Sequence record: MZ398247.1
Source: Enterobacteria phage IME177
Length of the DNA stretch: 39,224 nt
Strand: one strand, 5' to 3'
In this document: in pieces, positions 1-39,224 of the stretch
How the letters are laid out: each line of letters opens with the position of its first letter
How positions within the stretch are numbered: the stretch's first letter is position 1
Translations under genes and position numbers: made by a program
Notes under the pieces: model-generated
Database searches by the model: none
What the model was told of the DNA's origin: nothing
What the model saw: the letters and a program-made list of their open reading frames with translations, nothing else

Positions 1-1228
1 TGGAGTCCCAATTTTCCGTGACCTAGCCTTCCGTAACAAGAAGGTTGGGGCCTCAGAGATTAAGGACCTGCACAATGTTATCTTCGGTAAGGAACTGGAT
101 GACTCAATCCGTCCGTCTAAACAGGATGTCATTGACCGTCTGCGATCTTACAGTGACCTCGGTCGTGGTACAGCTACAGCTCTGGGGACTGCCAAGTATT
201 ACACTGGCGAACTTGCAGTACGCTCTCCGTTCACTAAACTCCTCAACGGTACGACCAACTACCTGTTAGATGCTGGACGTCAAGGCTTCCTGTCTGACAT
301 CGTGGAGCATAGCCTGACTGGTAGTAAGCGTAAGTTCGATGACCGCTGGCTTAAGACCGCTGGTATCTCTGACGAGCAGTGGAAGGGCATTAAGTCCCTC
401 ATCCGTGAGTCAGTGACTCGTGGTCCAGACGGGAAGTACACCATCAAGGATAAGAAGGCGTTCAGTCAGGACCCAAGGGCTATGGACCTGTGGCGTATGG
501 GTGACACCATCGCAGATGAAACGTTACTCCGTCCTCATAAGCTGTCCAACATGGACGCCAAGGCTTATGGTCCTCTCGCTAAGACTGTCCTTCAGTTTAA
601 GAACTTCGTCATCAAGTCCATCAATGGTCGAACCATGCGAACATTCTATAACGCCACGAAGAACAACCGAGCGATGGACGCTGCACTGTCTACTGTGATG
701 TCTATGGGTCTGGCTGGTATCTACTACATGGCTCAGGCGCACGTCAAGGCTTACGCTATGCAGGACGGTCGAGACCGAGATTATCTCAAGCAAGCTCTGG
801 ACCCAACGATGATTGCCTATGCGGCCCTGTCCCGTAGTTCACATCTGGGTGGACCACTTGGGGTAGCTAACATTCTAGGTGGCATCGCTGGGTATGAGGA
901 CACTAAGATGCTCCGTTCGTCTATCCTCCCGCGTTCACCTACAGAGAAACCCGAACGTGCCATCTCATATGGTGCGGCTACAAGTGACCCTGTGATGAAT
1001 GTCGTTGGTAACTTCTTGGAGCAGGTCCCGGCTTTCGGCTATGCTGCTAACGTTGGAGCTTCGGCATACAACTTGGCTGGCTACCTCAAGGCTGATACTC
1101 GTGTCAACGAGCGGGACTACATGACCGGGATGTATAATACGTTCCGTGAACTGGTTCCGAACGACCCGATTACTCAGAAGTTGCTACTGGGAACGTTTGA
1201 GGAGCAAGGTATCCACATCAAGGACTAA
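1..1228 (+). CDS. gp16: internal virion protein D (gp16), C-terminal part; 5' part of the same gene is at 36505-39224 (circular permutation)
   Basis: Frame beginning at nt 2 is open from the window start to the stop at 1226-1228. Translation (GVPIFRD...LLNGTTNYLLDAGRQG...SRSS...NDPITQKLL) is colinear with the C-terminal third of T7 gp16 as recalled. Window end ca + base 1 t completes a His codon. Confidence 0.9.
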   Translation, partial: GVPIFRDLAFRNKKVGASEIKDLHNVIFGKELDDSIRPSKQDVIDRLRSYSDLGRGTATALGTAKYYTGELAVRSPFTKLLNGTTNYLLDAGRQGFLSDIVEHSLTGSKRKFDDRWLKTAGISDEQWKGIKSLIRESVTRGPDGKYTIKDKKAFSQDPRAMDLWRMGDTIADETLLRPHKLSNMDAKAYGPLAKTVLQFKNFVIKSINGRTMRTFYNATKNNRAMDAALSTVMSMGLAGIYYMAQAHVKAYAMQDGRDRDYLKQALDPTMIAYAALSRSSHLGGPLGVANILGGIAGYEDTKMLRSSILPRSPTEKPERAISYGAATSDPVMNVVGNFLEQVPAFGYAANVGASAYNLAGYLKADTRVNERDYMTGMYNTFRELVPNDPITQKLLLGTFEEQGIHIKD

Positions 1229-1246
1229 ACTATCACTATAGGAAAC
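1224..1246 (+). promoter_or_regulatory. phage RNA polymerase promoter (phi17-like), predicted +1 at 1241
   Basis: actaaactatcactataggaaac; TCACTATAGG core identical to T7 class III promoters; 50 nt upstream of the tail fibre gene. Confidence 0.8.
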
Positions 1247-1292
1247 TGGAGGCGCTACCATAGGTCTCCGTTTAAATAACAAAGGAGGCATA

Positions 1293-3824
1293 ATGTCCAC
1301 GATTACACAATTCCCTACAGGAAACACTCAGTACAGGATTGAGTTCGACTACCTAGCCAGAACGTTTGTTGTTGTTACGCTGGTGAATAGCTCTAACCCT
1401 ACCCTGAACCGTGTACTGGAAGTTGGTCGAGATTACCGATTCCTTAATCCAACGATGGTTGAGATGTTGGTTGACCAATCAGGTTTCGACATCGTTCGCA
1501 TTCACCGTCAGACTGGAACTGACTTAGTGGTAGACTTCAGGAATGGCTCAGTGTTGACAGCTAGTGACCTGACCAATTCAGAGCTTCAGGCTATCCATAT
1601 TGCAGAAGAAGGTCGAGACCAAACGGTTGACTTAGCGAAGGAATATGCCGATGCTGCTGGTAGCTCTGCTGGCAACGCTAAGGATAGCGAGGACGAAGCA
1701 CGCCGAATCGCTGCGAGTATCAGGGAAGCTGGTCTAATTGGCTATATTACCCGTCGCTCCTTCGAGAAAGGCTACAACGTTACAACATGGAGCGAGGTCC
1801 TGCTATGGGAAGAGGATGGTGATTATTACCGCTGGGATGGTACGCTTCCAAAGAGTGTTCCTGCTGGTTCAACTCCTGAAACTTCCGGTGGGATTGGATT
1901 AGGTGCGTGGGTTAGTGTTGGTGATGCTGCTTTAAGAAGTCAGATTTCAAACCCGGAAGGGGCAATACTCTACCCGGAATTGCAGATGGCAAGATGGCGT
2001 GATGAGGGTGATGTTCGAGGCTGGGGTGCTAAAGGGGATGGTGTAACAGATAGTACGGAGAATATAGCCGCTTCACTAAATTCTCAAAAAGCTGTCGTAG
2101 CATCAGAAGGTGTATTCTCTAGTTCTGGTATTAATAGTGATTACTGTAACTTAGACGGTAGAGGCAGTGGGGTGCTAAGTCACCGTTCCAGTACAGGTAA
2201 CTACTTAGTATTTAACAATCCACGTACAGGTCGCTTAAGTAATATTACGGTAGAAAGTAATAAGGCGACGGATACCACTCAGGGACAGCAGGTATCTCTT
2301 GCTGGTGGCAGTGATGTTACGGTAAGTGACGTTAACTTCTCAAACGTTAAAGGTACTGGTTTCAGTTTAATCGCATACCCTAATGATGCGCCACCTGATG
2401 GGCTTATGATTAAAGGCATTCGAGGTAGCTATTCCGGCTATGCCACTAATAAGGCGGCTGGATGCGTACTTGCTGACTCCTCAGTTAACTCCCTCATAGA
2501 TAACGTCATTGCTAAGAACTACCCTCAGTTCGGAGCTGTAGAGCTGAAAGGTACAGCCAGTTACAACATAGTTAGTAATGTTATAGGGACAGATTGCCAG
2601 CATGTAACCTACAACGGTACTGAAGGGTCAATAGCTCCTTCTAATAACCTTATCAAGGGGGTAGTTGCTAATAATCCTAAATATGCAGCGGTTGTTGCAG
2701 GCAAAGGTAGTACCAACTTAATCTCCGATGTGCTTGTAGATTTCTCAACCTCTGATGCTAGGCAGGCTCATGGTGTTACAGTAGAAGGTCCTGATAACGT
2801 CATAAATAATGTGCTTATGTCAGGGTGTGATGGTACTAACTCTTTAGGGCAAGCTCAAACTGCTACAATTGCACGCTTTATAGATACAGCTAATAACAAC
2901 TATGCGTCTGTATTTCCTAGCTACAGTGCTACAGGTGTTATTACTTTCGAATCAGGTTCTACCCGTAACTTCGTAGAGGTAAAGCATCCGGGAAGGAGAA
3001 ACGACCTTCTCAGTGCTACTGGTACTATTAGCGGTGCAGATACTATTGACGGCACTAATAATAGCAACGTAGTGCACGCCCCTGCATTAGGGCAGTACAT
3101 AGGCAGTATGTCCGGTAGGTTCGAATGGCGGATTAAGTCCATGTCACTTCCATCAGGGGTTCTTACCTCTGCGGATAAGTACAGGATGCTTGCCGATGGG
3201 GCTGTGTCATTAGCTGTAGGCGGAGGTACTTCTTCTCAAGTACGCCTGTTCACTTCTGACGGCACTTATAGGAATATATCACTTACTAGCGGTAACGTGC
3301 GTCTTCCTACCAGTAGCACAGGTTATTTGCAGTTAGGTTCTAATGCAATGACCCCAGATAGTACTAATACATACGCATTAGGTTCCGCAAGTCGAGCATG
3401 GTCTGGCGGTTTTACTCAATCAGCATTCACTGTTGTCTCAGATGCTAGGGATAAAACAGAGCCTCTTAATATCTCAGATGCTTTACTGGATGCTTGGTCT
3501 GAAGTTGACTTTGTGCAGTTTCAGTACTTGGACCGAATTGAGGAGAAGGGTGCAGACTCAGCTAGATGGCACTTCGGCATCATCGCTCAGCGAGCTAAGG
3601 AGGCCTTCGAACGTCACGGTATAGATGCACACCGCTATGGCTTCCTGTGCTTCGACAGTTGGGATGATGTATACGAGGAAGATGCCAATGGCTCTCGTAA
3701 ACTGATTACACCAGCAGGTTCCCGCTACGGTATTCGTTACGAGGAAGTACTGATATTAGAGGCTGCGTTGATGCGGCGTACTATTAAGCGTATGCAGGAA
3801 GCATTAGCTGTTATGTCTAAGTGA
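1293..3824 (+). CDS. gp17: tail fibre / tailspike protein: T7 gp17-like N-terminal anchor + pectate-lyase-3-like beta-helix domain + C-terminal intramolecular chaperone (peptidase S74-like) domain
   Basis: 843-aa ORF with RBS aaaggagg. N-terminus (EFDYLARTFVVVTL...HIAEEGRD) resembles T7 gp17 N-terminal domain; WGAKGDGVTDSTENIAASL is the hallmark start of pectate-lyase-3 beta-helix domains; C-terminus carries SDARDK...RWHFGIIAQRAKEAF, the pattern of self-cleaving chaperone domains of phage tailspikes. Confidence 0.88.
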   Translation: MSTITQFPTGNTQYRIEFDYLARTFVVVTLVNSSNPTLNRVLEVGRDYRFLNPTMVEMLVDQSGFDIVRIHRQTGTDLVVDFRNGSVLTASDLTNSELQAIHIAEEGRDQTVDLAKEYADAAGSSAGNAKDSEDEARRIAASIREAGLIGYITRRSFEKGYNVTTWSEVLLWEEDGDYYRWDGTLPKSVPAGSTPETSGGIGLGAWVSVGDAALRSQISNPEGAILYPELQMARWRDEGDVRGWGAKGDGVTDSTENIAASLNSQKAVVASEGVFSSSGINSDYCNLDGRGSGVLSHRSSTGNYLVFNNPRTGRLSNITVESNKATDTTQGQQVSLAGGSDVTVSDVNFSNVKGTGFSLIAYPNDAPPDGLMIKGIRGSYSGYATNKAAGCVLADSSVNSLIDNVIAKNYPQFGAVELKGTASYNIVSNVIGTDCQHVTYNGTEGSIAPSNNLIKGVVANNPKYAAVVAGKGSTNLISDVLVDFSTSDARQAHGVTVEGPDNVINNVLMSGCDGTNSLGQAQTATIARFIDTANNNYASVFPSYSATGVITFESGSTRNFVEVKHPGRRNDLLSATGTISGADTIDGTNNSNVVHAPALGQYIGSMSGRFEWRIKSMSLPSGVLTSADKYRMLADGAVSLAVGGGTSSQVRLFTSDGTYRNISLTSGNVRLPTSSTGYLQLGSNAMTPDSTNTYALGSASRAWSGGFTQSAFTVVSDARDKTEPLNISDALLDAWSEVDFVQFQYLDRIEEKGADSARWHFGIIAQRAKEAFERHGIDAHRYGFLCFDSWDDVYEEDANGSRKLITPAGSRYGIRYEEVLILEAALMRRTIKRMQEALAVMSK

Positions 3825-3928
3825 GTAATACTGGTACGGTATTTTCTCACAATGAAATCGTTGAACACGCTAACCAACGTATGTAACAACTTTGGGTCAC
3901 GGACGACCCGCTTTAAACTGGAGGTTTT

Positions 3929-4123
3929 ATGATTGAGTTAGACTTCAAGAATGAGGTCCTTAAAGCCTCTCCTATCGTCGGGACCGCTGCGGCTGATGGT
4001 GCCAGTCGGTTCTTCTTCGGACTTACACTAAACGAATGGTTCTACGTTGCAGCTATCGCGTACACCGTTGTCCAGATTGGTGTGCTAGTCTACAAAACGA
4101 TTAAAGGAGGTGGTAAAACATGA
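3929..4123 (+). CDS. gp17.5: holin (T7 gp17.5-like)
   Basis: 64 aa, one TM segment, ...PIVGTAAADGASRFFFGLTLNEWFYVAAIAYTVVQIG closely matches T7 gp17.5 as recalled; RBS ctggagg. Confidence 0.85.
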   Translation: MIELDFKNEVLKASPIVGTAAADGASRFFFGLTLNEWFYVAAIAYTVVQIGVLVYKTIKGGGKT

Positions 4124-4383
4124 CGCAGATGGACTTAGAGAAGTTCCTCTTAATGCTAGATACTGAACGTGCTCGACTCATGCTGCAAGACCTGCGGGAT
4201 GACACTAAGCGTTCACCCCAGCTTTACAACGCCATTGAGAAGCTACTGGCTCGTCACAACTTTGTGTTAAGCAAGGTGTCCGTGGACGAGAAGACGCTGG
4301 CTGATATGGAGGCCCTGAACGCAGAGTACGATAAGGTGCTTTCAGCGACTGAGGATAATGACACCGGGTATGGTGTTCAATAA
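4120..4383 (+). CDS. gp18: terminase small subunit (gp18-like)
   Basis: 87 aa, start overlaps holin stop (ATGA); ...RSPQLYNAIEKLLARH matches T7 gp18 pattern; position upstream of large terminase. Confidence 0.8.
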   Translation: MTQMDLEKFLLMLDTERARLMLQDLRDDTKRSPQLYNAIEKLLARHNFVLSKVSVDEKTLADMEALNAEYDKVLSATEDNDTGYGVQ

Positions 4384-4387
4384 GTGT

Positions 4388-4437
4388 TAGACTCAAGGTC
4401 ATTACTGTATGTAGTGGCCTTTATGGTTAACACTAAC
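4388..4437 (+). promoter_or_regulatory. conserved hairpin element, candidate RNase III processing site (copy 1 of 3)
   Basis: tagactcaaggtcattactgtatgtagtggcctttatggttaacactaac; AAGGUCA pairs with UGGCCUU; near-identical copies at 12871-12920 and 20265-20312. Confidence 0.5.
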
Positions 4438-4484
4438 TAGTGGAGGCGACTCTACGTGAAATCTGATAAACCGGGAGGGCAACT

Positions 4485-4919
4485 ATGCTCGAATTTTTAA
4501 AGAGAGCGGCTCCGTGGCTACTTGCAGCAGTGATGTTTGCTGGTGGCTACCACACCGCTAACAATAAGTGGGAGGCTAAAGTAAATGAAGAATACATCAC
4601 GAAACTTGAGGCACGAGAGAGTCAACGAACTGCTATCCAAGCACGAGTCGATGAAGTCTCAGCGGAGTGGCAGGACAAGATGTCCTCGCTGGAAGGCTCT
4701 ACTGATAGGATTATTAATGACCTTAACCGCGATAACAAGCGGCTGCTCGTCAAAGTCAAGACCTCAGGTCTCAGCGAGCCAGATTACAGTCGATGCTTCC
4801 CTAATGGTAGAGTCGAACTACACCCAGAAACTTCTAAAAGTCTTATCCGAATAACGCAAGAAGCTGACCTTAAGGAGAAAGCTCTACAGGAAACCATAAG
4901 GAGGTTGCGTGGCGAATAA
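4485..4919 (+). CDS. gp18.5: Rz-like i-spanin (gp18.5-like)
   Basis: 144 aa, N-terminal TM segment then coiled-coil-like charged sequence; Rz1-like ORF embedded in +1 frame; T7 gp18.5 position. Confidence 0.8.
4585..4854 (+). CDS. gp18.7: Rz1-like o-spanin lipoprotein embedded in the i-spanin gene (gp18.7-like); true start may be internal
   Basis: +1 frame ORF inside 4485-4919; ...[23 protein letters not shown] contains a lipobox (ITSGC) and resembles T7 gp18.7 as recalled. Confidence 0.6.
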   Translation: MKNTSRNLRHERVNELLSKHESMKSQRSGRTRCPRWKALLIGLLMTLTAITSGCSSKSRPQVSASQITVDASLMVESNYTQKLLKVLSE

Positions 4920-6678
4920 GAAAACACCTGCTGAAAGACAGGCAGAAATGACCCAAAGGATGAGGGATGACTTCGTGTTCTTCATCTTCGTTCTATGGAA
5001 AGCTCTGAGCCTTCCTGTTCCAACACGCTGCCAGATAGATATGTGTAAGAAGCTGGCGGCTGGAGATAATCGACGCTTCATCCTTCAAGCATTCCGTGGT
5101 ATTGGAAAGTCGTTCCTGACCTGTGGTTTCGTGGTCTGGAAGTTATGGAATAACCCGGACTTGAAGTTCATGATTGTGTCGGCCTCAAAGGAACGAGCTG
5201 ATGCTAACTCCATATTCATCAAGCGAATCATCGACCTCATGCCTCAGCTTCAGGAACTCAAACCTAAGCAAGGGCAGCGAGATGCGGTTATCAGCTTCGA
5301 CGTTGGACCAGCCAAGCCAGACCACTCACCTTCGGTTAAGTCCGTTGGTATCACTGGTCAGTTGACTGGTAGTCGTGCTGACATCCTGATTGCCGATGAC
5401 GTGGAGGTTCCAAACAACTCAGCGACTCAGGCTGCACGAGACCGCCTGTCAGAGCTTGTGAAAGAGTTCGACGCTATCCTGAAGCCGGGAGGTACAATCA
5501 TTTATCTGGGTACTCCTCAGAACGAGATGACCCTGTACCGTGAGTTGGAAGGTCGTGGGTACACCACTACTATCTGGCCTGCTCGTTATCCACGAGACAG
5601 AAAGGACTGGCAGTCTTACGGCGACCGTCTGGCACCGATGCTTCAGGCAGAGCTGGAAGAGGACCCTGAGTCCTTCTACTGGCGTCCGACCGATGAAGTA
5701 CGATTTGATGATACGGACCTGAAGGAACGTGAGCTGTCCTATGGTAAAGCTGGCTTCGCTCTACAGTTCATGCTTAACCCTAACCTGAGTGATGCTGAGA
5801 AGTACCCTCTGAAGCTCCGTGACCTTATCGTAGCCGACTTGGACCCAGCGTCTAGCCCAATGGTATACCAATGGCTTCCTAACCCTCAGAACAAGCGTGA
5901 GGACGTTCCTAACGTTGGACTCATGGGTGACTCATACCACACGTATCAGACTGTAGGTTCTGCCTTCAGTTCGTACACCCAGAAGATTCTGGTCATTGAC
6001 CCTAGTGGTCGTGGTAAAGATGAAACTGGTTATGCGGTACTGTCCCAGCTCAACGGCTACATCTTCGCTATGGAAGTTGGCGGTATGCGAGGTGGCTATG
6101 AAGACTCTACGCTGGAAGCCTTGGCTAAGATTGGTCGTAAGTGGAAGGTCAACGAATACGTCATTGAGGGTAACTTCGGTGATGGTATGTACCTTGAGCT
6201 ATTCAAGCCTGTAGCTTCCCGTATTCATCCTGCTGCTGTAACTGAAGTGAAGAGTAAGGGTCAGAAGGAACTCCGCATCTGTGACGTTCTGGAGCCTATC
6301 ATGGGGTCTCACCGACTTATCGTCAACGCTTCTGCTATCGTCCAAGACTACCAGACAGCCTCTGACAAGGATGGTGTGCGTAACCCTATCTACTCTCTCT
6401 TCTATCAGATGACCCGTATCTCTCGTGAACGTGGAGCACTGGCACACGATGACCGACTTGATGCGCTGGCTATCGGTGTACAGTTCTTCGTTGAGTCTAT
6501 GGCTAAGGATGCCAACAAAGGCGAACGTGAAGTCACTGAGGAGTGGCTGGAGGAACAGATGGAGAACCCACGGAAAGGCTTCGAGTCCATCCACACTGAG
6601 TTCTGGGACAATGGGGTCCGGGTAACTCACGATACGGACGACGAGCTGGGGCTAGGGTCCTACGTTACGTTCCACTAG
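4909..6678 (+). CDS. gp19: terminase large subunit (gp19-like), probable GTG start
   Basis: 589 aa; RBS ataaggagg; ...[13 protein letters not shown]..., [40 protein letters not shown] colinear with T7 gp19 as recalled. Confidence 0.93.
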
Positions 6679-6772
6679 CTGAGTGAATAACTATGGGTGA
6701 AAGCTGCATGAATACGCAGTTAGTAACCTATAGTTACTACCAGTCTAACCTACTGTTTTATAAGGAGTTTAG

Positions 6773-6795
6773 ACTTAACTATCACTATAGGGAAG
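6773..6795 (+). promoter_or_regulatory. phage RNA polymerase promoter (phiOR-like), predicted +1 at 6790
   Basis: acttaactatcactatagggaag downstream of the large terminase gene, the position of T7 phiOR. Confidence 0.8.
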
Positions 6796-6854
6796 ACCCC
6801 CGGTTACTTATAGTATTACTGTAGTGAATATACATATGCAGACTTTATGCAAGA

Positions 6855-6931
6855 CCTTAGGAGGCAGACTCCGAGTTCTTACCTAAGGCTTGCACCGATG
6901 GAAGGAGGGTGATATTAATCATAATCCCTCC
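6855..6931 (+). promoter_or_regulatory. two hairpins downstream of phiOR-like promoter (7-bp IR ccttagg/cctaagg; 6-bp IR ggaggg/ccctcc around a palindromic AT-rich loop)
   Basis: Inverted repeats 6855-6861/6882-6888 and 6904-6909/6926-6931 read directly from the sequence; region corresponds to the T7 right-end packaging/junction region. Confidence 0.4.
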
Positions 6932-6975
6932 AATACAGATAGTCACCGACCATAGATACAGGAGGTATGTAGCAT

Positions 6976-7134
6976 ATGGCAAAGACCAAAGCTGTACTTA
7001 AAGCTCTGGCGACCAATCGAGCTACATACAGGTTTCTTGCTGCTGTTCTACTTGCTGCTGGCGTTACTGCTGGAAGTAAGTGGGTCGGGTGGGTCGAGAC
7101 TCTCGTATGTTCTCTGGTGTCTCAGTGTAATTAA
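6976..7134 (+). CDS. small hydrophobic protein (gp19.5-position ORF)
   Basis: 52-codon ORF with strong RBS caggagg 8 nt upstream; hydrophobic core LAAVLLAAGVTAG; last ORF before the genome-end region. Below the 60-aa cutoff of the ORF track. Confidence 0.45.
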   Translation: MAKTKAVLKALATNRATYRFLAAVLLAAGVTAGSKWVGWVETLVCSLVSQCN

Positions 7135-7167
7135 CGCAATCATGGTAACGATTCATGAGCGGAAGAC

Positions 7168-7210
7168 CTAAGGTCAGTACGTGGATAAAGACTCACTCTA
7201 CTGACCTTAG
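7168..7210 (+). promoter_or_regulatory. perfect 12-bp inverted repeat (ctaaggtcagta / tactgaccttag) with 19-nt loop
   Basis: Read directly; lies in non-coding DNA between the last late gene and the putative terminal repeat. Confidence 0.4.
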
Positions 7211-7372
7211 CTACTGTAGTCAAGGACTTTAGGTAACACCTTAATAGAAGCTCACCTAGGGTCATCCTACTTATTGGTCTATCCTAGTGTCGCCTGACCT
7301 ACGGTCCTTGACCTACAGTAGCTGCCACCTACGGTCACTCGATGAGTTTTGGACCAAAAGTTTGAGACCACA

Positions 7373-7590
7373 TCTCACAGTTCAAGAACCTCAAGTCTCC
7401 CCATAGGCCCTCTTTAAGTCCAGACCAAAGGCCCTACCCGTTACTGCTCCTTGCAGTCACAGCCAGTCTATCATAAGGTTAGACCGATGGTCAAGACGTT
7501 AGGTCAACTATAGGTCTAGGCTATGGCTGGAGGTCAGGACGATAGGTAGGGACTATGGGTCTGTCTCTGAGTCTCTATCTGTATAACCAT
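7373..7590 (+). repeat. probable direct terminal repeat / physical genome end region (single copy in this permuted assembly); boundaries approximate
   Basis: tctcacagttcaagaacctcaagtctccccatagg resembles the T7 left end (TCTCACAGTGTACGGACCTAAAGTTCCCCCATAGGGGG as recalled); flanked on both sides by ACCTAC(A/G)GT short repeats, as the T7 terminal repeat is flanked by CCTAAAG-type repeats. Confidence 0.4.
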
Positions 7591-7593
7591 AGG

Positions 7594-7623
7594 TCCTACA
7601 ACCTACAGTCCTACAACCTACAG
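7594..7623 (+). repeat. perfect tandem direct repeat, 15 bp x 2 (tcctacaacctacag), part of an array of ACCTAC(A/G)GT motifs (also 7305-7345, 7630-7670)
   Basis: Exact repeat read from the sequence; at least 7 copies of the core motif between 7305 and 7670. Confidence 0.7.
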
Positions 7624-7794
7624 TCTAACTAACCTACAGTATCAACCATAAGACACCAACACCTACGGTCATAGACCCACAGTTAATAGACACAAAGCTA
7701 TAGACTTGAGGTCAACGACATGTTAGTCAAAGACTATATCCTATTACACCATGGGGCCGACGATAGCTTAATCAATATTATTTAAGATTACCTA

Positions 7795-7823
7795 TTGACT
7801 ACAGGTCCAGACTATGGCTTAAT
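7795..7823 (+). promoter_or_regulatory. sigma70-type early promoter (A1-like): -35 TTGACT, 17-bp spacer, -10 CTTAAT
   Basis: ttgactacaggtccagactatggcttaat parallels T7 A1 (TTGACTtaaagtctaacctatagGATACT as recalled); downstream leader resembles the T7 A1-A2 interval. Confidence 0.45.
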
Positions 7824-7935
7824 AGCTTCCGTCAACACGACACGGCAACAACCGGATAGTGAAGACGCCGGGTCATCCCGGTTAAGTAGACAGCCTGATA
7901 AGTCATACGAACAACAGGCAGATGACAGAAAGTAG

Positions 7936-7965
7936 TTGACAAGATGTACCGACTTAAAGTAGTAT
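7936..7965 (+). promoter_or_regulatory. sigma70-type early promoter (A2/A3-like): -35 TTGACA, -10 TAGTAT
   Basis: ttgacaagatgtaccgacttaaagtagtatgtaccac parallels T7 A3 (TTGACAacatgaagtaaacacggTACGATgtaccac as recalled). Confidence 0.55.
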
Positions 7966-8173
7966 GTACCACATCAACACGAAACAACGGTGACGACCAA
8001 CACTGAAACGGTCTACCTGAAGTCCTCTGACTGAAGGGAATGCTCTTTAACAATCTGGATAAACTCTTAATGTGCGCCGACAGTGATTAACTACAGGGTC
8101 TTTGAGTCTACATCTGAAGGCCCTGACTGATAGTCACTAACATACACACAATTAACTTTGAGAGGATATAACT

Positions 8174-8677
8174 ATGGAACGTAACGCTAACGCATACTAT
8201 GAGCTGCTGGCTGCAACCGTTGAGGCATTTATCGAGCGTATTCAGTACGACCACCTGACTAAAGATGATGACTACAGCGATGCGCTGCATGAGGTCGTAG
8301 ACAGTCAGGTCCCGCTCTATTACCACGAGATTTTCACGGTGATGGCTGCTGATGGTATAGACCACGAGTTCGAAGACTCTGGGCTGATGCCTGAAACCAA
8401 GGACGTAACGCGTATCCTACAAGCTCGCATCTATGAGGCACTTTATAACGACGTGTCTAATAGCTTGGATGTAGTCTGGTTTGAGGATGAAGAGGCAGAC
8501 GAAGAGGATGAATATTGGGTAGTTGACGCTAAAACAGGCGCAATAATTGTGCAAGCTGTAGCTCTTGAGGTCGCTACTGCATGTGCCAAGGTCAACTATG
8601 TGATAGGTCGCCACCTGAAGGTGGAAGACATCAATGATAACGTAGTGTTCGACCCTGCGGCTGAGGACTGCGAGTGA
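8174..8677 (+). CDS. gp0.3: Ocr-like anti-restriction DNA-mimic protein (gp0.3-like) with an extra ~50-aa C-terminal extension
   Basis: 167 aa, first gene after the early promoters; [44 protein letters not shown] matches the core of T7 Ocr as recalled; highly acidic; T7 Ocr is 117 aa. Confidence 0.8.
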
Positions 8678-8893
8678 TGATAACTTACGGTTTATGCCAG
8701 CACCACGTCACCAACGCCCGGATTTTGGTCAAGACCGGGCGGTTAAACCACGAGGAGGCCATGCGTCTCTTGAAAGTGGTCTACAGGAGGCGCAAGCGCA
8801 TACACGACAGCCTACACGCTGAGTGATAAACGAGAGGTCATCTGACTGATAGGTGGCCTCAAAGATTATCACTTACATTGATAGGAGTTAACT

Positions 8894-8998
8894 ATGAGCA
8901 CTGCAATCATCTGGACTATCTCAGGCTTCGTAGCGTGGGGAATGTTTACTCTAGTCTGCAAACTACCGGTCCTTACTCAACTGTTATGGGGCTTATGA
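8894..8998 (+). CDS. small hydrophobic early protein (34 aa)
   Basis: ATG preceded by RBS ggag; sequence MSTAIIWTISGFVAWGMFTLVCKLPVLTQLLWGL is membrane-like; stop overlaps next start (ATGA). Not in ORF track because <60 aa. Confidence 0.4.
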   Translation: MSTAIIWTISGFVAWGMFTLVCKLPVLTQLLWGL

Positions 8999-9198
8999 CT
9001 ATGAGTATCGCACTATTGATAGCCATAGGCTATGGACTTATCGCCTACGTGCTGGTGAGAGACATCAACAAAGCGCGTAAAGTCTACAAATTAAACTATG
9101 TACGTCTGGGTCGCTGGACTGTACGTCAACCTAACGGACGATTCCTGCGCAATTTAGCGAACGTCTGGGATATAGCAACTCTTGGGAGCAAACTGTAA
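8995..9198 (+). CDS. small early membrane protein (67 aa)
   Basis: In-frame ATG of track ORF 8878-9198; TM segment SIALLIAIGYGLIAYVLV followed by basic tail; translationally coupled to flanking ORFs. Confidence 0.45.
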   Translation: MTMSIALLIAIGYGLIAYVLVRDINKARKVYKLNYVRLGRWTVRQPNGRFLRNLANVWDIATLGSKL

Positions 9199-9524
9199 TG
9201 AACAAGTCATACGGGATTAATCTGGTACACTCTATGGACGCAGAAATGAACATGTTAAGCCTACTGGCTACCGGGTATCGTCACGGAACGTCAAGTCACA
9301 CCGCACGTCAACAGCAGGAGCGGGACCGTGTACTACAGGCGCGACTCCGGGCAGAGGGCCATAAGTCCGAACTGATGTGTCTGGCGTATGGTGGACGACC
9401 AATCACCGACGATGGTAAACTTCTGGTATCAGGCTGGAAGGCGATAGACCAACGGTCAACCATCAAGCACACGACTCACGGTGACTTCAGCCATCTCCAC
9501 GCTAACCCACTGATATGCAAGTGA
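9198..9524 (+). CDS. hypothetical early protein (108 aa) at the position of T7 gene 0.7; no kinase motifs
   Basis: ORF starts with TAATG overlap of upstream stop; last gene before the RNA polymerase gene; no similarity recognised. Confidence 0.5.
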   Translation: MNKSYGINLVHSMDAEMNMLSLLATGYRHGTSSHTARQQQERDRVLQARLRAEGHKSELMCLAYGGRPITDDGKLLVSGWKAIDQRSTIKHTTHGDFSHLHANPLICK

Positions 9525-9529
9525 TTATG

Positions 9530-9552
9530 ACTTAACTATCACTATAGGACTC
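9530..9552 (+). promoter_or_regulatory. phage RNA polymerase promoter directly upstream of the RNA polymerase gene, predicted +1 at 9547
   Basis: cttaactatcactataggactca; 75 nt upstream of the gene 1 start codon. Confidence 0.75.
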
Positions 9553-9621
9553 AAGGTCTAAGACTCCAAGTGAAAGACCAAAGAGACTTTAAGTGAAAGA
9601 CTAATAACAAGGACTTTAAGT

Positions 9622-12303
9622 ATGAGCGTCATCTCTATTGATAAACACGACTTCTCTGATGTGTCGAACGCCATTGAGCCGTTTAACCTGCTGGCCGACC
9701 ACTACGGGCAAGACCTTGCAGTCAAACAGCTTCAGCTTGAGCATGAGGCATATACAGAAGGCGAGCGACGTTTCATCAAGAACCTTGAGCGCCAGACCGA
9801 GCGCGGGGAACTGGCAGACAATCAGGTCGCCAAGCCTTTGATGCAGACTCTGGTCCCTAAGATTGCGCAAGCCGTCAGGGAGTGGCACGAAGGCCTAGAC
9901 GGGAAGCTGTCAACCTCGCGTCCTAGCGTAGCGTTCACCATGTTGAGCACTGAAGAGAAGGCCGTAAAGGACCGCTCTATGCGCATCTCCTGTGAGTCCG
10001 CTGCGGTTATCATACTGAAGGTCATACTCTCCAAGCTGGTCAAGCCTGAAGGGATACCGATTACACCGATGGCCTCCGCGATAGGTCGCACACTTGAGGA
10101 CGAAATCCGCTTCGGTCGCATCCGTGACAAAGAGAAGGAGCACTTCAAGAAGGCGATAGCTGAGAACCTGAACAAGCGAGCTGGGGCATCCTACAAGAAA
10201 GCCTACATGCAAGCGGTCGAGGCGTCCATGCTGGAGCAAGGCCAACTGGAAGATGCATGGGGGACTTGGAGTCCTACAGAGGCTGTCCACGTTGGCATCA
10301 AGATGCTCGAGATTGTCATCCAGTCAACACAACTGGTCGAGCTTAAGCGGTACGGTGCTGGTAATGCAGCGGCTGACGTAGAGATGGTCCACCTGTCAGA
10401 CTTCTGGGTCAAGAAGATGGCACAACGAGGATTCAGCCTTGCGGGTATCGCTCCAGTCTACCAGCCTTGCGTCGTTCCGCCTAAGCCGTGGACTGGTGTC
10501 GTAGGTGGTGGGTACTGGGCCAAAGGTCGCAGACCGTTACCATTGATTCGCTTAGGGTCTAAGTCTGCGGTAGCACGTTATGAAGACGTATACATGCCTG
10601 AAGTCTATGACGCTGTGAACATCATTCAGAATACACCTTGGAAAGTTAACAAGAAGGTATTGGACGTGGTGAACATGGTCGAGAAGCTGAACAACACGCC
10701 TATTGATGACATCCCTCAGATGGAACCGCTGAAGCCTGAGGACTATGCTGGTGAAACCGAGGAGGAACTCAAGGCATGGAAGAAGGCTGCTGCTGGTATC
10801 TATCGCCGCGAGAAGGCCAGACAGTCACGCAGATTGTCCATGAGTTTCATCGTATCACAGGCCAACAAGTTCTCACAGTTTAAGGCCATCTGGTTCCCGT
10901 ACAACATGGATTGGCGAGGTCGTGTCTACGCTGTCCCGATGTTCAACCCTCAGGGTAACGACATGCAGAAGGGTCTACTGACTCTGGCGGTCGGAAAGCC
11001 TATCGGGGCGGATGGTTTCAAATGGCTTAAAGTCCACACCGCCAACTGCGCGGGTGTCGATAAGGTAACCTTTGAGGAGCGTATCAAATGGGTGGAAGAC
11101 AATCACGAGAACATTCTGGCAGCAGCCAAATCACCGATGGACAGCATCGAGTGGTGGGGGAGTATGGACAGCCCCTTCTGCTTCCTAGCGGCTTGCTTCG
11201 AGTATTCTGGGGTGATGAACCATGGCTTGACCTACAATTGCTCACTTCCGATTGCCTTCGACGGCTCGTGTTCGGGGATTCAGCACTTCAGCGCGATGCT
11301 GAGGGACCACGTAGGCGGACATGCAGTGAACTTAACGCCGTCTGGTCAGGTGCAGGACATCTACCGTATAGTCTCAGACCGTGTGTCAGACCAGTTGAAA
11401 GAGCTATTACTGAGCGGTACGGACGACGAGCTGGTGACCGTAGAGGACAAGAAGACTGGGGAAATCAGCGAACGCCTGAAGCTTGGGACCAAGAGTCTTG
11501 CGCGTCAGTGGCTGCAATTCGGTATGTCTCGCTCGGTCACTAAGCGCTCGGTCATGACTCTGGCCTACGGGTCGAAAGAGTATGGGTTCGCCGACCAAGT
11601 GTTCGAAGACACCGTGATGCCAGCGATTGACTCCGGTAAGGGAGCAATGTTCACCGAGCCAAGCCAAGCGTCTCGCTTCATGGCTAAGATGATTTGGGAA
11701 GCTGTGAGTGTGACAGTAGTTGCTGCGGTTGACGCGATGAAGTGGCTTCAAGGTGCCGCCAAGCTGCTGGCTGCTGAAGTGAAGGACAAGAAGACTGGTG
11801 AAATCCTGAAGCCATGCCTTCCGGTACACTGGGTCACACCTGATGGGTTCCCGGTCTGGCAGGAATACCGCAAGAAGGATACCACTCGTCTGAACCTGAT
11901 GTTCTTAGGGTCCTTCAACCTTCAACCTACGGTCAACAAAGGTACGAAGAAAGAGCTGGACAAGCACAAGCAGGAGTCAGGCATTAGCCCGAACTTCGTC
12001 CACTCACAAGATGGTAGCCACCTCCGCAAGACTGTAGTCCACACTCACCGAAAGTATGGCGTGATGTCATTCGCAGTGATTCACGATAGCTTCGGGACCA
12101 TCCCGGCTGACGCTGAGTATCTGTTCCGTGGCGTCCGTGAGACGATGGTAGAGACTTACCGCGATAACGATGTGCTGCTTGACTTCTACGAGCAGTTTGA
12201 ATACCAGCTTCATGAAAGTCAGCGCGACAAGTTGCCTGAGCTTCCGAAGAAAGGTAAACTGAATATCGAAGACATCTTGTCTTCAGACTTTGCATTCGCT
12301 TAA
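9622..12303 (+). CDS. gp1: single-subunit DNA-directed RNA polymerase (T7 gp1-like)
   Basis: 893 aa; colinear with T7 RNAP as recalled, including catalytic-Asp motifs AFDGSCSGIQHFSAMLRD and VIHDSFGTIPADA, specificity-loop region LNLMFLGSFNLQPTVNKGTK, C-terminal FAFA. Confidence 0.97.
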   Translation: MSVISIDKHDFSDVSNAIEPFNLLADHYGQDLAVKQLQLEHEAYTEGERRFIKNLERQTERGELADNQVAKPLMQTLVPKIAQAVREWHEGLDGKLSTSRPSVAFTMLSTEEKAVKDRSMRISCESAAVIILKVILSKLVKPEGIPITPMASAIGRTLEDEIRFGRIRDKEKEHFKKAIAENLNKRAGASYKKAYMQAVEASMLEQGQLEDAWGTWSPTEAVHVGIKMLEIVIQSTQLVELKRYGAGNAAADVEMVHLSDFWVKKMAQRGFSLAGIAPVYQPCVVPPKPWTGVVGGGYWAKGRRPLPLIRLGSKSAVARYEDVYMPEVYDAVNIIQNTPWKVNKKVLDVVNMVEKLNNTPIDDIPQMEPLKPEDYAGETEEELKAWKKAAAGIYRREKARQSRRLSMSFIVSQANKFSQFKAIWFPYNMDWRGRVYAVPMFNPQGNDMQKGLLTLAVGKPIGADGFKWLKVHTANCAGVDKVTFEERIKWVEDNHENILAAAKSPMDSIEWWGSMDSPFCFLAACFEYSGVMNHGLTYNCSLPIAFDGSCSGIQHFSAMLRDHVGGHAVNLTPSGQVQDIYRIVSDRVSDQLKELLLSGTDDELVTVEDKKTGEISERLKLGTKSLARQWLQFGMSRSVTKRSVMTLAYGSKEYGFADQVFEDTVMPAIDSGKGAMFTEPSQASRFMAKMIWEAVSVTVVAAVDAMKWLQGAAKLLAAEVKDKKTGEILKPCLPVHWVTPDGFPVWQEYRKKDTTRLNLMFLGSFNLQPTVNKGTKKELDKHKQESGISPNFVHSQDGSHLRKTVVHTHRKYGVMSFAVIHDSFGTIPADAEYLFRGVRETMVETYRDNDVLLDFYEQFEYQLHESQRDKLPELPKKGKLNIEDILSSDFAFA

Positions 12304-12318
12304 CAGGAGGAGAAGTAT

Positions 12319-12549
12319 ATGTCAATGAAACTTGTAGCACACAACAGGACATACAACGATGGGTCGGGACGTTGCCATGTAGAGCTGACTTATAGGGATT
12401 TAGTCATTCTCCGAGACAGATTACAAGCGGGTGTGACTGGGTGGATTCAACCTAACGAGTACAGCCTTATAGCTTCGATTGATGAAGTGCTTAACGCGTG
12501 GATGGAAGACGAGCGCACTCAGTATCCGTCACTCCCTATAATTAGATAA
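12319..12549 (+). CDS. hypothetical protein (76 aa)
   Basis: ORF with RBS caggagg; immediately after gene 1; no recognisable motif. Confidence 0.5.
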   Translation: MSMKLVAHNRTYNDGSGRCHVELTYRDLVILRDRLQAGVTGWIQPNEYSLIASIDEVLNAWMEDERTQYPSLPIIR

Positions 12550-12559
12550 GGAGAGAGTT

Positions 12560-12775
12560 ATGAAATTTGCACACAAGCATGCTGGAGTTAAGGGCGGGAC
12601 TCAAATCGTGACCGTAACAGAACACAACGGCAATGGTCTGGTGAAGACCACGGTCATTCCTACCGAAATGTCAAAGCAGCTTAACGTCCCATTCAAGACC
12701 CTCGTCTATCTTGTGGAATCCAGCCACGAGAAATACCTGAAAGACGCAGTGACCAAGCTGGAGCAGACCAAATGA
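12560..12775 (+). CDS. hypothetical protein (71 aa)
   Basis: ORF with RBS taaggag; no recognisable motif. Confidence 0.5.
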   Translation: MKFAHKHAGVKGGTQIVTVTEHNGNGLVKTTVIPTEMSKQLNVPFKTLVYLVESSHEKYLKDAVTKLEQTK

Positions 12776-12849
12776 CAGACCTACAGTTACTGGCCTTGTG
12801 GCTGGGAGCACTCGCATTATTCACTTTAATCCCACGCAGAAGAGGTTAA

Positions 12850-12872
12850 CCTAAACTATCACTATAGGATTA
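12850..12872 (+). promoter_or_regulatory. phage RNA polymerase promoter (phi1.1-like), predicted +1 at 12867
   Basis: cctaaactatcactataggatta. Confidence 0.8.
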
Positions 12873-12920
12873 GACTCAAGGTCATGACTCAAAGTCGTGG
12901 CCTTCATGATTAACCCTAAC
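12871..12920 (+). promoter_or_regulatory. conserved hairpin element, candidate RNase III processing site (copy 2 of 3)
   Basis: tagactcaaggtcatgactcaaagtcgtggccttcatgattaaccctaac; same motif as 4388-4437 and 20265-20312. Confidence 0.5.
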
Positions 12921-12942
12921 TCATTCAATCAGGAGCTACACC

Positions 12943-13122
12943 ATGTATCAGAACACTATCAACTTCGAGCGAATCCGTGAACGTCAGCAGACTGAAGGTT
13001 ACATTCCGAAGGGCCGCAAGCTGAACAAGACCAAGCGTGGCGGCGGTGTCAAGGGTGCTTTCCGTAACGCTGAAGGTAAAGACTCTCTGGTAAACCAAGC
13101 GAAATACTTCGTAGGAGCGTAA
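12943..13122 (+). CDS. gp1.1: gp1.1-like small basic protein (59 aa)
   Basis: ORF below track cutoff; KGRKLNKTKRGGG matches the KGRKLNKTKR core of T7 gp1.1 as recalled. Confidence 0.6.
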   Translation: MYQNTINFERIRERQQTEGYIPKGRKLNKTKRGGGVKGAFRNAEGKDSLVNQAKYFVGA

Positions 13123-13125
13123 GAC

Positions 13126-13374
13126 ATGAGCAGACGTTGGGTATTTGATGCGTCCACCAGCCAGTGGTCATCGTTAGGCCGGACACACCGCGAGCTGCGT
13201 GAGGCAGGACTTGAGGTCAGAATGGATGTCCTGCCGTGCTCCGGAAAGACTCTGGTCCTAATCATTGAAGCAGACGGGAAGCCTCTGGTATCCCGCGAGT
13301 TCACCGAACACGAAATCTTTAGCTGTGAGCAATGGTGCTTGCAACAACTGAATGCTTATAGGAGCTGGAAATAA
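13126..13374 (+). CDS. gp1.2-like protein (82 aa)
   Basis: Position between gp1.1 and ligase; size and C-terminal ...SWK similar to T7 gp1.2 (...DWK); weak similarity only. Confidence 0.5.
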   Translation: MSRRWVFDASTSQWSSLGRTHRELREAGLEVRMDVLPCSGKTLVLIIEADGKPLVSREFTEHEIFSCEQWCLQQLNAYRSWK

Positions 13375-14449
13375 TGACTACGACTATTAAAACTAACCCG
13401 CACCGCGCTGTAGATTACTCTGAGTCTGGCGTTAAGAAGGCTTTGGAAGCTGCCGGGTCGCTGGAAGCTGAAGTGAAGTATGACGGTGTGCGTATAAACA
13501 TCCCGGTCTTCCCTACTGGTGAGACCCAATGGTTGAGCCGTGAGTCTAAACCTCTCCCAGCCCTTGAGTGGCTGTCAGTCCTTACCAACATCGACAACAT
13601 CGTCAGGGACCAGCAAAAAGCTAGCGACTGGCGGTGGTTCCTGAAGCAGGCTGGCTACGAAGGCACTGGTCTGATGATTGACGGTGAGGTCATGGTAAAA
13701 GGAGTGGACTTCAATACGTCTTCAGGTCTAGTCCGTACCATGTGGTCAGACACTAAGAACTACGCTTGGAATGGCAACCCAGATGCTGACATCGACACCA
13801 AGAAGAAGCATAAGGTCCCTTTCCATCTGGCAACCGACTACATACGCGTGGTTGTCTACGGTATCGTGGACCTTAACGTCATCCTTGACCCGAAATCCGA
13901 GGTCCTATTCATAGCGTCACACGCCTGAAGGCCGAAGCTATCGTCCCTCTCCTCCAGAAATACTTCCCGGAAATCGACTGGGTTCTGTCTGAGTCACACA
14001 CGGTCTATGACCTTGAGTCGCTCAACTCCCTGTACGAACAGAAGCGTCTGGAAGGACACGAGGGTCTGGTAGTCAAGGACCCGCTTGGTAAATATAAGCG
14101 TGGCAAGAAGTCTGGCATGTGGAAAATGAAGCCTGAGGAGACCATCGACGGGACCGTGTGTGGCCTCGTGTGGGGGACTCCGGGTAAGGCCAACGAAGGT
14201 AAGGTGATTGGCTTTGAGGTTCTGCTTGAGGATGGCATGGTGGTTAACGCCTGTGGTCTGACTGAAGAACAGAAGGATGAGTTTACGGAAGCCTGTAACA
14301 CTGATACATATATTCTCGGTGGAATCAATCCATACGAAGGCTGGCAGTGTGAAGTCCTCTTCATGGAGCGCTTCCCTGATGGTTCCCTTCGTCACCCTAG
14401 CTTCAAGTGCTGGCGCGGGACGGAAGACAATCCAACCGTTAAGAGTTAA
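13374..14449 (+). pseudogene. gp1.3: ATP-dependent DNA ligase (gp1.3-like) with reading frame interrupted: N-terminal ORF 13374-13928 and C-terminal part in the -1 frame (open 13889-14449)
   Basis: N-part has ligase motif I EVKYDGVR and is colinear with T7 ligase; C-part (...PLLQKYFPEIDW...EGHEGLVVKDP...GSLRHPSFKCWRGTEDNP) continues the alignment in another frame. Adding one base near 13924-13926 (cc run) restores a ~370-aa ORF. Confidence 0.8.
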
Positions 14450-14458
14450 CTAAATGTC

Positions 14459-14493
14459 AACCCAGTGGTCTTCGGACTGCTGGGTTTCTTTGC
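14459..14493 (+). terminator. rho-independent terminator (TE-like, early terminator after ligase)
   Basis: aacccagtggtcttcggactgctgggtttctttgc: GC stem with UUCG loop followed by U-rich tract; T7 TE is also directly after gene 1.3. Confidence 0.65.
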
Positions 14494-14531
14494 TTGTGCT
14501 AGCAAGCTATCGTCTGGGCCACCAGCTGGAC

Positions 14532-14554
14532 CCTAAGCTATCACTATAGGACAA
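14532..14554 (+). promoter_or_regulatory. phage RNA polymerase promoter (phi1.5-like), predicted +1 at 14549
   Basis: cctaagctatcactataggacaa. Confidence 0.75.
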
Positions 14555-14578
14555 CCATCAACAACCTAAGGAGACTCT

Positions 14579-14833
14579 ATGTCTAAGAACTTAATGTTCA
14601 ACCGTTATACCGATACCTTCCACCTGTCCAACAACCCGTTCGCTTGCATTAAGCGAAACGAGAAGCTGGGCTACTTCGGGAAGGCCGTTAAGCTGTCACC
14701 TACAGTCTACGCTCTGATTACTCCGGGTAAAGCTGAAGAGGCCAGCCAGAAGCGTGAGGCCAACGTACCCGTGGTCTACACCAAGTGGCCTCGCGTTCGT
14801 CTGTTCGTTGAGGTCGTGAAGGAGATGTTCTGA
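14579..14833 (+). CDS. hypothetical protein (84 aa; gp1.6 position)
   Basis: ORF with RBS ctaaggag; position equivalent to T7 gene 1.6. Confidence 0.55.
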   Translation: MSKNLMFNRYTDTFHLSNNPFACIKRNEKLGYFGKAVKLSPTVYALITPGKAEEASQKREANVPVVYTKWPRVRLFVEVVKEMF

Positions 14834-14901
14834 CGGGATGTATAGCTTGCTTAGAGAAAGATGACCGTTACCCACATACATGCAATAAAGGAGCTAACAA
14901 T

Positions 14902-15371
14902 ATGAACGCACTTGAACAAGAGATTATCATTAAGTTGGTAGATAATAACGAAGGTCGCCCAGATGATTTGAATGGCTGCGGTATTTTCTGCCATAATGTC
15001 CCTTGCTACCTCTGTCCTGTAAATATCAATAAAAAGATAACCTTAGGTGAAATCCGAGCGATGGACATACGTAAGCCTAAACTGGAGAAACCAGAGGTAA
15101 CTACTACAGACGACCAGCCTTACGCTAAGGCTATCGACGACGTACGCAAGCCGTCCCACTATCAGTCTTTGACGGTGTGGAGTCCATTGAGATTATCGCT
15201 CGGTCCCTGACTGTCAGCGAGTTCCGTGGTTTCTGCATGGGTAACGTCCTGAAGTATCGACTCCGAGCTGGTAAGAAGTCCGAGCTGGCTACTATGGAGA
15301 AGGACCTGAACAAAGCAGCCTTCTATCAGGAGCTGTTCGACCTACATAGCGGTAAGTGCTATGACGCGTGA
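14902..15371 (+). pseudogene. gp1.7: gp1.7-like protein (putative nucleotide kinase) split into two overlapping ORFs (14902-15210 and 15177-15371) by a 1-nt frame disruption at a T run (15168-15170)
   Basis: N-part has Cys-rich CGIFCHNVPCYLCP; C-part ...IEIIARSLTVSEFRGFCMGNVLKYRLRAGKKSEL. Inserting one T in tcttTgac joins them into one ~155-aa ORF. Assignment to gp1.7 is by position and recalled similarity. Confidence 0.6.
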
Positions 15372-15588
15372 AGAACTTAAAGCTGTAGGGGTGAAGCGTA
15401 GAGCGCTCAGTTTTTACCGAGCATACAAGGCGCTACGTAAGGGTATGTTAGCGTTCTCATTAGGACACAGTGAGTATTATGACTCTGACCTCCTACCGTT
15501 TGCTTATATGAAGACTCCTAGTATGATTATTAGGGTAGAGGAGTATGACCATTCTGACGACTGTGTAATGGTGAACCGATATGCTTAA
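15361..15588 (+). CDS. hypothetical protein (75 aa)
   Basis: ATG overlapping the end of the preceding ORF; no motif recognised. Confidence 0.45.
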   Translation: MTREELKAVGVKRRALSFYRAYKALRKGMLAFSLGHSEYYDSDLLPFAYMKTPSMIIRVEEYDHSDDCVMVNRYA

Positions 15589-15675
15589 ACCGAGTGAGTG
15601 GTGCCGGGAGATGTACGAGAAGACTCTCAACCCGGACTACATTACGTTATACAACCAATGGAAGGAGCGTGGTCT

Positions 15676-15795
15676 ATGAACCAAGACCAGATTAACTTTG
15701 TGTGTCAGCTTATTAAGGAGTTCGTGGACTTCACTGATTTATCCGAAGAGGAACTTGTTAAGCTGGAAGAGATTCTCGACAAGGAGATTTTATGA
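15676..15795 (+). CDS. small acidic protein (39 aa); start uncertain (track ORF begins 15598)
   Basis: ATG with RBS ggag 9 nt upstream; stop overlaps gp2 start (ATGA). Confidence 0.35.
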
Positions 15796-15950
15796 CTGAG
15801 GTTGAGAAGAAGTACATCGTGGAGCTTGAGGGACGCGTTCAGTCCTTCGAGGTTCCGTTGTACGCAAAGTCTCTTGAAGAGGCTACCCTGAAGTCCCAAG
15901 AGTATGAGGACGCTGGTTTTGTGGTCGGTCGGATTCGTCCTGAGACCTAA
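15792..15950 (+). CDS. gp2: host RNA polymerase inhibitor (gp2-like)
   Basis: 52-aa ORF below track cutoff; [14 protein letters not shown]...[10 protein letters not shown] resembles T7 Gp2 (SFEVPIYAETLDEA...GFEVTRVRP as recalled); position before SSB. Confidence 0.65.
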
Positions 15951-15968
15951 ACTATCACTGTAGGACAG
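15946..15968 (+). promoter_or_regulatory. variant phage promoter (phi2.5-like), TCACTGTAGG core, predicted +1 at 15963
   Basis: cctaaactatcactgtaggacag; A to G change at -3 relative to the window consensus. Confidence 0.6.
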
Positions 15969-16007
15969 ACGTCCAGTTCGTAACTTTAAAATAGGAGATT
16001 TACACCG

Positions 16008-16706
16008 ATGGCTAAAGAGCAACTGAAGACTTTCACCACTCCGGTAGCTGGTATCGTTGAGCCTTACGCATGGCTGAACAAAGCAGACACCAAGTTTAAC
16101 GAGCGTGGTGAGCATAAGGTTAACCTGACATTCGACCTGAGCAACCCGAAGGTCCGTAAGATGATTGACGTCTTACAGAAGATTCACGACGATGCGTATG
16201 CGAAAGCACTTGCAGACCACGAGAAGAACCCACCTCAGGTTCAGCGTGGCAAGAAGCCTATTGAACCACGAGAAGGCGACATGCCGTGGATTGAGAATGG
16301 TGACGGTACTGTTACCATGAAGTTTAAATGCTTCGCGTCTTACCTGAAGGATGGTAAGTCAGAGCCTATCATATTACGGTTCTACGACACCGATGCTAAG
16401 TTAATCCGTGACGTCCCGAATATTGGCGCTGGCTCAAAGCTGAAGGTCAAGTTTAAAGTCCTGCCGTTCAAGTGGAACGCTGCGACTGGTGCAAGCGTTA
16501 AGCTCCAGCTTGAGTCCTGCCTTCTGGTAGAACTGAAGGAGTGGAAAGGTGATGGTGCTGGTGGCGATGGTGGCTGGGGTGATGATGAAGACCTCGGTAC
16601 TGGCTACAAAGCGTCAACCGATGGTGACTTCGGGTCTGATGACTTCGGTGACGATGGTTCCGAAGGTGGGGATGACTCCAACTCTGGTGGCGATTACGAC
16701 TTCTAA
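16008..16706 (+). CDS. gp2.5: single-stranded DNA-binding protein (gp2.5-like)
   Basis: 232 aa; GASVKLQLES and acidic C-terminal tail ending DYDF match T7 gp2.5 (ends DGDF as recalled). Confidence 0.93.
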   Translation: MAKEQLKTFTTPVAGIVEPYAWLNKADTKFNERGEHKVNLTFDLSNPKVRKMIDVLQKIHDDAYAKALADHEKNPPQVQRGKKPIEPREGDMPWIENGDGTVTMKFKCFASYLKDGKSEPIILRFYDTDAKLIRDVPNIGAGSKLKVKFKVLPFKWNAATGASVKLQLESCLLVELKEWKGDGAGGDGGWGDDEDLGTGYKASTDGDFGSDDFGDDGSEGGDDSNSGGDYDF

Positions 16707-17158
16707 TGGCCCAATGGTCTGCAAAACGGGGGCACTCTGTGGGTGCCTACCGCTCTGGACTTGAAGCCAAGAACCAGCAGTGGCTGGAACAGAACGGCGT
16801 CAAAGCGGAGTACGAAAGCCATTATATCAACTATGTGATTCCGGCTTCCGACCACAAGTACACACCAGACTTTATCCTTCCTAACGGTATCATCGTGGAG
16901 ACCAAAGGTATCTTCGATAGTGATGACCGTAAGAAGCACCTTCTGGTACGAGAACAGCACCCAGAGTTAGACATCCGGTTCGTGTTCTCAAGTTCCCGCT
17001 CCAAGTTATACAAAGGGTCTCCGACCACGTATGGCGCATGGTGCGAAAAGAACGGCTATAAGTATGCCGATAAGTTCATCCCGGTTGAGTGGCTGCGAGA
17101 GGCGACTGTACGTCTGCCTTCAGGTATCCTCATCCCCAAGAAGAAAGGAGTTAAGTGA
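16706..17158 (+). CDS. gp3: endonuclease I, Holliday junction resolvase (gp3-like)
   Basis: 150 aa; ...YTPDFILPNGIIVETKG...DDRKKHLLVREQHPELDIRFVFSSSRSKLYKGSPTTYG colinear with T7 gp3 as recalled. Confidence 0.93.
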   Translation: MAQWSAKRGHSVGAYRSGLEAKNQQWLEQNGVKAEYESHYINYVIPASDHKYTPDFILPNGIIVETKGIFDSDDRKKHLLVREQHPELDIRFVFSSSRSKLYKGSPTTYGAWCEKNGYKYADKFIPVEWLREATVRLPSGILIPKKKGVK

Positions 17159-17628
17159 TGACTCAGAAATATAGACTTAAGGTTAGTTGCTACGGGTGGC
17201 CTAAAGGTACTATCGTTACGAAATGTGAGAAAGACCCTGCACCAATATTCGGACTTACTCTGGTGGAATCCACTGAGCGTGGCAAATACAAACACGGAGC
17301 AGCAGGTTATAACACTCAGCCTGATGGTATGTGGGGGGCGTGGGTTGTAAACGAAAATCTTGAGGAAATCGTAGAGGATAAACCTCAAGTCCTGCCAGCC
17401 TCAAGCGTCCCTCCCGTCACCGTTAAACGTGAAGTCCTGACCATCAACAAGATTGGTGTAGGTCAGACGTTCATCGTCCACGGTAAGCCTGACGAAGTGT
17501 ACGTGAAGATTAGTAACTCTCACGTCTTCAACCATAAGTTGCTCCAGATGCACACGACTGACGCACATCGCTTCCAGTCACATCTGAATCTAGTGGTCGT
17601 AGAATTGGTGGTGTACAATGGTAAGTAA
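17158..17628 (+). CDS. hypothetical protein (156 aa), accessory ORF between endonuclease I and lysozyme
   Basis: ATG overlapping gp3 stop (TGATG), RBS aaaggag; no T7 gene occupies this position; no motif recognised. Confidence 0.6.
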   Translation: MTQKYRLKVSCYGWPKGTIVTKCEKDPAPIFGLTLVESTERGKYKHGAAGYNTQPDGMWGAWVVNENLEEIVEDKPQVLPASSVPPVTVKREVLTINKIGVGQTFIVHGKPDEVYVKISNSHVFNHKLLQMHTTDAHRFQSHLNLVVVELVVYNGK

Positions 17629-18076
17629 GGTACAGTTCAACCCACGGTCCCGGACTGACGCTATCTTCGTTCACTGTTCGGCTACCAAGCCAGATATGGA
17701 CATCGGGGTAGAGACCATCCGTATGTGGCACAAGCAGCAAGGATGGCTGGACGTAGGCTACCACTTTATCATCAAACGTGATGGCACTGTGGAAGAGGGT
17801 CGCCCGGTCAATGTCGTAGGGTCACACGTTAAGGACTGGAACTCCAAGTCCGTAGGCGTCTGCCTTGTAGGTGGAATTGACGCTAAGGGCAAGTTTGAAG
17901 CTAACTTCACTCCGGCCCAGATGAACTCACTGCGCAACAAGCTGGCTGACCTGAAGGCCCTGTATCCTCAGGCAGAAATAAAAGCACACCATGATGTAGC
18001 ACCTAAGGCGTGTCCAAGTTTCGACTTGCAGCGCTGGCTATCTACCAATGAACTGGTAACTTCCGACCGTGGTTAA
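17618..18076 (+). CDS. gp3.5: N-acetylmuramoyl-L-alanine amidase / lysozyme (gp3.5-like)
   Basis: 152 aa; DAIFVHCSATKP...WLDVGYHFIIKRDGTVEEGR...KAHHDVAPKACPSFDL...ELVTSDRG nearly colinear with T7 lysozyme as recalled. Confidence 0.95.
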   Translation: MVSKVQFNPRSRTDAIFVHCSATKPDMDIGVETIRMWHKQQGWLDVGYHFIIKRDGTVEEGRPVNVVGSHVKDWNSKSVGVCLVGGIDAKGKFEANFTPAQMNSLRNKLADLKALYPQAEIKAHHDVAPKACPSFDLQRWLSTNELVTSDRG

Positions 18077-18100
18077 TAAACTCTAAAGGAGAACAACTCA

Positions 18101-18316
18101 ATGATTAAACTTATCGAATTTCTTGGTCGTCTGGTGGTGCGTGGTTATCGTCGTGCTGCGGTTATGGAACGAAAGGTAGAAAAGAAGACTGCTGACAGTG
18201 CGGCTGATGCAGCTGCTCTGGCTGACAAGCTGGCCATCGCGTCACTGGAAGCTGGCATGAAGGCACGTCAAGCTGACACCAAAGCTGACCAGTTGGCTCA
18301 GTTCTTCAAAGCCTAA
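18101..18316 (+). CDS. hypothetical protein (71 aa), Ala/Lys-rich
   Basis: ORF with RBS taaaggag; predicted helical, charged. Confidence 0.5.
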   Translation: MIKLIEFLGRLVVRGYRRAAVMERKVEKKTADSAADAAALADKLAIASLEAGMKARQADTKADQLAQFFKA

Positions 18317-18334
18317 ACTATCACCTTAGGGATG
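18312..18334 (+). promoter_or_regulatory. variant phage promoter (phi4-like), TCACCTTAGG core, predicted +1 at 18329
   Basis: cctaaactatcaccttagggatg; followed by hairpin gggacaataagtcctgtccc (18335-18354) and ttt. Confidence 0.5.
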
Positions 18335-18381
18335 GGACAATAAGTCCTGTCCCTTTGTTCGCATTCGTGATTAAGGAGTGA

Positions 18382-20085
<1,704 letters not shown>

Positions 20086-20096
20086 GGAGGAGTACA

Positions 20097-20261
20097 TTGC
20101 TAAGAAAACTTAAAGCTCGCTACCATCGGTTCATGTACAAATGGTGGAGTGATGAAGCAACCTGCCTGTCCAACATTCTGGGAGACCAGAGGTTCGACTC
20201 TAAGGCATGGAAGAAAGCTAACCGGAAGTTTATGTATCACTTCTTGCGTACAGACTTCTAG
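20097..20261 (+). CDS. small basic protein; start uncertain (TTG 20097 after aggagg, or ATG 20133)
   Basis: In-frame with track ORF 20064-20261; RBS aggagg at 20085-20090. Confidence 0.35.
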   Translation: MLRKLKARYHRFMYKWWSDEATCLSNILGDQRFDSKAWKKANRKFMYHFLRTDF

Positions 20262-20264
20262 GTC

Positions 20265-20312
20265 TAGACTCAAGGTCATTCACATCGAGTGGCCTTTATG
20301 ATTAGACTAAAC
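20265..20312 (+). promoter_or_regulatory. conserved hairpin element, candidate RNase III processing site (copy 3 of 3)
   Basis: tagactcaaggtcattcacatcgagtggcctttatgattagactaaac; 15 nt upstream of the DNA polymerase start. Confidence 0.5.
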
Positions 20313-20326
20313 GCGGAGGATTAACC

Positions 20327-22498
20327 ATGTTTGACCTTAAGAGTATCTGGGGTTCTGATATCGAGACCAACGGTCTCCTTGATACAGTCTCCCAGTTTCA
20401 CTGTGGGGTCCTGATTAACGCCGAGTCGAATGAGACCCTTAAGTATGGGGTAACTCCGATGGTCGGTATCGTCGGTGGCTTCAAAGAGTATGTACAGAAG
20501 GTGGAAGAGATTGCCGCATCACCTGATGGTATGCTGGTATTCCACAACGGTATCAACTATGACGTCCCGGCTATTGACAAGCTGAAGCGTCTGTACTTTG
20601 GGAAACGCTTTAACTTCCCGAAACACAAGATGATTGATACCTTGGTGCTGGGCCGCTTGATGTATCCAAACATTAAGTTCTCAGACATGGGAGCAGTGAA
20701 AGCTGGTCGTCTGCCACCTAAGATGATGGGACGCCAGTCTCTTGAGGCTTGGGGCTATCGTCTCGGTGAGATGAAAGGTGAGTACAAACACGATTACGTT
20801 GCCAAGTGCAAGGCTGAAGGTGTCGAATATAAGGATGGGGACGAATGGTTGTTCCCGTCTCAGGAGATGCTAGACTATAACGTTCAAGACGTTGTGGTCA
20901 CACTGGCGTTGTTCAAGAAGTTCCTGACCGACAAGTATTACTTCCAGTCTGAACAGTTCGCTTTCGACCAGATTTATGCGTTGCGTCTGGAACATGATGC
21001 TGCGTGGACCTGTGCGAAGATGGAACGTAACGGCTATCCGATGAACACCGAGATGGTCGAAGGCTTATATCGTGAACTCACCGTCAAACGTGCAGAGTTG
21101 TTGGACAAGCTGCGTTCGACTTTCGGTAGCTGGTATGCACCAAAGGGAGGCAAGGAGTTCTTCAAGCACCCACGGACAGGCAAGGACCTTCCGAAGTATC
21201 CGCGAGTCGTGTATCCTAAGGTCGGGTCAGTATTCAAGAAGCCGAAGAACAAAGCTCAACGCTTAGGTCTGGAACCTTGCGAGTTCGACTCACGAGACAC
21301 GATGGAAGGAGCACCGTTCACGCCAATCACTTACGTTGAGTTTAATCCGGGAAGCGGAGACCACTTAGCGAAAGTCTTGATGGAGCGTGGTTGGGGGCCT
21401 GTGGACTTCACTGACACTGGGAAACCTGTAGTCGATGACGAGACGTTAGAACACGTTAAGCTACCAGACGCAGAGGCTCAGGCTTGCGTAGAGCTGGTCC
21501 GTGAGTATCTGGTAGTCCAGAAGCGCATCGGTCAGGCGGCTGAAGGTAAGAACGCATGGTTGAAACTTGTAGGTCCAGACGGACGTATGCACGGTTCAAT
21601 CAACCCATGCGGTGCAGTAACAGGACGTGCGACTCATAGTTCACCAAACATGGCTCAGGTCCCTGCTAACGGTGCTCCGTATGGTGAGATTTGCCGTGGT
21701 GCTTTCGGTGCAGCTTGGAACAAGACGGATGGTAAGCCAGACCCTTGGATTCAAGTGGGTGTGGATGCTTCAGGTCTTGAGCTTCGTTGTCTGGGGAACC
21801 GAGCAGCTCCGTTTGATGGTGGTGCCTATGCGAAGACTGTGGTCGAAGGTGACATCCACTGGGCCAACGCAGTAAACGCTGGTTTAGCACCTAACGTCCC
21901 ACGCGATAAATCGAACCACGACCATGATGCTTTCCGTAACAACGCTAAGACGTTCATCTATGCGTTCCTGTATGGTGCAGGGGCCGCTAAGATTGGACTG
22001 ATAGTCGGCGGTGGTAAGAAGGAAGGTTCAGCTCTCATGAAGAAATTCATTGAGGGTACACCAGCCATCAAAGACCTCAGGGAAGCTGTGAGTAATACGT
22101 TAATCTCAGACTCTAAGTGGGTGGACGGAGAGAACATCGTCAAGTGGAAACGCCGTTGGTTGCGCGGACTTGACGGGCGCCGTATCCACATCCGGTCGCC
22201 GCACTCAGCACTGAACGCCTTACTTCAAGGCGATGGTGCGGTAGTCTGTAAAACGTGGTTCACTTGGCTTGAGAGGAACCTAGAAGCTAAAGGCTACGTG
22301 CATGGCTGGGATGGTGACTTTGCGATTATGGCTTTTGTCCATGATGAAGTTCAAGTTGCCGCAAGGACTATGGAAATAGCTGAGGACATCGTTAAGGTGG
22401 CGCAATCCACAATGCGAGAGGTTGGAGAGTTCTACCAGTTCAAGTGTGTGCTTGACACCGAGGGAAAGATAGGGGCTACGTGGCGCGAATGTCACTAA
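20327..22498 (+). CDS. gp5: DNA polymerase (gp5-like, family A)
   Basis: 723 aa; exonuclease motif SDIETNGL, polymerase motifs VGVDASGLELRCL, KTFIYAFLYGAG, FVHDEVQV; colinear with T7 gp5 as recalled. Confidence 0.97.
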   Translation: MFDLKSIWGSDIETNGLLDTVSQFHCGVLINAESNETLKYGVTPMVGIVGGFKEYVQKVEEIAASPDGMLVFHNGINYDVPAIDKLKRLYFGKRFNFPKHKMIDTLVLGRLMYPNIKFSDMGAVKAGRLPPKMMGRQSLEAWGYRLGEMKGEYKHDYVAKCKAEGVEYKDGDEWLFPSQEMLDYNVQDVVVTLALFKKFLTDKYYFQSEQFAFDQIYALRLEHDAAWTCAKMERNGYPMNTEMVEGLYRELTVKRAELLDKLRSTFGSWYAPKGGKEFFKHPRTGKDLPKYPRVVYPKVGSVFKKPKNKAQRLGLEPCEFDSRDTMEGAPFTPITYVEFNPGSGDHLAKVLMERGWGPVDFTDTGKPVVDDETLEHVKLPDAEAQACVELVREYLVVQKRIGQAAEGKNAWLKLVGPDGRMHGSINPCGAVTGRATHSSPNMAQVPANGAPYGEICRGAFGAAWNKTDGKPDPWIQVGVDASGLELRCLGNRAAPFDGGAYAKTVVEGDIHWANAVNAGLAPNVPRDKSNHDHDAFRNNAKTFIYAFLYGAGAAKIGLIVGGGKKEGSALMKKFIEGTPAIKDLREAVSNTLISDSKWVDGENIVKWKRRWLRGLDGRRIHIRSPHSALNALLQGDGAVVCKTWFTWLERNLEAKGYVHGWDGDFAIMAFVHDEVQVAARTMEIAEDIVKVAQSTMREVGEFYQFKCVLDTEGKIGATWRECH

Positions 22499-22507
22499 GG
22501 AGATAAG

Positions 22508-22834
22508 ATGGGAGGTGTGGCAACCTTGCGCTTCCATAAGATGCCTACTGGATGTATCGTCTGTGTATCACATCGTCGCAATCATGATGGATACTTTCGG
22601 TACACGGTAGGCTCTGCCCGTAAGCCGGGACGCAAGGCGTTTATGTTTCACCGATGGGTGTGGGAACAGAAGCGCGGACCCATACCGGATGGCTATGAGA
22701 TAGACCATTTGTGTTTGAATCGTGGGTGCTGTAACGTAGAACATCTACAATGTATTCCAAAGCGTGATCACGTCATCAAGACGAACCGTGAGCGCAAACT
22801 TATTAAGAAGGAGAAGACTAATGGCTATTACTAA
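22508..22834 (+). CDS. HNH homing endonuclease
   Basis: 108 aa; EIDHLCLNRGCCNVEHLQ is an HNH motif with zinc-binding Cys; directly downstream of the DNA polymerase gene. Confidence 0.8.
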   Translation: MGGVATLRFHKMPTGCIVCVSHRRNHDGYFRYTVGSARKPGRKAFMFHRWVWEQKRGPIPDGYEIDHLCLNRGCCNVEHLQCIPKRDHVIKTNRERKLIKKEKTNGYY

Positions 22835-23105
22835 ACGTATTCGTGTAAGTTTCGACCTGAAGACGGTTGTTAGCTCAACGAAAGAAGAGACCATGTGTCG
22901 CCAACTGGCTGAGATGACTAAAGCCTACGCTGAGGGTGAGAAGCTGGATGGACTTCAGGTGGTTATGGTCAAAGCAGCAATCGAGTCAGGCCCTGAGTCT
23001 GCCCTTGAAATTGCCCTCAAGAAGACCATCAAGGAGGAGCTGGTAGACGCCTTTGGTGATGACCAGTTCGGAGTATCTAACCTGCGATTCGAGTTCAAGC
23101 AATGA
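22821..23105 (+). CDS. gp5.5: gp5.5-like protein (94 aa)
   Basis: ATG at 22821 with RBS aaggag; MAITKRIRVSFDL resembles the T7 gp5.5 N-terminus as recalled; overlaps HNH gene end. Confidence 0.6.
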   Translation: MAITKRIRVSFDLKTVVSSTKEETMCRQLAEMTKAYAEGEKLDGLQVVMVKAAIESGPESALEIALKKTIKEELVDAFGDDQFGVSNLRFEFKQ

Positions 23106-23311
23106 GTGAATACTTACGGGTCCTAGCGGCCCTTAAGTCCTGCCCGAAGACCTTCCAGTCCAACTATGTGCGCAACAACGCTGCACTGGTGGCTGAGGCT
23201 GCGAGTCGTGGACATCTAAGCTGCCTGTCTATGGATGGGCGTAACAACGGTGCGTGGGAGATTACCGCTGCTGGCACCAAGTTCCTGAACCAACACGGAG
23301 GCTGTCTATGA
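23102..23311 (+). CDS. gp5.7: gp5.7-like protein (69 aa)
   Basis: MSEYLRVLAALKSCPKTFQSNYVRNNAALVAEAASRGHLSC closely matches T7 gp5.7 as recalled. Confidence 0.75.
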   Translation: MSEYLRVLAALKSCPKTFQSNYVRNNAALVAEAASRGHLSCLSMDGRNNGAWEITAAGTKFLNQHGGCL

Positions 23312-23757
23312 AGATACCTGAAAGTCTGAAAGAGCTGGTCCTTGACATGGGTGAGTGCGAGAAGGAGCACCGCAAGTACGCTGAGTTCTACGCATCTTGG
23401 TCATACACCTTGACAGAGAAGGACGTTGAGTCATACACCGAGTCTCCCGCTGAGGCTTATGAGTGGCGTCCGTTCATCGGACTGACCATCGTAGCTAGCG
23501 GTATGTGGGATGACAGATACGGCTCAGAGGTAAACGACTGGGACGTGTACCGCCAAGTTGAGAAGGAGACCGAAATGTCTTCCAACTTCTGGAGCCTGAT
23601 GTCCCACCTCAACTCAGATGACAATGACATGGCCCATGAGTTCGCCAACAAATGGCTGAAGCCTGAGGTGACTCTGGAACGTATTGAGGAGCCTAAAGTG
23701 CCATTGATGCCATATGCAGTCGCTATGGCTACAGGAGGTCTGGACGATGGGTGCTGA
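23308..23757 (+). CDS. hypothetical acidic protein (149 aa) at the gp5.9 position
   Basis: ATG 23308 with RBS ggagg; overlaps gp5.7 stop and gp6 start; much larger than T7 gp5.9. Confidence 0.55.
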   Translation: MKIPESLKELVLDMGECEKEHRKYAEFYASWSYTLTEKDVESYTESPAEAYEWRPFIGLTIVASGMWDDRYGSEVNDWDVYRQVEKETEMSSNFWSLMSHLNSDDNDMAHEFANKWLKPEVTLERIEEPKVPLMPYAVAMATGGLDDGC

Positions 23758-24616
23758 GAAGAAGATAGCTCTTGTTCTTGATGGCGATTACCTAGTATTC
23801 TCTTCTATGGCTGCTGCCGAGGACGAGACAGACTGGGGTGATGACATCTGGACCCTTATCTGCGACCATGAGAAGGCTCGCCGTATCCTTGAGAACACCA
23901 TCGCTGAAATCGTTAAGAAGCGCAAGGCGTGGAAAGACGCTAAGATTGTGATGTGCTTTACTGATGATAACAACTGGCGTAAGGACGTTTTGCCTACCTA
24001 TAAGGCTAACCGTAAGGGTTCTCGCAAGCCTGTAGGTTACAAGAAGTTCGTAGCCGAAGTGATGGCTGACCCACGGTTCAACAGCTTCCTGCGTCCCACG
24101 CTTGAGGGTGATGACTGTATGGGTATCATCGGGACCAGACCTCAGATTGTCGGATGTGACCATGCGGTTCTGGTGTCCTGTGATAAGGACTTCAAGACCA
24201 TCCCGAACTGTGAGTTCTTCTGGTTAACCACTGGTGAAATCCTGAGTCATACGACTGCTGAGGCAGACTACTGGCACATGGAGCAGACCATCAAGGGAGA
24301 TACTACAGATGGCTACGGTGGCATTCCTGGAATGGGTGAGGACACCACTCGTGTGTTCCTTGACGAGCCGTACTACTTCGTGCAGGAGAGCCGTGAGCTT
24401 AAGACTGGCAAGAACAAAGGCCAGATTAAGACTGAGTGGAAGAAGTATCCGAAGCGTGAAGACATGACGCTGTGGGACTGCATGGTTACACTGGCTGCTA
24501 AGGCTGGCATGACCGAGGAGGAACTTCTGGTCCAAGCTCAGGTCGCTCGTATTTGTCGAGCATCTGACTATGACCCTAAGTCCAAGGAGGTCATCCTATG
24601 GACACCACCCATGTAA
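23747..24616 (+). CDS. gp6: 5'-3' exonuclease (gp6-like)
   Basis: ATG 23747 after aggagg; ...LVLDGDYLVF..., FTDDNNWRK, PVGY, SCDKDFKTIPNC, TIKGDTTDGY, AKAGMTEEEL colinear with T7 gp6 as recalled. Confidence 0.93.
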   Translation: MGAEKKIALVLDGDYLVFSSMAAAEDETDWGDDIWTLICDHEKARRILENTIAEIVKKRKAWKDAKIVMCFTDDNNWRKDVLPTYKANRKGSRKPVGYKKFVAEVMADPRFNSFLRPTLEGDDCMGIIGTRPQIVGCDHAVLVSCDKDFKTIPNCEFFWLTTGEILSHTTAEADYWHMEQTIKGDTTDGYGGIPGMGEDTTRVFLDEPYYFVQESRELKTGKNKGQIKTEWKKYPKREDMTLWDCMVTLAAKAGMTEEELLVQAQVARICRASDYDPKSKEVILWTPPM

Positions 24617-24690
24617 TTTACTGGGTCGGACTTCTGGCCCTTTACTGCATGTACAAGTGGTTCGGGTCGAACAACCGTCCTAAACACTGA
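24598..24690 (+). CDS. small hydrophobic protein (30 aa; gp6.3 position)
   Basis: ATG with RBS ggagg 7 nt upstream; MDTTHVIYWVGLLALYCMYKWFG...; overlaps gp6 end in another frame. Confidence 0.35.
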   Translation: MDTTHVIYWVGLLALYCMYKWFGSNNRPKH

Positions 24691-24742
24691 GTCTAACCGA
24701 TAGTCATATCCTATCAATCCAACAGTCATCCATAGGTGAAAC

Positions 24743-24765
24743 ACTAAACTATCACTATAGGGACT
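24743..24765 (+). promoter_or_regulatory. phage RNA polymerase promoter (phi6.5-like), predicted +1 at 24760
   Basis: cactaaactatcactatagggac. Confidence 0.8.
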
Positions 24766-24826
24766 TTAGGACCTAAGATATGACTATAAGATAGACTTTA
24801 GTCTTAACTTAAAGAGGAGATTCAAG

Positions 24827-25099
24827 ATGGCTATTACTGCTATTGAAAACGTTGTTAAGCAGTTACAGGAAGAAAGACTTGATGTCCCGAACATCTCACA
24901 GTCTGCTATCCAGTTCCTGCACGTATTGTTCAACGCAAGCTACGCTGAGAAGATGGGAGCTATCAGTCTCCTCAAGCAGCAAGGCTACAGCGATGCGTTC
25001 ATTGCCGGGTTCATCAAGGGTCTCCAGTATTGTTCTGACACTCTCGACTCTGCGATTGCTATGCGTCGTGAGCTGAAAGATACCGTTCAGTTCGATTAA
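24827..25099 (+). CDS. hypothetical protein (90 aa; gp6.5 position)
   Basis: ORF with RBS aaagaggag; first gene after the phi6.5-like promoter. Confidence 0.6.
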   Translation: MAITAIENVVKQLQEERLDVPNISQSAIQFLHVLFNASYAEKMGAISLLKQQGYSDAFIAGFIKGLQYCSDTLDSAIAMRRELKDTVQFD

Positions 25100-25113
25100 C
25101 TGTAGGAGGGACT

Positions 25114-25338
25114 ATGTGTTTCAGTCCAAAGATTAGCACTCCGAAGCCTTCGGTCCAAGCACCTGAACCAGCACCCCTGAGTGAGGAAGTTGCGTCAGTT
25201 GACATCGGGGCTGAATCGGATGTGGACACCAACGAGACCAAAGGTATCAAAGACCTGAAGGTCAAGAAGGAGTCTGCACCTAAAGATAAATCGTCAGTAA
25301 GTCGCGCTATGCGTAACTCTGGCGTCAACATGGGGTAA
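25114..25338 (+). CDS. gp6.7: gp6.7-like virion protein (74 aa)
   Basis: MCFSPKISTPK...EPAPLSEEV matches the T7 gp6.7 N-terminus as recalled. Confidence 0.7.
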   Translation: MCFSPKISTPKPSVQAPEPAPLSEEVASVDIGAESDVDTNETKGIKDLKVKKESAPKDKSSVSRAMRNSGVNMG

Positions 25339-25342
25339 GATA

Positions 25343-25747
25343 ATGCTACCATATCTCAACTCACGCGAAGGTCGCCACATGTGCGCTTGTCGCCTCTGGG
25401 AAGACGGGCAGTCTAACTTCAAGTCATTCGAGGACTTCAAGGCTCATACTTACCGTATGGCTGACGAGTTCGATGGTGAAGAGTACACAATCTACGATGT
25501 CTCAGGCCAACCAGTAGCGTATCTCTACATGCTGGCTACCGCATCTTGGCACCGACCGACTCCCGGTCTTGACCTTTCAATAATCGCTATTCGTCGTGAC
25601 TCGCAGTCCTCCCGCAAGGTTCTTGAGACTGTCAGGCACATCATAGACGAAGAGTGCAAGCGTTGGGGTCTTGGCTGGTATTCTCGTGTCAAGCATGTTT
25701 CCGGGTCGGTAGACATCGTAACAACTAAGGAGATTAACCGTGGGTAA
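25343..25747 (+). CDS. gp7: gp7-like virion protein (134 aa)
   Basis: Size and position match T7 gene 7 (133 aa); between gp6.7 and gp7.3. Confidence 0.6.
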   Translation: MLPYLNSREGRHMCACRLWEDGQSNFKSFEDFKAHTYRMADEFDGEEYTIYDVSGQPVAYLYMLATASWHRPTPGLDLSIIAIRRDSQSSRKVLETVRHIIDEECKRWGLGWYSRVKHVSGSVDIVTTKEINRG

Positions 25748-25994
25748 ATCAATCAGTAAAGCTTTCAAGAAAGTAGTAAAAGGTACGTTAGGGGCAGTTG
25801 GTCTTGGAGCTGATGATGCACCTAAAGTTGTTGAGGCTCAGACCCCAGCACCAGCAGCACCAGTGGAAGTACCGAACGACAAAGTGGAGGATGTGGATAC
25901 TGAAGCAACCGCATCTGATGAGAAGAAAGTGAAGCGTTCCGGTAAGCGTAGCCTTCAGGTCTCTCGCACCTCTGGTGGCGGTATTTCTATTTAA
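25740..25994 (+). CDS. gp7.3: gp7.3-like tail/ejection-associated protein (84 aa)
   Basis: MGKS...KKVVKG..., C-terminal ...RTSGGGISI resembles T7 gp7.3 (...ARSSGGGINI as recalled). Confidence 0.7.
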   Translation: MGKSISKAFKKVVKGTLGAVGLGADDAPKVVEAQTPAPAAPVEVPNDKVEDVDTEATASDEKKVKRSGKRSLQVSRTSGGGISI

Positions 25995-26005
25995 GGAGGT
26001 GACGA

Positions 26006-27574
26006 ATGGCTGAACGTGAAGGGTTCGCTGCTGAAGGAGCCAAAGCGGTCTATGACCGACTGAAGAACGGTAGACAGCCATATGAGACACGCGCTCAGAA
26101 CTGTGCTGCTGTCACTATCCCGTCACTGTTTCCTAAGGAGTCCGACAACTCGTCTACTGAGTACACAACTCCGTGGCAAGCTGTAGGTGCTCGCTGTTTG
26201 AACAACTTGGCTGCAAAGCTGATGTTGGCATTATTTCCCCAGTCACCGTGGATGCGACTGACAGTCTCCGAATATGAGGCCAAGACCTTGAGTCAGGACT
26301 CAGAGGCTGCTGCTCGTGTTGACGAAGGGCTGGCTATGGTCGAGCGTGTGTTGATGGCCTACATGGAGACCAACAGTTTCCGTGTGCCATTGTTCGAAGC
26401 TCTGAAGCAGCTTATCGTCTCCGGTAACTGTCTGCTTTACATTCCAGAGCCTGAACAGGGTACTTACAGTCCTATGCGAATGTACCGCTTAGTGTCCTAC
26501 GTTGTTCAACGTGATGCTTTCGGTAATATCTTGCAGATTGTGACTCTCGACAAGGTAGCGTTTAGTGCTCTACCGGAAGACGTTAAGTCACAACTCAACG
26601 CAGACGACTATGAGCCTGACACAGAGCTGGAAGTATATACGCACATCTACCGTCAAGACGACGAGTATCTACGTTATGAGGAAGTGGAAGGCATTGAGGT
26701 AGCAGGGACCGAGGGTTCTTACCCACTGACTGCATGTCCATACATCCCGGTACGAATGGTTCGACTGGATGGTGAAGACTATGGTCGTTCTTACTGCGAG
26801 GAGTATCTGGGAGACCTGAACTCGCTGGAGACGATTACAGAAGCTATCACCAAAATGGCTAAGGTAGCCTCCAAGGTGGTGGGCCTCGTTAACCCGAACG
26901 GTATCACGCAACCTCGTCGTCTGAACAAGGCGGCTACAGGTGAGTTCGTTGCCGGTCGCGTTGAGGACATCAACTTCCTGCAACTGACTAAGGGTCAGGA
27001 CTTTACGATTGCCAAGTCGGTGGCTGATGCTATCGAGCAACGTTTAGGCTGGGCCTTCCTTCTTAATAGTGCTGTTCAGCGTAATGCCGAGCGAGTCACT
27101 GCTGAAGAGATTCGTTATGTTGCTGGAGAACTGGAGGCGACCTTAGGTGGCGTGTACTCAGTACAATCCCAAGAGCTTCAGTTACCTATCGTCCGTGTGC
27201 TTATGAACCAGCTTCAGTCTGCTGGCATGATTCCTGACCTTCCGAAAGAAGCGGTAGAGCCTACGGTATCCACTGGTCTGGAAGCGTTAGGTCGTGGTCA
27301 AGACTTAGAGAAGCTGACTCAGGCAGTCAACATGATGACCGGGCTACAGCCTCTGCAACAGGACCCAGACATTAACTTGCCGACCCTGAAGCTGCGACTG
27401 CTGAATGCCTTAGGCATTGATACTGCTGGCCTTCTGCTGACTCAGGACGAGAAGATGCAACGTATGGCTGAACAGTCCGCTCAAGGAGCTGTGGTCAACG
27501 GTGCGTCTGCTGCTGGTGCTAACATGGGCGCTACTGTTGGACAAGTAGCTGGTGAGGACATGGCTCAAGCCTAA
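26006..27574 (+). CDS. gp8: head-to-tail connector (portal) protein (gp8-like)
   Basis: 522 aa; YETRAQNCA, TPWQAVGAR, YRLVSYVVQRDAFGN, GLVNPNGITQPRRL, RVTAEEIRYVAGELE colinear with T7 gp8 as recalled. Confidence 0.96.
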   Translation: MAEREGFAAEGAKAVYDRLKNGRQPYETRAQNCAAVTIPSLFPKESDNSSTEYTTPWQAVGARCLNNLAAKLMLALFPQSPWMRLTVSEYEAKTLSQDSEAAARVDEGLAMVERVLMAYMETNSFRVPLFEALKQLIVSGNCLLYIPEPEQGTYSPMRMYRLVSYVVQRDAFGNILQIVTLDKVAFSALPEDVKSQLNADDYEPDTELEVYTHIYRQDDEYLRYEEVEGIEVAGTEGSYPLTACPYIPVRMVRLDGEDYGRSYCEEYLGDLNSLETITEAITKMAKVASKVVGLVNPNGITQPRRLNKAATGEFVAGRVEDINFLQLTKGQDFTIAKSVADAIEQRLGWAFLLNSAVQRNAERVTAEEIRYVAGELEATLGGVYSVQSQELQLPIVRVLMNQLQSAGMIPDLPKEAVEPTVSTGLEALGRGQDLEKLTQAVNMMTGLQPLQQDPDINLPTLKLRLLNALGIDTAGLLLTQDEKMQRMAEQSAQGAVVNGASAAGANMGATVGQVAGEDMAQA

Positions 27575-27592
27575 ACTATCACTATAGGAACA
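27570..27592 (+). promoter_or_regulatory. phage RNA polymerase promoter (phi9-like), predicted +1 at 27587
   Basis: cctaaactatcactataggaaca; overlaps the portal gene stop. Confidence 0.8.
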
Positions 27593-27679
27593 ACGGGACA
27601 CACATTCACCGCGAGTGTGCCACTGGGAGCTACCATACTCTGTCCCGTCACCTATTAACTACCAAAGGAGAATGACTCA

Positions 27680-28564
27680 ATGTCTCAATCAGTTTATGCC
27701 GAGTTCGGCGTTAGCTCTAATGCAATCACTGGTTCTGTTGAGGACCTGAACGAACACCAGAAGTCTATGCTTGAACAGGACGTAGCTGTTCGTGATGGCG
27801 ATGACGCTATTACCTTCAAGCAACTGGAAGCTGAAAATGAAGAGGCGACCGAAGAAGACGAAAACGTCGAAGAGACCGATGGTGAAGAAGACATCGAGTC
27901 CGATGACGAAGAGTCTGAGACCGATGGTGAGCAGCCTGAGTTCATCGAACTAGGTGATGCACCGAAAGAGCTGACTGAAAGTGTCACCGCTCTGGATGAA
28001 AACGAAGCTGCATTTGACGACATGGTGTCTTCTGCTGTAGAAGCTGGCAAGGTCACTGCTGATGAAATTACCGCTATCAAGGCTGAATACGCCAAGGACG
28101 GTAAGCTGTCTGACGCATCCTACGCTAAGTTGCAGGAAGCAGGTTACACCAAGCGTTTCGTAGATTCGTTTGTCCGTGGTCAGGAAGCTCTTGCTGAACA
28201 GTATGCTGCTGGTGTGGTTCGCTACGCTGGTGGTGCTGAACAGTTTAATCGCATCCTGTCACACCTTGAGTCCAACGACCCGTCAACTCGTGAAGCACTG
28301 GAAGCTGCTATCGTTCGTAAGGACATTGCGACTACCAAAGCTCTGCTGAATCTGGCTGGCAAGACTCTGGGTAAAGCTGTAGGTGTTAAACCTCAGCGAA
28401 CCATCACCACTCAGGCTAAACCTGTGGTCGCACCTAAGGCTCCTCAGACCGAAGCATTCAGCTCCAAGGCTGACATGATTAAGGCTATGAGTGACCCGCG
28501 ATACCTGCGTGACGCTAAGTACACGATGGAAGTTCGCGCTAAGGTAGCTGCATCAAGCCTGTAG
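27680..28564 (+). CDS. gp9: capsid assembly (scaffolding) protein (gp9-like)
   Basis: 294 aa, highly acidic Glu/Asp-rich N-terminal half; RBS aaaggag; between portal and major capsid genes. Confidence 0.88.
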   Translation: MSQSVYAEFGVSSNAITGSVEDLNEHQKSMLEQDVAVRDGDDAITFKQLEAENEEATEEDENVEETDGEEDIESDDEESETDGEQPEFIELGDAPKELTESVTALDENEAAFDDMVSSAVEAGKVTADEITAIKAEYAKDGKLSDASYAKLQEAGYTKRFVDSFVRGQEALAEQYAAGVVRYAGGAEQFNRILSHLESNDPSTREALEAAIVRKDIATTKALLNLAGKTLGKAVGVKPQRTITTQAKPVVAPKAPQTEAFSSKADMIKAMSDPRYLRDAKYTMEVRAKVAASSL

Positions 28565-28565
28565 G

Positions 28566-28588
28566 ACTAAACTATCACTATAGGGAGA
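28566..28588 (+). promoter_or_regulatory. phage RNA polymerase promoter (phi10-like, strong), predicted +1 at 28583
   Basis: ctaaactatcactatagggagac; TCACTATAGGGAGA identical to T7 strong promoters from -7 to +6. Confidence 0.85.
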
Positions 28589-28690
28589 CCAAGATACAGA
28601 CTCAAGGTTCCCCTATTACTTCAGTCCATACGGATTGGGCGTAAAGCAAGTAATAAACTTTATCTTTCAATTGAATAGGAGAATTATCAT

Positions 28691-29740
28691 ATGGCAAACG
28701 TTCCGGGTCAGAAAGTAGGTACAGACCAAGGTAAAGGCAAATCTGGTTCCGACGCTCTGGCGTTGTTCCTGAAGGTCTTTGCTGGCGAAGTCCTGACCGC
28801 ATTCACTCGCCGCTCTGTAACTGCTGACAAGCATATTGTCCGTACAATTCAGAACGGTAAGTCTGCTCAGTTCCCGGTCATGGGTCGCACCTCTGGTGTG
28901 TATCTGGCTCCGGGTGAGCGACTGTCCGATAAGCGTAAAGGTATCAAACATACCGAGAAAACAATTACCATTGATGGTCTGCTGACTGCCGATGTGATGA
29001 TTTTCGACATTGAAGACGCGATGAACCACTATGACGTGGCTGGTGAGTATTCCAACCAGTTGGGTGAAGCTCTGGCTATCGCTGCTGATGGTGCGGTTCT
29101 GGCTGAAACGGCTCTCTTGTGTAACCTCCCAGCTGCATCCAACGAGAACATCGCTGGTCTGGGTACTGCGTCCGTACTGGAAGTTGGTACGAAAGCTGAC
29201 CTCAACACCCCGGCTAAACTGGGCGAAGCAATCATCGGTCAACTGACCATCGCTCGTGCGAAACTGACCTCCAACTACGTTCCTGCTGGCGACCGTTATT
29301 TCTATACAACGCCGGATAACTATTCTGCAATCCTCGCGGCTCTGATGCCGAACGCTGCTAACTATGCTGCGCTGATTGACCCAGAGACTGGTAACATCCG
29401 TAACGTAATGGGCTTCGTGGTTGTTGAAGTCCCACACTTGACTCAGGGTGGTGCTGGTGAAACTCGTGGTGATGATGGTATCACTATTGCGACTGGTCAG
29501 AAGCACGCCTTCCCAGCTACTGCTACTGGTAATGTTAAAGTTGCTCTGGACAACGTTGTGGGCCTGTTCTCTCACCGTTCTGCTGTGGGTACTGTGAAGC
29601 TTCGTGACTTGGCGCTGGAACGTGACCGTGACGTTGATGCTCAGGGCGACCTGATTGTTGGTAAGTACGCTATGGGTCACGGTGGTCTGCGTCCTGAAGC
29701 GGCGGGTGCGCTGGTTTTCACAGCAGCGTCAGCGGGCTAA
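28691..29740 (+). CDS. gp10A: major capsid protein (gp10A-like)
   Basis: 349 aa, codon usage typical of highly expressed gene (cgt/ctg/ggt rich); strong RBS ataggag; follows phi10-like promoter and precedes Tphi-like terminator. Confidence 0.96.
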   Translation: MANVPGQKVGTDQGKGKSGSDALALFLKVFAGEVLTAFTRRSVTADKHIVRTIQNGKSAQFPVMGRTSGVYLAPGERLSDKRKGIKHTEKTITIDGLLTADVMIFDIEDAMNHYDVAGEYSNQLGEALAIAADGAVLAETALLCNLPAASNENIAGLGTASVLEVGTKADLNTPAKLGEAIIGQLTIARAKLTSNYVPAGDRYFYTTPDNYSAILAALMPNAANYAALIDPETGNIRNVMGFVVVEVPHLTQGGAGETRGDDGITIATGQKHAFPATATGNVKVALDNVVGLFSHRSAVGTVKLRDLALERDRDVDAQGDLIVGKYAMGHGGLRPEAAGALVFTAASAG

Positions 29741-30003
29741 CGACCTTTAAGGCCCTCTCTACAGAGGGTCCTACCTTAGAGACGTACAGTTCTACGGTGG
29801 GGACCAGCCTGAAGGTTGACTTACCTGAGCTTTCAGATGTGACCGATTGGTCGCTGCTTGAGGTGACTACGCCTGATGGTGTTAGCTACTCCCGTAGAAC
29901 CAACAGTCTCTACTTCAAGGCCACCTCTGGCGCGGAAGGTCTGGTGATTGTTGGGTATGACGGTTCGCCTGTGCGTTCCTTCAACGTATCTTTCACAAAC
30001 TAA
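29713..30003 (+). CDS. gp10B: -1 frameshift site (G GTT TTC at 29713-29719) and -1 frame extension giving a minor capsid protein (10B-like, ~437 aa)
   Basis: Slippery heptamer GGTTTTC sits 6 codons before the 10A stop; the -1 frame is open from 29716 to the stop at 30001-30003, which directly abuts the terminator. Confidence 0.6.
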   Translation, partial: GFHSSVSGLTTFKALSTEGPTLETYSSTVGTSLKVDLPELSDVTDWSLLEVTTPDGVSYSRRTNSLYFKATSGAEGLVIVGYDGSPVRSFNVSFTN

Positions 30004-30006
30004 TTG

Positions 30007-30046
30007 AAACCCCTTGGGTGCCTTCGGGTGCTTGAGGGGTTTTTTT
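30007..30046 (+). terminator. rho-independent terminator (Tphi-like)
   Basis: aaccccttgggtgccttcgggtgcttgaggggttttttt, very similar to T7 Tphi (AACCCCTTGGGGCCTCTAAACGGGTCTTGAGGGGTTTTTTG as recalled). Confidence 0.9.
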
Positions 30047-30059
30047 GCTTAGAGTGAGG

Positions 30060-30155
30060 ATGATTATGTTTTACTTACTTACAGCCTTGGGACTATTTGT
30101 TAGTTTCTGGGCGATTATATTATTAACCGGACCATGCAGTCCTTACGACAGATAG
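30060..30155 (+). CDS. small hydrophobic ORF (31 aa) between Tphi and gene 11
   Basis: MIMFYLLTALGLFVSFWAIILLTGPCSPYDR; weak RBS gagg; speculative. Confidence 0.25.
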   Translation: MIMFYLLTALGLFVSFWAIILLTGPCSPYDR

Positions 30156-30163
30156 GAGGGAGT

Positions 30164-30730
30164 ATGGCTCAATACATTCCACTGAATGCTAACGATGACT
30201 TAGACGCTATCAACGATATGTTAGCTGCTATCGGTGAACCAGCAGTCCTACAGCTTGACGAGGGGAATGCTGACGTCTCGAACGCCCAACGTATCCTGCA
30301 TCGTGTCAATCGTCAGGTCCAAGCTAAAGGCTGGAACTTTAACATCAACGAAGCTGCTGTCCTGACACCTGATGTCCAAGACAATAGGATTCGATTCTTG
30401 CCGTCATACCTTCGTGTAATGACCGCTGGGGCCACCAGCTACTACAGCAACATGGGTGGATACCTGTACGACCTGTCCACTCAGTCGACCACTTTCACCG
30501 ACCCTATCACGGTAGAGCTTGTGGAGATGAAGCCATTCTCAGAGATGCCTGTGGTCTTCAGGGACTACATCGTCACTAAAGCTAGCCGTGAGTTCAACGC
30601 TAAGTTCTTCGGTAGCCCAGAGTCTGAACTGTACCTTCGTGAGCAGGAAGCAGAACTCTATCAGCAGGTCATGGAATACGAGATGGATACTGGTCGCTAC
30701 AACATGATGTCCGACATTGGGAGAGACTAA
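30164..30730 (+). CDS. gp11: tail tubular protein A (gp11-like)
   Basis: ATG 30164 after gataggaggg; ...AIGEPAV..., RDYIVTKASREFNAKFFGSPE, MEYEMDTGRYNM colinear with T7 gp11 as recalled (track ORF starts at upstream in-frame ATG 30134). Confidence 0.93.
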   Translation: MAQYIPLNANDDLDAINDMLAAIGEPAVLQLDEGNADVSNAQRILHRVNRQVQAKGWNFNINEAAVLTPDVQDNRIRFLPSYLRVMTAGATSYYSNMGGYLYDLSTQSTTFTDPITVELVEMKPFSEMPVVFRDYIVTKASREFNAKFFGSPESELYLREQEAELYQQVMEYEMDTGRYNMMSDIGRD

Positions 30731-33087
30731 TGCCACTAATTACTCAATCAATCAAGAACCTTAAGGGTGGCATTAGCCAACAGCCTGACATACTGAGGTT
30801 CTCAGACCAAGGCGAGTCACAGGTTAACTGCTGGTCATCAGAGAGTGATGGCCTCCAGAAGCGTCCACCTACAGTCTTCAAGCGACGTCTTAACATCGAC
30901 GTTGGGAGCAACCCTAAGTTCCACCTGATTAACCGTGATGAGCATGAGCAGTATTACATCGTGTTCAATGGGTCCAACATTCAGGTAGTTGACTTGAGTG
31001 GTAATCAATACTCAGTGTCAGGTGCGGTAGACTACGTTAAGTCCTCCAACCCACGAGATGACATCCGTGTCGTTACCGTGGCAGACTATACGTTCGTCGT
31101 TAACCGTAAGGTTGTCGTCAAAAGTGGAAGCGAGAAGTCACACTCTGGTTATAACCGCAAAGCACGAGCTTTAATTAACCTGCGTGGTGGGCAGTATGGT
31201 CGAACCCTTAAGGTGGGAATCAACGGTGGCGTTAAGGTCTCGCATAAGCTACCAGCAGGTAATGATGCCGAGAATGACCCACCTAAGGTGGACGCTCAAG
31301 CCATTGGTGCAGCTCTGAGAGACCTTCTTGTTCAGTCCTATCCTGACTTCACGTTTGACCTTGGGTCTGGCTTCCTGCTAATCACAGCTCCTTCAGGGAC
31401 CGACATTAACTCAGTGGAGACGGAGGATGGCTACGCTAACCAGCTAATAAGCCCAGTCCTAGACACTGTGCAGACAATCTCTAAACTACCTCTTGCCGCT
31501 CCTAATGGGTATATCATTAAGGTTCAAGGTGAAACAAACAGTAGCGCCGATGAATACTACGTGATGTATGACTCCAACACTAAGACGTGGAAGGAGACAG
31601 TGGAGCCGGGAGTTGTCACTGGGTTCAACAACACCACAATGCCACATGCTCTGGTAAGACAGTCTGACGGCTCCTTTGAGTTCAAGACTCTGGATTGGTC
31701 CAAGCGTGGTGCTGGTAACGATGACACCAACCCTATGCCTAGCTTCGTGGATGCTGCGATTAATGATGTGTTCTTCTACAGGAACAGGCTAGGGTTCTTG
31801 TCGGGTGAGAACGTAATCATGAGCCGTTCAGCCAGCTACTTTGCGTTCTTCCCTAAGAGTGTGGCGACACTGAGTGATGCCGATCCTATTGATGTAGCTG
31901 TAAGTCACCCTCGAATCTCAATCCTTAAGTATGCCGTTCCGTTTAGCGAGCAGCTACTACTTTGGTCGGATGAGGTTCAGTTCGTGATGACAAGCTCTGG
32001 GGTCCTTACCTCGAAGTCTATCCAGCTTGATGTAGGCTCAGAGTTTGCCTTAGGCGATAATGCCAGACCGTTCGCTGTAGGACGCTCAGTCTTCTTCTCA
32101 GCTCCTCGTGGGTCATTCACCAGCATTAAGCGATACTTCGCTGTAGCTGATGTGTCTGATGTGAAGGACGCTGATGATACAACCGGTCACGTATTGTCCT
32201 ACATCCCTAACGGGGTGTTTGATATTCAAGGTACAGGGACTGAGAACTACATCTGCGTCAACTCTACAGGTGCATACAACCGAATCTACATCTACAAGTT
32301 CTTGTTTAAGGACGGCGTACAGCTTCAAGCCTCTTGGTCACACTGGGAGTTCCCTAAAGATGATAAGATTCTGGCGTCTGCTTCTATTGGCTCTACCATG
32401 TTCATTGTTCGTCAGCACCAAGGAGGGGTAGACATTGAGCACCTTAAGTTCATCAAGGAGGCAACTGACTTCCCGTCAGAGCCATATAGACTACACATTG
32501 ACTCCAAGGTGTCTATGGTAATTCCAATTGGCTCATATAACGCTGACACCTATAAGACTACGGTTGACATTGGTGCTGCTTATGGCGGCAACGCTCCGTC
32601 TCCCGGTCGGTACTATCTGATTGACAGTCAGGGTGCTTATGTGGACCTTGGGGACTTGACCAGTATCTCTACTGTGATTACCCTCAACGGCGATTGGTCA
32701 GGACGTACAGTGTTCATCGGACGGCCCTATCTGATGTCCTACAAGTTCTCACGGTTCCTGATTAAGATTGAAGATGATAGTGGCACTCAGTCTGAAGACA
32801 CTGGTCGTCTACAGCTTCGTCGGGCTTGGGTCAACTACAAGGACACTGGCGCTCTGAGACTCATTGTCAGAAACGGTGAGCGGGAGTTCGTGAATACCTT
32901 CAACGGGTACACCCTTGGTCAGCAAACCATCGGTACTACAAACATTGGTGACGGGCAGTATCGATTCGCTATGAATGGTAACGCATTAACCACGAGTCTA
33001 ACCTTAGAGTCCGACTATCCTACCCCAGTGTCCATCGTTGGGTGTGGCTGGGAGGCATCATACGCTAAGAAAGCTCGTTCAGTCTAA
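30730..33087 (+). CDS. gp12: tail tubular protein B (gp12-like)
   Basis: 785 aa; start overlaps gp11 stop (TAATG); size and position match T7 gp12 (794 aa). Confidence 0.93.
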   Translation: MPLITQSIKNLKGGISQQPDILRFSDQGESQVNCWSSESDGLQKRPPTVFKRRLNIDVGSNPKFHLINRDEHEQYYIVFNGSNIQVVDLSGNQYSVSGAVDYVKSSNPRDDIRVVTVADYTFVVNRKVVVKSGSEKSHSGYNRKARALINLRGGQYGRTLKVGINGGVKVSHKLPAGNDAENDPPKVDAQAIGAALRDLLVQSYPDFTFDLGSGFLLITAPSGTDINSVETEDGYANQLISPVLDTVQTISKLPLAAPNGYIIKVQGETNSSADEYYVMYDSNTKTWKETVEPGVVTGFNNTTMPHALVRQSDGSFEFKTLDWSKRGAGNDDTNPMPSFVDAAINDVFFYRNRLGFLSGENVIMSRSASYFAFFPKSVATLSDADPIDVAVSHPRISILKYAVPFSEQLLLWSDEVQFVMTSSGVLTSKSIQLDVGSEFALGDNARPFAVGRSVFFSAPRGSFTSIKRYFAVADVSDVKDADDTTGHVLSYIPNGVFDIQGTGTENYICVNSTGAYNRIYIYKFLFKDGVQLQASWSHWEFPKDDKILASASIGSTMFIVRQHQGGVDIEHLKFIKEATDFPSEPYRLHIDSKVSMVIPIGSYNADTYKTTVDIGAAYGGNAPSPGRYYLIDSQGAYVDLGDLTSISTVITLNGDWSGRTVFIGRPYLMSYKFSRFLIKIEDDSGTQSEDTGRLQLRRAWVNYKDTGALRLIVRNGEREFVNTFNGYTLGQQTIGTTNIGDGQYRFAMNGNALTTSLTLESDYPTPVSIVGCGWEASYAKKARSV

Positions 33088-33094
33088 CTTATTG

Positions 33095-33144
33095 AAGGGC
33101 CTATAGATTTACCTTAACTATCACTATAGGGACTATAGGCCCTT
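33095..33144 (+). promoter_or_regulatory. 12-bp perfect inverted repeat (aagggcctatag / ctataggccctt) bracketing the phi13-like promoter
   Basis: Arms at 33095-33106 and 33133-33144 read directly from sequence. Confidence 0.5.
33112..33134 (+). promoter_or_regulatory. phage RNA polymerase promoter (phi13-like), predicted +1 at 33129
   Basis: accttaactatcactatagggac. Confidence 0.8.
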
Positions 33145-33163
33145 AAGGTTATAAGGAGACTTT

Positions 33164-33634
33164 ATGTATATTCGCAAGGCTACGGAACCGGATGTCCACT
33201 ACTTTCTGTGGCATCTTTCAGCAGATGATGTTAATGAGTGCAAAGCAAACTACGGGTCAACCGTTGGTCTCTCTGAAAGACTGCTTAAGCACCTATCTCC
33301 GTCATCTGTGGTTTTAACGAACGGTGTAGGCGAAGTGTTTGCCTATGGTGGAAACCAAGGGGATAACGTATGGTTCTTGACTTCCGGTCTGGTCTATAAG
33401 CTGAGACCTAAAGAGAAGCGAGAGTTCATAAAGCGTATCTCTGAGTACAGGGACTTAATGTTAGACCAATACGGGACCATCTGGAACTACGTGTGGTCAG
33501 GCAATAAGTCTCACATTAAATTCTTGAAGTTGCTTGGGGCTAAGTTCCATGATGATTGGACTATCAGCCCGGTAACTGGTGAGCGTTTTCAATTATTCAC
33601 TATCTCTAAGGAGGACGTATGTGTGAACCCGTAA
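33164..33634 (+). CDS. gp13: internal virion protein A (gp13-like)
   Basis: 156 aa ORF with RBS taaggag after phi13-like promoter; assignment by position. Confidence 0.7.
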   Translation: MYIRKATEPDVHYFLWHLSADDVNECKANYGSTVGLSERLLKHLSPSSVVLTNGVGEVFAYGGNQGDNVWFLTSGLVYKLRPKEKREFIKRISEYRDLMLDQYGTIWNYVWSGNKSHIKFLKLLGAKFHDDWTISPVTGERFQLFTISKEDVCVNP

Positions 33635-34206
33635 GTATCGGTCTAGGAATCATGGCTGTAGCCGGGGCCACTATGTCCGCATCCCAACAGGCCAAGGCAG
33701 AAGGTGCAGCAATTGACGCTCAGAACCGACAGGCTCAGGAAATGGTTAAGCAGATGAACTACTCTGACGCCAACCTGAAGATGCAGGAGCGAGACCTGAA
33801 GGAGCAGCAGATGGCTGAACTGACAGAGACCACTCTAAACGGTATCCGCAATCAGGGGATGGTCCGAGCTGCAGTGGCTGAGTCAGGTCTGGAAGGTAAC
33901 TCTATGGACAGGATTGAACGTCAGGTCGAAGGAGATACAGTCAAGGAGCGAGCAGGGATTACCGAAAGTTACAACCGCGACTATGCGGCTATCTTCGGGA
34001 ACCGTATCGCCAACATTGAGAACACCAAGTCTGCTATCCGTGGTCAAGGTAAAATCATCAGGACCAGCCCACTGGCTCATGCACTTAATGTTGCTAACTC
34101 CGGGATGCAAGGTTACGCTGCTGGTGAATCAATGTCTGGGTCATCCAGCTCTGGCGGTTCTGCACCAATTAGGGCTGCTAAAGGCACACCTACAGGTCAT
34201 AGCTAA
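33619..34206 (+). CDS. gp14: internal virion protein B (gp14-like)
   Basis: 195 aa; MCEP..., ...GNSMDRIERQVEGD..., ...NRDYAAIFG... colinear with T7 gp14 as recalled. Confidence 0.88.
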   Translation: MCEPVSIGLGIMAVAGATMSASQQAKAEGAAIDAQNRQAQEMVKQMNYSDANLKMQERDLKEQQMAELTETTLNGIRNQGMVRAAVAESGLEGNSMDRIERQVEGDTVKERAGITESYNRDYAAIFGNRIANIENTKSAIRGQGKIIRTSPLAHALNVANSGMQGYAAGESMSGSSSSGGSAPIRAAKGTPTGHS

Positions 34207-34217
34207 TAGGAGGACTA

Positions 34218-36500
34218 ATGGCTAGTAATATTGAATCAGCTCTGGCTAATCGGACTATGGGTCGCGGCAGAGCGCCGGGTAAAACTATCGCCGTAAACTA
34301 TCAAGCAGCCAGCGTTCAGGCTCCGACTGGTGACTCCGGTCTGGCTCGTGCGTTAACCAACTTCGTTGAGTCTGGGACTGGATTGTACAAGCAGTTCAAG
34401 GACGATGAAAAGACACGGGCCGACGAGAGGTCTAACGAGATTATCCGTAAGCTGACACCTCAGCAAAGACGTGAGGCTATCCAGAACGGCACATTGCTGT
34501 ATCAGGATGACCCTTACGCTATGGAAGCACTTCGAGTCAAGACTGGTCGTAATGCTGCCTTTGCTGTAGACGACGAGATTAACGTTAAGATTCAGAACGG
34601 TGAGTTCCGTACACGTCAGGACATGGAAGAGTATCGCCACCAGCGACTTCAGGATGCCGCTAAGTCCTATGCTGAAGAGGCAGGTATTAACCCTACCGAC
34701 GAGTTCTTCCAGCGTGGCTTCAACGATAACATCACGGACAGAAACATCGCTATCTATGGGTCTTTCAATAAGTATTTCAGCAAGCAGTCTGAAGAGACAG
34801 CAATGTTGAACACTCGTATTGAGATGAACTCATTCCTGAACGATGGCGACCTGATGCGTTCACCTGAGTCTGGCAAGACATTCATGGCCTACCTTCGGGA
34901 TGGATTGACGACTGCTGCTATACCTTCGGACCAGAGAGCACGGGAGGTCATTACCCAGACGGTCCGTGACGCAATCCAGAAGTCAGGAGGCTCAAACTTC
35001 CTACAGCAAGTCCGTGGCGAGCGTATCACCCTTAACGGTGTTGACGCTACCATCGAAGAGATTGTAGGACCTGACGTCTTCAATGCTGCTACGGTTGAGG
35101 CCCAAGGTACTGAGTATAAACTGGTGGCTAAGTATCAGGAAGACTTGTCGTTAGGCGTTCAGTCTGCGATTCTTCAGGATGACCCAACCATCGGTCTGGC
35201 CCAGATTCAGAAACTCAAGGAGCAGAACAACCTGCTTCAGCCGGGTGAAGAACTAACGCCTCAGCGTCAGATGCTTATTAATGCCGAAGCCAGCTTACTG
35301 GAAGCGGTCAAGCGTAAGTCTGCTGAACAGGCAAAGGAGAACACTAAGTTAATCCAGACCCAGAACAAGCAACTGGTCATCGACCAAGTTTATCAGCGAC
35401 GTCTGGCTGGGGACAACGTGTCCACCAACTATGAGGACCTTCCGGTCTCTGAAGCTACAGGAGAGTTCAAGCGTTCAGACATGAACAACTATGCGTCTGC
35501 TAAGCTACAGCAGATTGACCAGATGGACATCCCTGAGGCTGCTAAAGACGCACAGAAGGTGGCATTGTTAAGGGCTGACACTAACAATGGTCCGTTCCGT
35601 AATGCCTTCCAGACGCTGACTCAGGACGCTGCTGGTGAGTGGCAAGCTGCGGTCATCCGTGGGCAGTACGACCCAGACAAGATGCAACGCTTCGAATCTC
35701 TTCGTCGTGCCTACACTCAGGACCCTTCAAGTTTTGCTGCTCTGTATCCTGACCAAGCTCAGTTGTTCTCTACGTTCGACCAGATGGACAAGATGGGTCT
35801 GGACCCTCAGACGATGATTGAAGCTGATAAGCAAGCTGCAAGTCAAAGCCGTGAGATGCGCATGGAGTCAGACAAGGCGTGGCAGGAGTTGAAGAATGAC
35901 TCTCGGAATAAGGACCTTTCGCGTCTTCCTACGTCTCTGGACGCAAGTGCTCGTAAGGTCTGGGACTCATGGTACTATCGTACAGGTAACGCTGACGCTG
36001 CAACTCAGCAGACTCAACGCTGGCTGAATGAGAACACCATAACGTTCCAGTCTGAAGGTTCTGACGGTAAGTCCATCGGCATGGTGTCCAAGCACCAGCT
36101 TATGGTCGGGGATAACCCAGAGTCGTGGCAGGTGGGTCGAGACATTATCGACACCGCTCGTAAGCAGCTCATTAAGGCCAACCCTTGGGTAGTGAACTCT
36201 CAGTTGTCCGTTGTTGAACAGAACGGCTCTATCTTCCTCCAAGACGCTACAGGGACTATTCGTATTCGGTACGATAAAGAACTTGTAGGTAAACTCTACC
36301 GCGAACAACAGCAGAAGGCACAAGATGCCGCATACGCTCAGGCAGAACGTGACGCTAACAAGCGAGCGCGTATCGTCGGGACTAAAGCTGCTGGTGACAA
36401 ACGTCGAGCTGACCGAGAGGCCAACATCGAGAAGCGCGGTGGGATGTACAATGACGTCTCACTGGAGGGTATCGCAAAAGTACTAATTGGTAAGGAGTAA
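34218..36500 (+). CDS. gp15: internal virion protein C (gp15-like)
   Basis: 760 aa, RBS taggagg; size and position match T7 gp15 (747 aa). Confidence 0.9.
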   Translation: MASNIESALANRTMGRGRAPGKTIAVNYQAASVQAPTGDSGLARALTNFVESGTGLYKQFKDDEKTRADERSNEIIRKLTPQQRREAIQNGTLLYQDDPYAMEALRVKTGRNAAFAVDDEINVKIQNGEFRTRQDMEEYRHQRLQDAAKSYAEEAGINPTDEFFQRGFNDNITDRNIAIYGSFNKYFSKQSEETAMLNTRIEMNSFLNDGDLMRSPESGKTFMAYLRDGLTTAAIPSDQRAREVITQTVRDAIQKSGGSNFLQQVRGERITLNGVDATIEEIVGPDVFNAATVEAQGTEYKLVAKYQEDLSLGVQSAILQDDPTIGLAQIQKLKEQNNLLQPGEELTPQRQMLINAEASLLEAVKRKSAEQAKENTKLIQTQNKQLVIDQVYQRRLAGDNVSTNYEDLPVSEATGEFKRSDMNNYASAKLQQIDQMDIPEAAKDAQKVALLRADTNNGPFRNAFQTLTQDAAGEWQAAVIRGQYDPDKMQRFESLRRAYTQDPSSFAALYPDQAQLFSTFDQMDKMGLDPQTMIEADKQAASQSREMRMESDKAWQELKNDSRNKDLSRLPTSLDASARKVWDSWYYRTGNADAATQQTQRWLNENTITFQSEGSDGKSIGMVSKHQLMVGDNPESWQVGRDIIDTARKQLIKANPWVVNSQLSVVEQNGSIFLQDATGTIRIRYDKELVGKLYREQQQKAQDAAYAQAERDANKRARIVGTKAAGDKRRADREANIEKRGGMYNDVSLEGIAKVLIGKE

Positions 36501-36504
36501 CATA

Positions 36505-39224
36505 ATGGCGACTCGTGGTATTCGCAATAACAATCCGGGTAACATCCGGGTAAGTAAGGACCAATGGGAAGGAATGACTGGAGATGATGGCGCATTCGTC
36601 ACCTTCGATAGTCCAGAGTCTGGCGTCCGAGCTTTAGGTAAAAACCTGCTGTCCTACGGTCGCCGAGGTTATGACTCCATCGAGAAGATTATCAACCGAT
36701 GGGCACCTCCTAACGAGAACGACACTAAGGCTTATATCGACTCAGTGGTGGCTGCAACTGGTATTCCAGCTACCCAGAGTCTCGACCTATCGGACCCTGA
36801 CACCCTGTCTTCTCTGGCTCAAGCTATCAGCTTCCATGAGACAGGCTCCCGGTACGACCCTGAAGTCTATCAGAAGGGAGTCGCACGAGCGCTCAATGGC
36901 ATTAGCCCAAAGACTCCACCAGTAAGCGCTAACGTATTTGACGCACTCACGGAAGGACTCAAGGCTAAACCTAAAGTAGCTCTTGGTGAGAACCTTCCGA
37001 CCGCTGCTGGTCTAAACATTGAGGGTCAAGCACCTGAAGCTCCCAACGAATCGTTCGGTGAGATGTTCTATAAGTCTACTGGCGAGACCATGCAGGAACG
37101 AGAGGATCGCTCTACGTGGTTCGGTTTCGGTGCTGCTACAGAAGCTGAAGTGAAGAACTCTATGGTAGGCGTGGCTATCCGCGCTGGGCAGACAGAGGAC
37201 TCACTTGATGTCATTGGCGATGTGTTCAACCCGACCCGCTGGAACAACCATAAGTGGACTCGTGAAGAGCTTGACCAGATTCGTAACGCTGGGGTTCTGC
37301 CTCAGTATTACGGAGTCATTACTGGTGGCTCCCCTCAGAACCTGACCGAGCTTATTAACTTGGCGCTTGAGAACCAGAAGTTGGACCAAGAGAAGGCCAA
37401 GGCTGGGACTGGTGCTCAGTTAGCTGCTGGTGTGATTGGCGCTGGTGTAGACCCTCTGACATACGTTCCTATCGCTGGACAGGTTGGTAAAGGCGGTAAG
37501 CTGGTCAACAAGATGTTCACCGTGGCTGCTCAATCTGGAGCACTGGCTGGTGTGTCCGAGATGGCCCGTACCTCAGTGGCTGGTGGTGATGCTCATGTGG
37601 CTGAAGCTATCCTTGGTGGTGCTCTCTTCGGTGGTGGTATGACTGCTATCGCTGATGGGTTAGGCAGAGCCTTAGGTCGCAACACTAATGAGTTTGCTGG
37701 CCCAGCTACACGTCTGGAAGCTCGTGAGACCGCTCGTAACGTTGATGGTCAGGACCTGTCTCGTCTCCCTATTCAGGAAGGTGAGCAGACCTTTAGTCAT
37801 CAAGGCGTTAAGTTCGCTGACGTTCCGAACGAGCCGGGTAGTGTACGACTGGAAGATGGTTCAATCCTGATTGGTGAGAACCCTCTGAACCCTAAGACAC
37901 GTCAAGTCTTTGATGAAGTGATTGAGCCTGAACGTGCCGCTGCTGGTGTGAACCTTGGTGGGCTTACTGAGATTGGCCTGAAGCTGCTTCGGTCAGAGAA
38001 CCCTGAGATTCGTGGAGTCGCTGCTGACTTAGTGCGTTCACCAACTGGTATGCAGTCAGGGGCCTCAGGTAAAATCGGGACCACTGCGTCAGACGTATTT
38101 GAGAGACTTCGTGCTGTGGACCATCGGTTCTACAACGACATCGACGACGCGGTTACTGAGGCGCTCAAGGACCCATACTTCCAGACAGCATTCTGGCGAG
38201 ACTCTGGCGCATTCCGTCAGGACATCTACCAGCGTGTGTCTATGGCTATTGAAGACGGAAGTGGGAACCTGAAGGCTGAACTGACTCCGGGAGAACTGAA
38301 AGTATATGACCTGCTGAAGAACCAGTTTGACGCCAAGCGTGAGATGATGGAGAACCCGGCGATGTTTGGTCGTCCAGACGCTCAGTCTATCTTTCCGGGT
38401 AGCCGCTTCAAGGGAACCTACGTCCCGCATGTGTATAGCAACCAGATGAAGGAGCTGTACATCAAGGAGCTTGGGAGTCCAGAGGCACTACAGGAGGCCA
38501 TCAAGAAGTCATGGTTGACCAGCTATGCGTCTCGACCTGAGGTCAAGAAACGTGTGGACGAGGCACTCTTAGAGGCTGACCCTACGTTGACTCCAGAAGG
38601 ACTTGCGGCTGCGGTCGATAAGTACGCCAACGATAAGGCTTATGGTATCTCTCACACCGAGCAGTTCGAGCGTTCATCCGTAATGGAAGAGAACATCAAT
38701 GGTCTGGTGGGTCTGGAGAACAACAGCTTCCTTGAGGCTCGTAACCTGTTCGATAGCGATATGTCAATCGTCCTACCTAACGGTCAGACCTTCAGTGTCA
38801 ACAACCTGCGTGAGTGGGACATGGACAAGATTGTCCCGGCCTACAACCGTCGAGTTAATGGCGATATTGCTATCATGGCTGGTACAGGCAAGACCACGAA
38901 GGACATGAAGGACTTGGTTGAGACCATGATGAACAAGGCTGGGGATGACGGTAAGTTGAAAGGTGAAGTATCTACCTTACGTGACACCTTGAAGATTCTA
39001 ACTGGTCGTGCTCGACGTGATGGCGCTGATGATGCAGCCTTCGCTACCGTGATGCGCACAATGACAGACCTATCGTTCTTCGCTAAGAATGCCTACATGG
39101 GTGTTCAGAACTTAACGGAGATTGGTGGTATGCTGGCTCGTGGCAACGTTCGTGCAATGCTGCATCAGAACTTAACGGAGATTGGTGGTATGCTGGCTCG
39201 TGGCAACGTTCGTGCAATGCTGCA
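36505..39224 (+). CDS. gp16: internal virion protein D (gp16-like) with N-terminal lytic transglycosylase-like domain; 3' part continues at window positions 1-1228
   Basis: ATG 36505 after taaggag; ...SPTGMQSGASGK..., ...SRFKGTYVPHVY..., ...YGISHTEQFERSS..., ...NGDIAIMAGTGKTTKD... colinear with T7 gp16 as recalled; frame open to window end. Confidence 0.93.
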   Translation, partial: MATRGIRNNNPGNIRVSKDQWEGMTGDDGAFVTFDSPESGVRALGKNLLSYGRRGYDSIEKIINRWAPPNENDTKAYIDSVVAATGIPATQSLDLSDPDTLSSLAQAISFHETGSRYDPEVYQKGVARALNGISPKTPPVSANVFDALTEGLKAKPKVALGENLPTAAGLNIEGQAPEAPNESFGEMFYKSTGETMQEREDRSTWFGFGAATEAEVKNSMVGVAIRAGQTEDSLDVIGDVFNPTRWNNHKWTREELDQIRNAGVLPQYYGVITGGSPQNLTELINLALENQKLDQEKAKAGTGAQLAAGVIGAGVDPLTYVPIAGQVGKGGKLVNKMFTVAAQSGALAGVSEMARTSVAGGDAHVAEAILGGALFGGGMTAIADGLGRALGRNTNEFAGPATRLEARETARNVDGQDLSRLPIQEGEQTFSHQGVKFADVPNEPGSVRLEDGSILIGENPLNPKTRQVFDEVIEPERAAAGVNLGGLTEIGLKLLRSENPEIRGVAADLVRSPTGMQSGASGKIGTTASDVFERLRAVDHRFYNDIDDAVTEALKDPYFQTAFWRDSGAFRQDIYQRVSMAIEDGSGNLKAELTPGELKVYDLLKNQFDAKREMMENPAMFGRPDAQSIFPGSRFKGTYVPHVYSNQMKELYIKELGSPEALQEAIKKSWLTSYASRPEVKKRVDEALLEADPTLTPEGLAAAVDKYANDKAYGISHTEQFERSSVMEENINGLVGLENNSFLEARNLFDSDMSIVLPNGQTFSVNNLREWDMDKIVPAYNRRVNGDIAIMAGTGKTTKDMKDLVETMMNKAGDDGKLKGEVSTLRDTLKILTGRARRDGADDAAFATVMRTMTDLSFFAKNAYMGVQNLTEIGGMLARGNVRAMLHQNLTEIGGMLARGNVRAML
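39105..39224 (+). repeat. perfect 60-bp tandem direct repeat (2 copies, 39105-39164 and 39165-39224), in frame within gp16, ending exactly at the window end
   Basis: Both copies read tcagaacttaacggagattggtggtatgctggctcgtggcaacgttcgtgcaatgctgca; encodes a duplicated 20-aa segment QNLTEIGGMLARGNVRAMLH that T7 gp16 has once. Confidence 0.9.

Follow-up and report, generated by a model that had tools for sequence, protein, structure and literature searches.

The gene 3.2 locus of phage IME177

The window analysed here is the whole 39,224-nt stretch of Enterobacteria phage IME177 DNA in sequence record MZ398247.1. Between gene 3 (endonuclease I) and gene 3.5 (amidase/lysozyme), it contains a reading frame of 156 codons that corresponds to gene 3.2 of related phages (Table 1). 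A preliminary description made from the sequence alone had called this frame, and its coordinates and flanking genes were borne out, as were the ribosome-binding site aaaggag and an ATG that overlaps the stop codon of gp3. A single base (A) is common to the gp3.2 start and the gp3 stop, in the sequence TGATG at 17156–17160, and an alternative GTG at 17155 lies in frame with the ATG at 17158. All 51 related loci examined have exactly this junction of Shine–Dalgarno sequence, ATG and gp3 stop, whichever N-terminal module follows. At the other end, the gp3.5 ATG (17618) is located 11 nt inside gp3.2, and this 3′ end with its embedded start is also conserved, except at loci with an inserted HNH gene. 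In phages SD6 and PH1061 (L001 and L002; 2793–3164), gp3.2 and gp3.5 are separated by an ORF of 123 aa, annotated as an HNH endonuclease in PH1061 and as hypothetical in SD6; in both, the 3′ end of gp3.2 is recoded (…AATGGAAAGTGA), breaking the usual gp3.2/gp3.5 overlap.

In T7, no gene is present at this place: gene 3 ends and gene 3.5 starts at 10706, so that gene 3.5 does follow gene 3 directly there, as the preliminary description had it. Its placement of the IME177 gene in the class II DNA-metabolism operon also stands, with two phage promoters (15947 and 18313) bracketing a single class II unit, gp2.5-gp3-gp3.2-gp3.5-gp3.7. The EcoDS1 annotation places phi2.5 at the same position as the first of these. 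Purifying selection in the gp3.2 frame, seen in its dN/dS (see below), shows that the gene is translated, and by these comparative criteria gp3.2 is a real, expressed and translationally coupled class II gene.

Table 1. Features of the gene 3.2 locus (positions in the window)
Feature	Position	Strand	Remarks
Phage RNA-polymerase promoter, phi2.5 equivalent	15947..15964	+	CTAAACTATCACTATAGG repeat family, copy 15940-15964
Gene 3, endonuclease I, 150 aa	16706..17158	+	Annotations of relatives; stop overlaps gp3.2 start
Shine–Dalgarno AAAGGAG for gp3.2	17144..17150	+	Within gp3 coding sequence, 7 nt before ATG
gp3.2 coding sequence	17158..17628	+	ATG start, 156 aa plus stop (TAA 17626-17628)
N-terminal module "type 1", aa 1-72	17158..17373	+	Predicted SH3-like barrel; invariant scaffold and hypervariable loop positions
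Hypervariable codon 11	17188..17190	+	17 residue types among 115 proteins
Hypervariable codons 28, 30, 31 around invariant P29	17239..17250	+	
Hypervariable codon 43	17284..17286	+	17 residue types
Hypervariable codons 64-67	17347..17358	+	25 nonsynonymous, 0 synonymous changes (clade A tree)
Pro-rich linker PQVLPASSVPPV, aa 73-86	17374..17415	+	3′ junction of cassette exchange
Constant C-terminal module, aa 87-156	17416..17625	+	Predicted small beta-barrel; phrog_15211 match; low dN/dS
Gene 3.5, amidase/lysozyme	17618..18076	+	Annotations of relatives; start embedded in last codons of gp3.2
Next phage promoter, phi4 equivalent	18313..18330	+	Same repeat family, copy 18306-18330; EcoDS1 annotation

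The promoter core CTAAACTATCACTATAGG occurs in eleven copies, all on the + strand (1225, 6774, 9531, 12851, 14533, 15947, 18313, 24744, 27571, 28567 and 33113), with one or two core mismatches in those at 15947 and 18313; repeat analysis of the genome placed no copy inside gp3.2. A 52-nt direct repeat with 85% identity (4387–4438 and 12870–12921) contains TTAGACTCAAGGTCAT. The promoter at 12851 is closely followed by the second copy, and part of the repeat recurs at 20259 as a third copy; a function in RNA processing or regulation is possible. The window ends in an exact 60-nt tandem duplication (39105–39164 repeated as 39165–39224), situated inside a large late ORF. As the IME177 assembly is circularly permuted, this ORF is cut by the end of the window and resumes at position 1. 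The duplication was probably produced by the assembler and is unlikely to be biological.

Family membership and distribution

IME177 is a Kayfunavirus, and the region around gene 3.2 shares 89–97% DNA identity with K1F, EcoDS1, ST31, CR44b, LI10P1 and others. These relatives carry the same gene, called gp3.2 in K1F and EcoDS1 and 3.01 in CR44b and annotated as hypothetical in all of them. The gp3.2 of K1F and EcoDS1, the gp3.01 of CR44b and the gp3.2 of Cronobacter phage Dev2 agree with the IME177 gene in position, start/stop overlap and a near-identical C-terminal domain, the K1F/EcoDS1-type proteins being 72–94% identical to the IME177 copy. IME177 gp3.2 belongs to this Kayfunavirus family by profile match, by its position after endonuclease I and before the amidase, and by its C-domain motif. 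It matches phrog_16385, a family of unknown function, over its full length (aa 1–156; E 4.6e-94) and phrog_15211 over aa 87–156 (E 7.6e-40).

With tblastn, gp3.2 was detected in 220 of the 225 phage records that have the gp3–gp3.5 region in common at the DNA level. Such conservation, together with purifying selection, had been proposed beforehand as a test of the ORF, and both were found (for the C-terminal module, a dN/dS of 0.09–0.10). The earlier statement that the ORF has no recognisable similarity did not hold, since hundreds of homologues exist, all of them unannotated. Likewise, "inserted" is an apt description relative to T7, but not within the K1F-like lineage, where the gene is the rule. 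Judged by these comparisons, gp3.2 is not a private insertion or novel acquisition of IME177 but a lineage-typical Kayfunavirus gene, in which accessory, exchangeable behaviour is limited to the N-terminal half.

Beyond this lineage, a profile search of 1.84 billion protein cluster representatives gave only 17 matches, all of them gp3.2 family members or fragments, and gp3.2-family contigs of known size are phage genomes of ~39–41 kb. A scan of 185,579 bacterial and archaeal genomes brought up no relatives and hence no host-derived clue to gp3.2. A distant subfamily occurs in Providencia phage PSTCR2 and one Logan contig. In these PSTCR2-like loci, as in all the others, the gp3.2 homologue adjoins the 3′ side of endonuclease I, here with a 4-nt overlap, whereas the amidase follows only after two or three small ORFs; the linkage of gp3.2 to gene 3 is therefore older than its linkage to gene 3.5.

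Several public records in this set call for comment. The K1F records disagree (H82/H83 vs H55/H56): AM084414 encodes a full gp3.2, while DQ111067/NC_007456 matches only to residue 134, which suggests a sequencing or frameshift difference. "Enterococcus phage EFA-1" (L058, MT350292) is a typical Kayfunavirus with a gp3.2 that is 92% identical to that of IME177; for this reason, and given its GenBank flag UNVERIFIED_ORG, its host assignment is doubtful. Four truncated metagenomic gp3.2 fragments (P0131, P0132, P0134 and P0135) share the same odd tails, …VMAANGDTSNGH or …GG(S/R)R(T/I)GGVQW, after different break points, probably representing adapter or technical sequence at contig ends of public assemblies.

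A constant C-terminal module

The C-terminal half of gp3.2 is nearly invariant throughout the genus and ranks among the most conserved sequences of the region. It reads ...VLTI(N/D)KIGVGQTFIVHGKPDEVYVKISNSHVFNHK.LQMHTTDA.RF..HLNLVVVELVVYNGK, and in alignments the IME177 copy has every residue of the invariant motif Y..SNSHxFN....QMHTT...RF. In the distant subfamily, at 33–47% identity, the residues G..F, Y, SNSH.FN, QMHTT and RF are kept. The module is basic (pI 9.5), and numerous relatives, among them Dev2, the Citrobacter SH phages and many phages of Salmonella Typhi, encode it by itself as a gene of 74–76 aa. The alignments thus mark the C-module as the constant core of the gp3.2 family, sufficient alone in many relatives. 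Over 66 codons, it has a dN/dS of 0.09–0.10 with a dS of 0.45, a constraint similar to that on essential neighbouring genes. An embedded promoter or DNA element was rejected as the cause of this conservation, as synonymous sites change without restraint (dS 0.45) and the module contains no copy of the promoter.

An exchangeable N-terminal module

The N-terminal module of IME177, type 1 (consensus GWPxGTIVTKC...LVE...G.YKHG..G..TQPDGMWGAWV), is present in only 55 records. Other phages carry different modules in the same slot: T2 (CKDLxVG..Y.F), T3 (..GTEVFVKP..), T4, T5 and T6, plus singletons, and in a few proteins of 220–227 aa there are two N-modules. The Pro-rich linker is common to several unrelated module types, and hhalign matches between types are limited to it. 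Common origin of types T1–T6 was rejected on this ground, and an origin of the two halves of gp3.2 by duplication was rejected as well, with hhalign giving no N-to-C similarity. The slot has two fixed junctions, at the 5′ side the Shine–Dalgarno/ATG/gp3-stop sequence, which is the same whatever N-module follows, and at the 3′ side the linker, and it therefore behaves like a cassette site with a homology arm on either side. As judged from these alignments, at least six mutually unrelated cassettes have been exchanged between fixed junctions.

Between loci L033 and L041, the N-modules differ by 15.3 nonsynonymous and 0.7 synonymous changes, while their C-modules differ by 25.8 synonymous changes, which means that the N- and C-modules have different histories. 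The distribution of N-module types follows host genus: type 1 is found mostly in E. coli phages (46 of the 55 records) and in only 1 of the 59 Salmonella phage records that have gp3.2.

Hypervariable positions and selection

We compared dN/dS between neighbouring genes by the Nei–Gojobori method over 18 phages carrying the type 1 gene. The values for gp2.5 (dS 0.27, dN/dS 0.11), gp3 (0.27, 0.15), gp3.5 (0.35, 0.12) and the gp3.2 C-module (0.45, 0.09) contrast with those for the N-module (dS 1.03, dN 0.28, dN/dS 0.27), which is ~4 times more diverged than its surroundings; for gp3.2 as a whole, dN/dS is 0.22. Relative to the closest phage, LI10P1, the gp3 and gp3.5 proteins are 100% identical and the C-module differs by 0 nonsynonymous and 6 synonymous changes, compared with 18 and 5 in the N-module. 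The other N-module families all diverge faster than their own C-domains as well, with mean identities (N/C) of 0.78/0.93, 0.70/0.90, 0.57/0.91 and 0.44/0.80. Just after the lysozyme gene, gp3.7 (71 aa, 18101–18316) exists in two allele classes, 93–99% vs 50–65% identical at the protein level. None of the other four genes in the comparison reaches its dN/dS of 0.49, making it another variable accessory gene in the transcription unit of gp3.2.

Among 115 type 1 proteins, invariant positions directly adjoin positions with 16–18 residue types. The (near-)invariant positions are G13, W14, G17–T21, C23, D26, L35–E37, G42, G47, G50, Q54, P55 and G57–W62; the hypervariable ones are 11, 28, 30, 31, 43 and 64–67, with less extreme variation at 8–10, 12, 16, 24, 33, 39, 49 and 51. 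The IME177 module differs at hypervariable positions from every database copy (best match 90% over aa 1–70). A diversity-generating retroelement (DGR) was rejected as the source of this variability, as 17158–17373 has no second copy in the 39-kb genome; the gene set of IME177 is that of a standard T7-like phage.

For a site-level count, 19 hypervariable sites were defined on clade B proteins and substitutions were then counted on a clade A DNA tree, thereby avoiding circularity. At these sites omega was 1.49 (122.8 nonsynonymous and 22.2 synonymous changes; binomial P=0.04), compared with 0.03 at 28 scaffold sites of the N-module and 0.10 in the C-module in the same count, these figures coming from a home-made count by parsimony (16 and 11 sequences) that ignores recombination within the N-module. 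For codon 43, a 12-taxon tree gave 14 nonsynonymous vs 0.8 synonymous changes. Omega at the corresponding sites was 0.86 in the other clade, which is more divergent and saturated. By this count, the 19 sites change at the neutral rate or faster. Diversifying selection on them is likely, on a signal that is marginal rather than conclusive: omega values of 1.5 (P=0.04) and 0.86 are also compatible with wholly unconstrained loop residues.

Predicted structure

AlphaFold2 (AF2) modelling shows gp3.2 as two small SH3-like beta-barrels joined by the Pro-rich linker. Assignment to this fold is based on the five-stranded topology in a confident model and on structural matches to SH3 domains. For the C-module, the nearly invariant alignment alone gave a pLDDT <50, which was remedied by adding the distant subfamily (pLDDT ~90 in the core). 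In the model, 17 of the 19 hypervariable sites fall in predicted loops, whose counterparts in SH3 domains (the RT, n-Src and distal loops plus the 3-10 turn) make up the ligand site. Both halves of gp3.2 resemble small beta-barrels of the SH3/KOW/FeoA kind (eukaryotic SH3 and bacterial SH3-like domains) in predicted fold and differ from them by an unusually long distal loop; in sequence, gp3.2 matches no Pfam family at E up to 1, the SH3, KOW and Tudor families included.

Searches with the predicted fold returned generic barrels and assigned no function. In BFVD, the only matches with E <1e-3 were three family members and an unnamed 142-aa protein with 34% identity, probably a member of the distant subfamily, and the weaker matches were almost all unannotated small phage proteins. 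Sequence searches of Pfam, NCBIfam, PADLOC and PDB with gp3.2 and nine other architectural variants gave no match, including none to the anti-defence proteins in Pfam (such as Ocr, ArdA and Tad2/DUF2829) or the defence proteins in PADLOC. In PHROGs, these queries matched only two unannotated families, 16385 and 15211. An HNH or beta-beta-alpha-Me nuclease was also considered and rejected, with no HNH motif by family models and no nuclease fold. The literature covered, which excludes most subscription journals, contained no functional statement on gp3.2 and no description of its modular, hypervariable architecture, and the genome papers found list it only as hypothetical. The gene and its family were already catalogued; their modular architecture appears to be undescribed.

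Possible roles of gp3.2

A hypervariable, cassette-swapped N-module suggests, rather than proves, a role in the arms race between phage and host. Tentatively, and as the reading we favour, we propose that gp3.2 could be a two-part intracellular binder, serving as a counter-defence or host-takeover accessory; the modularity of the gene, the fast evolution of the N-module and the host association of type 1 speak for this. Acting within the infected cell, the constant domain would bind something conserved, be it a phage protein (e.g. gp3), host machinery, a small ligand or a nucleic acid, with the invariant polar/aromatic cluster S-N-S-H..N/Q-M-H-T-T/R-F as the candidate binding site on the C-module. 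The variable head would recognise a strain-variable host factor, most plausibly a defence or host-range determinant, and the target of the head would be tied to, or blocked through, the constant domain. Specificity might be reset by point diversification of the loops and by cassette swapping. Against this reading, many relatives manage with the C-domain alone, so that the variable head is dispensable in their hosts.

The conserved position behind gene 3 could equally fit a role in DNA metabolism. In such a case, gp3.2 would be an endonuclease I helper that attaches through its basic C-domain (pI 9.5) to gp3, to host DNA or to branched DNA, tuning host-DNA breakdown or junction resolution, and the N-modules would only modulate this. 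Conserved adjacency to gene 3 and the charge of the C-domain argue for such a helper, the lack of gp3.2 in T7 argues against it, and the N-terminal heads are left unexplained; we regard it as unlikely. Alternatively, the N-module might be the very thing that host abortive-infection or sensor systems detect, with loops and cassettes changing for escape, while gp3.2 performs some constant function and its variation does not serve target binding. The evolutionary pattern expected is the same as for a variable binding head, and loss of the whole N-module in many phages would offer an easy escape route. However, a mere liability would be expected to disappear, not to give way to at least six structured modules, sometimes two in tandem, and an omega of 0.03 in the scaffold indicates a positive function, leaving immune escape of this kind improbable.

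Two further explanations fare worse. It is very improbable that gp3.2 acts in competition between phages, its head recognising variable components of co-infecting T7-like phages: what speaks for this is the general arms-race signature and the restriction of the family to virulent T7-like phages, but N-module types are distributed by host genus and specific evidence is lacking. Finally, as gp3.2 overlaps both neighbours, it might have no protein function at all, being either a chance ORF or a spacer over which ribosomes are handed on from gene 3 to gene 3.5. The selection analysis effectively refutes this, with low dN/dS over the 66 C-module codons amid abundant synonymous change and the same strong constraint on the scaffold; the confident AF2 folds and the 33–47% protein identity across genera with an invariant motif also stand against it, and such a reading has next to no probability.

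Comparison with known systems

T7 encodes several small, non-structural class II accessory proteins that bind a host protein (gp2, gp4.5, gp5.5, gp5.7 and gp5.9). Like these, gp3.2 is a small accessory expressed with the DNA-metabolism genes; unlike them, it is absent from T7 and has a two-module cassette architecture, and it is non-homologous to them with a different fold. In its logic, gp3.2 resembles adaptor proteins and the tail fibre or tailspike gp17 of T7-like phages, in which a constant anchor carries a horizontally exchanged specificity domain: by analogy, and with no homology claimed, gp3.2 would combine a conserved docking domain, a conserved junction and unrelated swapped domains. 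It differs from gp17 in that the constant part is C-terminal, the modules are only ~70 aa, and the protein is a class II product that is not a known virion protein.

Taken further, the proposed two-part binder could be a cassette-based system of intracellular recognition, in which an invariant docking domain plugs into a conserved machine. This machine might be phage gp3 or, on the host side, a protease, the RNA polymerase or the ribosome; unrelated, diversifying SH3-like heads, recombined at fixed junctions, would redirect it to strain-specific host immunity proteins or block these proteins. Modular adaptor strategies of such a kind are known from eukaryotic viruses; to our knowledge, none has been described for T7-like phages. 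We consider this extended version a long shot.

K1F-like phages are therapy candidates and model systems. By dividing gp3.2 into a constant domain and a fast-evolving head, the analysis makes it a testable candidate for a host-range or counter-defence determinant, and provides the exact codons to mutate and the junctions for module swaps. Should the adaptor reading hold, the gp3.2 family would offer a compact scaffold, made by nature, on which to build reprogrammable intracellular binders; should it fail, gp3.2 is still a clean example of cassette exchange within one small reading frame.

What the first reader, a model, noticed from the sequence alone, without database searches (positions are those of the whole stretch)
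23308..23757. 149-aa acidic protein at the gp5.9 position
T7 gp5.9 is a small (52 aa) RecBCD inhibitor. This locus instead has a 149-aa acidic ORF, translationally coupled to gp5.7 upstream and overlapping the exonuclease start. Its size and lack of recognisable similarity suggest a different or expanded host-nuclease inhibitor or another DNA-mimic-type protein.
Basis: inference. Interest (0 to 1): 0.45.

Follow-up and report, generated by a model that had tools for sequence, protein, structure and literature searches.

The report
Two-module acidic protein replacing gp5.9
A real, conserved 149-residue acidic phage gene sits where T7 keeps its RecBCD inhibitor; it pairs a domain with no known structural relative with a short helical module shared with longer gp5.9-family proteins, so it is probably a related host-enzyme inhibitor, though this is untested.

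Summary
ORF 23308-23757 encodes 149 aa (pI 4.4, net charge -17). Its start overlaps the gp5.7 stop (ATGA) and its end overlaps the exonuclease start by 11 nt. It is under purifying selection (dN/dS 0.13-0.34). The window is a Kayfunavirus (K1F-like) genome.

It has two modules:
- Residues 1-87 form an acidic beta-rich core (C).
- Residues 88-118 form a helix-loop-helix, F..LMSHLNsEdN.MA.EF (A). This module is homologous (hhalign 97%) to the N-terminus of 65-78-aa proteins that match Pfam PF25708, the T7 gp5.9 RecBCD-inhibitor family.

Those longer gp5.9-like proteins occupy the same 5.7|6 slot in other Kayfunavirus and Przondovirus genomes. In Erwinia phage Y2 such a gene is followed by an overlapping module-C gene. 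One metagenomic contig fuses A and C in the opposite order.

ORF149 itself fails PF25708 and lacks the rest of the PF25708 region. The best reading is a non-enzymatic inhibitor functionally tied to gp5.9, with RecBCD the leading candidate target. This is inferred, not shown.

The parts
23297..23301 (+). Shine-Dalgarno GGAGG for the 149-aa ORF, lying inside the 3' end of gene 5.7
   Evidence: Read directly; 6 nt upstream of the ATG.
23308..23757 (+). Coding sequence of the 149-aa acidic protein (phrog_4382 family). It is identical to the hypothetical protein QYC97344.1 of Enterobacteria phage IME177.
   Evidence: ORF and charge; phrog_4382, E 1.3e-48; identity to IME177; dN/dS 0.13-0.34.
23308..23568 (+). 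Module C, residues 1-87: acidic beta-rich core (a1-b1b2-a2a3-b3b4) with motifs EHRKYxxFY and GxWxDxxGxE. Across the family G65 is invariant and K23 and G72 are nearly so.
   Evidence: AlphaFold model with pLDDT about 90; family alignment A3. Homologous to Erwinia phage Y2 gp59-type proteins (hhalign 95.7%, E 9e-9). No solved structural relative.
23569..23661 (+). Module A, residues 88-118: helix-loop-helix FWSLMSHLNSDDNDMAHEF. It is shared with the N-terminus of long gp5.9-family (PF25708) proteins and with phrog_6163.
   Evidence: phrog_6163 E 0.0036 at residues 90-115. hhalign 96-97%. It is the only hit of the long gp5.9-like HMM in the six-frame window (E 1.9e-8). It is the most conserved segment among Kayfunavirus orthologues (19 of 31 positions invariant).
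23662..23728 (+). Strand b5 (residues 120-125) followed by a variable, Pro-rich tail predicted to be disordered.
   Evidence: pLDDT below 50 from residue 129; only 1 of 14 positions invariant in residues 127-140. The tail is absent from the 127-aa Przondovirus homologues.
23312..23728 (.). Exchangeable cassette: the segment that differs between Kayfunaviruses whose flanks are 92-97% identical.
   Evidence: blastn of the window against L040: identity ends after gene 5.7 and resumes at 23729. Slot-length classes are shown.
23729..23757 (+). Conserved flank encoding the last ~9 residues (..TGGLDDGC*). It contains the gp6 Shine-Dalgarno (23733-23738) and the gp6 ATG (23747-23749).
   Evidence: The same flank ends the unrelated slot genes of SP7 (..TGGLDDGF) and the long gp5.9-like gene of L040 (..DDDDFE).

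Best explanation
ORF149 is a dispensable accessory protein of the DNA-metabolism (class II) gene block, built from two modules. Module A is a ~30-residue helix-loop-helix that it shares with the 'long' gp5.9-family proteins found in the same slot in sister phages. Module C is an 87-residue acidic beta-rich domain that stands where those proteins carry the rest of the PF25708 region (the GGVDNW motif and an acidic tail).

I propose that it is not an enzyme. It would act as a stoichiometric binder that blocks a host DNA-processing machine, with RecBCD the leading candidate. Module A would supply a docking or oligomerisation element common to the gp5.9 lineage, and the acidic core would supply the blocking surface.

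Shown: the gene is real and under selection; the family is uniformly acidic; it is modular; module A is homologous to PF25708 proteins; the two gene types alternate in one slot; C and A+B occur as adjacent genes or fused.

Inferred: protein binding, the identity of the target, and inhibition.
For: 1. Module A homology.
- hhalign of the ORF149 family (A3) against long gp5.9-like proteins (A8) gives probability 97.3%, E 1.7e-11 over 31 columns. Against a single 65-aa protein it gives 96%.
- A module-A profile retrieves 183 proteins. Nearly all of the 120 listed are 65-78 aa and carry PF25708.
- PF25708 scores 45-56 bits on them against a cut-off of 24.5.

2. Same slot.
- Long gp5.9-like genes lie between 5.7 and the exonuclease in a Kayfunavirus-like contig (L040) and a Przondovirus contig (L041).
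- ORF149 homologues lie there in the window, in Klebsiella phage P509 and in two other T7-like lineages.
- The Przondovirus pair keeps a 33-nt, 79% identical DNA match exactly at module A.

3. Adjacency and fusion.
- In Erwinia phage Y2 and Pantoea phage SSEM1, an A+B gene (gp58) is followed by an overlapping module-C gene (gp59). gp59-type proteins match the ORF149 core at hhalign 95.7% and gp59 was a BFVD fold hit.
- Contig L039 fuses the modules in the order A then C.

4. No other gp5.9-like gene in the window, and none annotated in the close relative vB_EcoP_F.

5. Inhibitor-like properties.
- All family members are acidic (pI 4.2-4.8, net -10 to -19) despite only 25-30% identity.
- No catalytic-type residues are conserved: only G65 is invariant, with K23 and G72 at 90% or more.
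- The family is phage-only and single-domain, with 19 clusters among 1.84 billion representatives.
- The slot is presence/absence polymorphic, as expected for accessory genes.
- Module A is the most constrained segment.
Against: - ORF149 and its C-terminal half do not match PF25708. It lacks the GGVDNW motif and acidic-tail region.
- In T7 gp5.9 the RecB-arm contacts are made by the coiled coil (PMC9836394). ORF149 has no predicted coiled coil.
- The tie between the long family and T7 gp5.9 rests on the Pfam model alone (T7 scores 27.8 bits). My own hhalign of the long family against T7 gp5.9 gives 0.9%.
- I found no paper testing a long member.
- At whole-database calibration the one-way match of module A is marginal for the window protein (30.3 bits, E 0.1).
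- K1F, PE3-1, CR44b and others have an empty slot, so the function is dispensable.
- In Y2, module C is co-encoded with an A+B gene, which suggests C does something B does not.
- Homologues in Ounavirinae sit between nrdD and nrdG, and on one contig between DHFR and thymidylate synthase.
Confidence: 0.4

Rival explanations
1. Module C has its own target, distinct from RecBCD. It could be a second host factor, or a defence system that senses gp5.9-type inhibitors or RecBCD loss. Module A would then be only a shared docking or oligomerisation handle. On this reading ORF149 is a counter-defence protein that accompanies RecBCD inhibition rather than substituting for it.
For: - In Erwinia phage Y2 and Pantoea phage SSEM1, module C is a separate gene co-transcribed with a complete A+B gene, so the two are not redundant there.
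- Many module-C proteins lack module A altogether (the short subfamily P0036-P0044).
- Module A is also joined to a third kind of C-terminal region (L034-L036).
- T7 gp5.9 is known to be sensed by retron Ec48 and by type III Sir2-HerA (PMC13434337), so countermeasures would be useful to a phage.
Against: - The window has no A+B or T7-type gp5.9 gene for such a partner to accompany.
- No PADLOC or anti-defence family match beyond one 14.5-bit hit that other family members do not share.
- No target can be named.
Confidence: 0.25
2. It is an auxiliary factor of phage nucleotide or DNA-precursor metabolism, for example a regulator or adaptor for enzymes that supply dNTPs, rather than an inhibitor of a host nuclease.
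For: Family members sit inside nucleotide-metabolism operons and are translationally coupled to their neighbours:
- nrdD|X|nrdG in Mooglevirus and Suspvirus;
- DHFR|X|thymidylate synthase on L019;
- 3.5 kb from an RNR small subunit on L018;
- next to dUTPase and ligase in Y2;
- next to the gp6 exonuclease, which recycles host DNA in T7 (annotation note).
Against: - The partner genes differ in every lineage, and T7-like phages have no RNR, DHFR or thymidylate synthase.
- The gene is presence/absence polymorphic among near-identical Kayfunaviruses, which is unlike a metabolic subunit.
- Junctions between conserved metabolism genes are common landing sites for mobile small ORFs. A homing endonuclease sits next to X in SUSP1.
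- The link to gp5.9-family proteins is not explained.
Confidence: 0.12
3. It is a small enzyme that uses the conserved basic cluster EHRKY on strand b1, for example a nucleotide- or nucleic-acid-modifying activity.
For: - K23 is nearly invariant, and His and Arg are frequent beside it in an otherwise acidic protein.
Against: - H21 and R22 are replaced in many members (EFRK, EYIK, GEFFKH and others), so only a lysine and glycines are conserved.
- There is no Pfam, NCBIfam or PDB sequence match.
Confidence: 0.05
4. It is a selfish or decaying filler ORF with no function for the phage.
For: - The slot is empty in many relatives.
- A chimaera exists (SP7), and a fragment remains in phage LS2.
Against: - dN/dS is 0.13-0.34.
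- The protein has a confident, well-packed predicted fold.
- It is conserved at 25-45% identity across T7-like, Ounavirinae and T4-like backbones.
Confidence: 0.03

Closest known systems
T7 gp5.9 (RecBCD inhibitor; PDB complex described in eLife 2022, PMC9836394)
   Same: Same genomic slot between genes 5.7 and 6, with the same coupling to both neighbours. Small and very acidic (pI 4.0 for gp5.9 against 4.4 here). A non-essential accessory gene.
   Different: No sequence similarity. gp5.9 is a 52-aa parallel coiled-coil dimer, whereas ORF149 is a 149-aa protein with a predicted alpha/beta fold. RecBCD binding is shown for gp5.9 only.
Long gp5.9-family proteins (Pfam PF25708; 65-78 aa), e.g. 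Klebsiella phage P510 (75 aa) and Kayfunavirus CLB_P1 / contig L040 (78 aa)
   Same: Same slot in the same two genera. They share the helix-loop-helix F.xLMSHLNxEENxMAxEF (hhalign 97.3%). In Kayfunavirus they share the last residues, which are encoded by the gp6 leader.
   Different: They continue into CLExGGVDNWxxY plus an acidic tail and score 45-56 bits on PF25708. ORF149 has neither of these, carries the module at residues 88-118 instead of the N-terminus, and adds an 87-residue beta-rich core. None of these long proteins has been tested experimentally, as far as I could find.
Erwinia phage Y2 gp58/gp59 pair (Chaseviridae), and the fused A+C protein of contig L039
   Same: They use the same two modules. 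gp58 is module A plus a PF25708 region. gp59 is a module-C homologue (hhalign 95.7%). The two genes overlap by 8 nt.
   Different: In Y2 the modules are on separate polypeptides and a PF25708 region is present. In L039 the order is A then C. In ORF149 the order is C then A and the rest of the PF25708 region (B) is absent.
phrog_4382 (PHROGs v4, unknown function)
   Same: Full-length match, E 1.3e-48. This is the family the protein belongs to.
   Different: The family carries no functional annotation. Every record and cluster-member name seen is 'hypothetical', 'uncharacterized' or 'unknown function', apart from a few evidently spurious labels such as 'baseplate hub assembly protein' and 'tail tube protein'.
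DNA-mimic inhibitors in general (lambda Gam, Ocr, Ugi)
   Same: Small size, low pI and about 21% Asp+Glu. Phage-encoded and non-enzymatic in appearance.

Membership tests
Pfam PF25708 Phage_T7_Gp5_9 (gp5.9 RecBCD inhibitor family) | Scores above the family's gathering cut-off (24.5 bits) | tested here: not met
   No PF25708 hit for the whole protein at E up to 1, nor for its C-terminal half at E up to 10. Controls: T7 gp5.9 scores 27.8 bits and long members score 44-56 bits.
Pfam PF25708 Phage_T7_Gp5_9 (gp5.9 RecBCD inhibitor family) | N-terminal helix-loop-helix F.xLMSHLNxEENxMAxEF of the long members | tested here: met
   hhalign of A8 against A3 gives 97.3%, E 1.7e-11. The long-family HMM hits residues 90-115 and nothing else in the six-frame window. 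In ORF149 the module is internal, not N-terminal.
Pfam PF25708 Phage_T7_Gp5_9 (gp5.9 RecBCD inhibitor family) | C-terminal CLExGGVDNWxxY motif and acidic tail (long members), or a dimeric parallel coiled coil (T7 gp5.9 structure) | tested here: not met
   The motif is absent. The AlphaFold model shows an alpha/beta fold with a disordered tail and no long helix. The structural definition is taken from PMC9836394.
Pfam PF25708 Phage_T7_Gp5_9 (gp5.9 RecBCD inhibitor family) | Located between genes 5.7 and 6 of a T7-like phage; small and strongly acidic | tested here: met
   Position shown. pI is 4.40. Size is 2-3 times larger than family members.
Pfam PF25708 Phage_T7_Gp5_9 (gp5.9 RecBCD inhibitor family) | Binds RecBCD and blocks its DNA binding | not testable with these tools
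   Needs biochemistry or a complex prediction. Only single-chain prediction was available.
phrog_4382 (phage protein family of unknown function) | Full-length match to the family profile | tested here: met
   E 1.3e-48, residues 1-130 against profile positions 6-129 of 130.
DNA-mimic proteins (functional class) | Small, pI about 3-5, rich in Asp/Glu | tested here: met
   17.3 kDa, pI 4.40, 31 of 149 residues D+E. The family-wide pI is 4.2-4.8. These criteria have low specificity.
DNA-mimic proteins (functional class) | Surface carboxylates arranged like a DNA backbone, competing with DNA for a DNA-binding protein | not testable with these tools
Known anti-phage defence or anti-defence catalogues (PADLOC models) | Significant match to a catalogued family | tested here: not met
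   Only PDC-M02B at 14.5 bits (E 0.0035), and four other family members do not share it.

The most novel reading that the evidence does not exclude
Enterobacterial phages may build inhibitors of host DNA-end processing combinatorially from three portable modules: A (the SHLN helix-loop-helix), B (the rest of the gp5.9/PF25708 region, with the GGVDNW motif and acidic tail) and C (an acidic beta-rich domain with no solved structural relative). On this reading ORF149 (C+A) is a structurally new class of RecBCD inhibitor, or an inhibitor of a defence system that guards RecBCD. Module A would be a previously unrecognised docking motif for that host target.
Probability: 0.2. Interest if true: 0.75.

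Novelty: new variant of a known kind. Interest (0 to 1): 0.5.

Why it matters
RecBCD is a central bacterial barrier to linear phage DNA. Its inhibitors (Gam, gp5.9, Abc2) are also what several defence systems sense, including retron Ec48 and type III Sir2-HerA.

If ORF149 is a gp5.9-related inhibitor built on a different domain, three things follow:
- It would show how phages vary such inhibitors, possibly to escape guard systems.
- It would assign a function to a protein found in at least 170 sequenced phages of Escherichia, Klebsiella, Salmonella, Shigella and relatives, many of which are therapy candidates.
- It would identify the ~30-residue SHLN module, present in well over a hundred small phage proteins, as a functional unit worth structural study.

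Even if the RecBCD reading is wrong, the A/B/C module relationships give a concrete and cheap set of constructs to test.

Tried and rejected
- **Direct homology.** Pfam, NCBIfam, PADLOC and PDB sequence searches with single proteins and with profiles found nothing.
- **Similarity to T7 gp5.9.** None by blastp, tblastn or hhalign.
- **ST38-type slot protein.** I suspected by eye that this 110-aa acidic protein was a remote homologue. hhalign gives 0.2%, so I rejected it.
- **Acidic C-terminus ending in Phe.** I considered that ..GGLDD[GD]F might mimic the polymerase-binding tails of T7 gp2.5 and gp4 (recalled from memory). I rejected this as a functional inference. Those codons are the gp6 ribosome-binding site and start, they are shared with unrelated slot genes, and the last residue varies between Cys and Phe.
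- **EF-hand-like reading of the HLNSEDN loop.** The spacing does not fit the canonical loop. This was by inspection only.
- **'VNDWDVY' (residues 75-81) against the 'GVDNWxxY' motif of module B.** The long-family HMM gives a secondary alignment there. The Trp is not conserved in the wider ORF149 family, so I treat it as chance.
- **Chi sites as an indicator of RecBCD dependence.** There are 9 in the window against 1.4 expected. T7, CLB_P1 and vB_EcoP_F have 7 each, so the count does not discriminate.
- **Adjacency of an A+B gene to module-C-only genes.** Not found on L018. No module-C gene was found next to the A+B gene of the phiEa104-like locus L037.
- **Literature.** Searches for the family, its accessions, gp5.9 homologues and Kayfunavirus anti-defence found no study of it.

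Full report
**What is in the sequence**

The window is a circularly permuted genome of a K1F-like podovirus (Autographiviridae, Studiervirinae, Kayfunavirus). The region 23000-24000 is 92-97% identical to many Kayfunavirus records, and the window is collinear with vB_EcoP_F.

The ORF runs from ATG 23308 to TGA 23755-23757 and encodes 149 aa. Its ATG overlaps the gp5.7 stop as ATGA, and a GGAGG lies 6 nt upstream. The exonuclease (gp6) ATG is at 23747, with its AGGAGG at 23733-23738 inside the ORF, so the two genes overlap by 11 nt.

The protein weighs 17.3 kDa, has pI 4.40 and net charge -17, and contains six Trp. It is the fourth most acidic product in the window. It is identical to a hypothetical protein of Enterobacteria phage IME177.

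Among six Kayfunaviruses, dN/dS over the first 126 codons is 0.13-0.34.

**What it is not**

T7 has the 52-aa gp5.9 in this position. ORF149 shows no similarity to it (blastp and tblastn; hhalign 0.3%), and nothing else in the window does either.

Pfam, NCBIfam, PADLOC and PDB sequence searches give nothing significant. PHROGs places the protein in phrog_4382, of unknown function, at E 1.3e-48.

An exhaustive HMMER scan of 1.84 billion cluster representatives found only 19 clusters, all 90-150 aa. The sources with names are all phages. tblastn finds the family in 173 phage records:
- Kayfunavirus, 80-97% identity;
- Przondovirus (Klebsiella phages), about 43%;
- other T7-like phages;
- Ounavirinae myoviruses, about 30%.

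**Structure**

With a diverse alignment, AlphaFold2 gives pLDDT of about 90 for residues 1-125. The topology is a1-b1b2-a2a3-b3b4-a4a5-b5, followed by a disordered tail from residue 129.

**The slot is an exchangeable cassette**

Kayfunaviruses with 92-97% identical flanks differ in what lies between 5.7 and 6:

| Slot content | Example |
|---|---|
| Nothing | K1F, PE3-1, CR44b |
| 72-aa basic protein (phrog_2251) | EcoDS1 |
| 110-aa acidic protein (phrog_18166) | ST38 |
| Chimaera of the 72-aa type plus the ORF149 tail | SP7 |
| 78-aa PF25708 protein | L040, CLB_P1, ZH4 |
| ORF149 | about 55 records |

DNA identity between the window and L040 stops at the end of 5.7 and resumes at 23729. The last ~9 residues (..TGGLDDGC) are therefore encoded by the conserved gp6 leader. 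This explains their conservation and their presence at the end of unrelated slot genes.

**The key finding: two modules, one shared with the gp5.9 family**

A pattern scan of IMG/VR with the most conserved stretch of the family (HLN[SA][ED][DE]Nx[ML]) recovered family members. It also recovered small proteins that carry the same ~30-residue helix-loop-helix at their N-terminus. I call this element, F..L[ML]SHLN[SA]E[ED]N.MA.EF, module A.

Two of those proteins (L037 and L033; the near-identical L038 protein is Erwinia phage Y2 gp58) match Pfam PF25708 'Phage T7 gp5.9 RecBCD inhibitor' at 53-56 bits, against a cut-off of 24.5. They also match PHROGs annotated 'host RecBCD nuclease inhibitor'.

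Further evidence that the module is shared:
- ORF149 itself had shown a weak hit to phrog_6163 at exactly residues 90-115.
- Profile-profile comparison of the ORF149 family (A3) with 18 long gp5.9-like proteins (A8) gives probability 97.3%, E 1.7e-11 over 31 columns.
- A profile of module A retrieves 183 proteins from 5.8 billion. Nearly all of the 120 listed are 65-78 aa and pre-annotated with PF25708.
- In the six-frame translation of the window, the long-family HMM hits only ORF149 residues 90-115 (E 1.9e-8 at window scale).
- At whole-database calibration the one-way score is modest (30.3 bits, E 0.1 for the window protein; best family members reach E 1e-3). The claim therefore rests on the profile-profile result, the invariant motif and the context.
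- Within Kayfunavirus orthologues, module A is the most conserved segment: 19 of 31 positions are invariant, against 30 of 87 in the core.

**Context that ties the modules together**

Long gp5.9-like proteins consist of module A followed by a region I call B (CLExGGVDNWxxY plus an acidic tail). Pfam PF25708 spans from the middle of module A through B. These proteins occupy the same 5.7|6 slot in a Kayfunavirus-like contig and in a Przondovirus. Each genus therefore has genomes with A+B and genomes with the ORF149 type. I call the ORF149 core (residues 1-87) module C, so ORF149 is C+A. The Przondovirus pair retains a 33-nt, 79% identical DNA match exactly at module A.

In Erwinia phage Y2 (Chaseviridae) and Pantoea phage SSEM1, the A+B gene (gp58) is followed by an overlapping gene, gp59. 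gp59 is a module-C homologue: hhalign of gp59-type proteins against the ORF149 family gives 95.7%, E 9e-9 over 83 columns. gp59 was also a BFVD fold hit.

One metagenomic contig (L039) encodes A fused in front of C. C also exists without A, in a short subfamily, and A exists with other partner regions. A, B and C are thus portable modules that recur as neighbouring genes or as fusions.

**Other contexts**

Family members lie inside DNA or nucleotide-metabolism operons and are usually translationally coupled to a neighbouring gene:
- nrdD|X|nrdG in Mooglevirus and Suspvirus;
- DHFR|X|thymidylate synthase on L019;
- after a DUF5405 gene and near a non-specific endonuclease in T4-like contigs;
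- next to dUTPase and ligase in Y2.

**Interpretation**

The protein shows no conserved catalytic-type residues: only G65 is invariant, with K23 and G72 at 90% or more. It is uniformly acidic across members that share only 25-30% identity. It is phage-restricted, single-domain and dispensable.

Together with the modular homology, the slot alternation, and the adjacency and fusion with PF25708 proteins, the most likely reading is a stoichiometric inhibitor functionally linked to gp5.9. RecBCD is the leading candidate target (confidence 0.4 for the general mechanism, lower for RecBCD specifically).

Caveats:
- ORF149 fails PF25708 and lacks region B, and it has no predicted coiled coil like the one that makes the RecB-arm contacts in T7 gp5.9 (PMC9836394).
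- The link between the long family and T7 gp5.9 depends on the Pfam model. My hhalign gives 0.9%.
- I found no experimental work on any long member or on this family.
- In Y2, C accompanies A+B, so C may have a separate target. That is the main rival explanation.

**Verdict**

Its interpretation is partly supported, and for a better reason than position and charge. The statement that there is no recognisable similarity needs correcting.

I rate this a new variant of a known kind: a relative of gp5.9-type accessory inhibitors built on a domain with no solved structural counterpart. Interest is moderate, because the function is still inferred but is now directly and cheaply testable.

Noticed in passing
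window 8174-8677 (+): A 167-aa protein with net charge -30, the most acidic in the window by net charge. It matches Pfam 'DNA mimic ocr' (E 9e-29) and the PHROG 'ocr-like anti-restriction'. It is about 50 residues longer than T7 Ocr (117 aa; T7 gene 0.3 at 925-1278), and the Pfam match covers only residues 8-94.
   Followed up: partly
window 22508-22834 (+): An HNH homing-type endonuclease (HNH_3, E 1.7e-18) lies between the DNA polymerase gene and gene 5.5. The stretch 22251-23085 has no match in the otherwise collinear phage vB_EcoP_F, so this is a mobile insertion together with a different 5.5 allele.
   Followed up: partly
window 13374-14449 (+): The DNA ligase gene is split between two reading frames at about 13901 (ORFs 13374-13928 and 14117-14449). 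The N-terminal part is 73% identical to the vB_EcoP_F ligase and the C-terminal part is 100% identical. This is either a frameshift (pseudogene or sequencing error) at a recombination junction.
   Followed up: partly
window 39105-39224: The last 60 nt (39165-39224) exactly repeat the preceding 60 nt (39105-39164). The window start continues from 39164 in the reference order. This looks like an assembly or circularisation overlap, not biology.
   Followed up: partly
whole window; also T7 (L044), CLB_P1 (L045), vB_EcoP_F (L021): The E. coli Chi octamer GCTGGTGG occurs 9 times in the window, against 1.4 expected from shuffles (0 of 100 shuffles reach 9). It occurs 7 times in each of T7, CLB_P1 and vB_EcoP_F, against about 1.3-1.5 expected. 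The over-representation is general to these T7-like genomes and independent of the slot occupant. All 7 sites in T7 are on one strand.
   Followed up: partly
L011 507-839 (Salmonella phage ST38) and about 10 similar records: Another unrelated acidic protein (110 aa, pI 4.3, net -15, phrog_18166) occupies the same 5.7|6 slot. It gives a weak hit to phrog_2294, which is annotated 'ribonucleotide reductase'. Three of the four unrelated kinds of protein seen in this slot are strongly acidic.
   Followed up: partly
L012 507-785 (Escherichia phage SP7): This slot gene is a chimaera. The first 68 residues are the EcoDS1-type 72-aa basic protein (96% identical over 71 residues). The last 23 residues match ORF149 residues 126-148 at 78%. 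This shows recombination inside the cassette.
   Followed up: yes
L042 2501-2728: In another T7-like lineage the long gp5.9-like (PF25708) gene is not next to the exonuclease. It lies immediately after the gp2-type RNA polymerase inhibitor gene, so the gene moves between accessory positions.
   Followed up: no
MN518894.2 (Escherichia virus LS2) 15875-15970: Only residues 65-96 of ORF149 are recognisable (84% identity) in an unannotated stretch of the slot. This is apparently a decayed remnant of the gene.
   Followed up: no
L034-L036 about 2992-3291 (IMG/VR contigs of 56-98 kb): Module A is also fused to a third, unrelated C-terminal region (..LYLVAGGTDGY.., phrog_6163 full length). Stand-alone ORFs of about 40-42 aa carrying module A also exist (P0158, P0173). 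The partner range of the module is wider than B and C.
   Followed up: no

Follow-up and report, generated by a model that had tools for sequence, protein, structure and literature searches.

Gene 10 of Enterobacteria phage IME177 (record MZ398247.1; the whole stretch of 39,224 nt analyzed here is referred to as the window) very probably encodes two capsid proteins, as read from its sequence: the 349-residue major capsid protein 10A and, by −1 ribosomal frameshifting at the heptamer G GTT TTC at 29713–29719, a 437-residue minor capsid protein 10B. Frameshifting of this kind is known already, also from near-identical relatives, and the present analysis adds two small points, namely the assignment of a predicted Ig-like fold to the 10B extension and evidence for the swapping of extensions between heptamer and terminator. 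The value of the finding lies in the correction of annotation; the current understanding of recoding is unchanged.

The capsid gene and its locus

The 1.5 kb around the feature is 99.9% identical to Escherichia phage pO2 and 94–97% identical to many Kayfunavirus genomes, and by this sequence relationship the window is a Kayfunavirus, one of the K1F-like relatives of T7 within Studiervirinae. The features of the 5' part of the locus are as follows.

28568–28588, + strand: putative phage-RNA-polymerase promoter 5' of gene 10 (phi10 equivalent), TAAACTATCACTATAGGGAGA, recognized by recurrence of the 21-mer
28678–28683, + strand: AGGAGA, Shine-Dalgarno (SD) sequence of gene 10A
28691–29740, + strand: gene 10A, major capsid protein, an open reading frame (ORF) of 349 aa (36.3 kDa)

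The product of gene 10A matches the Pfam family PF21703 Gp10A-like with an E value of 5e-105 and the PDB capsid chains 9vvq, 7y23 and 2xvr with E values from 1e-146 to 1e-214. Chain 2xvr is T7 10A (E 1e-146), with which the window protein shares 71% amino acid identity, and the match places the protein among the gp10A-like capsid proteins of HK97 fold. The best structural match is 9vvq, a chain of 347 aa named 'Minor capsid protein'; a literature search for a paper describing this entry found nothing. In vB_EcoP-R1 and other phage records the 349-aa 10A is itself labeled 'minor capsid protein'.

The 21-mer TAAACTATCACTATAGGGAGA occurs in seven + strand copies at no more than three mismatches in the 39-kb window, where 0.01 are expected, and by analogy with phi10 of T7 the copy at 28568–28588 would serve as the promoter of gene 10. 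The phage-RNA-polymerase promoter consensus TAAACTATCACTATAGG(G/A)A is found on the + strand at 1226, 6775, 12852, 24745, 27572, 28568 and 33114, and the full T7 class-III-like GGGAGA initiation region is confined to the one at gene 10.

The probable shift site and its reading frames

29698–29740, + strand: overlap in which the zero and −1 frames are both open, bounded by TGA at 29695–29697 (−1 frame) and TAA at 29738–29740 (zero frame)
29713–29719, + strand: putative slippery heptamer G GTT TTC (Val342-Phe343), the shift site of T7 gene 10, recognized by sequence and conservation
29719–30003, + strand: −1 frame part of gene 10B, 94 codons and TAA

The context of the site reads ...GCG CTG GTT TTC ACA GCA GCG TCA GCG GGC TAA. 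In the zero frame of the 349-aa ORF at 28691–29740, GTT is codon 342 and TTC codon 343, and six sense codons (T A A S A G) separate them from the 10A TAA at 29738–29740. Sequence and ORF coordinates thus agree with an earlier sequence-only reading of this DNA, which had placed the heptamer at 29713–29719, six codons before the 10A stop. In the −1 frame the TGA at 29695–29697 is followed by no further stop until the TAA at 30001–30003. Because the 43-nt overlap at 29698–29740 is bounded by stops, a shift into the −1 frame must happen within it; GGTTTTC is the sole slippery motif inside the overlap and occurs as a single copy in the whole 39-kb window. The further 95 codons to 30003 that the same reading had reported open in the −1 frame resolve into 94 sense codons and the stop, counted from the C at 29719 that is read a second time, and the chance of an unconstrained open frame of 94 codons is ∼0.01. 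The full 10B is encoded by 28691–29719 joined to 29719–30003 and comprises 343 + 94 = 437 aa, with a computed mass of 45.8 kDa that matches the ∼46-kDa product proposed from the sequence. Stop-codon readthrough was considered as a route to the same domain and rejected, as the zero frame meets a TAG 13 codons past the TAA and the domain is out of its reach.

Conservation of the site and coding constraint on the −1 frame

The comparison drew on 28 related loci, taken from IMG/VR and from annotated phage records. In all 25 loci with conserved C-terminal capsid context, the −1 frame opens 5' of the heptamer and runs well past the 10A stop. The heptamer was compared across 27 loci of at least seven genera, including T7, K1F, CR8, Pectobacterium PP47 and PP81, Dickeya JA10, and Klebsiella phages. 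The GTT and TTC codons are invariant in all 27, and synonymous variation is present in 15 of 17 neighboring degenerate codons; the heptamer itself reads GGTTTTC in 24 loci, AGTTTTC in two, and CGTTTTC in one. The Val-Phe pair encoded by the heptamer is conserved as well, and part of the codon conservation could be at the protein level; the absence of synonymous change argues for more than protein-level constraint, but Phe has just two codons.

The heptamer of Pectobacterium PP81 and PP47 (loci L016 and L022) or Dickeya JA10 (L025) starts with A or C (A GTT TTC, C GTT TTC), and the Ig-type −1 ORF is kept in these three phages despite the non-G first base. With A or C at this position P-site re-pairing would be weaker still, so that slippage would rest on the A-site change from UUC to UUU alone.

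Constraint on the encoded protein was assessed in 13 Kayfunavirus sequences with extensions of equal length. The ratio pN/pS is 0.30 in the −1 frame and 1.28 and 1.57 in the other two frames, and variable columns fall on the third codon position of the −1 frame in 59 cases, as against 29 and 22 for the other positions. From the 10A stop to the first codon that could serve as a start lie 18 codons (29743–29796), over which pN/pS is 0.32. By these sequence measures the −1 frame is under purifying selection, also 5' of any start codon. Homologous −1 ORFs are found at the same position in 454 phage records at 42–100% identity, and the hosts of these phages belong to Klebsiella, Escherichia, Salmonella, Enterobacter, Pectobacterium, Citrobacter, and Dickeya. 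The description of the site as conserved, made from the single sequence, therefore holds both for the GTT and TTC codons, unchanged in 27 loci, and for the −1 frame at the protein level. An empirical null of −1 run-on ORFs after long + strand ORFs was confounded by overlapping downstream genes.

Most records present the extension in another way, listing its ORF separately as 'hypothetical protein' or 'minor capsid protein', and Evseev et al. likewise describe a gene of its own 3' of the capsid gene, putatively for a minor capsid protein (PMC7693777). The downstream ORF would then be an independent small gene with its own initiation, for example at GTG 29797 to give 68 aa, and its product would be non-structural or else a decoration or minor capsid protein in its own right; gene callers indeed give products of 54–87 aa. 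Separate calls of this kind are, however, the expected output of automatic gene finders, which are unable to model frameshifts, and the starts called in relatives lie at differing, non-conserved positions (an ATG in some, ACG in the window). An ATG was sought across the −1 ORF of the window and none was found, and its five GTGs have no credible SD sequence, that at 29797 included, save a weak one that would give 19 aa. The 18 codons 5' of the first GTG are constrained like the domain itself, the open −1 frame always reaches back to the invariant heptamer, and a start at GTG 29797 would delete the first β-strand of the AlphaFold2 prediction (extension residues 21–26). An independent gene is, on this evidence, very improbable.

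Production of 10B through transcriptional slippage, in which the phage RNA polymerase would add or omit one base of the mRNA on the run of four T's, is less probable again and would come as a considerable surprise. The short homopolymer TTTT does lie inside the heptamer, and the CR8 record marks 'tttt' as the feature. However, RNA polymerases slip appreciably at runs of about 8 or more, and four T's are far under the required length. The conserved element is moreover the codon-phased GTT TTC, with a preceding G in 24 of 27 loci, which fits tRNA re-pairing, and the literature classes T7 gene 10 as ribosomal frameshifting (PMC5009743).

A further alternative, in which the −1 ORF gives no protein and is either a relic that is not translated or an element acting as nucleic acid, for instance by spacing gene 10 from the terminator, could draw on a deletion that removes half of the ORF in locus L013, represented nonetheless as a full-length 40-kb phage genome, but this explanation is already close to excluded by protein-level conservation down to 42–55% identity across genera, the frame being open in 454 records, by a pN/pS of 0.30 in the −1 frame only, by the confident β-sandwich prediction obtained from the extension sequence, and by the mass-spectrometry note carried by the CR8 10B record. 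Selection, the open frame, and the missing starts in combination thus exclude a non-coding relic and provide a strong argument against independent initiation; with both set aside, the remaining entry into the −1 frame is from the frame of gene 10A at the heptamer.

Terminator and candidate RNA stimulators

29751–29770, + strand: local 8-bp hairpin, 32 nt 3' of the heptamer, from folding
30006–30046, + strand: Tphi-like transcription terminator, with a 17-pair stem at 30006–30043 and a T-run ("T7 run")

The Tphi-like terminator follows the end of the −1 frame directly, as had been read from the sequence, its hairpin beginning 3 nt past the 10B stop. The window terminator has AACCCCTTGGG...CTTGAGGGGTTTTTT in common with T7 Tphi, and the terminator of K1F is identical to it in sequence. 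Among the loci compared the terminator lies 3–13 nt past the 10B stop in every case save L013, in which it has been lost. For T7, the Atkins 2016 review (PMC5009743) reports that gene 10 frameshifting involves a CCCC situated within the terminator, >200 nt 3' of the site. The window terminator contains CCCC at 30010–30013, 291 nt 3' of the shift site, and by analogy it may act through this element as a distant 3' stimulator.

Local RNA structure was evaluated for the window and 10 representative relatives by folding the region from +1 to +70/+80 3' of the heptamer. Fold z-scores are −1.6 to −2.2 for the window and range in the relatives from −3.2 (Klebsiella/Dickeya type) to +1.2 (K1F). The hairpin at 29751–29770 has no counterpart in K1F, for which expression of 10B is experimentally supported, and it is probably not a stimulator. 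A local 3' RNA stimulator was rejected as a general feature, since the hairpins are not shared and, starting ∼30 nt downstream, lie beyond the range of a classical stimulator. An upstream SD-like stimulator was likewise rejected: inspection by eye finds just GGGTG, 4 nt 5' of the heptamer, at a spacing that is wrong for −1 stimulation, and this motif arises from conserved Gly/Ala codons. As no consistent local stimulator was found, the frameshift efficiency is not predictable.

Among individual relatives, KlebP_144 (L023, Klebsiella) and JA10 (L025, Dickeya) have a perfect 9–12-bp hairpin, CUCGGACGG-UGACU-CCGUCUGAG plus extensions, at about +30 to +53 nt past the heptamer, with fold z-scores of about −3. 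The fold z-score of CR8 is −2.9, and K1F and PP81 are without structure 3' of the heptamer.

Predicted structure of the extension

29719–29778, + strand: linker, extension residues 1–20, HSSVSGLTTFKALSTEGPTL, predicted to be disordered (AlphaFold2 pLDDT ∼50)
29779–30000, + strand: predicted Ig-like β-sandwich, extension residues 21–94 (phrog_7473, no Pfam family)

The extension is predicted to consist of a linker of ∼20 residues followed by a seven-strand Ig-like β-sandwich, and this combination of disordered linker and folded module lends support, at the level of prediction, to the earlier guess that the extension is a decoration domain. The linker, although predicted to be disordered, is itself subject to purifying selection (pN/pS 0.32 over 29743–29796). 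A Pfam search of the extension gives no match at E ≤ 0.05, and hence no Ig family (Big_2, I-set, FN3). Its only PHROG match is phrog_7473, of 'unknown function', and no similarity was found between it and the extension of T7 or T3. Because the predicted Ig-like module lies outside the Pfam Ig families, it would be missed by Ig scans based on HMMs.

The C-terminus of gp10 is exposed, as is established from T7 display systems. The K1F g10b::gfp phage is consistent with this, and outward display of the extension on the capsid is, by analogy, a reasonable reading. A bolder proposal, which we consider doubtful, is that the phrog_7473 extension represents a separate family of Ig-like domains for capsid display, unclassified in Pfam, present in at least 454 Studiervirinae genomes, and cassette-swapped between the GGTTTTC and Tphi anchors. 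Domains of this family would serve, in sub-stoichiometric amounts, as adhesins that bind mucus, capsule, or glycans of the host surface, and standard Ig-domain scans would overlook them, as they are both frameshift-encoded and outside Pfam.

Probable exchange of extensions between heptamer and terminator

At least three types of extension, those of the window, of CR8-like phages (∼54% identity), and of K1F/T7, are present among Kayfunaviruses having >93% identical capsids and identical terminators. The divergence of the extensions begins right past the heptamer and stops at the 10B stop codon. The intervals compared are 29720–30003 of the window and 1666–1811 of L020 (K1F), together with the extensions of L014, L015, and L026, the capsids being 93–98% identical. 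The occurrence of unrelated or strongly diverged extensions between a conserved heptamer and a conserved terminator suggests cassette exchange by recombination.

Locus L013 (IMGVR_UViG_2974604219_000001, 1501–1779) has a deletion that begins midway in the Ig-like domain, takes in the 10B stop and all of Tphi, and reaches into a small hydrophobic ORF. Its −1 frame reads ...EVTTPE-WFFLLKVRMIMFYLL...PYDR and ends at the gene 11 SD sequence. L013 is either a viable deletion mutant of the 10B domain and terminator or an assembly artefact; the loss of half the domain together with the terminator suggests that the extension may be dispensable.

The small AT-rich ORF reached by this deletion corresponds in the window to 30045–30155 (ATG at 30061 or 30067), between the Tphi-like terminator and the gene 11 SD sequence, and encodes a hydrophobic single-TM-like peptide (..MIMFYLLTALGLFVSFWAIILLTGPCSPYDR) for which a PHROG search gives no match. 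Besides the window, pO2, vB_EcoP-R1, and L013 also have the ORF; most Kayfunaviruses lack it, and their gene 11 SD sequence stands directly after the terminator.

The presence of at least three cassettes on capsids of >93% identity provides a convenient natural system for the role of sub-stoichiometric capsid domains. For display, the 10B C-terminus at 30000 is the natural place to insert a sequence, in the manner of T7Select and K1F g10b::gfp, and fusions at this terminus would be tolerated because just a fraction of the subunits carry them.

Proposed decoding of gene 10

In the proposed mechanism, transcription would proceed from the phage promoter at 28568–28588 to the Tphi-like terminator that starts 3 nt after the 10B stop. 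The majority of ribosomes would read 28691–29740 and produce the 349-aa major capsid protein 10A. A minority would slip back by one base with GUU in the P site and UUC in the A site, tRNA-Phe re-pairing from UUC to UUU and tRNA-Val re-pairing partially from GUU to GGU, and would then read 94 more codons to the TAA at 30001–30003, yielding the 437-aa minor capsid protein 10B. Because 10B residues 1–343 are those of 10A, 10B would be expected to co-assemble into the HK97-fold shell, where it would display its flexible linker of ∼20 residues and Ig-like β-sandwich of ∼74 residues on the capsid exterior. For this locus we infer slippage and its efficiency (∼10% in T7) as well as virion incorporation, surface exposure, and a binding function of the domain.

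Previous annotation

Two relatives are already annotated in agreement with frameshifting at this site. Escherichia phage Peacock (MK903279), of the same genus as the window and 95% identical to it in DNA sequence, has its 'minor capsid protein' annotated as a joined CDS, and a note there mentions −1 frameshifting; it shares the heptamer, its extension is ∼95% identical in amino acid sequence, and the product has the identical length of 437 aa. The 10B record of Citrobacter phage CR8 (HG818824), likewise a joined −1 CDS that shares the heptamer and whose homologous extension has 52% amino acid identity, states 'matches in mass spectrometry analysis; predicted translation by a -1 internal frameshift'. 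In pO2, the nearest record at 99.9%, the extension ORF is listed as a separate hypothetical protein. The 68-aa 'hypothetical protein' of the nearest records should be re-annotated as the C-terminal part of the 437-aa 10B.

Labels elsewhere are diverse. RefSeq NC_048071 and NC_048135 name the extension ORF 'XRE family transcriptional regulator', the Klebsiella homologue PP889467 has it as 'structural protein with Ig domain', and in vB_EclP_26 an antisense ORF call stands in its place.

Comparison with known systems

T3 is also described as appending an Ig-like domain to its coat protein by a −1 shift (PMC5009743). The T3 product resembles the predicted 10B of the window in having an Ig-like domain of ∼85–90 residues appended through a −1 shift near the end of the capsid gene and in overall length (433 aa versus 437 aa). 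The two differ in the slippery site, which is C CCA AAG in T3 and G GTT TTC in the window, and in the domain itself, that of T3 being a recognizable Big_2 without significant similarity to the window extension (best BLASTP E 0.78). Phage structural proteins to which programmed frameshifts add Ig-like domains reportedly form a broader class, attributed to Fraser et al. in 2006, that is said to include the C-terminal domain of lambda gpV and T4 Hoc; with this class the window domain shares the predicted Ig-like fold, not sequence membership in Big_2, I-set, or FN3.

The −1 programmed ribosomal frameshift of T7 gene 10A/10B was reportedly described by Condron, Atkins, and Gesteland in 1991 and is said to be part of the Dunn and Studier annotation. 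In the T7 RefSeq record 10B is annotated as a two-piece join. The shift site of T7 is given as G_GU UUU C, with G_GU in the place of X_XX (PMC5009743), and its frameshift efficiency as ∼10% (PMC1635266). The suggestion that the window makes its 10B in the same manner as T7 is supported by an identical heptamer at the homologous position of a homologous capsid gene, three codons before the 10A stop in T7 and six in the window, and by a −1 ORF that in both phages ends just ahead of a homologous Tphi terminator with CCCC. The distance from site to terminator is ∼180 nt in T7 as against 291 nt in the window, and the extensions are unrelated in sequence: the T7 tail is charged and of low complexity, whereas the window extension is predicted to fold as an Ig-like domain. 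The sequence-only reading was right that the extension is longer than that of T7 (94 versus 56 residues after the shift), but it is an unrelated cassette and not a lengthened T7 tail. The extensions of T7 and K1F, by contrast, are of a common type, of 56 and 48 residues respectively, charged, and containing ...TLTPxQxAARTRAAN.... Homology to the T7 10B tail is a mark of the T7/K1F cassette and not of the recoding mechanism.

A further comparison is provided by K1F, the type species of Kayfunavirus, which is of the same genus as the window and has a 95% identical capsid protein, the same heptamer, and an identical terminator. It differs in its T7-type extension, ...TLTPQQKAARTRAAN..., of 48 residues after the shift, or 44 net added codons. 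A −1 shift in g10 of K1F is described in a study in which GFP fused to g10b gave a stably fluorescent phage (PMC6277420), and the fluorescence of K1F g10b::gfp shows that the K1F frameshift product is made and assembled.

Follow-up and report, generated by a model that had tools for sequence, protein, structure and literature searches.

We found that the record of Enterobacteria phage IME177 (MZ398247.1) ends in a perfect tandem repeat of 60 nt inside gene 16, and that the second copy of this unit is very probably a leftover of assembly or file handling and not a biological feature. Throughout, the window denotes the whole stretch of DNA that was analysed, 39,224 nt in length. The true gene 16 would most likely contain the unit once and encode a 1295-aa protein, and the assembly circle would measure 39,164 bp. 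The coordinates of the features concerned are collected in Table 1.

Table 1. Position of the 60-nt repeat, of the gene that contains it and of the predicted terminal repeat in the window
Feature	Position	Strand	Description
Copy 1 of the unit	39105–39164	+	Genuine gp16 segment, residues 868–887 (QNLTEIGGMLARGNVRAMLH); identical residues at the same position in K1F gp16
Copy 2 of the unit	39165–39224	+	Redundant, probably artefactual; missing from all relatives examined; ends the window
Gene 16, 5′ part (internal virion protein D, DNA-ejectosome component)	36505–39224	+	906 open codons; runs off the window end
Gene 16, 3′ part	1–1228	+	In frame from the window end; stop codon at 1226–1228
Predicted direct terminal repeat	7373–7575		~203 bp, one interior copy; K1F base 1 (TCTCACAGTTCAAG...) corresponds to 7373 and the last base of K1F to 7575

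The two units were 100% identical. TRF reported a period of 60, 2.0 copies, 100% matches and a score of 240, and a direct string comparison confirmed the identity, in agreement with a first-pass annotation of this DNA that had described two identical 60-bp units at these positions. That annotation had also placed the end of the window exactly at the end of the second copy, and the sequence bears this out: the final base of copy 2 is the final base of the window (39224). The repeat did not extend leftwards (39104 is t, 39164 is a). Across the circular junction it extended rightwards by one chance base, since window base 1 (t) is the same as the first base of the unit, and this fortuitous t lengthens the periodic region to 121 nt. 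At the two edges of the duplication, microhomology amounts to 1 nt (t) on the right and none on the left, which is compatible with chance. We observed no divergence between the copies. The pair was the sole long perfect direct repeat in the 39-kb window, the remaining repeat families of which are phage promoters. A chance origin of the repeat was rejected, since 60 matches out of 60 cannot be accidental in 39 kb.

Both copies lie at the 3′ end. The window starts with TGGAGTCCC... and not with the 60-nt unit; an arrangement with one copy at each end, in which the first n bases equal the last n bases, was not found. The layout is thus [rest][U][U], as against [U][rest][U], the classical layout of a circular contig that was left untrimmed. 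In the orientation given, the repeat did not follow the lines of a sequence file, as 39104 (651 × 60 + 44) is no multiple of 60, 70 or 80, and alignment to file lines in that orientation was rejected. Only in the reverse complement does the repeat coincide with the lines, of which the first and the second (60 bases each) are then the same.

The duplication lies in the open frame of gene 16, which is divided between the two ends of the window. The first-pass annotation had joined the terminal ‘ca’ to the initial ‘t’ to give a His codon followed by GVPIFRD..., and we confirmed this reading across the window end and start, through to the stop codon. It had further claimed an in-frame duplication that adds 20 residues to gp16, and translation gave the same result: 60 nt make 20 codons, the duplication keeps gp16 open as far as the stop, and the unit encodes QNLTEIGGMLARGNVRAMLH twice in gp16 as written. 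The 5′ fragment of gp16 matched phrog_342 (PHROG 342, ‘internal virion protein with endolysin domain’) with an E-value of 2.7e-208, and the 3′ fragment matched positions 867–1229 of the same profile with an E-value of 6.2e-116; together the two fragments tile the profile from position 51 to position 1229. When we spliced gp16 with a single copy of the unit, the resulting protein of 1295 aa aligned end to end and with 0 gaps to K1F gp16 (1295 aa), at 97.45% identity. The two-copy gp16 is 1315 aa long, and its only gap relative to K1F gp16 was a 20-residue insert at 868–887. The gp15–gp16–gp17 synteny in the window also matches that of K1F. By these comparisons, the gene that hosts the repeat is, once one copy is removed, an ordinary T7-group gene 16.

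The relatives carry the segment once. A 1400-nt query containing both copies and the junction matched 234 phage records, 213 of which covered at least 80% of the query, and among the matches listed, 40 of 40 covered the query in 1339–1340 nt, which corresponds to one copy. A 468-nt junction query gave 1069 ranked records, which extend from K1F-like phages to T7 and the phages of Yersinia and Klebsiella; in an even sample along this ranking, every record whose match crosses the junction had a 60-nt deficit, T7 included. Five IMG/VR contigs carry the single-copy junction, and in the three of these that were aligned to the window (L001–L003) the sequence from 39165 onward ran straight into window base 1, contiguously. 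The segment is likewise present once in solved structures, both of T7 gp16 (7eyb, 7k5c, 9jyy and 6yt5) and of the K1F-type ‘Gp29’ (1295 aa; 9vvp). The statement that T7 has this segment only once can therefore be widened, as T7, K1F and every other relative examined were single-copy.

The unit corresponds to approximately residues 889–908 of T7 gp16 and is strongly conserved between the K1F and T7 groups (QN[LI]TEI[GA]GM...GNVRA). It falls within the gp16-C domain. This helical region, residues 411–1118, sits in the core stack and has been proposed to form a cytoplasmic hub after ejection (PMC8954989).

The junction between the two copies was absent from all of the collections that we searched. 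A 70-nt query across the copy-to-copy junction, ...GCAATGCTGCA|TCAGAACTTAACGG..., had no contiguous match among 50,697 phage records; every top match consisted of two pieces, in permuted order, on a single stretch of 61 nt, and the best E-value was 1e-9. The exact 50-nt copy junction had 0 matches in IMG/VR and 0 in JGI metagenome contigs, and a wobble-tolerant 44-nt junction pattern had 0 matches in IMG/VR, JGI metagenomes and GTDB genomes. As a positive control, the 44-nt pattern returned 1 match, the junction of the window itself. For IMG/VR these zeros are to be read against a small denominator, the single-copy junction being present in only 5 contigs.

Judged by its alignments, the window represents the complete genome of a Kayfunavirus (a K1F-like coliphage of the T7 group), assembled as a circle. 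K1F aligned along almost the whole window, and the best whole-genome relative among the 50,697 phage records was Escherichia phage pO2, at ~96% identity. The unique sequence of the K1F right arm runs into 7373 and that of the left arm leaves 7575, and the records of several relatives begin at the base equivalent to 7373. The predicted terminal repeat opens with the canonical T7-group terminus TCTCACAGT and contains a 24-nt insertion (7440–7463) relative to the 178-bp repeat of K1F. Because the single terminal-repeat copy sits inside the window, the two window ends must stem from a cut made at an arbitrary place in gene 16. The terminal repeat was evidently collapsed, or a concatemer junction read through, during assembly, and the circle was then opened inside gene 16. 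A rotated circular assembly with the repeat at its junction, as the first-pass annotation had described, is what we observed, in that the K1F ends map to the interior of the window and gp16 joins in frame. The 60-mer as the phage’s own terminal redundancy was rejected, as the true terminal repeat maps elsewhere. For the case of an artefact, the same annotation had expected the true genome to be 60 bp shorter. This is right for the assembly circle but not for the packaged linear genome, which would be ~39,367 bp long because a second terminal-repeat copy is added to the 39,164-bp circle; this packaged form would end at positions 7373 and 7575 of the window.

Around the predicted terminal repeat we noted two further features. 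A 15-nt tandem repeat, GTCCTACAACCTACA, occurs in 3.1 copies at 7593–7640 (TRF), just right of the predicted terminal repeat, and motifs of the CCTACAG/CCTACGG type are scattered over 7280–7690. Both are reminiscent of the arrays of short repeats on either side of T7-group concatemer junctions.

Elsewhere in the genome, nine conserved sites on the + strand, CT[A/T]A[A/G]CTATCACTATAGG, are located at 1225, 6774, 9531, 12851, 14533, 24744, 27571, 28567 and 33113 (repeat families D1 and D2). These sites precede gene clusters and look like promoters for a phage RNA polymerase of the K1F type. A 52-nt direct repeat of 85% identity, TTAGACTCAAGGTCAT...GGCCTT.ATG.TTAAC.CTAACT (family D4), occurs in two intergenic regions, at 4387–4438 and 12870–12921, the latter copy directly after a phage promoter. 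The gp17 tailspike (1293–3824, 843 aa) matches phrog_14895 and combines a T7 tail-fibre N-terminal adaptor, a Tail_spike_N domain and, at the C-terminus, an intramolecular chaperone (Peptidase_S74). Alignment of its gene with K1F gp17 is limited to the first ~760 nt, and the K1F endosialidase body (K1F 33424–35930) has no counterpart in the window, which suggests that the capsule or receptor specificity differs from that of K1F. The DNA polymerase gene (20327–23105, 723 aa) is uninterrupted; the split-polymerase region of K1F with its HNH endonuclease insertion (K1F 14845–15967) had no alignment to the window.

The route by which the extra copy entered the record we infer to be as follows. When a linear T7-group genome with direct terminal repeats is assembled from short reads, the assembly would collapse both repeats or read through concatemer junctions; the assembled circle would then have been cut at some arbitrary position, in this record within gene 16, and the 60 bases at the cut written twice. 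Most likely, a fixed-length end overlap (k = 60, or k − 1 for k = 61) would have been left untrimmed when the circle was closed and re-opened. On such overlaps, the literature searched yielded a general statement only, concerning (k−1)-mers shared in assembly graphs. Both copies lie at the 3′ end, and a second step is therefore needed, either a re-opening of the circle or a duplication during file handling; in the former case, the overlap would have stayed in place at closure, and the new opening would lie one unit beyond it. Removal of one copy restores the sequence of the relatives across the junction, which supports a redundant copy at the closure point. The observed cut falls exactly after 2 × 60 nt. 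A real repeat in a de Bruijn graph would be expected to branch after window base 1, and a cut after 2 × 60 would instead fit a fixed-length copy. The first-pass annotation had considered a terminal-overlap artefact most likely; our results support the artefact, but not a terminal overlap in the literal sense, as the unit does not make up the first 60 nt of the window.

Several points weigh against an artefact. The [rest][U][U] layout requires an extra handling step that is not explained by the overlap itself. The commonest assemblers do not use 60 as a default k (SPAdes uses 21/33/55/77/99/127, and MEGAHIT 21...59...141). The duplication is in frame, for which the chance is 1 in 3 if it is an artefact and which a viable real duplication requires. 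It is also the only long repeat in the genome, and a low-k assembler faced with a real duplication would tend to open the circle nearby as well. Finally, the closest relative in the phage collection is only ~96% identical, so that this collection contains no resequenced copy of the same phage; exact look-ups of the gp15, gp17 and 3′ gp16 products likewise gave no entry.

Within the artefact explanation, a less likely route would be the duplication of a single 60-column line of sequence. In this case, a FASTA- or GenBank-style line would have been duplicated while the record was in the opposite orientation, and the record later reverse-complemented. The period of the repeat is exactly 60, and SPAdes, Biopython, EMBOSS and GenBank usually write their sequences in lines of 60 characters. 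The reverse complement opens with two identical 60-base lines, and such an event would place both copies at one end without any rotation. However, it calls for two ad hoc steps, the line duplication and then the reverse-complementing, and in the orientation given the repeat is off the 60-column lines. Editing errors are also much rarer than untrimmed assembly overlaps. We regard this route as rather improbable, and the little weight that it carries is already part of the high probability given to the artefact as a whole.

The main competitor of an artefact is a real, fixed, in-frame 60-bp tandem duplication in gene 16, produced by replication slippage or illegitimate recombination, at which the assembler opened the circle. 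The phage would then make a 1315-aa gp16 in which residues 868–887 are repeated. The first-pass annotation had kept such a duplication in play, and we do likewise, although we consider it unlikely. The frame is kept and gp16 remains open; the repeat is the only long perfect one and hence a natural breaking point for a de Bruijn assembler with k ≤ 60; and the [rest][U][U] layout looks more like a resolved repeat than a literal end overlap. Against this, the matches in the phage collection comprise over 1000 gp16 genes, and the duplication occurs in none of those sampled; it is also missing from IMG/VR, JGI metagenomes and GTDB genomes. It would affect one of the best conserved stretches of K1F-type and T7 gp16, one that appears once in every solved structure. 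The absence of divergence between the copies also speaks against it, and the boundary microhomology of only 1 nt may do so too. The cut is placed 1 nt within the periodic region of 121 nt and would be off the graph branch point, and for assemblers with k > 120 the coincidence with a contig end would be 1 in 39,000. A mixed phage stock, in which a minority carried the duplication (or the library contained chimeric or PCR-duplicated molecules) and the variant path was threaded into the consensus, is at most compatible with a repeat at a graph break point, and we consider it highly improbable, as a minority bubble is normally dropped for the path of higher coverage, the window has no other sign of heterogeneity and all of the weaknesses of a real duplication apply to it too.

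If the second copy is the artefact that we favour, its main relevance is data hygiene. Its retention makes the genome length wrong by 60 bp, and the annotation then either gives gp16 20 residues too many or divides it into two partial genes at the ends of the record; tools that look for terminal or tandem repeats would flag a feature that does not exist. The ends of the record are not the physical ends of the phage, and the record should be re-opened at the terminal repeat. If instead the duplication were real, the gp16 packaged by this phage would contain a perfect tandem repeat of 20 residues in the conserved gp16-C region, a part of the internal core that has been proposed as the cytoplasmic hub of the DNA ejectosome. 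This would mean that the core and ejectosome region of gp16 tolerates a sizeable insertion, a modest curiosity. The tryptic peptide AMLHQNLTEIGGMLAR would exist only if the duplication were true.

The features of the record can be compared with three known systems. As a member of the T7-group gp16 proteins, the gene product shows full-length homology to K1F gp16 (YP_338126, 1295 aa), T7 gp16 (1318 aa) and the Gp29 protein, the structures of the last two being given above, and its gene order is that of K1F; among the members examined, the extra 20 residues in the conserved gp16-C region, that is, the second 868–887, occur in the window only. The direct terminal repeats of T7-like phages, which are 178 bp long in K1F, have in common with the 60-mer that they are direct repeats associated with sequence ‘ends’. 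By contrast, the phage’s own repeat is non-coding and ~203 bp long, whereas the 60-mer is coding, lies in gene 16 and is 7.4 kb away and unrelated. The third comparison is with the untrimmed end overlap of circular contigs, for which identical ends are the signature by which tools such as CheckV and VirSorter recognize circular or complete viral contigs. The window shares with such contigs a perfect, undiverged repeat of fixed length at the point of linearization, and removing one copy yields the sequence of all relatives; it differs in that both copies are at the 3′ end and in that 60 is not a default k.
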